A stretch of DNA of 64,000 nucleotides from an uncultured Alphaproteobacteria bacterium. Lineage in GTDB: Bacteria > Pseudomonadota > Alphaproteobacteria > Acetobacterales > Acetobacteraceae. The first letter of the stretch is position 1, and each line of letters starts with the position of its first letter. Positions 1-64,000 of the stretch are shown here, piece by piece. A program made the position numbers and the translations under genes. Below the pieces are notes generated by a model. It saw only the letters and a list, made by a program, of their open reading frames with translations, was not told the origin of the DNA and did not search any database. Location: positions 68,670 through 132,669 of the forward strand of contig CAVRDN010000007.1 of NCBI GenBank assembly GCA_963719675.1, in the 5' to 3' direction.

Positions 1-853
1 ACCTTCGACGTCGGCATCGCCGAGCAGCACGCGGTCACCTTCGCCGCCGGTCTCGCGACCGAGGGGATGAAGCCGTACTGCGCCATCTACTCGACCTTCA
101 TGCAGCGCGCCTTCGACCAGGTGGTGCACGACGTGGCGATCCAGTCGCTGCCGGTGCGCTTCGCCCTCGACCGCGCCGGACCGGTCGGCAACGACGGGGC
201 GACCCATTCGGGCAGCTTCGACATCGCCTACCTGGGCTGTCTGCCGGGCATGGTCATCATGGCGCCGTCCGATGAGGCCGAACTGGTCCATGCCGTCGCG
301 ACCTCGGTCGCCATCAACGACCGGCCGAGCGCGTTTCGCTATCCCCGCGGCGAAGGCACCGGCGTCGCGTTGCCAACCCAGGGCGAGATCCTGCCAGATC
401 GGCAAGGGCCGCGTGGTCCGCGAGGGGCACAGCATCGCCATCCTCTCGCTGGGCCCGCGACTTGGCGACGCGCTGAAGGCCGCCGACGAACTGGCCGCGC
501 GGGGCTTCCCCACCACGGTCGCCGACGCGCGCTTCGCCAAGCCGATCGACACCGCGCTGGTTGAACAACTCGCCCGGCATCACGAGGTGTTGATCACGAT
601 CGAGGAGGGCTCGATCGGCGGTTTCGCCAGTCAGGTGATGCACCATCTGGCCTGGAAGGGGCTGCTGGATCACGGATTGAAGGTGCGGCCGATGGTGATG
701 GCGGACAAATTCATCGACCACAATTCGCAGGCGAAGCAAATGATCGAGGCGGGCCTCTCGGTGCGCGATATCGTCGAAGCCGGCCTCGGCGCGTTCGGCA
801 TCGAGGCACCGGGCGTTCCCGGGCGGCCGGTGCAGGTCGTGACCGGGCGCTAA
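1..853 (+). CDS. dxs: 1-deoxy-D-xylulose-5-phosphate synthase, C-terminal part (5' end outside window; frameshift near 396)
   Basis: [43 protein letters not shown] and RYPRG in ORF 67..564; continues as [10 protein letters not shown]...DARFAKPID...[10 protein letters not shown] in ORF 272..853. Confidence 0.93.
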
Positions 854-856
854 CCG

Positions 857-1642
857 ATGGCGGGCACGAACCTGGGTTTCGAATCTCGCCCTGCCCGTCT
901 GCTGGAGGCCGGTCTGGTGGAAGCCGGTCTGGTGGATGTCGGTCTGCTGAATGCCGGTCTGGGGGATGCCGGTCTGGTGGATGTGGGTGCCGGGCTGGGG
1001 GAAGCCGGTCTGGCGCCGGGGCGTCGGGCGCTGCTCGCGGTGATGGCGGCGGCCGCGCTGTGGCCGGGACGCGGCAAAGCCCAGGGCAGTCAGGTCGCCG
1101 ATGCGCAGCGGGTGGTGAGCGAGTTGTACACCGGCCTGCAAAGCATCATGCGGATGGGCGCCGGGGCGTCGTTCCAGCAGAAATTCAACACCCTCGCCCC
1201 GGTGATCGACCGGGTGTTCGATCTCGAAGCCATACTCCGCACCTCCGTCGGGCTGCGGTGGGCGTCCCTGGGTGAACCCGCGCAGCAGGCCTTGTTCAGC
1301 ATTTTCCGGACCTTCACCATCGCCTCCTACACCGCCAACTTCGGCGAGAACGGCGGCGAACGGTTCGAGGTCCTGCCGGAAACCCGCGCCGCCGCGAGCG
1401 ACCTGATCGTCGAGTCGCGGCTGATCCCCTCGGGCGGGGACCCGGTTCGGCTCGATTACGTGATGCGTCCGGGCACGATGGGCATGCGCATCGTGGACGT
1501 GCTGCTCAACGGCTCGATCAGCCGGGTCGCGGTGCAGCGCTCGGATTTCCGGTCCCTGCTGGCCTCCGGCAACGCCAACGCGCTGATCGAGAGCCTGCGG
1601 CAGAAGGTGGTCACGCTGTCCGGTGGGGCCATGCGGCCGTAA
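857..1642 (+). CDS. hpnM: HpnM / MlaC (Ttg2D) family periplasmic lipid-binding protein
   Basis: Signal-like RRALLAVMAAAALW; LDYVMR...IVDVLLNGSISRVAVQRSDFRSLL motif; lies next to hpnI and hpnJ. Confidence 0.8.
   Translation: MAGTNLGFESRPARLLEAGLVEAGLVDVGLLNAGLGDAGLVDVGAGLGEAGLAPGRRALLAVMAAAALWPGRGKAQGSQVADAQRVVSELYTGLQSIMRMGAGASFQQKFNTLAPVIDRVFDLEAILRTSVGLRWASLGEPAQQALFSIFRTFTIASYTANFGENGGERFEVLPETRAAASDLIVESRLIPSGGDPVRLDYVMRPGTMGMRIVDVLLNGSISRVAVQRSDFRSLLASGNANALIESLRQKVVTLSGGAMRP
895..1015 (+). repeat. 15-bp in-frame tandem repeat (~8 degenerate copies of gccggtctggtggat) in the hpnM N-terminus
   Basis: Visible directly; encodes L-(V/G/L)-(E/D/N)-(A/V)-G repeats. Confidence 0.85.
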
Positions 1643-1710
1643 ATCCGTCCCGGGATGTGAGCGCCCTTCAGGCCGTTCCGCGAGGGTGAGCATCTGATCG
1701 TGGACAAGCG

Positions 1711-3103
1711 ATGTTGAGCCTGGGCCTCGCCGCGCTGACCGCGATCGGCGCGTTGCAGGTTCTGGCCGGCTGGGTCGCGGTGGTTCGGTTCGCCCACGCT
1801 CCGCCGGAGCGTTGCGCCGGCTCTCCGGCGGATCGATTTCCGGGCTCTCCGCCGGAGCGGCCGGCTCTCCGCCGGACATGGCCTGCGGGCCGAGCCGATC
1901 AGTGTCCTCAAACCGCTGTATGGTGACGAACCCCTGCTGGCCGAGGCGCTGGCGACACTGTGCGAGCAGGATTATCCGGCCGGGTGGCAAATCGTGTTCG
2001 GCGTGCACGACGAGGACGACGCCGCCGTGCCGGTGGTGCGCGCGTTGCGGGCCCGCTTCCCCGAGCGGGACATTGTTCTGGTCGCCGATGCGACGGAGCA
2101 CGGCAGCAACCCGAAGGTCGGCAACCTGATCAACATGCTGCCCGCGGCACGGCACGGCGTCCTGGTCATCGCCGATTCCGACGTGCACGCGCGGCCCGAT
2201 TACCTGCGGCGGCTGTCCGAGACACTGGCGCGCCCGAACGTCGGCGTCGCGACCACGCTCTACACCGGCCTGCCGGCGTGGCGCGCGCTGGCCGCCTGCT
2301 CGGCACCACCCAGATCACGCATGGCTTCCTGCCCGGCGCTTTGCTGGCCCGCGCGCTGGGCCGGCGCGACTGTCTGGGCGCGACAATGGCTCTGCGCCGC
2401 GAGACCCTGAGCCGGATCGGGGGGTTCGCGGCACTGAAGGATCATCTCGCGGACGACAATGTGCTCGGCCAGTTGGTCATCGCGGCGGGGCTGGATGTCG
2501 CGCTGGCGCATACGATCGTCGCCACCACCGTGCCGGAACGCACGATCGCGCGCTGTGGCGGCATGAGGAGAGGTGGGCGCGCACGATCCGCACCCTGGCG
2601 CCAGCCGCCTTCGCCGCCGCGGTCCTGCAATATCCGTTGTGCCTGGCGCTGCTGACCGTGCTCGCCGCCGGGGGCGCGATCTGGGCGTGGATTCTGGCGG
2701 CCGGTGCGTTTGGGTTTGCCGTGCCCTCGCGGTCACAGGGATCGACCATGCGTTGGGCCCGATGTCGGAGGGCTTGCATTCCGTTGCCCGCTCTGGCTTT
2801 TGCCGCTTACGGGATCTGCTATCGGCCGCCGAGTGGGTCGTGAGCCACGCCGGACGCCGCGTCGATTGGCGCGGACAGTCGATGCTGGCGGATACGCCCG
2901 GGCGGCCAAATGTTTCCGGGCCAGCCTCCCCCGGGTTGACCCCAACTGGGTTGACCCCAACTGGGCAGACGTCCTTTGGGCCGGCCCCAACCGGGCAGAC
3001 GTCCTTTGGGCCGGCGCCCTTTGGACCGACGCCACCGCATACCGCCCGGGACACTTCGCCGGGCCCCTCATCGAGCCTCAGTAAGGGATCGCACGCGCCA
3101 TGA
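1711..3103 (+). CDS. hpnI: Hopanoid glycosyltransferase HpnI (GT2, ceramide glucosyltransferase-like), split by several frameshifts
   Basis: Motifs spread across frames: ISVLKPLYGDEP, NPKVGNL, IADSDV, LGATMALRRETL..IGGF..LKDHLADDNVLG, RWARTIR, RVDWRG; directly upstream of hpnJ. Confidence 0.85.
2933..3014 (+). repeat. 15-bp x2 and 30-bp x2 tandem repeats in the hpnI 3' extension
   Basis: gggttgaccccaact twice; ccccaa(c/t-variant)gggcagacgtcctttgggccgg unit twice. Confidence 0.8.
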
Positions 3104-4527
3104 TGAAGACCCTGTTCCTGCAACCGCCTTCCTTCGACGGCTTCGACGGCGGCGCCGGCTCACGGTATCAGGCGCGGCGCGAGATCAAGTCGTTCTGGTT
3201 CCCGACCTGGCTGGCGCAACCCGCCGCGCTGGTGCCCGGCAGCAAGCTGATCGACGCCCCGCCGGCCCGCCTGGGCCTGGAGCCGGTGGCGGCGGCCGCG
3301 CGGCAGCATGAGCTGTGCGTGATCCACACCTCGACGCCGTCCTTCGCCTCCGACGTGAAGGTCGCGGCGGCGCTGAAAGACGCCAATCCGTCGCTGAAGA
3401 TCGGCTTCGTCGGCGCCAAGGTGGCGGTGCAGCCGACCGAAAGCCTCGCCAACGGCCTGCCGATCGATTTCGTCGCCCGCAACGAGTTCGACTTCACCAT
3501 CAAGGAAGTCGCCGAGGGCCGCGACTGGAGCACGATCGACGGCATCTCCTACCGCAACAACGCCGGCGCCATCGTGCACAACAAGGATCGCGCGATCCTG
3601 GAGGACATGGACCAGTTGCCGTTCGTGACCGAGGTCTACAAGCGCGACCTGCGGATCGAGGATTACTTCATCGGCTACCTGCTGCACCCCTACGTGTCGC
3701 TGTACACCGGCCGCGGCTGCAAATCGCGCTGCACCTTCTGCCTGTGGCCGCAAACCGTCGGCGGGCACAATTATCGCGTCCGCTCCCCCGGCCATGTCGC
3801 CGAGGAAATCCGCCTGGCAAGGTCGTACTTCCCGCAGGTGCGGGAAATCTTCTTCGACGACGACACCTTCACCGACAACCTGCCGCGCGCCGAGGCGATC
3901 GCCCGCGAACTCGGCAAGATGGGCGTGACGTGGTCGTGCAACGCCAAGGCCAACGTGCCGCGCGAGACGTTGAAGGTGCTGAAGGACAACGGGTTGCGGT
4001 TGTTGCTGGTCGGTTATGAAAGCGGCAACCAGCAGATCCTGCACAACATCAAGAAGGGCATGCGGATCGAGGTCGCGCGCAAGTTTACCCAGGACTGCCA
4101 CGAGCTGGGCATCAAGATCCACGGCACCTTCATCCTCGGCCTGCCCGGCGAGACGAAGGAAACGATCGAGGAAACCATCCGGTTCGCCACCGACATCAAT
4201 CCGCACACCATCCAGGTGTCGTTGGCGGCGCCGTATCCGGGGACCTTTCTGTACAAGCAGGCGATCGAGAACGGCTGGCTCGACGCCGAACACGCCGAAC
4301 TGATCGACGACGAGGGCATCCAGATCGCGCCGCTGTCGTATCCGCATCTGTCGCACACGGAAATCTTCGACAACGTGGAAACGTTCTACAAGCGGTTCTA
4401 TTTCCGCGCGCCGAAGATCGCATCCATCGTTGGCGAGATGGTGCGTAGCCCGCAAATGATGAAGCGGCGGCTGCGCGAGGGCGTGGAGTTCTTCCAGTTC
4501 CTGCGCGAGCGGCACAAGGCGGCGTAA
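3100..4527 (+). CDS. hpnJ: Hopanoid biosynthesis-associated B12-binding radical SAM protein HpnJ
   Basis: Typical N-terminus MKTLFLQPPSFDGFDGGAGSRYQ; CxxxCxxC motif (GCKSRCTFC); intact 475 aa. Confidence 0.95.
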   Translation: MMKTLFLQPPSFDGFDGGAGSRYQARREIKSFWFPTWLAQPAALVPGSKLIDAPPARLGLEPVAAAARQHELCVIHTSTPSFASDVKVAAALKDANPSLKIGFVGAKVAVQPTESLANGLPIDFVARNEFDFTIKEVAEGRDWSTIDGISYRNNAGAIVHNKDRAILEDMDQLPFVTEVYKRDLRIEDYFIGYLLHPYVSLYTGRGCKSRCTFCLWPQTVGGHNYRVRSPGHVAEEIRLARSYFPQVREIFFDDDTFTDNLPRAEAIARELGKMGVTWSCNAKANVPRETLKVLKDNGLRLLLVGYESGNQQILHNIKKGMRIEVARKFTQDCHELGIKIHGTFILGLPGETKETIEETIRFATDINPHTIQVSLAAPYPGTFLYKQAIENGWLDAEHAELIDDEGIQIAPLSYPHLSHTEIFDNVETFYKRFYFRAPKIASIVGEMVRSPQMMKRRLREGVEFFQFLRERHKAA

Positions 4528-4530
4528 ACA

Positions 4531-4655
4531 GGCCTGTTCGCGTCATCCGGCCTGTTCGCGTCGTCCGGCCTGTTCGCGTCATCCGGCCTCTCCACGTCGT
4601 CCGGCCTCTCCACGTCGTCCGGCCTCTTCGCGCCATCCGGCCTGTCGTGCCATCC
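4531..4655. repeat. 18-bp tandem repeat (~7 copies of ggcctgttcgcgtcatcc) right after the hpnJ stop
   Basis: Visible directly, with progressive divergence of the copies. Confidence 0.9.
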
Positions 4656-4658
4656 CTC

Positions 4659-4736
4659 CGTCATCACCGGGCCTGACCCGGTGATCTGTCGCGGCAAGTG
4701 CGGCGCACGATGGCCGGGTCGAGCCCGGCCATGACG
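4659..4736. repeat. REP-like double-hairpin element of the alphaproteobacterial cgtcat...atgacg type
   Basis: Terminal inverted cgtcat/atgacg; internal hairpins atcaccggg-cctga-cccggtgat and atggccggg-tcgag-cccggccat. Confidence 0.75.
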
Positions 4737-4758
4737 ATTAACAGAGGTGACAATCAAC

Positions 4759-4804
4759 GGCAACAGCGTGCGTCCCAGTCGGCAACAGCGTGCGTCCCAG
4801 TCGG
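4759..4804. repeat. 22-bp direct repeat x2 (ggcaacagcgtgcgtcccagtc)
   Basis: Two exact adjacent copies, followed by a degenerate third. Confidence 0.8.
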
Positions 4805-4906
4805 AAACGGCATGCGCGATCATCGGTGTCGTCGTTGACCGCCCACGACCTCGTTCTTGCCAAGAAACATAAAGGCAACAACGGTCCCGCTGCTCCTCGC
4901 CGAACG

Positions 4907-5722
4907 CTATCCGGCTTTCGCCTTCGCCGCGGCGTCGAGAGCGGCCCAGGTTTGCGGGCCGACGATCGCATCCGCCGCCAGCGCATGCTCCGATTGGAAC
5001 CGCGTGACGGCGACCTCGGTGCCTGGGCCGAAGTCTCCGTCCACCGCCAGGGTAAAGCCCAGCGCGCGAAGCTGGTTTTGCAACGCGGCCACCGCATCGC
5101 CTTTGGAGCCGCGATGCAGCACGGGACGGGCTTCCGAACCGGACGGCGCGCCGGACAGTTGCACGCCCTCAAGCCGGGCAACGGCGGTCTTGGCGGCGGA
5201 TGTATAAGTCCGCCTGTCAGCCAGTCCATTGGTGCCGCCGTTCACCAGTCGCGTGACCGCGATGATGTCGTCACGATCGCAGGCATCGTTGATTTTGTGG
5301 CGCTTCCAGTATTCACACGCGATGCGCAACGAAAGCGTCGGCTCGGCGGCGAGTTGCGGCTGGTTCTCCAGATCCACGCCAAGGGCCTTGCCGTATTCGG
5401 CATAATTCGCGCGCCCGGTGAGTTGAAGAAGCCCGCGCCCCTTGAACCGCGGTCCGTCGCCATCCTTCACGTTCCCCAGGTCCGCGCGACCCTCGTATTC
5501 CTCACCGCTGGCGAATTCTTCCGTCGTGCGATAACCGGCCGACTCCTCACAGGTCTGTCCGAGAAAATGCGCGATCCGCAGTCTTGTTGTGATATCATAA
5601 CTTTGTAGCGTCGCCGCGAGCACCTCGCCGACGGCCGCGATAATTCTGGCCTGGCGCACGCCGTTGTCACCACTGAAGCGCGGAGCGATTTCCTGCATCG
5701 TTTGGCTGTCGACGGGGATCAT
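4907..5722 (-). CDS. Glycoside hydrolase family 19 (chitinase/endolysin-like) with C-terminal peptidoglycan-binding domain
   Basis: RIAHFLGQTCEES, YEGRADLGN..DGDG.RFKGRGLLQLTGRANY, VTRLVNGGTNGLADR; PG_binding_1 pattern L.RGSKG..V..LQ..L...G....VDG.FGP.T..AV..FQ...L.AD.IVGP.TW. Start placed at MIPVDSQ; no signal peptide. Confidence 0.88.
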   Translation of the reverse strand: MIPVDSQTMQEIAPRFSGDNGVRQARIIAAVGEVLAATLQSYDITTRLRIAHFLGQTCEESAGYRTTEEFASGEEYEGRADLGNVKDGDGPRFKGRGLLQLTGRANYAEYGKALGVDLENQPQLAAEPTLSLRIACEYWKRHKINDACDRDDIIAVTRLVNGGTNGLADRRTYTSAAKTAVARLEGVQLSGAPSGSEARPVLHRGSKGDAVAALQNQLRALGFTLAVDGDFGPGTEVAVTRFQSEHALAADAIVGPQTWAALDAAAKAKAG

Positions 5723-5930
5723 GGCAAACGTTCCTTCGCTGACCGGGTTATTACTTCGTTCGCTTTCACCCAACGTTCGCATACTTGAACAGGAAATGCC
5801 ACGGATTTTAACATCCGTGCATAACTTTTCCCATGTCGCGCTCCGCCGCGCGGCGCTCCCCGCGAAAACCCTGGCTCGATCGCGCGCGTGAGCGTTCGCG
5901 TCCACACAATTCGCCGCCCGGCGGCCGCTG

Positions 5931-5964
5931 TCACATGGGCCGCCGGATCACATGGGCCGCCGGA
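5931..5964. repeat. 17-bp direct repeat x2 (tcacatgggccgccgga) in the divergent promoter region
   Basis: Two exact adjacent copies. Confidence 0.8.
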
Positions 5965-6023
5965 TGGACAATTCGTCAAACCCGTGACAAATTCGGCCGA
6001 TCACGTGACCGCGCCCCGGGTTT

Positions 6024-6039
6024 TGTGACGTGCGTCACA
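6024..6039. promoter_or_regulatory. CRP-family operator TGTGA-N6-TCACA
   Basis: TGTGA cgtgcg TCACA is a perfect core consensus, about 65 bp upstream of ATG 6105. Confidence 0.6.
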
Positions 6040-6104
6040 CGCGCCTGTTTCCGCACCGTGCTATTCCGCGAACGACAAAAAAACCACGATCGGGAGACTG
6101 TCTG

Positions 6105-7802
6105 ATGGCGAACGATCCGGGCTCCGCGGCTCTCGGCGTTTTCGATGCGCTCATGAATCGCGTCAAGCAGGCGCACCCGGTGCGCAGCGACGGCAAGCCG
6201 CTGGGCGGCGGCGTCGTGTACTCAATGATGACGCTCGGGATGCCGGTCGATCCGGCCGACTATCTGCATCCATGGTCGCCAATGGGCGGCGCGTCGGCCT
6301 CCGGCACCGGGGCGGCCGGCGCGGCGCCGGTGATGCCCGCGCCGGCGCCCGCCGCCACCCCCGGCGCGGCGCCGGAGCCCGATCCGAAATTCGCCAAGGC
6401 TCTGGAGTCCGCATATAAAACGGCCCAACTCTGCAACATCATGCTGCAGGTCACCACCGACGGATCGTATCTGGAATATCCGACAGGGCGGCATCTTGAC
6501 TCCGCTTATGATGGCATCCTCGCCGGCATGCAGCCCTTGCCGATGCCGCCGATCGCGCCCGCGGTACAGGCGCAGATCGACGAGTCACAAAAAGTGTTGT
6601 TCGAGCTTGACACCGACGGCAGCATCCTCGGCAAAAGCAAGCTGTACAAGACCTACACCAAGAACGCGGCGGCCTATGCGTTGGCCAAGGCCAACTATGC
6701 GATCGCCAGGCAGCAGGCCAACCCGGAGCTGTGGCCAATGACCTCCGCCACGTATCAACAAGTGGTGGACGACGCTTTCGACACGTTGAAATCCGAGGGC
6801 GCCGACAAGGTGGAGCGCGCGCTCGACATCATCGGCTCGGTCGGCGTCAGCATGCAGGACCACATGATCAAGAAGGCCCGGCAGTTGTTCGATGTTTATA
6901 ACCTCGGACTCGCCGGCGTCCCCGCCCCGGTGCCCTACGCTTTCATCGAGCCGACGGGCTGGTGCGACCCGGACAATGACGATGAGGGGTGGCAGCAGCT
7001 CACGGTCTCATCGAAAGACACACAACATTATGATTCCGCATCGGCCGCGCAGCATGGCAGCTTCGCCTGGGCGGGCAACAAATCATCCACCAGCGGCAGT
7101 TTGGGGTTCAAGGGCTCGTTCTCGGCGAAGGCCGGCGCCAGCACCACTTCATCGGACCACGATCACCACGACGCGCACGACACCTCATCCACCAACGCAT
7201 TCCACGATACGGCGCGCGATCTGGAAATCTCGCTGGAATACATGCTGTGCACGATCAACCGCCCAGGCCTGGTGAGCGACGTGTTTTACATGCGGAACTG
7301 GTATATGGTCGGCCAGCGGGCGAATGCGATCAGCGATGGTACCGAGACCAATCAGGCCAACATCTCCGATCCCGCCAAATTGCCGTTCCTGCCCATGATC
7401 CCGCAGCAATTCCTGGTCGTGCGGAACGTGGTGATCTCCACCAAAACCTGGGGCGACGACAGCGAGGCGCTGAAGTCCGCGTTCGGCGGCGACGAGGGCA
7501 GCAACTCGGCGCGTTCGTTCAGCGGCAATGCCTCCTTCGGCTTCCTCGGCATCGGCGCCTCCGCCAGCCATTCGCAGGACCACGAGAAGGGCCAGGGATC
7601 GAACTGGGAAAGCAACAAAAGTTCCGACCACCTGGGCACCACGTTCGATGGCGAGACGCTCAAGATCCCCGGCGCTCAGATCATCGCCTTCCTCAGCGAT
7701 ATCGTGCCCGCCTGCCCGCCGTTGGACGACCCGGCCTTGCCGGCGCTGAAGGACGACAAGGCGAAAGTGTCGGCCGACACGTTGCAACCCGCGAAGGTCT
7801 GA
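6105..7802 (+). CDS. Uncharacterised 565-aa protein A, paralogue of the next gene; possible beta-pore-forming toxin-like fold
   Basis: GGGAGA RBS before ATG 6105; coding-like codon use; shares an ordered motif series with 7868..9583; two Ser/Gly-rich amphipathic segments. Function is inference. Confidence 0.8.
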   Translation: MANDPGSAALGVFDALMNRVKQAHPVRSDGKPLGGGVVYSMMTLGMPVDPADYLHPWSPMGGASASGTGAAGAAPVMPAPAPAATPGAAPEPDPKFAKALESAYKTAQLCNIMLQVTTDGSYLEYPTGRHLDSAYDGILAGMQPLPMPPIAPAVQAQIDESQKVLFELDTDGSILGKSKLYKTYTKNAAAYALAKANYAIARQQANPELWPMTSATYQQVVDDAFDTLKSEGADKVERALDIIGSVGVSMQDHMIKKARQLFDVYNLGLAGVPAPVPYAFIEPTGWCDPDNDDEGWQQLTVSSKDTQHYDSASAAQHGSFAWAGNKSSTSGSLGFKGSFSAKAGASTTSSDHDHHDAHDTSSTNAFHDTARDLEISLEYMLCTINRPGLVSDVFYMRNWYMVGQRANAISDGTETNQANISDPAKLPFLPMIPQQFLVVRNVVISTKTWGDDSEALKSAFGGDEGSNSARSFSGNASFGFLGIGASASHSQDHEKGQGSNWESNKSSDHLGTTFDGETLKIPGAQIIAFLSDIVPACPPLDDPALPALKDDKAKVSADTLQPAKV

Positions 7803-7867
7803 CGTCCCGCGCGGCGGGCGCGCGGCCGCCGCGGACCTAGCACGCCGATCGTCCCGACAGGTGGAAC

Positions 7868-9583
7868 ATGCCGGTCAACACCACCGATCTGATGCAGAAC
7901 ATCTACGATCTGTTCACCGGCATTTATGCCGCCTCGAACGGAGCCGGCGCCGCGCTCGCGTTCGAGCGACTGGGCGTGCCGATCTCGACCTCGATGTTCA
8001 GGATCAATCCAGCTGACACGGCGCTTTCGCCGGCACTGGCGGTGGAGCGGCTGTCGGAAATCGCCGGAGCGGTGATGCAGTTGCAAGGCGGCTCGGTCTA
8101 CCGCTCCAACCGCACGGTGGAAGCGGTGACCGAGTTGATGCTGGGGCAATCGATGCCGGCGACGCCCGAGGTCATGGCCGCCCTCGGCGCGGCCAGGACC
8201 GCCGACAATCAGCGTTTCGACGTCTCGCTTGGATCGCTGGAGGGCGACTTCAGGTTCCATCCCAGCTATGCCAGCCCGCCGGACTGGTACGATCCGGCGG
8301 CGGCGATCTGGACGCCGCACAAGGTCGATGAGCACGCCGCCGGGTTGTCGGCGACGCAGGGAGGCGGCTCGCCCACGCGGCAGGCTCCGGTGCCCTCGCC
8401 CGCGCCCCCGCCCGTGCCCGCGCCCGTGCCCCCGCCCGTGCCCCCGGTGGCGGCGCATCCGCCGGTGATGATGGGGCCGCTGTTATGGCACGTGGTGGCG
8501 GCCGAGGCCCGGCCCGCGCTGCAGGCGTCAGGGCCCCGTGAGAGCGCCATGATCGCGATGGCGCAGGCGAAGCCGCCCGGCGCCGCGGCCGCGACGATGC
8601 ATGCCCCGGCCATGCACGCACCGGCCATGGTAGTGGCGCACGCCCCGATTGTCCCGCACGCCCCGGTGACGGCGCATCCGCCGGTCGCCGTGCATCCCCC
8701 GATGACGATGATCGCGCACCTTCCGCCGAAGCCGCCCGGCGCGGTCGTCGCCGTCCACCCGACGGGCAAGCCGTCGCTCCCGGTCGCCGCGGCCGTCCAT
8801 CCTCCGATCATGGTCATGCATCCGGCCGCCTTCGCCGCCACATCGGCGATGCAACTGCGCCCGCTGTTGGTGGCGCAAGCGGCCGCGCAGGTGAGCGCGG
8901 CGGCAACGACCCGGCAGGTCAGCACCAGCAGCCTGGACATCAGTTTCGAACATTGCGTGGTCACGCTCAACCGGCCGTGGTTCCCGCAGACCTTCACCAT
9001 GTTGCGCGACTGGTTCTTGCCCGGCTATGGGCGCGGGGCCATTTCCACTGGCAAGGCCGACGGCGACACCGGGCTGATGCCTTTGCTGCCGAGCGGTTTC
9101 GTGGCGGTCCGCAACCTGGTCATCACCGCGCAATGGAGCGAGGCCGACCTGGCAACGGTGCAGGGTTCGGCTTCGTTCGGTCCGTTCTCGCTACTGGGTC
9201 GCAGCTTCGACGCGAAGACCGGCACGCTGAGCGCCCCCGGCATGCAAATCATCGGCTGGTTCTGCGAAGCGCTCCCCGTGCTCCCGCCGTTGTCCGATCC
9301 CGCGCTCGCGGCGGCGGTTCCCCCAGTGGACGTTCCGCGCCGACGTTCCGCGGGCGTCCCCCCGGCGGGCGTCCCCAGGTGGGCGTTCCCGCGGCGGGCG
9401 TTTCCCCGCGGGCATTTCCCCGCCTCCGTGGGCGTTCCCGCGCCGCCGGCCGCGAGCCCGGCACCGCCCGGCGGGCCCGCCGGGTCCCGCGGCAGGCCCG
9501 TCATGACCGATGGGCCAGCGCCGTCCAGACGGGGCAACTTCGCGCGGACTTCACGAATTCCACTTCATGGTGAGCAGCGATGA
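7868..9583 (+). CDS. Uncharacterised protein B, paralogue of 6105..7802 with a Pro/Ala/His-rich insertion; 3' end uncertain
   Basis: AGGTGG RBS; motifs ISFEHCVVTLNRPW, LMPLLPSGFVAVRNLVI, PGMQIIGWF..LPVLPPLSDPAL; the tail after ~9320 is repetitive and may be frameshifted. Confidence 0.78.
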   Translation: MPVNTTDLMQNIYDLFTGIYAASNGAGAALAFERLGVPISTSMFRINPADTALSPALAVERLSEIAGAVMQLQGGSVYRSNRTVEAVTELMLGQSMPATPEVMAALGAARTADNQRFDVSLGSLEGDFRFHPSYASPPDWYDPAAAIWTPHKVDEHAAGLSATQGGGSPTRQAPVPSPAPPPVPAPVPPPVPPVAAHPPVMMGPLLWHVVAAEARPALQASGPRESAMIAMAQAKPPGAAAATMHAPAMHAPAMVVAHAPIVPHAPVTAHPPVAVHPPMTMIAHLPPKPPGAVVAVHPTGKPSLPVAAAVHPPIMVMHPAAFAATSAMQLRPLLVAQAAAQVSAAATTRQVSTSSLDISFEHCVVTLNRPWFPQTFTMLRDWFLPGYGRGAISTGKADGDTGLMPLLPSGFVAVRNLVITAQWSEADLATVQGSASFGPFSLLGRSFDAKTGTLSAPGMQIIGWFCEALPVLPPLSDPALAAAVPPVDVPRRRSAGVPPAGVPRWAFPRRAFPRGHFPASVGVPAPPAASPAPPGGPAGSRGRPVMTDGPAPSRRGNFARTSRIPLHGEQR

Positions 9584-10101
9584 CAACTCATGTGACTTTG
9601 AGCAAAATCGACCTCGGAAGTATTCCGGGACTGGACCTTCCGACTGTCGATCCGGGCAGCAACGCCCTGTTCGACAACGATGCGAAAGTCTGCCGGATCA
9701 TTTCCGACGATGAGCTGCACGCCGCGTATGTCGATGACAACATCGACACATTCCAGTTGCAGAACGTGAACCTGCTGACACTCGACGTCGACAACCAATT
9801 CGTCACGCTCACCTATGCCAACGGTGCCGGCATCGATATGCTGCTTGGCTGGATCGATTACGCGGCTCCCCCGCGAACCACCCAATATGGGCAGACGGCC
9901 GGGATCATCTACCCGATCGATGCCAATGGAAATCCGTTGCTGAATGCCACCAATACGCCAAATCTCGTCGCTATCCGCAAATGGTACGCCGCCGAGGCCA
10001 GGAGGGTGAATGATCAACGGGTCGAGATCGCCGAGGTCGTCCACTCGTTCGCTGAAATCATCGGTACGCTTGGGAACGCCGCCGAACATACGGGCGGCTG
10101 A
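9580..10101 (+). CDS. Hypothetical protein (173 aa)
   Basis: ATGA overlap with the upstream ORF; globular-protein composition; visibly less GC-rich codon use. Confidence 0.75.
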   Translation: MTTHVTLSKIDLGSIPGLDLPTVDPGSNALFDNDAKVCRIISDDELHAAYVDDNIDTFQLQNVNLLTLDVDNQFVTLTYANGAGIDMLLGWIDYAAPPRTTQYGQTAGIIYPIDANGNPLLNATNTPNLVAIRKWYAAEARRVNDQRVEIAEVVHSFAEIIGTLGNAAEHTGG

Positions 10102-10103
10102 CG

Positions 10104-10589
10104 ATGCCGGTCGAAATTGGTGCTCCGGAACAAGCGAGCTACGATCTGCGTGGCCGGACCCTGGCCGACGTGGCGGCGGCCGTCGCGTTGCAAGACGAGG
10201 CAGCGAAAACCGAATGGTGGCCGCGCTTTACCTATACCACCTCCGGCGACCTGATTACGGCGGTTGACGTCACCGTGAAGTTGCGCGTGACGATGCCGGC
10301 GTGGCCCAACGCCAAGACCGCGCCGGATGCGGAGCAGCGCGCCTGGGCCCAATTCCTGGCGGCGCTGACGGCGCACGAGCAGGGTCATGTCGATCTGGTC
10401 AACCAGTACTTCGCGGACATCGAGACCCGGCTGGTGGGTCAGTCGCCCGATGCGGCGAAGCGGCTGTGGGCCGAAAACTCCACTGCTTTGCAGGCCGCGA
10501 GCGACTCTTACGACAGCGATACAGATCATGGGCGCAAGCAGGGCACGGTGATCGATCTCACGCCGGCCGGGTCTCAGGACTCGCCATGA
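10104..10589 (+). CDS. DUF922-like zinc-dependent metalloprotease (HExxH)
   Basis: SYDLRG.TL, VTMP.W, W..FLAAL..HEQGH, YD..TDHG..QG, which is the pattern I recall for DUF922; 2 bp after the previous stop. Confidence 0.72.
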   Translation: MPVEIGAPEQASYDLRGRTLADVAAAVALQDEAAKTEWWPRFTYTTSGDLITAVDVTVKLRVTMPAWPNAKTAPDAEQRAWAQFLAALTAHEQGHVDLVNQYFADIETRLVGQSPDAAKRLWAENSTALQAASDSYDSDTDHGRKQGTVIDLTPAGSQDSP

Positions 10590-10750
10590 ACGGGCCTGCC
10601 GTAACCGCGGACCCCGGCTATGATCGCGACTACGATATGGCGAAGGCCAACCTTCTGATGCGCGTACCAAAATCTTTGACGGCGGCCCAGGCCGGCGTGG
10701 ATGCGCACGACAGCGCGAGCCGGAAGCGGGCCGCGTCCACGATCGCCTGA
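10586..10750 (+). CDS. Small hypothetical protein or gene remnant (54 aa)
   Basis: ATGA overlap with the stop of the DUF922-like gene. Confidence 0.35.
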   Translation: MNGPAVTADPGYDRDYDMAKANLLMRVPKSLTAAQAGVDAHDSASRKRAASTIA

Positions 10751-10952
10751 GCGGCGCCGCGCGACGGACGCTCTCACCGGATCGACCAGTCTCAGTTTCG
10801 TGGGTGGGGCGGCGTCGGCGAACAGCAGCGCGGTTCGCGAGCGCGGTACCGGGCCCGCGGACGGGCGATTATGCGCCGGGAGCCATTTGCGTTAAGCCGG
10901 ATCGGAACGTAACCGGAACACGCACCCACAGGGACCCGACCGAGGACCAGGC

Positions 10953-11720
10953 ATGACCGAAGAACTTATCGTCACCGTCGCCAACGGCGTCATGGAAATC
11001 CGCTTCAACCGGCCGGAGAAGAAGAACGCCCTCACCCGCGCCATGTACGACGGCGTCGTCGCCGCGTTCGAATCCGCGGAGAGCGACTCCGCCATCCGCG
11101 TCATCCTGCTGACCGGCACAGGCGACACGTTCACGTCCGGCAACGACATCAAGGATTTCCAGCAGCGCGCGTCGAGCCGTAATTCCACCGCCGCGTCGCC
11201 CTTCCTCACCGCGCTCTCGACGTTGAAAAAGCCGCTGGTCGCCGCGGTCAACGGCGCCGCGATCGGCGTCGGCACCACCATGCTGGCGCACTGCGACCTG
11301 ATCGTCGCCGCGCGCTCGGCGCGATTCGTGATGCCGTTCACCCGCCTCGGCCTGGTGCCCGAGGCCGGGAGTTCGTTGCTGTTCCCGCAACTGCTCGGCC
11401 ACCAGAAGGCCGCCGCGATGCTGCTGCTGGGCGATGCCCTCGACGCCGACGCGGCGCTGGCGGCCGGCTTCGTCTACCAGGTGGTGGACGATGCCGAGCT
11501 GATGACCGCCGCGCGCGCCGTGGCCCAACGCCTCGCCGCGTTGCCGCCCCAGGCGATCCGGCAAACCAAGCACCTCATGCGCCGCGGCAAGCCCGAGCTG
11601 ACCGCGCGCATCGGCGAAGAACTCGAATTGTTCCGCGAACGGGTCTACTCGCCCGAGGCGGCGGAAGCCTTCGCCGCGTTCATGGAAAAGCGCGCGCCGG
11701 ACTTCTCGCGCTTCTCCTGA
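10953..11720 (+). CDS. Enoyl-CoA hydratase/isomerase family protein
   Basis: NRPEKKNAL, FTSGND, KPLVAAVNGAAIGVG, LGLVPEAGSS, AFMEKR.PDF. Confidence 0.92.
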   Translation: MTEELIVTVANGVMEIRFNRPEKKNALTRAMYDGVVAAFESAESDSAIRVILLTGTGDTFTSGNDIKDFQQRASSRNSTAASPFLTALSTLKKPLVAAVNGAAIGVGTTMLAHCDLIVAARSARFVMPFTRLGLVPEAGSSLLFPQLLGHQKAAAMLLLGDALDADAALAAGFVYQVVDDAELMTAARAVAQRLAALPPQAIRQTKHLMRRGKPELTARIGEELELFRERVYSPEAAEAFAAFMEKRAPDFSRFS

Positions 11721-12229
11721 AACACGCTCCCGCGGTCGGCTTCGCCGGTTTCGGCATGGGCTGGCTCCGGGCCATCGATGACGTTCGCGAGCGTGCCAGC
11801 TGATGCGGACGGCACGAGCGGGATATCATTCCCTCGGCCAGCGACCGGATTGAGCGACATATTTCACCACGAAGCCACGAAGCACACGAAGCCTCATGTA
11901 TCTTAGCAAGGACTTCCGTCGCCCAGCCTGATGCCACATCCATCTCTTTTCACGAGACATTGTGCGCCGGCTGCGCACCGCGCGGCTTTTCGTTTCGAAT
12001 GTAGAACATATTCACAACCGGGACCCTTCCTGGCGAGCTCGTCCCAATCGCGAGCAGATGATGGGAGTTTGTTCCCCAAAAAAGCGACCCAGCCTCCTTG
12101 CGGACGCTGGGTCAAAGTTAGGTCCGGGTATGACCTGGGCCAACAAAATTTGGCCCTGCGCAATCGCCGGTAGTGTTGGGGCCACGGCGACCGAGCATTG
12201 TCTGACTACCATGGGCTGTCCCGGCAAAC

Positions 12230-12245
12230 TGTGAGGTAGCTCACA
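12230..12245. promoter_or_regulatory. CRP-family operator TGTGA-N6-TCACA
   Basis: aaac-TGTGA ggtagc TCACA-cttt: perfect core with A/T-rich flanks, in a long intergenic region. Confidence 0.62.
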
Positions 12246-12651
12246 CTTTGACGGCGCCGCATTGGAATCCCACGAATAATACCAAAAACAGGAGCCATCC
12301 CCGGCCTGTCCCCGGCGCCGGATCACAGCGACTCCCCGGCGATGTCCATCTCGACAACGGGCGCGATCGCCGCGGCTACAGGTTGCGGAGAACGATATTG
12401 ACCAGCGTGATCGCCGCGAACGCCAGGCCGAGGATGGCCAGGATACGCTCCCACCAACTTCCCAGCGTGGCGTGGCGCAGGTAATCCGACCCTCGAAACG
12501 GCGCGAAACACGCTGCGCCCTGACCGCGCTCAAGGATACCGCTCGCCCTGAGTTCTTCCTGGTTGGGCTCTTTCATGCGCCTGATATGATACCTGCGTCC
12601 GGCCGTTGCAAACCGGACTCATCCCCGCCCCATCGCCTCAGGAGACACCTG

Positions 12652-14304
12652 TTGCCCAATCGAGCCGATCGTGACGAGATCAGAGTGTTCCAGGCCGCCC
12701 GCATCGTCACCCTGAACGCGAGCCTGCCGCTGGCGACCCATGTCGCCGTCCGGAGCGGACGCATCCTTGGCATGGGCGGCGCGGCGTTGCTCGACGCGTT
12801 CGGGCCCGCCATGCTGGATGACCGGTTCGCCGCCAGGGTGATCGTCCCGGGCTTTGTCGAGGGTCACGGCCACGCCGCCGACGGCCTGATGTGGCGCAAT
12901 CCCTACGCGGGCTACTTCCCGCGCATCGCGCCTGACGGCACGCGCCATCCCGGTTTCCAGAGCATCGCCGACCTGATCGCCCGCCTGCGCCAGATCGAGG
13001 CGGCGATGACCGACCCCGACACGCCGCTGGTCGCCTGGGGCTTCGACCCGATCTATTTCGACGGTGCGCGCCTGACCGTCGCCGACCTGGACCCGATTTC
13101 GGCGCGCCGGCTGGTCGTGGTGGCGCACGTCTCCGGCCATATCCTGAACGTGAACAGCGCGGTGCTGGCGCGCGCCGGGTTCTCGGCGGACAGCAATCTG
13201 CAGGGTCTGGTGCGCGACGCCGCCGGCCACCTGACCGGCGAGTTGCAAGGTCCGGCGGTGATGGGCCGTGCCAATCGGGTCACCGGCGACGCCGGTCTGT
13301 CGCGCGTTCTCGATGTCGCGGCGCTGCGCGACTTCGCCGCGCTCACCCGTCGCGTCGGCGTCACCACCGCGACCGATCTCGCCAATCCGCTGACGGACGA
13401 CACCGTCGCCGCGATGCGGGAGGCCACCGCGCGAGACGACTTTCCGTTGCGCCTGGTGCCCGCGTTGCGCGCCCGCGAGTACAGCGTTCCGGACGGGATC
13501 GCGCGCGTCAAAGAGTTGGGGCGCCTCAACACCGAGCGGCTGCATTTCGGCATCGCCAAGCTGGTGGTGGACGGGTCCATCCAGGGCTTCACCGCGCGCC
13601 TGCGTTGGCCTGGCTACCATAACGGCGCGCCGAACGGCCTCTGGTATGTCGCGCCCGCCGAGCTGGGCTCCATCGTCGACGCGTATCACCAGGCCGGAAT
13701 TCAGTTGCACATCCATACCAATGGCGACGAGGCCAGCGAACTCGCGACCGAAATGATCGGCCGCGCCCTCGTAGCACATCCCCGGCTGGATCATCGCCAT
13801 ACGCTGCAACACTGCCAGATGGCGGACGAGGCAATCTTCCGCCGCATGCGCGCTTTCGGCATGTGCGTGAACCTGTTCGCCAACCATATTTATTACTGGG
13901 GCGAGCAGCATCGCGCCCTGACCATGGGACCGTCCCGCGCGTCGCGGCTGGACGCCTGCGCCACGGCCTTGCGTGTCGGCGTGCCGATGGCGATCCACTC
14001 GGATACGCCGGTCACGCCGGTCGATCCGTTGTTCACCATGTGGTGCGCCGTCAACCGAGTGACCGCCCAGGATCGGGTGCTCGGTCCGGATGAGCGCATT
14101 TCGCCGGAGCGGGCGTTGCACGCGGTGACCCTGGGCGCGGCTTACACACTGCATCTGGATCATCTGATCGGCAGCATCGACGTCGGCAAGTTCGCCGATT
14201 TCGCGGTGCTCGATCGCGATCCGCTGGCGGTCGAGCCGATGGCGATTTGCGACATCCCGGTCCGCGCCACGATCTCCGGCGGGCGCGTGTTCGACAACGC
14301 ATGA
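12652..14304 (+). CDS. YtcJ-like metal-dependent amidohydrolase (Amidohydro_3)
   Basis: PGFVEGHGH, KLVVDGSIQG, HIHTNGD, HSDTPV, GSIDVGKFADFAVL; start placed at TTG after AGGAGA. Confidence 0.88.
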   Translation: MPNRADRDEIRVFQAARIVTLNASLPLATHVAVRSGRILGMGGAALLDAFGPAMLDDRFAARVIVPGFVEGHGHAADGLMWRNPYAGYFPRIAPDGTRHPGFQSIADLIARLRQIEAAMTDPDTPLVAWGFDPIYFDGARLTVADLDPISARRLVVVAHVSGHILNVNSAVLARAGFSADSNLQGLVRDAAGHLTGELQGPAVMGRANRVTGDAGLSRVLDVAALRDFAALTRRVGVTTATDLANPLTDDTVAAMREATARDDFPLRLVPALRAREYSVPDGIARVKELGRLNTERLHFGIAKLVVDGSIQGFTARLRWPGYHNGAPNGLWYVAPAELGSIVDAYHQAGIQLHIHTNGDEASELATEMIGRALVAHPRLDHRHTLQHCQMADEAIFRRMRAFGMCVNLFANHIYYWGEQHRALTMGPSRASRLDACATALRVGVPMAIHSDTPVTPVDPLFTMWCAVNRVTAQDRVLGPDERISPERALHAVTLGAAYTLHLDHLIGSIDVGKFADFAVLDRDPLAVEPMAICDIPVRATISGGRVFDNA

Positions 14305-15188
14305 GTTTCGTTCCGCTGACGGTGATCGGCGGTTTTCTCGGCGCCGGGAAGACGACGCTGGTCAATCACCTGCTGCGCACGGCGACAAGGCGGATCGGCG
14401 TGCTGGTCAACGATTTCGGCGCGATCGCCATCGACGCGGCGCTGATCGCCGCGCATGACGGCGACACCATCGCGCTGACCAACGGCTGCGTCTGCTGCGA
14501 CATGAGCGGCGATCTGGGGGCCGGCCTGGCGCGCCTCGCCGCGCGCGTGCCCGCCGTTGAACATGTCTTCGTCGAGGCGAGCGGCGTCAGCGATCCCTGG
14601 CGGCTGGCGGAACTCGCGCTGGTGGAGCCGGGGTTCGGTCTGGAGCCGATCGTCGTTGTCGCCGACGCGTCGGCCGTGACCGGGCACCTGGACGATCGTT
14701 GGGTCGCCGATACGGTACGCGGCCAGTTGCGGGCGGCGGAGGTGGTGGTGCTGAACAAAGCCGACCACGCCGGATCGCTGGCGGCCGCGCGCGCGGCGAT
14801 CCGCGCGATCCGTCCCGGGGCGCGGTTGATCGAGACGTGCCATGGGCAGGTCAACGATGAAGCGTTGCGATTTCCCGTGGCACCGCGCGGCCGCCTTCGC
14901 GCCGAGGCGGTACCGGCGCACGACTTTCGCACCTGGCACTTCGTTCCGGTCGCACCGTTCGATCGCGACCGGCTACGCGCGGTGCTGCACGGTCTGCCCG
15001 CGTCGGTGTTGCGGGTTAAGGGGTTTTGCCGGCTGGGTCCCGAGGCGGCACTCCATTTGTTGCAGTTCGCATCGGGTCAATGGGCGTTGACACCGCACGA
15101 CGCGGGAGCGCCGGGCCTCGTCGTGATCGGAACCGCGGCGATGCCGGACCATACGGAACTGGCGGCGCTGTTCGAACGCGCGACGTGA
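14301..15188 (+). CDS. CobW/COG0523 family GTPase metallochaperone
   Basis: GGFLGAGKTT, VNDFG, NGCVCC, EASG, LNKAD, LRVKG; ATGA overlap with the amidohydrolase. Confidence 0.9.
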   Translation: MSFVPLTVIGGFLGAGKTTLVNHLLRTATRRIGVLVNDFGAIAIDAALIAAHDGDTIALTNGCVCCDMSGDLGAGLARLAARVPAVEHVFVEASGVSDPWRLAELALVEPGFGLEPIVVVADASAVTGHLDDRWVADTVRGQLRAAEVVVLNKADHAGSLAAARAAIRAIRPGARLIETCHGQVNDEALRFPVAPRGRLRAEAVPAHDFRTWHFVPVAPFDRDRLRAVLHGLPASVLRVKGFCRLGPEAALHLLQFASGQWALTPHDAGAPGLVVIGTAAMPDHTELAALFERAT

Positions 15189-15195
15189 CGCCGCG

Positions 15196-16413
15196 CTAAA
15201 TGATCTTCCGCTCCTTTAAATCCCGAATTTGCTCCGCGCTGTAACCGACCAGGCCCAGCACCGCGTCGTTGTCGGCGCCAAGCTCCGGAGCAACGCCGAT
15301 CTTCGCCGGCGTCTCGGAAAACCGCCACGGCGTGCCATGCACTTTCAGGGTCTTGCCATGCTTCGGATATTCCATCTCGGTGACATAACCATTCGCCACC
15401 ACGTCGGGATCGTTGGACGCTTCCAGCAGCGTATTGATCGGCGCCGAAACGATATCCGCGCCGCGCAGCCGCGCGACCCAGTCGTCGCGCAAACCGGTCG
15501 CGAACAGCTCATCCAACAGGCGCAGCAACGCGACTCGCCGTTCGTCAGAGCCAATAATTACGCCCAGATCGCCGAATCCCGCTTGCTCCAGCGTCTCGTA
15601 AAATCCAACCGCCGTCATGGCATCGCGCCACTGCCGCGCGCCGTTCAACTGAAACACCAACGGCTTTCCATCGCGATCGTTGAAGCTCGCGCTCATGCCG
15701 GGGCGGCTCGGCGTGCCGGTGATGCGCGCCTGTCCCGTGACCGGGTCCTGATTGCGCCACATCGCCGTCGTCAGCGTCCAGCCCATCAGCCGAATTTGAC
15801 CGCCGAGCAACGAGCAATCGACTTTTTGTCCGATCCCCGTCGCACGCGCGTAGGTCAACGCGGCGAGCGCGCCGCCGAACGCCAGAATCGCGCAGGTCTC
15901 GTCGGCGACCGAGACGATGCCGGTCCGCAACGGCTGACCCGGTGTCGAATACGCCTCCGCGATGCCGCCCAGAGCCTGCGCCATGGAATCGGTGCCCGGC
16001 AAATCGGCGTGCGGACCGCTCGGCCCATAACCGGAGATCGAGATGTAAACCAGCTTCGGGTTGACCTTGCGCAGGTCTTCCCAGCCGAACCCGTTCTTCT
16101 CCGCGGCGCCTGGGCGGAAGTTCTGTCCAAAGATATCCGCTTGCGCGACCAGTTGGCGCAGAATTGCCTGGCCCTCCGGCGCCTTCAGATTCAACGTGAC
16201 GCTTTTGACGCCGCGATTGTTGGTTTCGAAATATGTGCTGGGAAAACCGGGAAACACCGTCGAGCCACGCGAGTTATCGCCGCCCTCCGGCACCTCGATC
16301 TTGATCACCTCGGCGCCCAGATCGGCCATCAGCATATACGGCACCGTCCCCGCCTGAGCGGTTGAACAGGCGACAACCTTCACACCCTGAAGCGGACCAT
16401 GGGCTTGCGTCAT
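15196..16413 (-). CDS. CaiB/BaiF family (class III) CoA transferase
   Basis: ADLGAEVIKIE, NRGVKSVTLNLK, NFRPG, SISGYG..GP, APELGADN. Confidence 0.92.
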   Translation of the reverse strand: MTQAHGPLQGVKVVACSTAQAGTVPYMLMADLGAEVIKIEVPEGGDNSRGSTVFPGFPSTYFETNNRGVKSVTLNLKAPEGQAILRQLVAQADIFGQNFRPGAAEKNGFGWEDLRKVNPKLVYISISGYGPSGPHADLPGTDSMAQALGGIAEAYSTPGQPLRTGIVSVADETCAILAFGGALAALTYARATGIGQKVDCSLLGGQIRLMGWTLTTAMWRNQDPVTGQARITGTPSRPGMSASFNDRDGKPLVFQLNGARQWRDAMTAVGFYETLEQAGFGDLGVIIGSDERRVALLRLLDELFATGLRDDWVARLRGADIVSAPINTLLEASNDPDVVANGYVTEMEYPKHGKTLKVHGTPWRFSETPAKIGVAPELGADNDAVLGLVGYSAEQIRDLKERKII

Positions 16414-16480
16414 CTCGAACGACCTCCTGTCTTGCCAACAGCCGCCGATGCTATGCCAACAACCCGCGACGCGCGACCCG

Positions 16481-16537
16481 GCGGGGTTTGCCAGCGGGGT
16501 TTGCCAGCGGGGTCTGCCGGCGGGGTTTGCCAGCGGG
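16481..16537. repeat. 13-bp tandem repeat x4 (gcggggtttgcca) in a divergent intergenic region
   Basis: Visible directly. Confidence 0.85.
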
Positions 16538-16577
16538 TGGGGCCGGACGGGTTAAACCGGCGATCGGGACAGGAGCG

Positions 16578-17483
16578 ATGGTCATGCCGATCTCATTCAA
16601 ACCGCTGCACCAGCATTTCGCCGCCGAGGTGCGCGACTTCGACATGCGTCAACCGATCGACGCCGCCGCGGTCCGCCGGTTCGAGCAGGCGATCGATCGT
16701 TACGGCATCCTGATCTTTCCCGCGCAGCAGGTGAACGACGCACAGCAACTCGCGTTCACCGCGAACTTCGGTCCGCCGGACATCGGCCGCAAGAAAGCGG
16801 TCAGGAGCGCCGAAAGCCGGCTACCGGAGGAGATGATCGACCTGTCCAACCTCGACGAGAACGGTTACGTCATCGATCCGGACCACCGCCGCGTTTTGTC
16901 CCTGCTGGGCACGCGGCTTTGGCACAGCGACAGCTCCTACCAGCGGCCGGCGGCGAAGTATTCGATGTTGCGCGCCGTCGCCGTGCCGCGATGGGGTGGC
17001 GAAACGGAATTCGCCGATTGCCGCGCCGCGTATGACACGCTGCCGGAAGCGTTGCGCGCCGAAGCCGAAGACCGGTTCGCCGAGCATTGGGTGCATCATT
17101 CGCGGAGCACGCTGGGATGGGAACCGACGGAGGAAGAAATTCGCGGCGCCATGCCGCCGGTGCGCTGGCCGCTGGTGCGCGTGCATCCGGGCAGCGGGCG
17201 CAAGACCGTTTATATCGGCGCGCACGCCCGGCGGGTGATCGGCATGGCGCTTCCCGCCGGCCGGATTTTGTTACGCGACCTGCAGGAGCACGCGACGCAG
17301 CCCGAGTTCGTCTACCGCCATGCGTGGCAGCCGGGCGACCTCGTGTTGTGGGATAATCGCGCGGTCATGCACCGCGGTTGCCGCTATGACCTCCGGCAGA
17401 TCCGCGACATGCGGCGCACGACGATCCTCGATCTGGCTTCGATCGACGAACGCGATTGCGGCGAGGACCGTGAAGCCGCCTGA
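16578..17483 (+). CDS. TauD/TfdA family Fe(II)/2-oxoglutarate dioxygenase
   Basis: WHSDSS (HxD), GGETEFAD.RAAYD, HAWQPGDLVLWDNRAVMHR; AGGAG RBS. Confidence 0.9.
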   Translation: MVMPISFKPLHQHFAAEVRDFDMRQPIDAAAVRRFEQAIDRYGILIFPAQQVNDAQQLAFTANFGPPDIGRKKAVRSAESRLPEEMIDLSNLDENGYVIDPDHRRVLSLLGTRLWHSDSSYQRPAAKYSMLRAVAVPRWGGETEFADCRAAYDTLPEALRAEAEDRFAEHWVHHSRSTLGWEPTEEEIRGAMPPVRWPLVRVHPGSGRKTVYIGAHARRVIGMALPAGRILLRDLQEHATQPEFVYRHAWQPGDLVLWDNRAVMHRGCRYDLRQIRDMRRTTILDLASIDERDCGEDREAA

Positions 17484-17724
17484 CCGCGGACCGGCCGGTT
17501 CAACAAACGTGTCGGACGGAGCGGGCGGGAAAATTGCCGCTTTCGCGTATGGCCGGCCGCCGAACGTGCCCCCGGTCATAGGCCGACTCGAAGGCCGGCC
17601 ATGACGGAGCGGCGGGAATACGTCCCTGGTGGTGTCACTTTCCACCGCCGGATCGCGCGGCCACCCAGGGTCTCCGCCCGGCGATGAAATCCAAGGCCGT
17701 TCGGTTTTGAACGGCCGCGCGGGC

Positions 17725-18279
17725 TTATTCGGACGCCGAGAACTGATCGAGCAATTCCGACAGATCGTCGGCGTGCTCTTCCTCGACGGCCTGAATCTCC
17801 TCGATCATCTGCCGCGTGGTGGAATCGAACGGCGCGAAATACGCGGCGATCTCCCGGTAGCTGTTGATCGCCACCCGTTCCGCGACGAGATCTTCCTCGA
17901 TCATCTCGCGCAACGAAGCGCCCTCGGCGTACTCGGAATGACTGCGCGACAGCAACCCGTCGGGTGAGAAATTCGGCTCGCCGCCAAGCTGGACGATGCG
18001 TTCCGCGATGCGGTCGGCGTGCTCCTGCTCCTCGGCGGCATGCTGTTGAAATTCCGCCTTCACCGATCCGGAATGAATTCCCTTGGCCATGAAATAATGC
18101 CGCTTGTAGCGCAGCACGCAGACGATTTCCGTGGCCAGCGCGTCATTGAGGACTTTGCACGCGACCTTGGTGTCGCCGGCGTAGGATTTGGTAACCGCGC
18201 CGTCCATCATATGGCTGCGCGCCCGTTCCCGGAGCGCCTTCACATCGGTGAAGAACGGTTTGCTCATGTCGTTGGCCAT
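17725..18279 (-). CDS. Ferritin-like (bacterioferritin/Dps family) protein
   Basis: LNDALATEIVCVLRYKRH, EEQEHAD.IAERIVQLGGEP, EDLVAER, EEEHADD di-iron motifs. Confidence 0.87.
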   Translation of the reverse strand: MANDMSKPFFTDVKALRERARSHMMDGAVTKSYAGDTKVACKVLNDALATEIVCVLRYKRHYFMAKGIHSGSVKAEFQQHAAEEQEHADRIAERIVQLGGEPNFSPDGLLSRSHSEYAEGASLREMIEEDLVAERVAINSYREIAAYFAPFDSTTRQMIEEIQAVEEEHADDLSELLDQFSASE

Positions 18280-18281
18280 GT

Positions 18282-18491
18282 TCACGAACCTTGTTTTGTT
18301 GTGCGATCGATTGCGAAACGCGCCGGGCTGGATGCCTCCGGCGATTGCCAGTAGCCGCGTAGCCGCGGGCCATCCTGGAACGCGGTCGAGAAGATCTCGC
18401 CACCCCAGGGGACGTTTTGCCCGAACAGCGCGATATGCATGATGACCAGGATGGGAATGGCCAGGAGCGTCAGCAAAACGGCGCGATGCAT
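18282..18491 (-). CDS. Small hypothetical membrane protein
   Basis: GGAGA RBS; hydrophobic N-terminus MHRAVLLTLLAIPILVIMHIALFG; follows an EcfG-type promoter. Confidence 0.4.
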   Translation of the reverse strand: MHRAVLLTLLAIPILVIMHIALFGQNVPWGGEIFSTAFQDGPRLRGYWQSPEASSPARFAIDRTTKQGS

Positions 18492-18531
18492 GTCCAGTCT
18501 CCGGAAATCACGTCTCGTATTTCGGTTCATT

Positions 18532-18556
18532 AACGCCGCCGTCAGGTTGAGGTTCC
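18532..18556 (-). promoter_or_regulatory. EcfG-type promoter GGAAC-N16-CGTT
   Basis: Exact consensus on the minus strand, upstream of the small ORF and the ferritin-like gene. Confidence 0.7.
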
Positions 18557-18608
18557 CCCCGGCCCAGGCTTTTCGGGGACCTTTTCGAGGACGCGAGCCG
18601 GGCTTTTT

Positions 18609-19655
18609 TCAGGCTTTCCGGTGGATCAGATCGTGCACGAAACCAAGCTTCCGGATTACCGCCGCGGTCAATACGAACGGGTAAAGATCCGCCTGCCCCA
18701 TGCAGCGATTGATATTGTTGATGGCGCCCACGATCGGCAGCCAGCGGCGGATCAGTTCCTCGATGCCGATCGCGGCGTGCGGCTCGAAGTCCACGGCGGC
18801 GCGGTACGCGGTGTCGTCCGTGACCAGCGGATCCACGCGCAATCCGAACGCGCCGGCCATTTCCAGCGTGTCCACGATGTGCAGGACGTGAGCCCAGGTC
18901 TCGGCGAAATCTTCCCAGGGATGGGCGCTGGCATAGGTGCTGACGTAACGATCCCGCCAATCCCCGGGCGGCCCGTCGGCGTAGTATTTCCGCAGCGCCT
19001 CGCCATAGTCCGCGCGCTCATCGCCAAAGTATTCGCGAAATTCGTCCAGCGGGCCATCGCTTTTGATCAGGCGATCCCAATAATAATGGCCTGTTTCGTG
19101 CCGGAAATGACCCAGCAGCGTGCGGTACGGCTCGCCCAGGTCGGTGCGGCGCTTTTCCCGCTCGGCGTCGTCGGCCTCCGCCAGGTTCAGCGTGATCACG
19201 CCGTTATCGTGTCCGGTCAGCACCATCGCGCCGGGATCGTCGACCAGCACGTCGAACGCGAGCCCGAACTCCGGATTTTCGATCCGCGTTTCCAATGGCA
19301 GCCGCAGTCGCAGCAGGCCATAGAACAAATGATGTTTGGCCTGTTCGAACCGGCGCCAGCCCCGCAGGTTCGCGTCGATCGACAGGTCCGGGATGATCCT
19401 GTTGTGGCGGCAGGCCGCGCAGTAAAGCTCAGCGGAGTTGGCCGGCAGCAGCCAGTTGCAGGCGCCCAATTCGGCGTTCGCGCAAAACCGGAATTCGTTC
19501 AGTTCACCCAGGGACAGCCACCGGTCTCCCGACGCCTCCAGGGTATGAATGTCGTTCGACGCGGGATAATAGCCAAGCTGCTTGCGGCAGCGCTCACAAA
19601 TCACATTGTCGAAATACACGATATTCGAACAAAACCCGCACACGAACAGTTTCAT
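18609..19655 (-). CDS. Zinc-ribbon plus putative zinc metallopeptidase (DUF2248-like)
   Basis: N-terminal CxxC pairs; TGHDNGVITL, EPYRTLLGHFRHETGHYYW, YASAHPWEDFAETWAH, DLYPFVL. Confidence 0.85.
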   Translation of the reverse strand: MKLFVCGFCSNIVYFDNVICERCRKQLGYYPASNDIHTLEASGDRWLSLGELNEFRFCANAELGACNWLLPANSAELYCAACRHNRIIPDLSIDANLRGWRRFEQAKHHLFYGLLRLRLPLETRIENPEFGLAFDVLVDDPGAMVLTGHDNGVITLNLAEADDAEREKRRTDLGEPYRTLLGHFRHETGHYYWDRLIKSDGPLDEFREYFGDERADYGEALRKYYADGPPGDWRDRYVSTYASAHPWEDFAETWAHVLHIVDTLEMAGAFGLRVDPLVTDDTAYRAAVDFEPHAAIGIEELIRRWLPIVGAINNINRCMGQADLYPFVLTAAVIRKLGFVHDLIHRKA

Positions 19656-19721
19656 CGCCCGACCCGCTCAATTTCCATGAGGGCGCGCCCGACGCGCGCC
19701 CACGGCACATTCAATGCACAC

Positions 19722-19889
19722 TCAATGCATGAAGTACCAGCCGGCCGCCATCGCGACGATCGCCAGAATCAGCGACGTCGCGAGGACCAGAAAGACCCGG
19801 CCGCTGATGACACCCTGCCGGGCTTCCACGGCGGAGCGTTGCTCCACCACATGCGGTGCTCCGGCATCCTGACGCGGTTCCATGTCCAT
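19722..19889 (-). CDS. Small membrane protein (55 aa)
   Basis: EARQGVISGRV followed by one transmembrane helix; GAGG RBS; EcfG-type promoter just upstream. Confidence 0.65.
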   Translation of the reverse strand: MDMEPRQDAGAPHVVEQRSAVEARQGVISGRVFLVLATSLILAIVAMAAGWYFMH

Positions 19890-19926
19890 CGCCTCACCTG
19901 CATCGTTCCAGGATCTACCGAAAGCT

Positions 19927-19952
19927 AACGACGCTCGGCCGCGGAAGGTTCC
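19927..19952 (-). promoter_or_regulatory. EcfG-type promoter GGAAC-N17-CGTT
   Basis: Exact consensus about 37 bp upstream of ATG 19889. Confidence 0.75.
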
Positions 19953-19953
19953 G

Positions 19954-22197
19954 TCAGCCCTGGCTGGACACCAGGACGACGGAGGGACCCGGACCATCCA
20001 GCACCGCGTCCGGCACATCGCCAAAAAACAGCGTCTCGCCTGGCCTGCGGCTCACGCCCATCACGACAAGGTCGTGCTGACCGCTCAGCAATTGCCGCGG
20101 CACCTCGATCTCCGCCGAGCCGCGACGCAGCATCGCGTTGACGGTCACGCCCTGCTGCTCGCCCAGCACCTCGATTTCGCGCAGAATGGCGTCCTCGTTG
20201 CGCGTGCCGGTGGTATCGCTCCGGGCATGACCGGTGGTTTTGCTTTCCACGTACAGCACGGTGACCGTGGCGTTCACCGCCCGCGCCAGCGCGATGGCCA
20301 CCTCCGCGCCATGTCGCGAAAAGTCGGTGCCGGTGACCGGCGCCAGGATGTCGTGCTCGCCGCGGTCGGGATCCTCGCGATGCGCGCCGCGCGCGACGAC
20401 CACGGCGAACGGGCCATCGAACCCCAACGCGACGCGTCCGACGCGCGCCGAGAAGCGTCCCTCGGCACGCGCCGGCTCAACGCCCACGACCAGCAGATCG
20501 TAGCCTTTGCGCGCCTGCTCGGGCATCATTTCCTCAACGGGCGCCCTGTGGCGCACGGTTTCCACATCGACCGCCGGGGCTTTGTCCGGGCGGCCTTCCG
20601 GCGCCTCCGCCTGCTCCCCGGCGCCCTTCACCAAGGCCTCCGCGTCGCCGGCCCGCGCCGGTTCATCGACCGCCATCACCGTCGTCACGATCCGCCGCGA
20701 CCCCGCGAGCAAGCCGACCAGGCGGGACGCCAACCGTCCGCTCGGACCGTCATCGACCGCCATCAGCACGCGCTCCAGCCCGGCGACGAAGCCGCGCGCT
20801 TCCGTCGCCTCCCGCTCCAGCCGCTGCTGCTCATCCGGGCGCAACGGCACGCGCGCCAACGCCAGCCGCAGCATCGGCGGCATCGCCATCGTCGTCACCA
20901 CGGCCATCGTTACGATGGTGGTGAACAAAGCCTGGTTGAGCACGCCGGCCGAAACGCCGAGCGTCGCGACGATCACCTCGGTCGAGCCGCGCGCGTTCAT
21001 GCCGCAGGCCAGCGCGAGGGATTCGCGGATCGTCAGCCCTCCCAGCGCGCCGCCGGCCAGCGCGCCGGCGAACTTGCCCAGACTGGCGACGACGATCATG
21101 CCAAGCGCCAACAGCAACATCGGCCCGTTCGCCAGCGCGCCGAGGTCGGTATGCAGGCCGGCCACGCCAAAGAAGATCGGCATGAACAGCGCGACGATGA
21201 GGCCGCGCAAATGCGCCTCGATATGCTTCGTGAGGATCGGCGACTGGCCGACCAGGATGCCGGCGATGAACGCGCCCAGAAACGTGTTGACCCCGATCAT
21301 GTAAGTGATCAGCGCCATCACGCCCATCAGCACGAGGATCGCGCTGATGACCGGCAGTTCCATGACGAAGTTATCGTTCGCCCACCGGATCAGAATGAAC
21401 GCGGCGCGCGGCCCGAGCCGGAAGCTGACGATCAGGAACAAGGCGGTGCCGAGCACGCTCCCGCCGATCGAGGCGAGATCGAAACCACCTTGCCGCGCGA
21501 GACTGAAGGTGATCGCCATGATGATCCAGCCGATGGTGTCGTCCACGATCGCCGACGCGACGATGACCTGGCCGACGAGGCGGCGCATGAAGCCCATGTC
21601 GCGCACCACCACGGCGACGATCTTCACCGATGAAATCGACAGCGCGGTACCCAGGAACAACGAGGTGATGAGGCGCCGTCCCGGATCCGGCAGCATCGCT
21701 TCCGGCAGCAACTGACCCAACAGGAAGCCGCCCGCGAACGGCAGCGCGATGCCGGTGACGGAGACGGTGAACGCCGCGCGGCGCACCGGCTTCACCACCC
21801 CGAGGTCGGTTTCCATCCCGGTCAGCAGCAGCAGCATCAGGATACCGAATTGCGAAACGATCTCGATCGCGCCGGCATGTTGACCGCCGCTCGGGAAAAT
21901 CGACCGTTGCAACTCCGGCGCGACCGCGCCGAACACCGACGGCCCGAGCAGAACGCCGGCGATCAGTTGTCCGGTCACCGCCGGCTGCCCGATGCGCTGC
22001 ATCCCTTCCCCGAGCAAACGCCCGCAGAGCAACAGCAGAATCACCTGGATCACGAACAGCACGTCGGAGGCTTCGGCGTGGCCCGCCTCGGCGGCGCGGG
22101 CGTGCCCGGCGATCAGCAGCGACACCACGAGCGCGATGCAGAATCGTTTCTTGCCAACAACACTCGCGCCGCCGTCGGCGGCCCGTCCGGGCTTCAA
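19954..22197 (-). CDS. CPA2 cation:proton antiporter with C-terminal universal stress protein domains
   Basis: GQP.V.GQL.AG.LLGPS, TALSISS, IVDDTIGW, GMNARG; C-terminal ILAPVTGT and DLVVMG USP motifs; start uncertain. Confidence 0.87.
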   Translation of the reverse strand: MKPGRAADGGASVVGKKRFCIALVVSLLIAGHARAAEAGHAEASDVLFVIQVILLLLCGRLLGEGMQRIGQPAVTGQLIAGVLLGPSVFGAVAPELQRSIFPSGGQHAGAIEIVSQFGILMLLLLTGMETDLGVVKPVRRAAFTVSVTGIALPFAGGFLLGQLLPEAMLPDPGRRLITSLFLGTALSISSVKIVAVVVRDMGFMRRLVGQVIVASAIVDDTIGWIIMAITFSLARQGGFDLASIGGSVLGTALFLIVSFRLGPRAAFILIRWANDNFVMELPVISAILVLMGVMALITYMIGVNTFLGAFIAGILVGQSPILTKHIEAHLRGLIVALFMPIFFGVAGLHTDLGALANGPMLLLALGMIVVASLGKFAGALAGGALGGLTIRESLALACGMNARGSTEVIVATLGVSAGVLNQALFTTIVTMAVVTTMAMPPMLRLALARVPLRPDEQQRLEREATEARGFVAGLERVLMAVDDGPSGRLASRLVGLLAGSRRIVTTVMAVDEPARAGDAEALVKGAGEQAEAPEGRPDKAPAVDVETVRHRAPVEEMMPEQARKGYDLLVVGVEPARAEGRFSARVGRVALGFDGPFAVVVARGAHREDPDRGEHDILAPVTGTDFSRHGAEVAIALARAVNATVTVLYVESKTTGHARSDTTGTRNEDAILREIEVLGEQQGVTVNAMLRRGSAEIEVPRQLLSGQHDLVVMGVSRRPGETLFFGDVPDAVLDGPGPSVVLVSSQG

Positions 22198-22218
22198 GGA
22201 GGCCGCCGCGAGATCAAA

Positions 22219-22827
22219 TCAGGCCGAGGCCGGCGGCGTGGCGGGCGCGTCGAGCACGAACTGGATCTGCTCGGCGCCATTTCTCGCGGCTGGGGCGGTC
22301 CGGGCGCCGAGTTGCGCCGCGTAGGCCTGCAAAAGCCGGCCGCGCAGCAGGTCCAGCCGGATCGGCGTGACCCAGGTGCCGCTGCACCGATAGCGTCAAC
22401 AGGTTCGCCGCGAGCCGCAAGGTCACGGTCACCGCGCCGGACGTCGCGACCGCCTGGTCCATATAGGGCGGCATCAGCACGGCGAGATACAAGGCCAGCG
22501 CGATCGCGTGATCCAGGCCGATGATCGCGCCGGCGGCCTCGCGCATCGAACCGCAACTGCTCCTCGCCGAGGCCCGCGATCTGCCGCAGGCCGGACAGCA
22601 CCTCGGTCGATCAGGTCGGTCAACGTGACCTCGATCATCGAGCCGGTCGCGTAGACCAGCCGGTACGCCACCGACATGGACTGCACGTGCTCCTCGATGA
22701 AGCGGATGTCCTCGCGCCGCTCGGGCGGCATCATCCGCTTCTGCAGGTTCATCAGGCTGACGATGATCTGCAAGTTGTTTTTGACCCGGTGGTTGAGTTC
22801 CCGAACCAGCATGACCGGGTCGGGCAT
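22219..22827 (-). CDS. Sensor-less HisKA_2-type histidine kinase/phosphotransfer protein (frameshifted)
   Basis: RELNHRVKNNLQIIVSL right after the start; continues in other frames (IGLDHAIALAL..., RLLQAYAAQLGA...) to TGA at 22219. Confidence 0.7.
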
Positions 22828-22959
22828 GCTCGTCGGGCATCAGCGCGGCGGGCTTCGCGCGATCGCTCGGCGCGCTCCGCGGACCGCCCTGCGGCGCCCG
22901 TCCCGGTGGCGGCTGATTTCTGGGTCCGGAACGTTCCGGGAGGACCGGTCGCCACGTGG

Positions 22960-23535
22960 TCAAACGTCCACGGGCGACGACCGCGACCTGGCGCTCCAAG
23001 ATGCGTCAACCGCCGCGTCCCAGGCCATGTCGGGTTCCAGATGATTGTCCGCCGGCACCGCGAGCAGTTCCGCCAGACTGGCGCGCGCCCGATTGACCCG
23101 GCTTTTCATCGTGCCGACCGCGCAACCGCACAACGCCGCGGCGTCCTCATAGGACAGGCCGGAGGCACCGACCAGGATCAGCGCTTCCCGGTGATCGGGG
23201 GCGAGACGATCGAGCGCCGCGCGAAAATCCAGAAACTGCATGTGGCCTTCCTGCGTCGGCCGGGTCGCGAGGCGCGCCGCGTGGCGGCCTTCCTCATCGC
23301 CGACCTCATGCCGGCGCTTGCGATACTCCGAATAATATTCGTTGCGCAAAATCGTGTAAAGCCACGCGATCATATTGGAACCCGGCTCGAACGAGCCGAT
23401 GTTGGCCCAGGCTTTGACCAGCGTTTCCTGCACCAGATCCTCGGCGCGTGAGGTGCGGCCGCACAGCGAGATGGCGAATGCGCGCAGGCTTGGCAGCGCG
23501 GCCAGCAGATCGTCCTTAACGCTCGTTTCGCTCAT
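22960..23535 (-). CDS. ecfG: ECF sigma factor EcfG (SigT/RpoE2 type)
   Basis: LPSLRAFAISL, AEDLVQETLVKAW, F.PG.N..AWLYTILRN, REALILVGASGLSYEDAA..CGCAVGT.KSRVNRAR; divergent from phyR. Confidence 0.92.
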   Translation of the reverse strand: MSETSVKDDLLAALPSLRAFAISLCGRTSRAEDLVQETLVKAWANIGSFEPGSNMIAWLYTILRNEYYSEYRKRRHEVGDEEGRHAARLATRPTQEGHMQFLDFRAALDRLAPDHREALILVGASGLSYEDAAALCGCAVGTMKSRVNRARASLAELLAVPADNHLEPDMAWDAAVDASWSARSRSSPVDV

Positions 23536-23740
23536 GATTTCTGTGCCCTGCCGCTGCTTGCGTTCAAGTTCCTCGAGCAGCCGCAGAAACCGATCCGGCA
23601 CCGCCTCGCCCACGACCTCATCGTAGACCTGCGCGCAACTGGCGTCCGATGTGGCCTGCATGACCGCGCCTCGCAGATCTGCCCCGCGCGGCTGGCGCGC
23701 GGGCAATCGGCACCGTTCGGCTATTTGGCGTCGGATTCAT
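23536..23740 (-). CDS. nepR: NepR anti-sigma factor domain (frameshift near 23630; C-terminal half in frame with ecfG)
   Basis: HIGRQLRA in one frame, then VYDEVVGEAVPDRFLRLLEEL in the ecfG frame, together giving the NepR consensus IG..LR..YD....E.VPDRF..LL..L. Confidence 0.8.
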
Positions 23741-23792
23741 ATCGGACACCTGTGCTCGCTTCGCGGTGTCCTGTGCGGCCATCTAACTCTCC

Positions 23793-23819
23793 AACGCGGC
23801 CAGGCGACCCCCGGGTTCC
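23793..23819 (-). promoter_or_regulatory. EcfG-type promoter for nepR-ecfG (GGAAC-N18-CGTT)
   Basis: Consensus boxes present; spacer is one base long and contains a G run. Confidence 0.55.
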
Positions 23820-23927
23820 GGCGAAGCGGTAACGTCTGTTCCTGATCGGGCGCGCGCACCCGTCTCGGGCTCGCAAGCCGATATCCAGCGTGAATGCGCG
23901 GTCAAAGACGAAAGTTCCCTCCGCGAT

Positions 23928-23953
23928 GGAACATTTCCGCGCGAGCGCGCATT
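23928..23953 (+). promoter_or_regulatory. EcfG-type promoter for phyR (GGAAC-N17-CATT)
   Basis: Near-consensus about 63 bp upstream of the phyR ATG. Confidence 0.65.
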
Positions 23954-24016
23954 ATCCATGATGGCGCGGGCGCGTGCACGCGCCGCGCGTGGCATGTGCA
24001 CGTAGGGGAGAACACA

Positions 24017-24827
24017 ATGTCGCAATCCGCGTCGATCGCCGCGAAATCTGCCATATCTTCGGCGATTTGCCCGGGCTTTGACCGGGAGCCAGGCAAGCGG
24101 CGACGCCTATGCCGTCGCCACGCTGGAAGCCATCGCCGAGGACGCCGGCGCGACGGATGGGCCGTTGGAGCCGCGTCAGGCTTTGTATCAGGTGTTTCTG
24201 AAAATCTGGGGTTCTCTCGCGGTCAATCAGCGCGGCGACGACGCGGCCGACAATCCGACGATGCGCGCCGCGGACCGTTCGTTGGAGGCGATAACGCCGC
24301 TGCCCCGAGTGGTGTTTTTGTTACGGACGCTGGAGGGATTCACCACAGGCGAAATTGGTGAGATCCTGGAACGGCCGCCGACCGAAATTCAGGACCTTCT
24401 GGATGCCGCCGGGCGACAGATCGCCTCGCAGTTGCGCACCGAGGTACTGATCATCGAGGACGAGCCCATCATCGCCATGGACCTCGAAGCCATGGTCATC
24501 GACCTCGGCCATTCGGTGATGCGCATCGCCCGCACGCGGCAGGAAGCGGTCGCCGCGATCGCCGATCAGGTGCCGGGCCTGGTGCTCGCCGACATCCAGT
24601 TGGCGGACGGCAGCTCCGGGCTCGACGCGGTCAACGAGATCCTTGGCGTGCGCGAAGTGCCGGTGGTGTTCATCACCGCGTATCCGGAGCGGCTGTTGAC
24701 CGGCGAACGGCCGGAACCGACGTTCCTCATCACGAAGCCGTTCCGTACCGACACGGTGAAGGCGATCATCAGCCAGGCGTTGTTCTTCGATCGCCGCGCG
24801 ACCTTGTCGGCCGCTGTCCAGCGCTAG
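24017..24827 (+). CDS. phyR: PhyR anti-anti-sigma response regulator (frameshift near 24045)
   Basis: Sigma-like LPYLRRFARALTGSQ..GDAY plus receiver VLIIEDEPIIAMD, LADIQLADGSSG, FITAYPERLLTGERPEPTFLITKPF. Confidence 0.92.
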
Positions 24828-25403
24828 AGACGCCACCGCGACCACGGGCGATTCGGCCCGCCGTCCGGGGTTGGAACGGCGGGCCGAGCGCCAGGTGCAG
24901 GGAGGACACCGGCTGCTCCACGGAGCCGCCGGCACGCTTCGACACCGCCGACCGTGCCCTCGCCCATCGTGGAGGTGGCGCGAGCGCGTTGGGGACGCGC
25001 CGCACCGCCTTGGTAGAACCGGCATCCGATCGATAAGTTCCGGTCACGGTTGCCCGGATAATGTCGCGCGTGCCTCGCGCCCCGGGCGCATTCCCCCCGC
25101 CGATGGCCGAGCCGCCGGCCGGCGGCACATTCCTTCGCCACATTCGATTGGCACGGTGGCCCAGTGACATGGCCGGGTCACCTGCGCGTGGTGGAATCCG
25201 GTCCGCCGCCATCCTATCTCAGAACGGTCCCGGACGAGATATCCGGGCCGGGCCGACCTGGGATATCCTGATGGCGAATGTCCTCTGGAAATTCACCGCC
25301 TGGACGCCGATGCCAAACCTGTTTGACATTCACAGCCTGCACGGAGTTCCGGCCCGCGCCGCGCGCGGACGTCTCCAGCCGTGCGACGGCGGGGGTCTCG
25401 GCG

Positions 25404-27175
25404 ATGAGCGAGGCGGGCATGGGCGACGCCGATGAGGGCCTGGCCGATCTCGCGACCGGCCCGGCGCCGGACCCGCCCGCCGGCCCGGCGGAGCTCACCC
25501 CGACTGGGCTGTTCGGACGCCAGGCCGCGGTTCTGACCATCATCGCCTGCTTCGGGCTGCTCGCGGCCGCCTGCGCGTTCGCCGCCGTGCTGGCCTGGCG
25601 CGACATCCAGGCGGCCGCCGCCGTGGTGGACGCGCGAGAAGCCAGGCGCGCCGGCACCCTGGCGTTCGAGGCGATGCTGAACGCGGAAAGCCAGCAGCGC
25701 GGCTACCTGCTGATGCGCGATCCGACCTATCTGGCGAGTTATCACGACGACAAAACCGCGTTCGACCGCGCGGTGGATGGCTTGCGGCGCCGGCTCGCCG
25801 AGCGGCCCAGACGCGCGAGTCAGGTTGCCGCCGCGGCGCGGATCGGGCGGGAGAAGTTCGCTGAAATGGATCGCACCATCGCGCTTGGCGAGGCGGGCCA
25901 GTTCGATGACGCGCTCGCCGTTGTCCGCGCCGGCGGCGGAAAGTCGTTGATGGAGGAACTCGGGCGCATCATCGACGACCTGACCGCCGACGCCAATCTC
26001 GAAGTCCAGCAAACCACCGCCGTCGAAAGTCGACTGGGCACGCTGCTGGTTGGCGCCATCATCGTCGCCCTGTTCGGCGTCGCGGGTCTGGGATTCCTGT
26101 TGCTGAAGAACGCGCGGGTCCATCTGGCGCTGCTCGAGGCCCGCGAAACCAGCGCGCGGCAACTGGCCGAGGCGCTGGAGCGGCGGGTGGCCCGGCGCAC
26201 CGGCGAACTGGTCGCGGCCAACCAACGGTTCGAGGTGGCGTTGCGGGCATCCGGCGTGACCGTGATGACCCAGGATCGCGACCTCGTGTTCACCTGGGTC
26301 AGCCGCGGCATCTTCGGCCGGACTCCGAGGAGATCATCGGCAAGACCCAGCAGGAGGTCATCCCGGAAGCCGGGCCGGCGACCGCCACCACCCTGAAGCG
26401 CGCGGTTATCGAGACCGGGGAACCGGCCCGCGGCGACGTCCGGGTCGTGTACGACGGTACCGAAAGCTGGTACGACCTGACCGTGCATCCGCTGACCGAC
26501 GGGCATGGCGGCATCACCGGCGTCATCGGCGGCACCGTGGACATCACCCGCTATAAGGATCAGGAAGCGCGCATCCGCCTGCTGATGCGCGAACTGACGC
26601 ATCGATCCAAAAATCTGCTGACGGTCATTCAGGCCATCATGCGGCAAACGGCGGCCAACAGTGTTTCGCTGGAGGATTTCGAGGCGCGCTTCTCGGCGCG
26701 GCTACAATCGCTCGCCGGATCGCACGATCTGCTGGTGCGGGAAGACTGGCAAGGCGCGTCGATGCGCGAACTCGTGCAGTCGCAGCTTGGGCACTACAGC
26801 GATCGCGCCGAGTCGCGCATCGAGCTGTCGGGCCGGCCGTTGCAGATCCAGCCGGACGCCGCGCAGCATATCGGCATGGCGCTGCATGAACTGGCGACCA
26901 ACGCGGCGAAGTACGGCGCTCTGTCAACGCCGGACGGCAAGGTCGCCATTTCCTGGCGCGTGAATCCCGCCGCCGATGGCACCCCGCTGTGCACGCTGGA
27001 ATGGGTCGAGACCGGCGGCCCCGCGGTCGAACGCCCGTCGCGCCGCGGCTTTGGACGCGTTGTCATCGAACGCACCGTCGCGCGCGCTTTGGGTGGCGAG
27101 GTCCGCGTCGATTACGCCGCATCCGGCCTGCGCTGGACCCTGGAGTTTCCGACGACGCAAACCAACGGCCGCTGA
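25404..27175 (+). CDS. CHASE3-PAS-HWE sensor histidine kinase (frameshift near 26330)
   Basis: Two TM helices around a CHASE3 domain (NAESQQRGYLL..DP.YL..Y); PAS (QDRDL.FTW); HWE box RELTHRSKNLL, LHELATNAAKYGALS, EWVETGGP, RRGFG. Confidence 0.87.
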
Positions 27176-27196
27176 CGGCCGGCCGGCGCGGCGGAT

Positions 27197-27222
27197 GGAA
27201 CCTTCGGGGGAATCGCATCGTT
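27197..27222 (+). promoter_or_regulatory. EcfG-type promoter GGAAC-N17-CGTT
   Basis: Exact consensus in the intergenic region, about 400 bp upstream of the Spy-like gene. Confidence 0.6.
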
Positions 27223-27622
27223 ATACGCGCGAATTCCCTGGCGTTCAGGGAGCGATTTCAACAGGGTGATTTCGAAACAGTCATTTTGATGGCGAAGCGG
27301 ATGCGCGCGCGCAGCGGCGGCTGGCGGTCGGTGTATTCAGGCGGCCACTTCCGCCGGCGGGGCGGAAACATATTGATATCGGAACGGATCAACCGGGTTT
27401 CCGTCACGCCCCCGGATCCGTCAGCGCGCGCCGATGGTGCCGCGGACCGTTCTTCTCTCGTTGCTGGTCGGCGTGCCGACAACGAGACCTTATCGATGCG
27501 GGCCGGGGCTCCAACCCCGGCGGCGGCGTGGGCGCGCCGCCGTTCATCCGCATTGTCGCGACGCTCTCCGGTTGGATCCGACGCCACCGGAACGAAACCT
27601 TTCCAGCCAGGAGGAGTCGATC

Positions 27623-28225
27623 ATGCGTATGAGTTTCCGACAAGGCGCTCTTGTCACGACCGCGATCATCGGGTTGAGCGCGATGACGGCCGCCGCGGCG
27701 CCGCCCGCCACGACCGACGCGACCACGCCGGCGCCGACCTCGCCGATGCAGACATCGCCGATCAAGCCGGCGCCCGCCACGCAAGGCAGCGCCGCCACGT
27801 CCGCCACGCCGGGAATGTCCAATGGCGCGCAGGACAATGCGCAGGCGAACGGCGCCGCGCCGGACTCGAAAGAAAGCCTGGAGGCGCGTGTCGAGCAGCG
27901 GATCGACGAGCTGCATTCGAAGTTGCAGATCACCGCGGCGCAGGAGCCGGCCTGGAAGAAGTTCGCCCAGACGATGCGGGAGAACGCGCGCAAGATGGAC
28001 CAGAGTTTCGAGCAGCGGATCGGGCAACTCGACAACATGAACGCGCTGCAGAACATGAAGTCTTATGCCCGCGTTTCGCGTGAGCACGCCGATGATGTGC
28101 AGGCGCTGCTGCCGCCTTTCAAGTCGCTCTATGCCAAGATGACGGAGAGCCAGAAGCAGACGGCGGACCAGATGTTCCGTGAGGACGCCAATCGTGGCGG
28201 CCCGGCCGCGGCGCAGCACGGGTAA
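27623..28225 (+). CDS. Spy/CpxP (LTxxQ) family periplasmic chaperone
   Basis: Signal peptide; LQITAAQEPAW..FA..MR; LYAKMTESQKQTAD; GGAGG RBS. Confidence 0.8.
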   Translation: MRMSFRQGALVTTAIIGLSAMTAAAAPPATTDATTPAPTSPMQTSPIKPAPATQGSAATSATPGMSNGAQDNAQANGAAPDSKESLEARVEQRIDELHSKLQITAAQEPAWKKFAQTMRENARKMDQSFEQRIGQLDNMNALQNMKSYARVSREHADDVQALLPPFKSLYAKMTESQKQTADQMFREDANRGGPAAAQHG

Positions 28226-28250
28226 GAGCCGAATTGGTAGGAGAACCAAG

Positions 28251-28496
28251 GTGACACATCGAGGTTGGAAATTCGCCGCATGTCTGGGCATCGCGATGGC
28301 GACCCTGGCGGGGCCGATGGCGGGTCTGGCGCGGGCGGACGATCGCGACCACGGGCGCCACGATCGGCGCGACTGGCGGGAAGGCTATTACCGCCGGCCG
28401 GATATCTACTACAGCGCGCCTCCCGTGGTTTATCCGCCATACGGCTACTACCAGCAGCCTGGGGCGACGTTCAGCCTCACGCTTCCGTTCCGTTGA
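28251..28496 (+). CDS. Small secreted hypothetical protein (Tyr/Pro-rich)
   Basis: AGGAGA RBS plus GTG; signal peptide ending ARA; YYRRPDIYYSAPPVVYPP. Confidence 0.7.
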   Translation: MTHRGWKFAACLGIAMATLAGPMAGLARADDRDHGRHDRRDWREGYYRRPDIYYSAPPVVYPPYGYYQQPGATFSLTLPFR

Positions 28497-28680
28497 CGCG
28501 GAGCGTTACGCGTTCGTGCCAATGACGCGGAGCGTTACGCTTCGTCCGGTGGACGCGGAGCGTTACGCCTCGTCCGGTGGACGCGGAGCGTTACGCCTCG
28601 TCCGGTGGACGCGGAGCGTTACGCTTTGTCCCAATGACGCGGAGCGTTACGCTTTGTCCCAAGGACGCGGAGCGTTACGC
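28495..28680. repeat. Tandem array: seven identical 17-bp cores (gacgcggagcgttacgc) separated by 11-12-bp variable linkers
   Basis: Cores start at 28495, 28524, 28552, 28580, 28608, 28636 and 28664; degenerate tail to about 28795. Confidence 0.92.
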
Positions 28681-28795
28681 GTTGGTGCCAGTCAGGCGGA
28701 GCGCCGCGCTTCTGTTCGTGACGCGTCTTTCCGTGGAGCGCGACGCTTCGTTCCGTTGGCGTGGGACGTCGGGTTTCGTTCCGGCGGCACGGAGC

Positions 28796-28839
28796 AACCG
28801 GGATCCGGCGGGCACCCACCGCTCCGCCGGATCCCGGTT
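28796..28839. promoter_or_regulatory. Perfect 16-bp inverted repeat in the 5' leader of the 28872 gene
   Basis: aaccgggatccggcgg / ccgccggatcccggtt with a 12-nt loop; no U tract. Confidence 0.6.
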
Positions 28840-28871
28840 CGCCACAAAGGCGGTGGGAGGAGATCATTATC

Positions 28872-29375
28872 ATGCGATCCACGCGGCTCATGAGTTCGGC
28901 GAAAGTCACGACTTTCGCTCTCCTCGGAACGGTTTTCATCGCATCCACCGGCGTCGCGCGCGCGCAGTACGAGCGTGTCGCTTACGAAACGGGCGGTTAT
29001 CGGGCGGATGGTTATGTGATGGATGGTCTCGGTACCGGGCGGGATCCGGTATCGACGCGGGCCAGCAACATCGTGGCCAGCGACGCGCGATCGCCGATCG
29101 CGCCGGCGCTGCCGTCGCCCGATCTCGGCACGGCGGCCAACCCGCGCGATTACGTGAGAGCGGCGCGCGAAGCGTTGGCCTCCGGACGCACCGGAGAGGC
29201 CCAGCAATCTCTCGAAATGGCGGAAACCCGGGAACTCACCCGCGTGGTTTCGCCAGACGCGGCAAACGATCCGGATCCCGATCCGGCGGTCAATCAAATC
29301 CGCCACGCGTTGCACGCGCTCGGTGAGGGAGATCGCGCCCGCGCGCTCGACATAATTGACGCGATGGCACGCTGA
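28872..29375 (+). CDS. Secreted hypothetical protein
   Basis: GGAGG RBS; signal peptide; RASNI..SD.RS.IAP.LPSP and helical AQQSLEMAETR region. Confidence 0.75.
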   Translation: MRSTRLMSSAKVTTFALLGTVFIASTGVARAQYERVAYETGGYRADGYVMDGLGTGRDPVSTRASNIVASDARSPIAPALPSPDLGTAANPRDYVRAAREALASGRTGEAQQSLEMAETRELTRVVSPDAANDPDPDPAVNQIRHALHALGEGDRARALDIIDAMAR

Positions 29376-29550
29376 AGTCATGTTCCAGGGCTCTCCGCCG
29401 GCAGCGCCGGTGGAGAGCGGCCCTGATCGCACCGGCAGCCGGAAGCAAGCCACGCGTCCGGCGCTTCATCAGGACAACGCCGATTGGTCACCATGTGTCA
29501 CGACATCCCGATACGCGAACCCGACGGTACCGTCACGCACCCTGGGCGTA

Positions 29551-30729
29551 ATGAACGATAGGCCGGGATCGGATCCGGCCGATCGGCCGGGTTCCCCGCA
29601 TGAGCCGCCGAAAGATCCGGGCTGGAGTGTACGTGCCGACGGCGGGGGCCGCGTTGTCGCCCTGTCCGGCGACTGGATCGCGCATTTCAATGCCCGTTCC
29701 GAACAAAATGCCGTGGCTACCGTTCTCGAGGGCGGCGGCGTGGACGGAATATCGTTCGATTCGCGCGAGCTCGGCCGTTGGGACAGCGGTTTGCTGGTCT
29801 TCGTCGCGGCGTTGCGCCAGGCCGCGAGAGAGCGTGACATCCGGTTCGACGTCTCCGGCCTGCCGGAGGCCACGGGGCGGTTGCTGACTTTGATCTCGGA
29901 GGCCGCGCCGGTCGCGGCACGCGGACGGCGTCCGGCGGGCTTCGTTACCCGGATGGGCCAATCCGTGATCCACGCGGGCGGCGAGGCCGTTTCGGTCACC
30001 ACGCTTATCGGCGACAGCCTGCTGAGCCTCGGCACGGCGCTGCGTGGCCGCGTGCTCATGCGTGGCATCGATCTGCTGGAGTGCATGCGCGACGCCGGCG
30101 TGGCGGCGCTGCCCATCGTCACCGTCGTCAACATGCTGATCGGCGGCATCGTCGCGTTTGTCGGCGCCGTGCAATTGCACCGCTTCGGCGCCGATGTGTT
30201 CATCGCCGACCTCGTCGGTGTCGCGATGGTGCGGGAGATGGTCGCGCTGATGACCGCGATCATCATGTCCGGCCGCACCGGCGGCGCCTATGCCGCCCAC
30301 ATCGCCACCATGCAGGGCAATGAGGAAATCGACGCGCTGCGCACGATCGGCATCCCGGTCAACGATTACCTGATTTTGCCGCGCATTCTGGCGCTGACCG
30401 GAATGATGCCGATGCTGTATCTTTACGGCTGCGCGGTGGGCGTGTTCGGCGGCTTCATCGTCGCCGTCGCGATGCTGAACATCTCGCCGCAGGGCTTCAT
30501 CGACGAAACCCGCGCCTCCATCGCGCTGTCGCAGGTGCTGTTCGGCCTGATCAAAAGTGTCGCGTTCGGTGCGCTGATCGCCATCGCCGGCTGCCGCTGC
30601 GGCCTGTCCGCCGGGCGCAGCGCCGCCGACGTCGGGCAGGCCGCGACACGGGCCGTCGTCATCGGCATCGTCGGCGTCATCGCGCTGGACGCGGTGTTCG
30701 CGGTCTGCGCCAACGCGTTGGATTTCTGA
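29551..30729 (+). CDS. mlaE: MlaE-family ABC permease with N-terminal STAS-like domain
   Basis: L.RWDSGL; VREM..LMTAIIMSGRTGGAYAAHIATM..NEEIDAL; SAADVGQAATRAVV. Confidence 0.88.
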   Translation: MNDRPGSDPADRPGSPHEPPKDPGWSVRADGGGRVVALSGDWIAHFNARSEQNAVATVLEGGGVDGISFDSRELGRWDSGLLVFVAALRQAARERDIRFDVSGLPEATGRLLTLISEAAPVAARGRRPAGFVTRMGQSVIHAGGEAVSVTTLIGDSLLSLGTALRGRVLMRGIDLLECMRDAGVAALPIVTVVNMLIGGIVAFVGAVQLHRFGADVFIADLVGVAMVREMVALMTAIIMSGRTGGAYAAHIATMQGNEEIDALRTIGIPVNDYLILPRILALTGMMPMLYLYGCAVGVFGGFIVAVAMLNISPQGFIDETRASIALSQVLFGLIKSVAFGALIAIAGCRCGLSAGRSAADVGQAATRAVVIGIVGVIALDAVFAVCANALDF

Positions 30730-30732
30730 CCG

Positions 30733-31635
30733 ATGCCGCCGGAACGGGAAGATGCGAAGTTCCGGGTCGAAGGCCTCGCCTTCGGCTATGGCGACAACAT
30801 CGTGCAACACGACGTGTCGTTCGACGTCCCGCCACGCTCGATCTTCGCCATCATGGGCGGCAGCGGCTGTGGCAAAAGCACGCTCATGAAGACGATGATC
30901 GGCCTGCTCAAACCCGCCGCCGGAACGATCCGGGTCGGAGGCGAGGACTACTGGGGCGCCACCGAGGAGCGCCGCACCCGGATCGGCCGCCGCTTTGGCG
31001 TGGTGTTCCAGGGCGGCGCGCTGTGGAGTTCCATGACCGCCGAGGAAAACGTCAGCTTGCCGGCGCGGATGTTCACCGACCTGGACGACGCCACGATCAA
31101 GGCGCTGTCGCGGTTGAAGCTGTCGCTGGTCGGACTGGACATCGACGCCGCGACGATGCCCTCGGAACTCAGTGGCGGCATGCGCCGCCGCGTCGCCATC
31201 GCCCGCGCGCTGGCGCTCGACCCGGAGGTGCTGTTTCTCGACGAACCGTCCGCCGGCCTGGATCCAATCGCCGCGAAACGCCTTGATGATCTGATCCTGG
31301 AGTTGCGCGACGGCTTCGGCGTCACGGTGATCATGGTCAGTCACGAACTGCCCAGTCTGCTGGGGATTTGCGATGATGGGATTTTTCTCGACGCGGAAAC
31401 GAAAACCGCGATCGCGAAGGGTGCGCCTCGGGTGCTGTTGGAGACCAGCGACCATCCGACCGTGCGGGCCTTCATGCATCGGGAGCGGCCGGACGATCAG
31501 CGGCCCGGGAACGACGTGAGGATCGGAAATGGTGCGAGGCCCGGGAACGATGCCAGGTCGGGGCACGATGCGAGGATGATGAACGATGCCAGGCCGGGGA
31601 ACGATGCGAGGATGACGAACGATGCGAACCGCTAA
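30733..31635 (+). CDS. mlaF: MlaF-family ABC ATPase
   Basis: GGSGCGKST, PSELSGGMRRR, FLDEPSAGLDP; repeat-derived C-terminal tail. Confidence 0.9.
   Translation: MPPEREDAKFRVEGLAFGYGDNIVQHDVSFDVPPRSIFAIMGGSGCGKSTLMKTMIGLLKPAAGTIRVGGEDYWGATEERRTRIGRRFGVVFQGGALWSSMTAEENVSLPARMFTDLDDATIKALSRLKLSLVGLDIDAATMPSELSGGMRRRVAIARALALDPEVLFLDEPSAGLDPIAAKRLDDLILELRDGFGVTVIMVSHELPSLLGICDDGIFLDAETKTAIAKGAPRVLLETSDHPTVRAFMHRERPDDQRPGNDVRIGNGARPGNDARSGHDARMMNDARPGNDARMTNDANR
31500..31628 (+). repeat. 18-bp-period tandem repeats at the mlaF/mlaD junction
   Basis: About seven NDARPG/NDARMM-type peptide units; the last supplies the mlaD start. Confidence 0.8.
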
Positions 31636-32596
31636 GGCGACGGCGGTGGGGGCGTTCGTGCTCGGCGCGCTGATAATCGGCGCGATCGCCGTCGTGCTGT
31701 TCGCCGGCCAAAGTTACTTCACCACGCAGGTGCGGGTGGTGGCGTATTTCCAGAACTCGGTCGCCGGTCTCGCGGTGGGTGCGCCGGTGACCTTGCGCGG
31801 CGTGAAGGTGGGCACCGTCGAAAGCATGAAGGTGTACCTCAAGCTGCCCGATCTGGTGCCGGTCATTCCGGTCTACATGGAGATCGAGCCGAGCCAGGTG
31901 TCATGGACCAACGATCCGCTCAAGACCGACGTGTCGGATATCGCGCTCGCGGTGAAAGCCGGGCTGCGGGCGCAACTGGCGACGACAAGTCTGGTGACCG
32001 GCCAGGTCAGCGTGAACCTCGACTTTCATCCCGACACGCCGGCGACGTTGGTCGGAAATGGCACCGGCGTGACCGAGATCCCGACAATTCCGTCCGATTT
32101 CCAGAAGATCAAAGATGAGATCACCGACCTGAAGTTGCCGGAGATCGCGGACAAGGCGCGCACCGCCCTCGACGGCCTCAACACCATCATTGGCGAACTG
32201 AAAGGCCGGGTCGGGCCGTTGGCGGACAGCGTGAAGCAGACCTCGGACGATGCGCGCCACACCCTGGATACCACCACCGCGGCGGTCCAGCAGTTGCAGC
32301 TCGACGCGTCGCACGCATTGGGGTCGATCGATCATCTGGCGACCTCGACCGAAGGCCGGATCGACACGACCACCAAACAGCTCGATCAGACGATCGCGTC
32401 GGTTAATCGCGTGGCGGCGCAGGCGGAAAAGGTCATGGACAATCTGCACGACATCACGGCGGCCCGCTCGCCCGTGCGTGGCGATCTGGAGGCCACGATG
32501 CGCGATCTCGCGGCCAGCGCCGCCTCGTTGCGCAATTTCAGCCGCGACGTGGAACAGCATCCCAATGATCTTTTGCTGGGGCGTTCAGGCAAGTAA
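31622..32596 (+). CDS. mlaD: MlaD/MCE family protein
   Basis: N-terminal TM (VGAFVLG), SVAGLAVGAPVTLRGVKVG, GLRAQL..SLVTGQ, coiled coil, HPNDLLLGR. Confidence 0.88.
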   Translation: MRTAKATAVGAFVLGALIIGAIAVVLFAGQSYFTTQVRVVAYFQNSVAGLAVGAPVTLRGVKVGTVESMKVYLKLPDLVPVIPVYMEIEPSQVSWTNDPLKTDVSDIALAVKAGLRAQLATTSLVTGQVSVNLDFHPDTPATLVGNGTGVTEIPTIPSDFQKIKDEITDLKLPEIADKARTALDGLNTIIGELKGRVGPLADSVKQTSDDARHTLDTTTAAVQQLQLDASHALGSIDHLATSTEGRIDTTTKQLDQTIASVNRVAAQAEKVMDNLHDITAARSPVRGDLEATMRDLAASAASLRNFSRDVEQHPNDLLLGRSGK

Positions 32597-32723
32597 CAGG
32601 ATCGTCACCGACCGATCGCGGACATGAACGATATTTAAGTCCGACGTCATCGCCTGGAGCAGCCAAAACCCTGGAGATTTGCTAATAACGACGTTTGATG
32701 GAATTGGGGATCGCGCGGATTTC

Positions 32724-32748
32724 GGAACCAATTGCAATTGTATCCGTT
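32724..32748 (+). promoter_or_regulatory. EcfG-type promoter GGAAC-N16-CGTT
   Basis: Exact consensus about 60 bp upstream of ATG 32808. Confidence 0.75.
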
Positions 32749-32807
32749 TGTTTAAGCAGGGCGGTGAGCGATCGCCGCTCGCTGACATCGTATCGGAGAA
32801 CCTTGCC

Positions 32808-33122
32808 ATGACCATAAACCGGGCCATGACCAGAACCTTGCTCGCCTCGGCGTCGGCGCTGACCGTCGTCACGGGACTGTTCGCGGCGGGGATGGGTCCC
32901 GCGATGGCGGAAACCGTGACCACGACGACAACCGAGACGACGCGGCCGTACGTGGCGCCGGCGCCCGTTCCGCTGGCGCAGACCACCACCGAGCGTACCG
33001 TCGATGCCGACGCCAACGGCGTGGTGCGCAGCAAGACCACGGTGACGGGTACCGCGATCGATCCGGTTGACGGCAGCACCACCACCACGCGGAAAACCAC
33101 GGAAACGACGACGGTTCGTTAG
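32808..33122 (+). CDS. Small secreted Thr-rich protein
   Basis: GGAGA RBS; signal peptide ending AMA; TTTTTE-type runs. Confidence 0.7.
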   Translation: MTINRAMTRTLLASASALTVVTGLFAAGMGPAMAETVTTTTTETTRPYVAPAPVPLAQTTTERTVDADANGVVRSKTTVTGTAIDPVDGSTTTTRKTTETTTVR

Positions 33123-33176
33123 CTGCCTCGGTTGAACGGTGCGACACACCGCTCGGACCAGTATGGAGGCGAACAC

Positions 33177-33536
33177 ATGATGCGACAGACATTGCGATTG
33201 ACCGTATTGACCGGCGCCACGCTCGCCGGCATGGCCTTGCTGAGCGGGTGCGCGACGGTGCCGGTCACGCGGACGGTCACGTCGGAAACCACCACGACGA
33301 CCGCTCCTGTCCCGCCGCCTCCGCCGGTCATCAGCAGCACCACGACGACCAACGCGGTGACGCCGGACGACACGGCGCCGGTGCGCGACCAATATACGCG
33401 GCGCGTGCGCCGGCCGAATGGCGACGTGGTTGAGGAAGAAACCACCGAGACCGGTTCGTCCACCATCGTGCCCGCCGCGCCCCAGGTGCAGTCGACCACC
33501 ACGCGGACGACAAGTGAAACGATCGCACCCCGTTGA
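33177..33536 (+). CDS. Small Thr/Pro-rich lipoprotein
   Basis: GGAGG RBS; lipobox LSGC. Confidence 0.72.
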   Translation: MMRQTLRLTVLTGATLAGMALLSGCATVPVTRTVTSETTTTTAPVPPPPPVISSTTTTNAVTPDDTAPVRDQYTRRVRRPNGDVVEEETTETGSSTIVPAAPQVQSTTTRTTSETIAPR

Positions 33537-33610
33537 GGGGTGAGCACCCCAACCGGGCGGCCGGGTTTGATCGTGCGGCCGCTCACCACCCTCACTTTGG
33601 AGTAACGAAA

Positions 33611-33787
33611 ATGACCGCCACGAAATCGACATTGAAGGTAACGCTTGGCATGGTGCTGTTGGCCGGTTCGGCGCTGCTGGCCGGTTGCTCCCAGCCCGCG
33701 AGCACCAGCACGACCGAAGTGACCTCGGCTCCGCCGCCGGCTCCGGCCATGGATACCTCCACCTCCACCACGCAGTATCGCCGGTAA
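33611..33787 (+). CDS. Small Thr/Ser-rich lipoprotein (58 aa)
   Basis: GGAG RBS; lipobox LAGC. Confidence 0.68.
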   Translation: MTATKSTLKVTLGMVLLAGSALLAGCSQPASTSTTEVTSAPPPAPAMDTSTSTTQYRR

Positions 33788-33983
33788 CGATCCGGGCGGC
33801 CTGACCAGCGCGCGGTTTTTCGCGCGAGGGACGTTCCGCGCCATGGTGGGATCGCGGTGGGACGGGGCACGCGGGGAACCGTCGTGCGTCGTCCGGCCGC
33901 GATCCCGGCCTTCGCGCGGATTCAGTTTCATTTGAAACGAAATTGACGCGCGCGTTCCGTTGGCGCGTTCCATCCGAGCCCAA

Positions 33984-35414
33984 ATGGACCCGCCGACCAT
34001 CACGACCGACGTTCCGGCGCGCCTCGATCGGTTGCCCTGGGGCCAGTTCCACTGGCTGGTGATCGTGGCGCTCGGCATCACCTGGGTGCTCGATGGGCTG
34101 GAGGTCACGCTCGCCGGATCCCTGGCCGGCGCCCTGCGTGAAAGTCCTACGTTGCACTTCTCCGACGCCGAGGTCGGGCTCGCCAGCAGCGCGTACGTGG
34201 CGGGCGCCGTCTCCGGCGCGTTGTTCTTCGGCTGGCTCACCGACCGGTTGGGCCGCAAGAAATTGTTCAGCGTCACCCTGGCGCTTTACCTGTTGGCCGC
34301 CGCCGGTACCGCCTTCACCTGGAACCTGACGGGCTACGCGCTGATGCGCTTCCTCACCGGCGCCGGCATCGGCGGCGAGTTCAGCGCGATCAACTCGGCG
34401 ATTCAGGAACTCATTCCGCCGCGCTTTCGCGGCCGCACCGACCTGACCGTCAACGGCAGCTATTGGATGGGCGCGGCGATCGGCGGCGGCGCGTCTCTCG
34501 TGCTGCTCGATCCGCGCGTGATCGACCCGGAATACGGCTGGCGACTGGCGTATTTCATCGGCGCCGCGATCGGCGTACCGATTTTGTTGTTGCGACGTTT
34601 CGTTCCGGAAAGTCCGCGCTGGCTCATGCTGCATGGCCAACCCGGCCACGCCGACACCGTGGTGCGTGAGATCGAGGCCCGCTTCACCGCGTCCGGCTAC
34701 CATCTGCCCGAAGCGACGAAGCGCGTGCGCCTGCGCGACCGCGCGTTCACCCCCTTCGCCGACGTATTCAAAACGCTGGTGCATCGTTATCCGCGACGCA
34801 CGGTGCTGTGTCTCGCTTTGATGATCGCGCAGGCGTTCTTCTACAATGCGATCTTCTTCACCTACGCGATGCTGTTGACCGATTTCTACGGCGTCAGCGC
34901 CGGCCATGTCGGCTGGTACGTGCTGCCGTTCGCGTTGGGCAACATTCTCGGCCCGCTGCTGCTCGGCCCGCTGTTCGACACCATCGGCCGCAAGCCGATG
35001 ATCGCCTTCACCTACGCCGCCTCGGCGATATTGCTGTTGGCGACCGGCCTGTTGTTCCGCGCCGGCATGCTCGACGCGACGACGCAGACCATGGCCTGGA
35101 GCGCCACGTTCTTCTTCGCCTCCGCCGCCGCGTCCGCCGCCAGCCTGACCGTCGCGGAGAATTTTCCCCTCGAGGTCCGCGCCCTCGCGATCGCGGTGTT
35201 CTACGCTCTCGGCACGGGACTTGGCGGGATCGCCGCGCCGAGCCTGTTCGGCGTGCTGATCGAAAGCGGTTCGCGCGGGCGGGTTCTGGCGGGCTACCTG
35301 CTCGCCTGCGTCCTCATGGCCATCGCCGCCGCGCTGGCATTGTGGCTCGGCGAACGCACCGAGCGCCGCTCGCTGGAGGATGTCGCGCCGCCATTGTCGT
35401 CGACCGACCGGTAA
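33984..35414 (+). CDS. MFS transporter
   Basis: RLDRLPW..FH, GWLTDRLGRKK, RFLTGAGIGGE, PESPRWL, ENFPLEVR. Confidence 0.9.
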   Translation: MDPPTITTDVPARLDRLPWGQFHWLVIVALGITWVLDGLEVTLAGSLAGALRESPTLHFSDAEVGLASSAYVAGAVSGALFFGWLTDRLGRKKLFSVTLALYLLAAAGTAFTWNLTGYALMRFLTGAGIGGEFSAINSAIQELIPPRFRGRTDLTVNGSYWMGAAIGGGASLVLLDPRVIDPEYGWRLAYFIGAAIGVPILLLRRFVPESPRWLMLHGQPGHADTVVREIEARFTASGYHLPEATKRVRLRDRAFTPFADVFKTLVHRYPRRTVLCLALMIAQAFFYNAIFFTYAMLLTDFYGVSAGHVGWYVLPFALGNILGPLLLGPLFDTIGRKPMIAFTYAASAILLLATGLLFRAGMLDATTQTMAWSATFFFASAAASAASLTVAENFPLEVRALAIAVFYALGTGLGGIAAPSLFGVLIESGSRGRVLAGYLLACVLMAIAAALALWLGERTERRSLEDVAPPLSSTDR

Positions 35415-35435
35415 TCGCGAACCGCGGCCGCGCCG

Positions 35436-38400
35436 TTACGAGGAGGGGCCGGCCGCCGCGCCGTCCTCGCCGATCACCGCGAACGGCGCCCAGAAGAACG
35501 GGTGCGACGCCAGGCTGCTCGGCGATTTCACCGCCGCGTCCAACAGACTGAGTTCGGCGCCGCGCATCGCCTCCGCCGCGCCGGTGCCATCGTTGGCCCG
35601 CATGCGCCGCAGCGTGTCGGTGACCAGATAAGCCGCCGCCTGATCGTTGACCGACCAGTGCGTCACCAGCATCGACCGCGCCCCGGCGTAAAAGAACGCG
35701 CGTGCCAGTCCGGACAGGCTCTCGCCCGCCGTGGTGCCGCCCGGCCCACCCGAGTTGCACGCCGACAGGATGACCAGATCGGCATCCAGATTGAGCCCCA
35801 GAATGCGATCGGTCGTCAGCAGCGCGCCCGATGCGTCCGGCGCCCCCGGCGGCGCCGAGGTAATGATCGCCGGCTGATCCTGACACTGGATTTCCGCCGG
35901 CAGCAACGCGTGCGTGGAGAATTGCAGCGTGCGGTAATCCTGCAACGGCATGCGCATCACCGCGTCGGCCGTGAACGCCGGGCCGAGCAGCTCATCCGAC
36001 GGACTGGCGCCCATCAACTGCCGTGCCGCGTCCAGTTCCTTCAGCGTGTACGGCAGCGCCGGCAGGCTGGCGAGCAGCCGCGCGCTGTCGGCGCAGGTGG
36101 CGCCCGGGAAACTGCGTTCCGCCTGCGCCAGCGTGATCGGACGGAAGTCGCCGAAGCCGAACCACGGATGCGCCGCGCGCGAGGTGCCGGCGATCTTGCG
36201 CAGGCTGACGAAGTTGGCGGGCGCCGGCACGTCGGCCAAGGCGAATTTCCGCACCAGCCACGGCGCCGATGCCAGGGCGCCCGGGTCGGCCGGTCCGCTC
36301 AACAACACCGCGAACGGCAACGACAGCAGCGGACCGGTGGGCGCGATCACCAACGATGTCGCGCCATCCAGCGCATTCGCCACGCCGCCGACCGTCGCGG
36401 TGTACAGGGCGTGCGCGTCCTCGGTGTCGAACTTCGGCAGGCCCGACGCGGTCAGTTCGATACTGGCACGAATGTCGTGCACCAGTTTCGCGACGTTCGC
36501 GGTCCCGCCGGGCACTGGAGCGGCGGCGATCCCGCCGGCGGTCAGGGCGAACACCCAGCCCGAATGCGCGCTAAGCGTGATCGCGACGAACGCCTCATGC
36601 GGACGCAAGGCCGCGATGACGTCGGCGGCCGGCACGACCTGCTGCACCAACTGACCATAATTCGGCGACGCCGCCTGCAACGCGCTGTCGGCGTTCGCCA
36701 CCGCGGATTGACCGGCGGCGATCCGCTGATCGATATCCGCCGGCGACACGCCATTCGGCGGCGGCCGTCCCTGCTGCCGCGCCGCCGCGATGGCGTCGCG
36801 CTGACCATACAACGCGGACAGCTTGTCGCTGGCGTCCTGCCAGGCGCGGATCGCCGCCGCCACTTTCGGGTCCCGCGCGTTGGCTCGCAGACGCGCGCTC
36901 GCCTCGGCGATCTGTTCGGCGGTGATGCTGCCTTGCGCGACCTGGGCGGCGAGGAACATCTCGGCCAGCAATTTCTGGTCGTGGCCCGCCTCGGCGCCGT
37001 ACGCCATCAGGCAGGGCGCCATCAGTTCCTGATCGATGCCGCTCTTCAATGCGATCAGCCCTTGCACGGCGGCCCGGCACACCGATACGGCGGCGCCATC
37101 GCGTCCGGCGCGCTGCAATCCGGCGGCTTGCAACAGCTCGGTCTCCGCCAGGGTTTTCGAGCCCGGCAACGCCACCTCGAACCGACCCGACGAGCGCGCG
37201 AATTCAACCGCCGACCGCGTATCCGCGCCCGCGCTCGACGCCGCCACGCCCAACGTCCGATACAGCCGCCCACTCAACATCGGCTGGTCCACGCCATTCG
37301 CCTCGGCCAGCGCAATCGCCTCATCGACCGCCGCCTGTGCCTGATCGAGACCGGCCAAGCTGACGCAACACCAACGCGCGGTTCCGCAGCGCCTCGATGT
37401 AGCCGACCATCGCCAGTTCCGCGCGCGGATCGGCCAGCAATTCGGGGTTCGGCCGCACCAGCGCCTGACGCTGCTGCGCCGAGGCGATCACATTTCCCGC
37501 CGACCCACGAAGCCCCACGCTCGCCTGCAACGCATCCGCCGGGATCCATGCCGCGTACGCCGCCTGGGCCTGGACCAGCAGCGCGAGCGCCTCGTCCAGG
37601 TGGCCCTCGTTCTTCGCATGCAGGCCGCGGTAATGCAGCAACCGCGCGGGCGCCGTGCTGTCGGCGGACCGCTGCACCAATGGCGCGGCTTCGGCGAACA
37701 GTTCATCCGCCTCCGCGTAACGACCCAGATTGGAAACCTGCACCGCGAGGGTCAGCAGCGTGGTCGCGGTATTCGGATCGTCACGGCCCAGCACTTTTCG
37801 TTGCAGTGCCAGCGCGGCGCGAAACGCCTGTTCCGCGTCGGTCGGATCGTCCGCGAGGTTCGCCCGCGTTCCCGCCGTCATCAGTTGATCGAACGCGCCG
37901 ATGTCGGACGCGGTGAACGGTTGCGCCGCCAGCCGCCGCGCCAACAATCCGTCCGCCTGGGATCCGGGCGGCGCCGTATCGGCCCGCACCACGCCGGACA
38001 ACACGCCGATCGCGCGCTCCATCGCCGTCGCCGCCGGCAGCACCGCGTCGCCGCGCCACAACGTGCCGTTCACCACGGCGACCATGGCGACCTGCGGCCA
38101 CCCGCCCTGCCGGCTGGAACACGACAGCAGCAGCGCCGGCTGGCCGCCGAGAATGGATGTCGATGCCGGCGGCCCGCACTGCATGCGCGCGTCGATCGCG
38201 GTGCGCCAGGTCCCGGAACTCGCCGCCGCGGCCATCTCCCCCGCGGTCGCCGGCCCGCCGTTCTCGATCCGCGCGCTGGGCTGTTGCCACGTGCCGCAGA
38301 ACACCTCCGCCCCGCCCGCGCCGGCCGGTTGCCGCACGCAGGCCTCGCCCGCGGTGTTGGTGCCGAGCGAGGTCTGCTCCGCCGGGCGCGCGATGCTGGT

Positions 38401-38487
38401 GCCGTGCACGTAGGCCGAGGCGGGCGGCCGCTGGCAGCCGGCCAGCGACAAAAAGCCCAGCAGCAGACAAGGGAGGATGCCGCGCAT
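35436..38487 (-). CDS. Lipoprotein with TPR repeats and C-terminal CHAT (caspase-like) protease domain (frameshift near 37350)
   Basis: Lipobox LAGC; TPR-like AL.LQRKVLGRDDP.TA; CHAT motifs IAPTGPLLSLPF, FSTHAL (His), LSACNS (Cys), GLARAFFYAGA, THWSV.D, HPFFWAPF. Confidence 0.87.
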
Positions 38488-38489
38488 GG

Positions 38490-41400
38490 TCAGTAATCCT
38501 TCCTGGATACCACGGGCAATTCCAGCAGATCGTCGTTGTCCTGGGGATCGAGGATCAGCGCCGGCGTCACCAGTGCCAGCAATGCATCGACCGGCACGAA
38601 CATCGCTGTTTCGGACGGGAAGAACCGGGTCGAGCGGGTCGCCAGCAGGCACGCCGCCGAGCCGATCTCACAGTTGTTGAAAGTATAGCGCACGTTGAGT
38701 GTCGGCTGGATAAAGCCCAGACCGGCGGCGGCGACGCCGGCGACGCCCTGGACCGTGCCGAACAGGTTCGCGCTGCCTCCCGGTGTGTAGGAAACGTCGA
38801 GCGCCTTGACGTAGACGTCGCCGGTCGCGCTGCCGTCGGTCAATGTCAGGATCAGCCAGGTTCCCGTCGCCGATAACCCGAGCGCGCCGTCGAAACGGAT
38901 ATTGCCGGTGACGCTGACCTGCAACGTCGAAGGACCGCCGCCGAGGCTGCTGACGGTGGCGCGGCCGAGCTGGGTGAAGCCGGCCGATTGCAACAGCGCG
39001 CCGGGTCCTCCATTCGCCGGAAGTAACGAGGCCGGGGGCGCCGTGCCGGTTGGCCGCGCCGCGCCGCCGGTGACGATGTTCGTGCCGCTGGCCAGCGTGA
39101 TCTGGTTCGCCGGCGCCGAGATGACGATGCGGTTCGCGCTGACCGTGCCGGCGATCAGCAGGTCGCCGCCCGGGATGAACACAAGGCTGCTCGCGCCGCC
39201 GCCCACCGTGAAACCGTTGAGCTCGCCGATATTGTTGGCTCCGGTGAGGGTCGCCGTGCCCGCCGCGCCGCCGCTGAGTTGCCCGGCGGTGATGCCGCCG
39301 CTCTCGGTCAGCACGCCGTTCACGGTGACATTCGCGGCGGGGCCCGCCGCGAGCGGGCCGGCGATCGACAGACCCGTGGAGTCGGTCAGGGCGAACCCGT
39401 TGCTCGCGGTGTAGTCGCCGAGCACAGCGACGGAATTGCCGGCATTCGTCAGCGTCGTCGACCCGGTGGTTCCGGTCAGCGTGCCGACAGTCGTGATCGG
39501 CGCCGATTGCGTGACCGCGCCGGTTGCCTCGAAATTCAACACATTCGCAACCGGCCCGATCGTGACCGGCCCGTCGACCGAGATGCTCGCGGCCGAAGCC
39601 ATCGACGTCGTGGCTCCCGCCGGAACATTGGTGTAGCCGCCCACCGTCAGCGTCGAGAGACCGGGCGTGACGATCGGCGGCACGGAGGGATCGATCAGCG
39701 CCTGTCCAGACGCGGAACTGCCCGCCAGGCTGAGGTTGACCGCCGAGAACGGTGCCAGTTCCAGTGTCCCGGCCGGCGCGGACAGCGTGCTGGAGCCGGT
39801 CGCCGTCATCTGATCCGCGACCAGCGTGATGCGCCCGCCTGACGCGGCGGTCAGCGAAGCCGCGGCATCGGACGTGCCGATCTGAAGGATGCCGCCTTGC
39901 CGCGCGACCTCGAAGAACAGATTGTCGCCGCCGTGCGCGCCGGCCAGCGTGAGGTCGGTCGCGTCCACCAACACCACGTCGCCTTTGGCCGCCGTGATGC
40001 CGAGGCTCCGGTCGATTTCGTTGCCTGGATTGGTCAGCGCGAACGAGGTACCCGCGCTACCCTGAATGTTGGTCGCGATGATGGATCCATTCGGTTCGCT
40101 GACAGAACCATTGCTCAGCAGATCCAGCGTCAGCGCGCCGTGCACGTTCACCGGCGCGTCCACGGTGATGTTCGCGGCCGATGTCCTGACCGTCGAGGCG
40201 CCCGCCGGCAGATTGGTATAGCCGCCGATCACCAGGTCATTGGCGAGCTCCTCGCCCTTGATCCCGCCGCGGATCACGAAGTTCGAGAGCAGCGTGGCGC
40301 CGAGCCCCAGGGTGCCGGGCGCGCTGCTGCCTCCGAGACTGACGTCGATGGCGGAGAACGGCGCCAGTTCCACCGAGCCTGGCGCGAGGATCAAACTCTG
40401 GCTCGCCGCCGTGATCGTGTCGGCGACCAGGGACGCGCGGCCGACAGTGGCCGTCAGCACGCCATTGATCGCCAACGTGCCGCCCGGTTGCTCGACCTCG
40501 AAGAACAGGTTCTGACCGGTGAAGGGTCCGACCGGAATGCCTCCGCCGACCAGTTGCAGCGACGTCCCGTCCACCAGCACCACGTTGCCGTTGTTCGCGG
40601 TCATTCCGGTGCTGACCTGAATCTGGTTGGCCGGGTCGCTCAACGAGAAATCGCCGCTCCCCGCGACGCCGGTCACCGTGGCCACGTTCAGCGGGCCACC
40701 CGGCTCGGTGATCGCGCCGTTCGCCAGTAGGTCCAGCGTGCCAGCGCGCCCGCTCAAATTCACCGGCCCATCCAGCGTGATCGCGCCCGCCGAGGTCGTG
40801 CTCCCCGCCCCGGGAGGCGTGTAGCCGCCAACCACGAGCGTGCCGGCGCCAACGTTGATATTCGCCAACAGCGCCTCGCTGATCGTCATGCCGGCACCGC
40901 CCGATCCGGCCAGGCTCACCGCGATCGGCGAGAACGGCGCCAGTTCCACGGTGCCGCCGGCGTTGCCGATCGACCCCGTGGTATTGGCCGACAAGCCGTC
41001 CGCCACCAGCGAAATGCTCGCGCCGGCCACGGCGCTCCCGGTCAGGCTCAAGGTCGCCGGCGCCACGCCGCCGATGGTCAGCGCACCGCCTTTCGTCGCG
41101 ACCTCGAAAAACAGATCGTTGCCGCTGTAGGTGCCGTTCAGCGCGAGACTGGTGCCGTCGACCAGCACGACATCTCCGGCGGTCGCGGTGATGCCCGAAC
41201 CGGCGCCGATCTGGTTGCCCGCGTTGGCCAATATCACGCTGCTGCCGGTCGCCGCCAACGTTCCGACCCCGGTCAGCGGCGCGGTCTGCGTGATCGCTCC
41301 AACCGCCTCCAGGTTCAGTGTCGCCGCCAGCGAGCCGAGCGAGACGGAGCCGCCGATCGTCACGCTGGCCGCGGAAGGCACCGCGACCGTGCCTCCCGCC

Positions 41401-44400
41401 GGCACGTTGGTGAAGCCCCCGACCGTCAGCGTGCCGACCCCGGGGGTGAGGCTGGTCAGGAGGGTGGTATCGATCGCGAATTGTCCCGCGATCGCGCTCC
41501 CCGGCAGGGAGATGGCGAGCGACGAGAACGGCGCCAGTTCGACCGTGCCGCCCGGCGCGGTCAGCGCGTCGCCAGCGGTCGCCGTCACCTGATCGGCGAC
41601 CAATGAGATGCGGCCGCCGGTCGCGGCGGTCAGCGTGGCGGGTGTCGGCACTTCCCCACCGGCGTTGCCCAGGGTCAGCGTGCCGCCCTGGGTTGCCACC
41701 TCGAAGAAGAGATTGTTGCCGCCGTAGGCGCCGGTCAGCGTCAGGTTGCCGCCATTCACCACCACCACGTCGCCATTCGCGGCGACGATGCCGGTGCTCT
41801 GCCCGATCGCGTTCGTGGGGTTCGTCAGGGCGAACGTGCCGCCCGAGGTGCCGAACACGTTCGCCACCGTAAGCGGGCCGCCCGGCTCCGTCACCGGTCC
41901 CAATGACAGCAGGCGCAAATTCGCCGCCAGGCTGGTCAGGTCCAGCGGGCCATCCAGCACCACGGAGCCGGCCGACGCCGACGGTCCGTTCAACGGCGTG
42001 CGCGGATTGGTGTAGCCGCCGACCACCAGGGTGCCGAGCCCGTTGGTGACCTCGCCGAGGGCGGCTCCCTGGATGCTTTCCGCGGTGGCCGAAAACGGCG
42101 CGATCTCCAGCGTTCCCGACTGGGCCGTGATCTTGCTCAGGGAATTCGCGGAAATGGTGTCGGCGACCAGCGAAATCCGCCCACCGGTGGGGACAAGCAA
42201 GGTCGCCGCCGCGATCGTGTTGCCAACGGCGAGACTGCCGCCGGCCTGCGAGACCTCGAAGAACAGGTTGTTGCCGGTATATGTCCCGGTCAACAGCATC
42301 GTCGGATCGGTCTCCAGCACGACGTTGCCGTTGTTGGCGATGATGCCGCCGCCGATCTGGATCAGATTGGCGGGGTTATCCAGGGTGAAGTCACCGGTGG
42401 ACACGCCGGTCACCGTGCCGACGGTCAGCGGCCCACCCGGCTCGGTCACCGGGCCGCTCGCCAGCAACACCAGGGTCCCCGCCCGGCCGGTCAGGTCCAC
42501 CGCGCCATCCAGGCTGATCGAGCCCGCCGTCGGGATCAGCCCGGTACCGCCGGCAGGCAGGTTGGTGTAGCCGCCTATCACCAGGGTGCCCGTGCCGACG
42601 TTGATGTTCGACAGCAGCGCGGCGGTGAACGTGGTGCCGGTCCCGGTGCCCGCCAGACTCACGCCGACGGAGGAGAACGGCGCCAGCTCCACGGTCCCGC
42701 CGGCGGTGCCGATCGAACCCGTGGTATTCGCCGACAGCCCGTCCGCTACCAGCGAAATGCGTCCCCCGGCGGCCGGACTGAGCGTCGCCGGACCGGTGCC
42801 GCCGAGGGTCAGCGTGCCGCCCGCCGCGGCGACCTCGAAGAACAGATCGTTGCCGCTGTAGGAGCCGTTCAACGCCAGGCTCTCGCCGTTCACCAGCACG
42901 ATGTTTCCGTTCGTCGCGATGATCCCCGAGCTGCTCCCGATCCGGTTGCCGGTGTTGCCGAGCACGACGCTGCCGGCCACCGCCGCCAGCGTGCCGCCGG
43001 TCAGAGCCGCCGTCTGGGTGATCGCTCCGGTCGCGTCCAGTTCCAGCGTCGCGGCGGCGGAGGCGTCGAATGGGGCGCCGATCGTCACCGCGCCCGCCCG
43101 GGTTGTCGGCGTGGCGGCGCCTGGCCCGGTGACGGCGCCAAGCCGGGCCGTCGTGACGGACAGCCCGGTCAGCGACGACACCAGCAGCCCGCCGGTGCCG
43201 GCGCCGAGGCTCACGGTGGCGCCCGATGTCTCCGGCGCCAACTCGAAGGTGGCGGCGGAGACGCTGCCGCCCTCCAGCGTGAAGTCGTCGGCCTGCACGC
43301 TAACCCGTTGGTTCGCGGAGACCGGCCCCTCGATCGACACGCCGCCAGAACTCGACGACAGGAACACGCTGCCCGCCGGGGCCGACAGGCCAGCGGCGGC
43401 CAGGGCCGTTCCCGAAATCACCGCGATCTCCCCGGTGCTCGCCGTCATATCGACCAGCGTGCTGATGGCGTTGCCGGAACTGGTCAGGGCGAAGGTATCG
43501 GCGGAGCCGCTGAGCTGCGCGGCATCGGTCAGGGCCGCCGTCTGCCGCACCACGCCGTCGGCTCCGGGCGCGGTGGAGGACGCGGCGTCCAGGACGAGGC
43601 TGCCGGTGCCGGTGAAGGTGAACGCGCCGCCGATCATGACACCGCCGGCCGTGGTCGTGGGCGAGGTGCCGCCTGGCTGCGTCACCGCGCCCACCGTGAG
43701 ATCGGTCGCGCTCAGTCCGCTCATCGACAGCAACGACAACCCGGCTCCGGAAGAGCCCAGGGTGACGGTGCCGCCGGCGGTGGCGGGGGCGAGTTCGATC
43801 GCGGCGGCGGCGACCGTGCCATTGTTGAGCAGCGCGTCGGTCTGCAAGGACGCCGTTCCGGTCGAGGTGTCCGCGAGCACCGCTCCGGTCGCCAGGATCG
43901 TGATCCCGGCGGGCGCGGTCGAGGCCAGGAACACCTGACCGCCGCCGGCGGTCGCCACGACGGTGCCCGCGACGGTCAGGCCGATGCCGTCCCGCAACGC
44001 GAAGCTGGCGGCGGAAAACTCGCCCGTACTGGGCGGGGGGAGCGAGGTACCCAGCGTGGCGACCGCGTTGGCCGATGCGCTCGCGCCGAGCAGATCGACC
44101 GCGCCCGCCGCGCTGCCCGTCAGCACCGCCGCGATCAAGGTCCCGGTTTCGCCGATCGTGCCGGTATTGGCGGTCAACTGCACGGTGCCGGCGCCGCCGT
44201 CCGTCACCACGCCAGGGATGGCCATGCTGTCGGCGGCGAGGTTGACGGCCGCGCCGCTGACGGTGCCATCGACCGTCAGCAACCCGGTATCGGTGATCGT
44301 GGCACCGGCGGCGCTGACGAGCGCTCCGGCGACCGTCAGGGGAACCCCGTCGTTCAGTTCGAAATCGCCGGCACTGATGTTGCCAAGATTGGTGACCGTG

Positions 44401-47156
44401 TTGGCCAGCGGCAGAGACCACGCCGCGCCGGTGCCGGACAGCGTACCGACGTTGATCAGCGTCCCGGCGGTACCATCGACCGGCCCCCTGGTATCCAGCT
44501 CCAGCGCCCGGTTGAGCGCGTCGAAGGATCCGGCGACCGTGATCGTGGCGGTCGCGCTGGCCACGCCCAGGGCGGCCGGCGCGGTCACGTTGCCGATTTT
44601 GACGCCGGTCGAGGTGATGTTGTTCAGCGAATTCAGCACCACCCCGTTCACGGCGCCGAGGCCGATGGACATGCTGAATTTGGGACTGTCCGGCGCGAAC
44701 TCGAAGGTGTCGGCGGTGATGGAACCGGACGGCGTGGGGCCCTGCCCGGCGGCGATCCCCAGCGCGTCGGCGCGGATCGACGCCAGGCCGCCCGGCGCGA
44801 TCACCGCGCCGAAGTTGGCGATCGTGATGCCGTCCGTATCGCCTTCCTGCAGAAACACATTGTTCGCCGTGACGTGCCCGCTGACGTTCAGCGGGAACGT
44901 ATCGACCAACTGGAAGTCGCCGCCGGTGACCGTGAAACCAGCGAGGTTCGGCACGGAATTGGCGTCCAGAAGGCTGACGGTCCCGGTCACGCCGGTACTG
45001 CTCAACAGCTCCGAGGTGACGGCGATGCTGCCGCCGGTCTGCGTCACGCCGCCGCCGGTGGTGTTCAGATCGACCGTGAACGCGCTGATGTTGCCGTTCA
45101 GGGTGATGCCGCCGGTGCCGGAGAACAGTTGCACCTGGCCGCCGGTGATCGCGGACGTCACCGAGTCGTTGATCACCAGCGCGCCGCTCGGCGTGGCCGT
45201 GCCCGCGCGCAGCAGGATGTTGCCGGTCGCCTGCAGCGGAGCGCCGCTCTCGACCGTGAGGTTGCCGCCCGCCAGCAGAGTCAGGCCGTTGAACACGGTC
45301 AGCGGCGCGCGTACGTCGATCGTGCCGGTCGCCTGGACCACGATGTTGGCGGCGCCGCTCATGTTTTGCAGGGTGCTCGCGAACACCGTGGAGGGTAGCG
45401 GATCGCCGTCCGGCGCGCTGGCCAGCAGCGTGCCGTTCACCACTTCGAAGTCGACGCTGCTGCCGCCCTCGGGCGCGTTGCCGATGATCGCCAGGTCCGT
45501 CGGGTCGAGCAGGAGCGTGCCCGTCAGGCCGTTGGGCGCGGACACGACGACCGTTCCGGTCAGGCCGAGCGTGGCGCCGGAAACCTCGACGAAGCCGCCG
45601 TTTCCGGTGAGCCCGCCGCCCGTCGCCGTGATCGCGCCATCCATCTGCGTGGTGCCGGTGGACAGCACCGTGACGCGGCCGCCGTTGCCGGTTTTCCCCG
45701 CACTGGCATTGATACTGGCGCCTTTGTTCACCGCGACGCTCGCCGCGGTCAGGGCTGCCGGCGTGCCTGGGCCCCCCGTGGCGCGCTGTAGCGTCGTGCC
45801 GATCGCCACGGTGCCGCCGCCCGCCACGCCGGACGCGTTGATCCGCGCCTTCGAGGCCAGGGTCACGGCGCCGGTGGTGTTGACCGCCACGGTGCCGCCG
45901 GTCGTTCCGGTCGCCTTGCCCGCGACGCTCAGAAGCCCGGTCACGGTGACCGAACCGCCGATGCCCGCGACCGTCACGCTGCCGGTGCGCGCGGCGGTGC
46001 TGTTCGCCACGATCTTGCCGCCGGCCTGAACCAGGTTTCCAACCACGCCATCCGCCGCCATCGCGGTCAGTTGCACAGTGCCGCCGTTGGCGCGGATCAC
46101 GCCGGTGTTGGTGACCAATGCCGCGACCGGTTTGCCGTCCGGACCCACCGGCGCCTTGGTCACCTGATTGCTCACATCCAACGCGAGCAATCCGTCGCCG
46201 TATAAATCCAGGGTCGCCGTCTTCACCCCGGCCAGCACGACATGCCCAAGCCGCGCGTTGATCACGCCGGAGTTGGCGACGCTCGGTGCCACCAGCGCCG
46301 CGAGGCCGGCCTGTTTGACGGTGATGACGCCCTGGTTGACCACCCGCGCGTTCGGATTGCCGGCCTGATCGAACGCCATGTTGCCGGCCATGAAGGCGCC
46401 GTTGGTGATGTTCGCGGACGATACGATCAGGCTTTGCGCGTTGACCTGCGCGCCTTTGTAGAACGTGACGCCGGCCTGGTTGACCAGCACCACCTGGCCA
46501 TTGGCGGTGATCTTGCCGGCGATTTGCGACGGATCCGGACCGGTGACACGATTTAACGCGACCGCGCCGCTCGACGGCTGAGCGAATGTCACCTGTTGCT
46601 GGCTGCCGACATTGAAGCTCCGCCAATCGATCGCGGCGCGTTGGGTGGTCTGGGTGATCGCGGTGGTGTTGCTGGTCTGAGAAATCGTGGCGCTGCCGGC
46701 GACCACCGATCCACCGGCCGGCATCGCGTTCGGCGCGGGCTGCGCCGCGGCGGTCGCTGTCCAGAACGGCAGGCTCAGCACCAGAACGGTTGTCGCCTGG
46801 AGCGCGGTGCCTCGCAGCAGGTCGGCCCGCGTACGGCCGGTCACGCCCAGCAGTCGGGCCGGCGCGGGATGCGACGGATTGGATGCCCGCCTCTCGTCAT
46901 GCCCGCGCCGCGCCGTCCGCGCCGGCGGAGCCGACCGGGCCAGCCCGAATGCCTGACCAAAACAGGGCCCCTGAGCCGGGGTGGGCGCCTGGGCCGAGGG
47001 GGGCGCCTGGGCCGGGGTCGGCGCACAGGACAGGGCGGATGGGGGGGGGCACAGGCCGGGGTGGGCGCACAGAACTGGGCGGGTGAGCGCGCCTCGCTCC
47101 GCTGGCGTGCTTTGGCCATCAGACAACCCTCCACATTCCCCGGGGAGCCGGATCAT
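38490..47156 (-). CDS. Large filamentous haemagglutinin-like two-partner secretion exoprotein (TpsA); true start may be the GTG near 46844
   Basis: LLRGTALQA-type leader; TPS domain IDWRSFNVG...QPSS..VALNRV..DPSQIAG...ANGQV.LVN..G; GGFVEVSG, GTLLLDP; Gly/Thr/Ala-rich beta-helix-type body. Confidence 0.9.
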   Translation of the reverse strand: MIRLPGECGGLSDGQSTPAERGALTRPVLCAHPGLCPPPSALSCAPTPAQAPPSAQAPTPAQGPCFGQAFGLARSAPPARTARRGHDERRASNPSHPAPARLLGVTGRTRADLLRGTALQATTVLVLSLPFWTATAAAQPAPNAMPAGGSVVAGSATISQTSNTTAITQTTQRAAIDWRSFNVGSQQQVTFAQPSSGAVALNRVTGPDPSQIAGKITANGQVVLVNQAGVTFYKGAQVNAQSLIVSSANITNGAFMAGNMAFDQAGNPNARVVNQGVITVKQAGLAALVAPSVANSGVINARLGHVVLAGVKTATLDLYGDGLLALDVSNQVTKAPVGPDGKPVAALVTNTGVIRANGGTVQLTAMAADGVVGNLVQAGGKIVANSTAARTGSVTVAGIGGSVTVTGLLSVAGKATGTTGGTVAVNTTGAVTLASKARINASGVAGGGTVAIGTTLQRATGGPGTPAALTAASVAVNKGASINASAGKTGNGGRVTVLSTGTTQMDGAITATGGGLTGNGGFVEVSGATLGLTGTVVVSAPNGLTGTLLLDPTDLAIIGNAPEGGSSVDFEVVNGTLLASAPDGDPLPSTVFASTLQNMSGAANIVVQATGTIDVRAPLTVFNGLTLLAGGNLTVESGAPLQATGNILLRAGTATPSGALVINDSVTSAITGGQVQLFSGTGGITLNGNISAFTVDLNTTGGGVTQTGGSIAVTSELLSSTGVTGTVSLLDANSVPNLAGFTVTGGDFQLVDTFPLNVSGHVTANNVFLQEGDTDGITIANFGAVIAPGGLASIRADALGIAAGQGPTPSGSITADTFEFAPDSPKFSMSIGLGAVNGVVLNSLNNITSTGVKIGNVTAPAALGVASATATITVAGSFDALNRALELDTRGPVDGTAGTLINVGTLSGTGAAWSLPLANTVTNLGNISAGDFELNDGVPLTVAGALVSAAGATITDTGLLTVDGTVSGAAVNLAADSMAIPGVVTDGGAGTVQLTANTGTIGETGTLIAAVLTGSAAGAVDLLGASASANAVATLGTSLPPPSTGEFSAASFALRDGIGLTVAGTVVATAGGGQVFLASTAPAGITILATGAVLADTSTGTASLQTDALLNNGTVAAAAIELAPATAGGTVTLGSSGAGLSLLSMSGLSATDLTVGAVTQPGGTSPTTTAGGVMIGGAFTFTGTGSLVLDAASSTAPGADGVVRQTAALTDAAQLSGSADTFALTSSGNAISTLVDMTASTGEIAVISGTALAAAGLSAPAGSVFLSSSSGGVSIEGPVSANQRVSVQADDFTLEGGSVSAATFELAPETSGATVSLGAGTGGLLVSSLTGLSVTTARLGAVTGPGAATPTTRAGAVTIGAPFDASAAATLELDATGAITQTAALTGGTLAAVAGSVVLGNTGNRIGSSSGIIATNGNIVLVNGESLALNGSYSGNDLFFEVAAAGGTLTLGGTGPATLSPAAGGRISLVADGLSANTTGSIGTAGGTVELAPFSSVGVSLAGTGTGTTFTAALLSNINVGTGTLVIGGYTNLPAGGTGLIPTAGSISLDGAVDLTGRAGTLVLLASGPVTEPGGPLTVGTVTGVSTGDFTLDNPANLIQIGGGIIANNGNVVLETDPTMLLTGTYTGNNLFFEVSQAGGSLAVGNTIAAATLLVPTGGRISLVADTISANSLSKITAQSGTLEIAPFSATAESIQGAALGEVTNGLGTLVVGGYTNPRTPLNGPSASAGSVVLDGPLDLTSLAANLRLLSLGPVTEPGGPLTVANVFGTSGGTFALTNPTNAIGQSTGIVAANGDVVVVNGGNLTLTGAYGGNNLFFEVATQGGTLTLGNAGGEVPTPATLTAATGGRISLVADQVTATAGDALTAPGGTVELAPFSSLAISLPGSAIAGQFAIDTTLLTSLTPGVGTLTVGGFTNVPAGGTVAVPSAASVTIGGSVSLGSLAATLNLEAVGAITQTAPLTGVGTLAATGSSVILANAGNQIGAGSGITATAGDVVLVDGTSLALNGTYSGNDLFFEVATKGGALTIGGVAPATLSLTGSAVAGASISLVADGLSANTTGSIGNAGGTVELAPFSPIAVSLAGSGGAGMTISEALLANINVGAGTLVVGGYTPPGAGSTTSAGAITLDGPVNLSGRAGTLDLLANGAITEPGGPLNVATVTGVAGSGDFSLSDPANQIQVSTGMTANNGNVVLVDGTSLQLVGGGIPVGPFTGQNLFFEVEQPGGTLAINGVLTATVGRASLVADTITAASQSLILAPGSVELAPFSAIDVSLGGSSAPGTLGLGATLLSNFVIRGGIKGEELANDLVIGGYTNLPAGASTVRTSAANITVDAPVNVHGALTLDLLSNGSVSEPNGSIIATNIQGSAGTSFALTNPGNEIDRSLGITAAKGDVVLVDATDLTLAGAHGGDNLFFEVARQGGILQIGTSDAAASLTAASGGRITLVADQMTATGSSTLSAPAGTLELAPFSAVNLSLAGSSASGQALIDPSVPPIVTPGLSTLTVGGYTNVPAGATTSMASAASISVDGPVTIGPVANVLNFEATGAVTQSAPITTVGTLTGTTGSTTLTNAGNSVAVLGDYTASNGFALTDSTGLSIAGPLAAGPAANVTVNGVLTESGGITAGQLSGGAAGTATLTGANNIGELNGFTVGGGASSLVFIPGGDLLIAGTVSANRIVISAPANQITLASGTNIVTGGAARPTGTAPPASLLPANGGPGALLQSAGFTQLGRATVSSLGGGPSTLQVSVTGNIRFDGALGLSATGTWLILTLTDGSATGDVYVKALDVSYTPGGSANLFGTVQGVAGVAAAGLGFIQPTLNVRYTFNNCEIGSAACLLATRSTRFFPSETAMFVPVDALLALVTPALILDPQDNDDLLELPVVSRKDY
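39600..42960 (-). repeat. Six ~190-aa internal repeats in TpsA
   Basis: LFFEV recurs near 42833, 42253, 41698, 41101, 40495 and 39907, each with SLVAD / ELAPFS / GGYTN-type motifs. Confidence 0.85.
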
Positions 47157-47218
47157 TTCGTTCGCGGTGCGCGTGTGCGCCTATTTCGTCCATGCGCCCA
47201 TCCCGCTCGCCCGGCCGG

Positions 47219-49055
47219 TCAGAAACGCGCGAGCACACGCCAGTAAAACGCCGCGCCATTCAACGCCGAGACGCTGGAACCCGTGCCGTTCGGGTATCGG
47301 TTGAACCGCGCCGCCCCCTCGAGATCGACCTCGACGTAACGCGTCGCCTGCACCCGCACGCCGCCGCCGGCCGACGATATCCGGGGCGCGAGCGTACCGG
47401 GCTGGTTCTGCCAGACCTCGCCCCAGTCGTAGAACGCGTAGAACTGGCTGTTCAGCTCCGCCGACAGGCCAACCCGGGAAAGATCGATCGCGGTGTTGAG
47501 CTGCAGTTCGATCGTTGAAGCCAGCGCCTTGTCGCCCGCGACCTCGCCCGAATAATAGCCGCGGGTGTATTGCGCGCCGCCCAGATAGAATTGCTCGGAC
47601 GGCGGCAGGATGGAATCGCTCCACTGGCCGGTGAGGAGGCCCTGCACCGCGACGCTGGCACCCTGCCAGGGATAGAACAGCGTCTGCGTCCGGCTGAGCT
47701 GGAAGTTGAACTTCAGGAAATTGCTCTGCTCGCCCGGTCGCGGCGCGGTCAGCGAGGCGCCGTTGGTCGTAGCGCCCAGAATATCCACCCCCTTCGACAA
47801 CCGGCCCGAGATCCCGTTCGCCGCCGGCCGCGCATCGCCGGCCCACAGATCGGACAACGCGTAATCGGCGCCGGCACGCAGCACGCGCAATGCATCGTAA
47901 CTGCTGGGAGCGGAGGCCCCGCCGGTCCCCGCGTTGGTGTCGATCTCGGTCTCGACGCCATCGAGCGCCAGCCACGTATTCAGCGTCTGCCGCCGCGACC
48001 GGATCACCGGATACGACGCCTTGGCGCCATACACCTGGGTGATGCCGTGGTAATCGAAGGCGGCCAGCGGACCGGTCGGCACCGTCGCGCCGGCGCCGCC
48101 GTAGATCTGCACTTTCAGGCCGGACGAGCCGATGAACGTCTCGAACGAGAGCTGCCCGAACGTCTGGCTGTTCGGCCAGGCGTGATACATCGACAGCTCG
48201 GTCTTTTCGCCGAACTCGGTGACGCTGTTCAGCGACAGCCCGGCCAACGTCTCGATCGGCCCGGTCAGCGGCGAGGCCCGGTTATCCGTCGCCACCAGCC
48301 CCGCCACGACCTGCCGGCTCACCTGGGCCACCAAATTCAGCGCCCCCGGCTCATCGGTCGAGGGCTGCAGCACCGCGTGCAGGGTCACGCCCGGCACGTC
48401 CTGCGCCAGCAGCAGGTAGCGTTCCAGCGTCGCGGCATCGATGACCGGCTGCTCGGTCAGGCGGTTCAGGAAGCGCAGCACCTGGGTGCCCGCCGGACCG
48501 ATGTCGCCATCCAGTTTGACGGCGGCGATGCGGCCCTCGGTGACATGGAAGCTCAGCCGGCCGCTGGGCGCGTCGTAACTGGCGGACACCGGTGCTCAGC
48601 ACGTAGCCATCCGCCCGGTAGCGCCCGAGGATCGCCTGGCGCACCGTATCGATCCGGGCGAACGGCACCGCCGGGCCGGTCAGCCCCTGGGTCAGCGCGG
48701 CGATGTCCGCCGCCGGGTAGACGGTGACGCCATCCACCGAGACCGTCGTGATCGTCACCGGAGGGCCCGAGATCGGCGCGACCGGCGCCTGGGGCAGGCC
48801 CTCGATGCCTTGCGGCGAGACGGCGGGCGGTTCCGGCGGCAGGATGCGCGGGATCGGCGAGCCTTGCGGAACCGGGTTCGTCAGCACCGATTGCGCCGCG
48901 GATTGCGCCTCCGCCACCCGGGCGTGAACGGTCAACGAGAGGAGAACGGCCAGAACCCCGCGAACCGCCCGGCTTCGTCGCTCGGTGCGGTCGTCAGCCA
49001 AGGGCGACGCATCGGATCGCTGACCAAACGTCAAGAAGTTGCTCTCCGATCTCAT
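47219..49055 (-). CDS. ShlB/FhaC/HecB family two-partner secretion transporter (TpsB), frameshift near 48590
   Basis: POTRA motifs (GVTVYP, YRADGYVLS, VTEGRI, LERYLLLAQDVPG); barrel motifs SEQFYLGG...RGY, YAFYDWG, SAGGGVR; C-terminal Phe. Confidence 0.88.
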
Positions 49056-49196
49056 CAAGGCGCACCAATCTAAATTGCGATACGTACTGTTGCAAGCATT
49101 TGTTAACATTGTGTCCAGAACCCGTCCTGGCGCTCCCCGCGGGCGCGCCCAAAGGCGGGCGCGCGGCACGAGGACATCATCGGGTCCCCTCACCCC

Positions 49197-49268
49197 GGCG
49201 TTCTTCACACCGGAACCCGCGGCGTTCTTCACACCGGGACCCGCGGCGTTCTTCACACCGGGACCCGC
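49197..49268. repeat. 24-bp tandem repeat x3 spanning the amidohydrolase stop codon
   Basis: ggcgttcttcacaccgg(a/g)acccgc three times. Confidence 0.88.

Positions 49269-64000: not shown

What the first reader, a model, noticed from the sequence alone, without database searches (positions are those of the whole stretch)
6105..10750. Candidate undescribed two-component pore-forming toxin operon: paralogous pair plus accessory protein and metalloprotease
Seen: two adjacent ~570-aa ORFs with no family I recognise share an ordered motif series. These are LG(M/V)P; Y..P.(G/D)W.DP...W; IS(L/F)E...T(I/L)NRP; R(N/D)W...G...AIS.G; P..P..F..VRN.VI...W; ASFG; FD..T..PG.QII..; P..PPL.DPAL. Protein A has two Ser/Thr/Gly-rich segments with alternating hydrophobic residues (SGSLGFKGSFSAKAGAS near 7090-7145; SFSGNASFGFLGIGASASHS near 7515-7575) inserted between conserved beta-like strands. 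Neither protein has a signal peptide. Three more ORFs follow with overlaps or 2-bp gaps. Known: two membrane-inserting hairpins flanking a central sheet is the MACPF/CDC/gasdermin plan, and the CDC-like toxins of Bacteroidota act as protease-activated pairs. Inference: A is the pore former, B is a non-inserting partner, and the HExxH protease may activate them.
Basis: partly seen in the sequence, partly recalled or inferred. Interest (0 to 1): 0.82.

Follow-up and report, generated by a model that had tools for sequence, protein, structure and literature searches.

The report
Unnamed giant-pore toxin with stub partner
Two neighbouring genes of an unnamed, widespread bacterial family encode a protein predicted to assemble into an unusually tall, perforin-like membrane pore and a related partner that has lost the pore-forming arms, and together they likely act as a two-part weapon against other microbes.

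Summary
A (6105-7802) and B (7868-9583) are paralogues with no Pfam, NCBIfam, PHROGs or PADLOC family. They are linked in 58 of 59 non-redundant loci from about ten phyla. Coevolution among A relatives gives four antiparallel ladders, β1-β2-β3-β4, continuing from the core sheet through both Ser/Gly-rich segments. The strongest joins β4 to β1, the two edges of the sheet (score 11.7; tree-simulated null maximum 3.9), which is best read as a contact between subunits. The registers give a shift of 2 residues per subunit, the S=n/2 geometry of MACPF/CDC giant barrels. All four arms are about 12 residues longer than in solo relatives, so the barrel would be about 40 Å taller. B keeps the core but lacks hairpin 1, most of hairpin 2 and a helical hairpin, so it cannot build this barrel. 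DUF922, ORF C and GH19 are not fixed partners (2, 2, 1 of 74 clusters). Instead, various small proteases (21/49) and peptidoglycan-acting proteins (15/49) lie beside the pair. Homology to MACPF, CDC or gasdermin, A-B binding, protease activation and the target are not shown. Verdict: a new family working like giant β-barrel pores.

The parts
6105..7802 (+). Gene A, 565 aa: predicted barrel-forming subunit, long-hairpin clade
6540..6914 (+). A residues ~146-270: long helical hairpin, present in A and solo relatives, about 100 residues shorter in B; role unknown
   Evidence: AF2 helices at pLDDT 76-92; segment 137-155 aa in A versus 31-56 aa in B
6987..7016 (+). Core strand β1 (residues 295-304)
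   Evidence: DSSP E297-302; ladder with β2 at register sum 676
7017..7217 (+). Hairpin 1 (residues ~305-371, tip ~338), Ser/Thr/Gly-rich, disordered in the monomer model
   Evidence: arm-arm ladder sum 676, score 6.2-6.7; arms 41/50 aa versus 29/38 in short relatives
7218..7259 (+). Core strand β2 (372-385), ISLE...TINRP motif
7395..7442 (+). Core strand β3 (431-446)
   Evidence: sum 819 with β2; 962-963 with β4
7449..7649 (+). Hairpin 2 (residues ~449-515, hydrophobic tip 476-483)
   Evidence: arm ladder sum 963; its second arm pairs with the first arm of hairpin 1 at sum 818, score 11.7
7650..7703 (+). Core strand β4 (516-533) with invariant G523 and Q525
7868..9583 (+). Gene B, 571 aa: paralogue keeping the core, without full hairpins; likely non-inserting partner
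8333..8902 (+). Pro/Ala-rich linker of B in place of hairpin 1 (36-310 aa between anchors in 55 B proteins)
9134..9223 (+). Stub of hairpin 2 in B; the GPFSL tip is kept and the arms are short (about 39 aa versus 55 and 79-84)
9580..10101 (+). ORF C, 173 aa, no family; variable neighbour, seen with DUF922 in one other cluster (L027/L028)
10104..10589 (+). ORF D, DUF922 predicted zincin, HEQGH at 10374-10388; one of several protease types found beside the pair
   Evidence: Pfam E 5e-24; zincin prediction in PMC3650047 passages
10586..10750 (+). ORF E, 54 aa, unsupported; may not be a gene
4907..5722 (-). Divergent GH19 + PG_binding_1 endolysin-like gene; the GH19 type is unique to this locus, the peptidoglycan-enzyme theme recurs

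Best explanation
A is predicted to polymerise edge to edge into a ring whose two long hairpins per subunit would unfold into a tall, perforin-type β-barrel pore, while B, which keeps the core sheet but lacks the arms, likely serves as the anchoring platform, and the pair would be released from the producer to attack other bacteria together with the small enzymes encoded beside it. Steps, with my odds: (1) four-strand-per-subunit oligomeric barrel, inferred from coevolution with controls, ~0.9; (2) it inserts into a membrane through the two short hydrophobic tips, inferred, ~0.85; (3) B works with A without joining the barrel wall: linkage and loss of arms are shown, partnership is inferred, ~0.75, with platform favoured over inhibitor about 3:2; (4) release by lysis or an injection system, since there is no signal peptide, inferred; (5) bacterial target, inferred from neighbours, ~0.45; (6) the neighbouring protease is activator or cargo, untested; DUF922 as activator ~0.3.
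For: Ladders in 264 long-clade sequences (Neff 156): arm pairs β1-β2 sum 676 (6.7), β2-β3 819 (4.8), β3-β4 963 (4.6), β4-β1 818 (11.7). Non-adjacent pairs reach 2.4 and 1.7, parallel scans at most 3.5; the 818 ladder came first in 4 of 4 half-samples. Null of independent columns evolved on the tree: 162 scans, maximum 3.9, against 6.2, 4.8, 4.3, 11.7 observed. MI-APC on 82 paired loci again gave 676, 819, 818. The arm registers continue those of the core strands, which AF2 models as strands. Walking round the four registers returns a-2: S=n/2, tilt 19.7°, the geometry reported for pleurotolysin and Mpf2Ba1 pores (PMC4318580 and PMC10344926 passages). Both hairpins lengthen together and on both arms: 67/55 aa in short relatives, 90-91/79-84 in 14 long ones. 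Language-model neighbours with a family are CDC and MACPF clusters at 0.85-0.86 for two queries (a lead only). B follows or precedes A in 58 of 59 clusters. B carries a C-terminal PG_binding_1 domain in L035, L038, L134 and L121, about two independent cases. Peptidoglycan hydrolases or binders lie within 2 kb in 15 of 49 clusters and proteases in 21 of 49; 43 of 47 protease ORFs are on the same strand, 35 within 300 nt. Distribution is patchy: 1 of 60 same-genus genomes.
Against: No sequence link to any characterised pore former (one MACPF protein versus the short-clade profile gave probability 0.8%). A β4-β1 ladder fits an open sheet or filament as well as a ring. A neighbouring diagonal (816, score 7.7) would give S=n. 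The closing ladder is not resolved in the short clade (Neff 53; 2.9, below a non-adjacent 3.6). No A-B coevolution ladder stood out in 82 pairs (low power). 20 of 49 clusters have neither a recognised protease nor a peptidoglycan protein nearby. 7 of the 21 protease cases rest on an unnamed family with only a Q..CG motif. Neighbour profiles were seeded from these same loci. The long/short split is probably a single evolutionary event. L024 has A without B. The export route is unknown.
Confidence: 0.5

Rival explanations
1. Same pore, inward use: A is a gasdermin-like suicide or lysis protein. The neighbouring protease frees it inside the producer, it opens the cell's own membrane and, like a holin, lets the neighbouring endolysin out (abortive infection or programmed lysis).
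For: No signal peptides in A, B or the neighbouring enzymes by a crude rule; caspase-like and papain-like neighbours; endolysin-type neighbours mostly without a holin-like gene (3 of 74 clusters have one); patchy spread.
Against: Neighbour proteases are mostly 160-330 aa, too short for sensor domains; no PADLOC match for 53 members; no N-terminal Cys in 55 A proteins; a barrel reaching about 105 Å below the core and peptidoglycan-binding domains on B make little sense in the cytoplasm (inference).
Confidence: 0.2
2. B is not a platform but a cap or chaperone: it binds an edge strand of A and stops polymerisation until its Pro-rich linker is cut or it is stripped off.
For: B keeps both edge strands but no arms; it is almost always present (58/59); A without a signal peptide would threaten its producer; B's linker is long, variable and low in complexity.
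Against: PG-binding fusions on B and its faster divergence (mean column identity 19% versus 47%) suit a targeting role; the hydrophobic tip of hairpin 2 is conserved in B.
Confidence: 0.25
3. Exported pore toxin aimed at eukaryotic grazers or hosts (protists, fungi, nematodes, insects); the endolysin and holin-like neighbours serve only to release it.
For: Bacterial MACPF and pyroptolysin proteins of environmental bacteria are insecticidal; GH108 plus a hydrophobic holin-like gene beside the pair in L007, L037, L060; eCIS marker Pvc16_N in 24 of 52 family-bearing genomes versus 45 of 260 in three comparison sets.
Against: No lectin or sterol-binding domain found on A or B; the only named fusion binds peptidoglycan; the window's genome has no Pvc16_N match (87% complete); kin are not independent, so the enrichment is a lead.
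Confidence: 0.2
4. A builds a non-lytic β-sheet polymer (tube, filament or secretion conduit) rather than a toxin pore.
For: Edge-to-edge ladders do not prove a closed ring; most arm positions are small polar residues (mean S/T/G/N/Q share 0.50-0.55).
Against: Conserved alternating hydrophobic tips on both hairpins; S=n/2 register; conflict-type neighbours; patchy spread.
Confidence: 0.08
5. An enzyme or other soluble non-pore fold in which the Ser/Gly segments are plain linkers.
For: Segments are disordered in the AF2 monomer (pLDDT under 50).
Against: Quantised lengths and in-register coevolution across the segments are not linker behaviour.
Confidence: 0.02

Closest known systems
MACPF pore formers (pleurotolysin B, Mpf2Ba1, perforin, complement C9)
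   Same: Four-stranded antiparallel core with two inserted hairpins, four strands per subunit, S=n/2 register (papers); two-part systems exist.
   Different: No PF01823 match, no signature motif, no helix-turn-helix after β4 in the model, hairpins not modelled as helical bundles, an extra ~100-residue helical hairpin before β1, no C-terminal binding domain.
CDC-like (CDCL) two-component toxins of Bacteroidota
   Same: One subunit builds the barrel and a related one acts as platform; protease activation (PMC11952106 Introduction and passages) is the model for B and D here.
   Different: No PF01289 match or CDC motif. The CDCL platform has an extra fourth domain, whereas B has lost its arms and helical hairpin. 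Proteases here are varied and gene-linked, not C11-type.
Gasdermins (bacterial bGSDM; fungal RCD-1-1/RCD-1-2 pair, recalled)
   Same: Signal-less, two hairpins from loops disordered in the monomer, four strands per subunit, protease neighbours.
   Different: bGSDM fingers are 17-18 aa (PMC10153256) against arms of about 33 aa below the core here; no N-terminal palmitoylated Cys; A is 565 aa with no separate C-terminal inhibitory piece; B cannot alternate with A in the barrel.
Pyroptolysins (gasdermin-CDC chimeras, bioRxiv 10.64898/2026.10.05.756811)
   Same: Gasdermin-type pore used as an outward toxin by environmental bacteria (abstract and opening text).
   Different: They carry a CDC-like C-terminal β-sandwich; A ends about 30 residues after β4 and comes with a paralogous partner.
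Aerolysin-type β-pore formers
   Same: Ser/Thr-rich amphipathic strands.
   Different: One hairpin per subunit (established knowledge); here two hairpins in a four-strand cycle.

Membership tests
MACPF | Four-stranded antiparallel core with two hairpin insertions, four strands per subunit | tested here: met
   Coevolution ladders 676/819/963/818 with null; AF2 strands. Predicted, not observed.
MACPF | Giant-barrel shear S=n/2 | tested here: inconclusive
   Best registers give 2 residues per subunit (19.7°); the 816 diagonal would give S=n.
MACPF | Pfam PF01823 match | tested here: not met
   None for A, B (E up to 1) or 45 relatives (E up to 0.1).
MACPF | Signature Y/W-G-T/S-H..GG (motif recalled) | tested here: not met
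   0 of 113, 0 of 39, 0 of 55, 0 of 55.
MACPF | Hairpins stored as helical bundles; helix-turn-helix after β4 | tested here: inconclusive
   Segments at pLDDT under 50 apart from helix 452-460; no helix pair after β4 in the model.
MACPF / CDC / gasdermin | Structural superposition on solved members | tested here: inconclusive
   the core was never folded alone and the B model is poor.
CDC / CDCL | PF01289 match or the short CDC motif (recalled as [YF][YF]GR) | tested here: not met
   only a 0.86 language-model lead.
CDC / CDCL | C-terminal membrane-binding domain 4 on the platform subunit | tested here: not met
   B ends after the core with a low-complexity tail; a minority carry PG_binding_1 instead.
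CDCL | Proteolytic activation, platform plus barrel heteromer | not testable with these tools
   Needs biochemistry.
Bacterial gasdermin | N-terminal palmitoylated cysteine | tested here: not met
   0 of 55 A, 1 of 55 B with Cys in the first 12 residues.
Bacterial gasdermin | Profile match to gasdermin models | tested here: not met
   No Pfam, NCBIfam or PADLOC hit; no bGSDM profile could be obtained for a profile-profile test.
Bacterial gasdermin | Cleavable C-terminal inhibitory peptide | not testable with these tools
   A has a ~20-residue tail after the conserved PxxPPxxDP; role unknown.
Aerolysin-type β-PFT | One hairpin per subunit | tested here: not met
   Two hairpins in a four-strand cycle.
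DUF922 zincin (ORF D) | PF06037 match and HExxH | tested here: met
   E 5e-24, above cut-off; HEQGH. Protease activity is a prediction.

The most novel reading that the evidence does not exclude
A fourth lineage of giant β-barrel pore formers, beside MACPF, CDC and gasdermin, in which one clade lengthened all four barrel strands by about 12 residues and gained an armless paralogue as a wall-anchored platform. The result is a bacterial counterpart of complement plus lysozyme and perforin plus granzyme: a ~13-16 nm conduit that reaches through the target's envelope and admits interchangeable small enzymes (lysozymes, caspase-like, papain-like and zinc proteases) encoded beside it. A third clade seems to have formed tandem pairs independently.
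Probability: 0.25. Interest if true: 0.92.

Novelty: new variant of a known kind. Interest (0 to 1): 0.8.

Why it matters
Giant β-barrel pores are known from three families whose relationship is debated. This is an unnamed family (1,074 representatives at 50% identity) that is predicted to use the same barrel plan without detectable kinship, so one structure would bear on whether the plan arose once or several times. It offers a natural pair of short and long barrels differing by a fixed number of residues, an armless partner, and cultured strains that carry it (Silvimonas, Kitasatospora, Leptolyngbya, Paraburkholderia; short type in Bacillus). It may be a common, unnoticed weapon of soil bacteria and a new nanopore scaffold.

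Full report
OBSERVATION. The five ORFs, overlaps and motifs are in the sequence as described. A (565 aa) and B (571 aa) have no Pfam family at E up to 1 and no PHROGs match; A and 52 relatives have no shared NCBIfam family and no PADLOC match. D is DUF922 (E 5e-24), and the divergent gene at 4907-5722 is GH19 plus PG_binding_1. A and B align at E 5e-17 over the C-terminal core.

FAMILY. A has 203 relatives among 7,996 scored candidates, B has 53 among 7,994, and a profile of A finds 1,074 representatives at 50% identity. The 50 genome loci come, by their record titles, from about ten phyla, among them Pseudomonadota, Acidobacteriota, Cyanobacteria, Actinomycetota, Chloroflexota and Verrucomicrobiota. 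Shorter solo relatives occur in Bacillus inaquosorum and B. subtilis and in Streptomyces. All names given by sources are 'hypothetical protein'. The own genome has one A and one B; 1 of 60 same-genus genomes has a family member, a distant tandem pair next to an M15 peptidase with a PG-binding domain.

ANATOMY OF A. AF2 (113 rows; pLDDT 69, pTM 0.67) gives long strands at 297-302, 374-385, 431-445 and 518-533, a helical hairpin at about 150-265, and disorder at 307-364, 463-476 and 484-509. Across 53 aligned members the two disordered inserts have quantised lengths: 67 and 55 residues between anchors in most of 38 short members, 90-91 and 79-84 in 14 long ones. The gain falls on both arms: 29/38 to 41/50, and 25/30 to 35-39/44. 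Each insert has a conserved alternating hydrophobic tip flanked by small polar residues. On a tree of core columns the long type is one clade (support 0.96), so this is probably one event.

COEVOLUTION, THE KEY RESULT. Mean-field DCA on 344 family rows (Neff 226) showed antiparallel ladders. Restricted to 264 long-clade rows (Neff 156), the core strands pair at register sums 676, 819 and 962, and the arms continue them at 676 (score 6.7), 819 (4.8) and 963 (4.6). The strongest ladder joins the first arm of hairpin 1 to the second arm of hairpin 2 at 818 (11.7; N325-H493, W322-G496, S330-S488, S313-K505), with signal at both odd and even positions. Non-adjacent arm pairs reach 2.4 and 1.7, parallel scans 3.5. 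Four half-samples all returned 818. On 219 de-duplicated rows the scores were 6.2, 4.8, 4.3 and 11.7, against a maximum of 3.9 in 162 scans of columns evolved independently on the same tree. MI-APC on 82 loci reproduced 676, 819 and 818. β1 and β4 are the two edges of the sheet, and a closed four-stranded barrel 30 residues long within one chain is not a plausible geometry (my knowledge), so I read this as a contact between subunits. Going round the registers returns residue a-2, i.e. S=n/2 and a tilt of 19.7°, the value reported for pleurotolysin and Mpf2Ba1 pores (passages). Caveats: the 816 diagonal (7.7) would give S=n; an open sheet or filament gives the same contacts; in 59 short members (Neff 53) β2-β3 and β3-β4 appear but the closing ladder does not. 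Arms reach about 105 Å below the core and 134-158 Å with it, about 38 Å more than in short members; the CDCL pore is about 105 Å tall in all.

B. Against the short-member profile B aligns end to end (probability 100, E 2.4e-39). It lacks about 100 residues of the helical hairpin, has a Pro/Ala-rich linker of 36-310 residues in place of hairpin 1, and keeps a stub of hairpin 2 (about 39 residues) with the GPFSL tip. It therefore cannot supply strands to A's barrel (inference). B proteins form one clade (0.99) that the tree places among short members, not beside A (midpoint root, no clade test). Tandem pairs in a third clade (L059, L063, L064) look independent, and one partner in L059 also has a hairpin replaced by a long insert.

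NEIGHBOURS. 121 loci with A collapse to 74 clusters at 80% identity. B lies within 1.5 kb on the same strand in 58 of 59 clusters with enough flank (15 dropped; L024 is the exception). C and DUF922 occur in 2 of 74 clusters and GH19 in 1. In 49 clusters with 2 kb on both sides (25 dropped), 21 have a protease-like gene (C70, caspase-like C14, M12-like, DUF922, and in 7 cases an unnamed family with a Q..CG motif), 15 have a peptidoglycan hydrolase or binder (GH108, GH25, a T4-lysozyme-like family, CHAP, GH19, PG_binding_1), and 20 have neither. These profiles were seeded from the same loci; in the own genome the protease profiles hit nothing outside the locus. 43 of 47 protease ORFs are co-directional and 35 lie within 300 nt (all loci, kin included). 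B is fused to PG_binding_1 in four loci, about two independent cases. A hydrophobic holin-like gene accompanies GH108 in 3 clusters. The eCIS marker Pvc16_N is in 24 of 52 carrier genomes against 10 of 60, 13 of 100 and 22 of 100 in comparison sets; the own genome lacks it but has T6SS sheath genes. This is a lead only.

MECHANISM. Shown by calls: paralogy, linkage, loss of arms in B, concerted arm lengthening, the four ladders, the varied enzyme neighbours. Inferred: ring closure and membrane insertion (~0.85), B as partner (~0.75; platform over cap about 3:2), outward use against bacteria (~0.45), protease as activator or cargo (untested). The main rivals are inward lysis, B as inhibitor, and a eukaryotic target.

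COMPARISON. It is predicted to work like MACPF/CDC/gasdermin pores and, in division of labour, like the CDCL toxins (Introduction and passages of PMC11952106). It is not filed in any of them: profile matches, recalled signature motifs and the gasdermin N-terminal cysteine were tested and not met, and fold comparison was inconclusive. Language-model neighbours at 0.85-0.86 were CDC and MACPF clusters, below the tool's 0.9 mark. Papers seen: pyroptolysin preprint (abstract, opening text and outline); PMC8986115, PMC10153256, PMC3650047, PMC4318580, PMC10344926 (passages); PMC11952106 (passages and Introduction). Others were seen as search listings only. No description of this family appeared; patents, most subscription papers and supplements were not searched.

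VERDICT. A real, widespread, unnamed family with controlled sequence evidence for a giant four-strand-per-subunit β-barrel, a taller variant of it, and an armless partner. New variant of a known kind; interest 0.8.

Noticed in passing
window 67-853 and 1960-2655: A transketolase-domain gene and a Glyco_transf_21 gene each split across frames with complementary Pfam halves, suggesting indel errors in this assembly; B's repeat-rich tail may be affected too.
   Followed up: partly
L059 (G357:C120) 265-4394: Same-genus genome has a distant tandem pair of this superfamily; the second gene has hairpin 2 replaced by a ~128-residue Pro/Ala-rich insert, followed by an M15 peptidase with PG-binding domain; looks like an independent origin of the armless-partner design.
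   Followed up: partly
L005:7105-7974, L011, L023, L025, L039, L080, L116: Unnamed ~290-aa family directly beside the pair in 7 of 74 clusters, none of them with a recognised protease gene; no Pfam match.
   Followed up: partly
L002:9390-10385, L018, L029, L043, L066, L070, L091, L099, L122: Unnamed ~300-aa family with a conserved Q..N.CG motif, probably a papain-clan protease (recalled motif), with no Pfam, NCBIfam or PHROGs match.
   Followed up: partly
L017:11254-12057, L020, L035, L038, L041, L047, L121: Unnamed lysozyme-like family (EG..Y.D motif; weak PHROG endolysin match) fused to TIG or hemopexin repeats, beside the pair.
   Followed up: partly
L015:4782-5321, L027/L028:11150-11669; L009, L036, L077: Two further unnamed neighbour families (~170 aa and ~210 aa), 3 clusters each.
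   Followed up: no
L064 (NZ_CP021807) and L062 (NZ_CP133483): Short-type members on plasmids: a tandem pair near five TIR-domain genes in Sinorhizobium meliloti, and a solo gene next to an OmpA-domain protein and a restriction-modification set in Acuticoccus.
   Followed up: no
L015, L040, L068, L069, L071, L081, L098-L100: A or B split over two or more ORFs in several loci (frameshifts or assembly errors); left as separate pieces.
   Followed up: no
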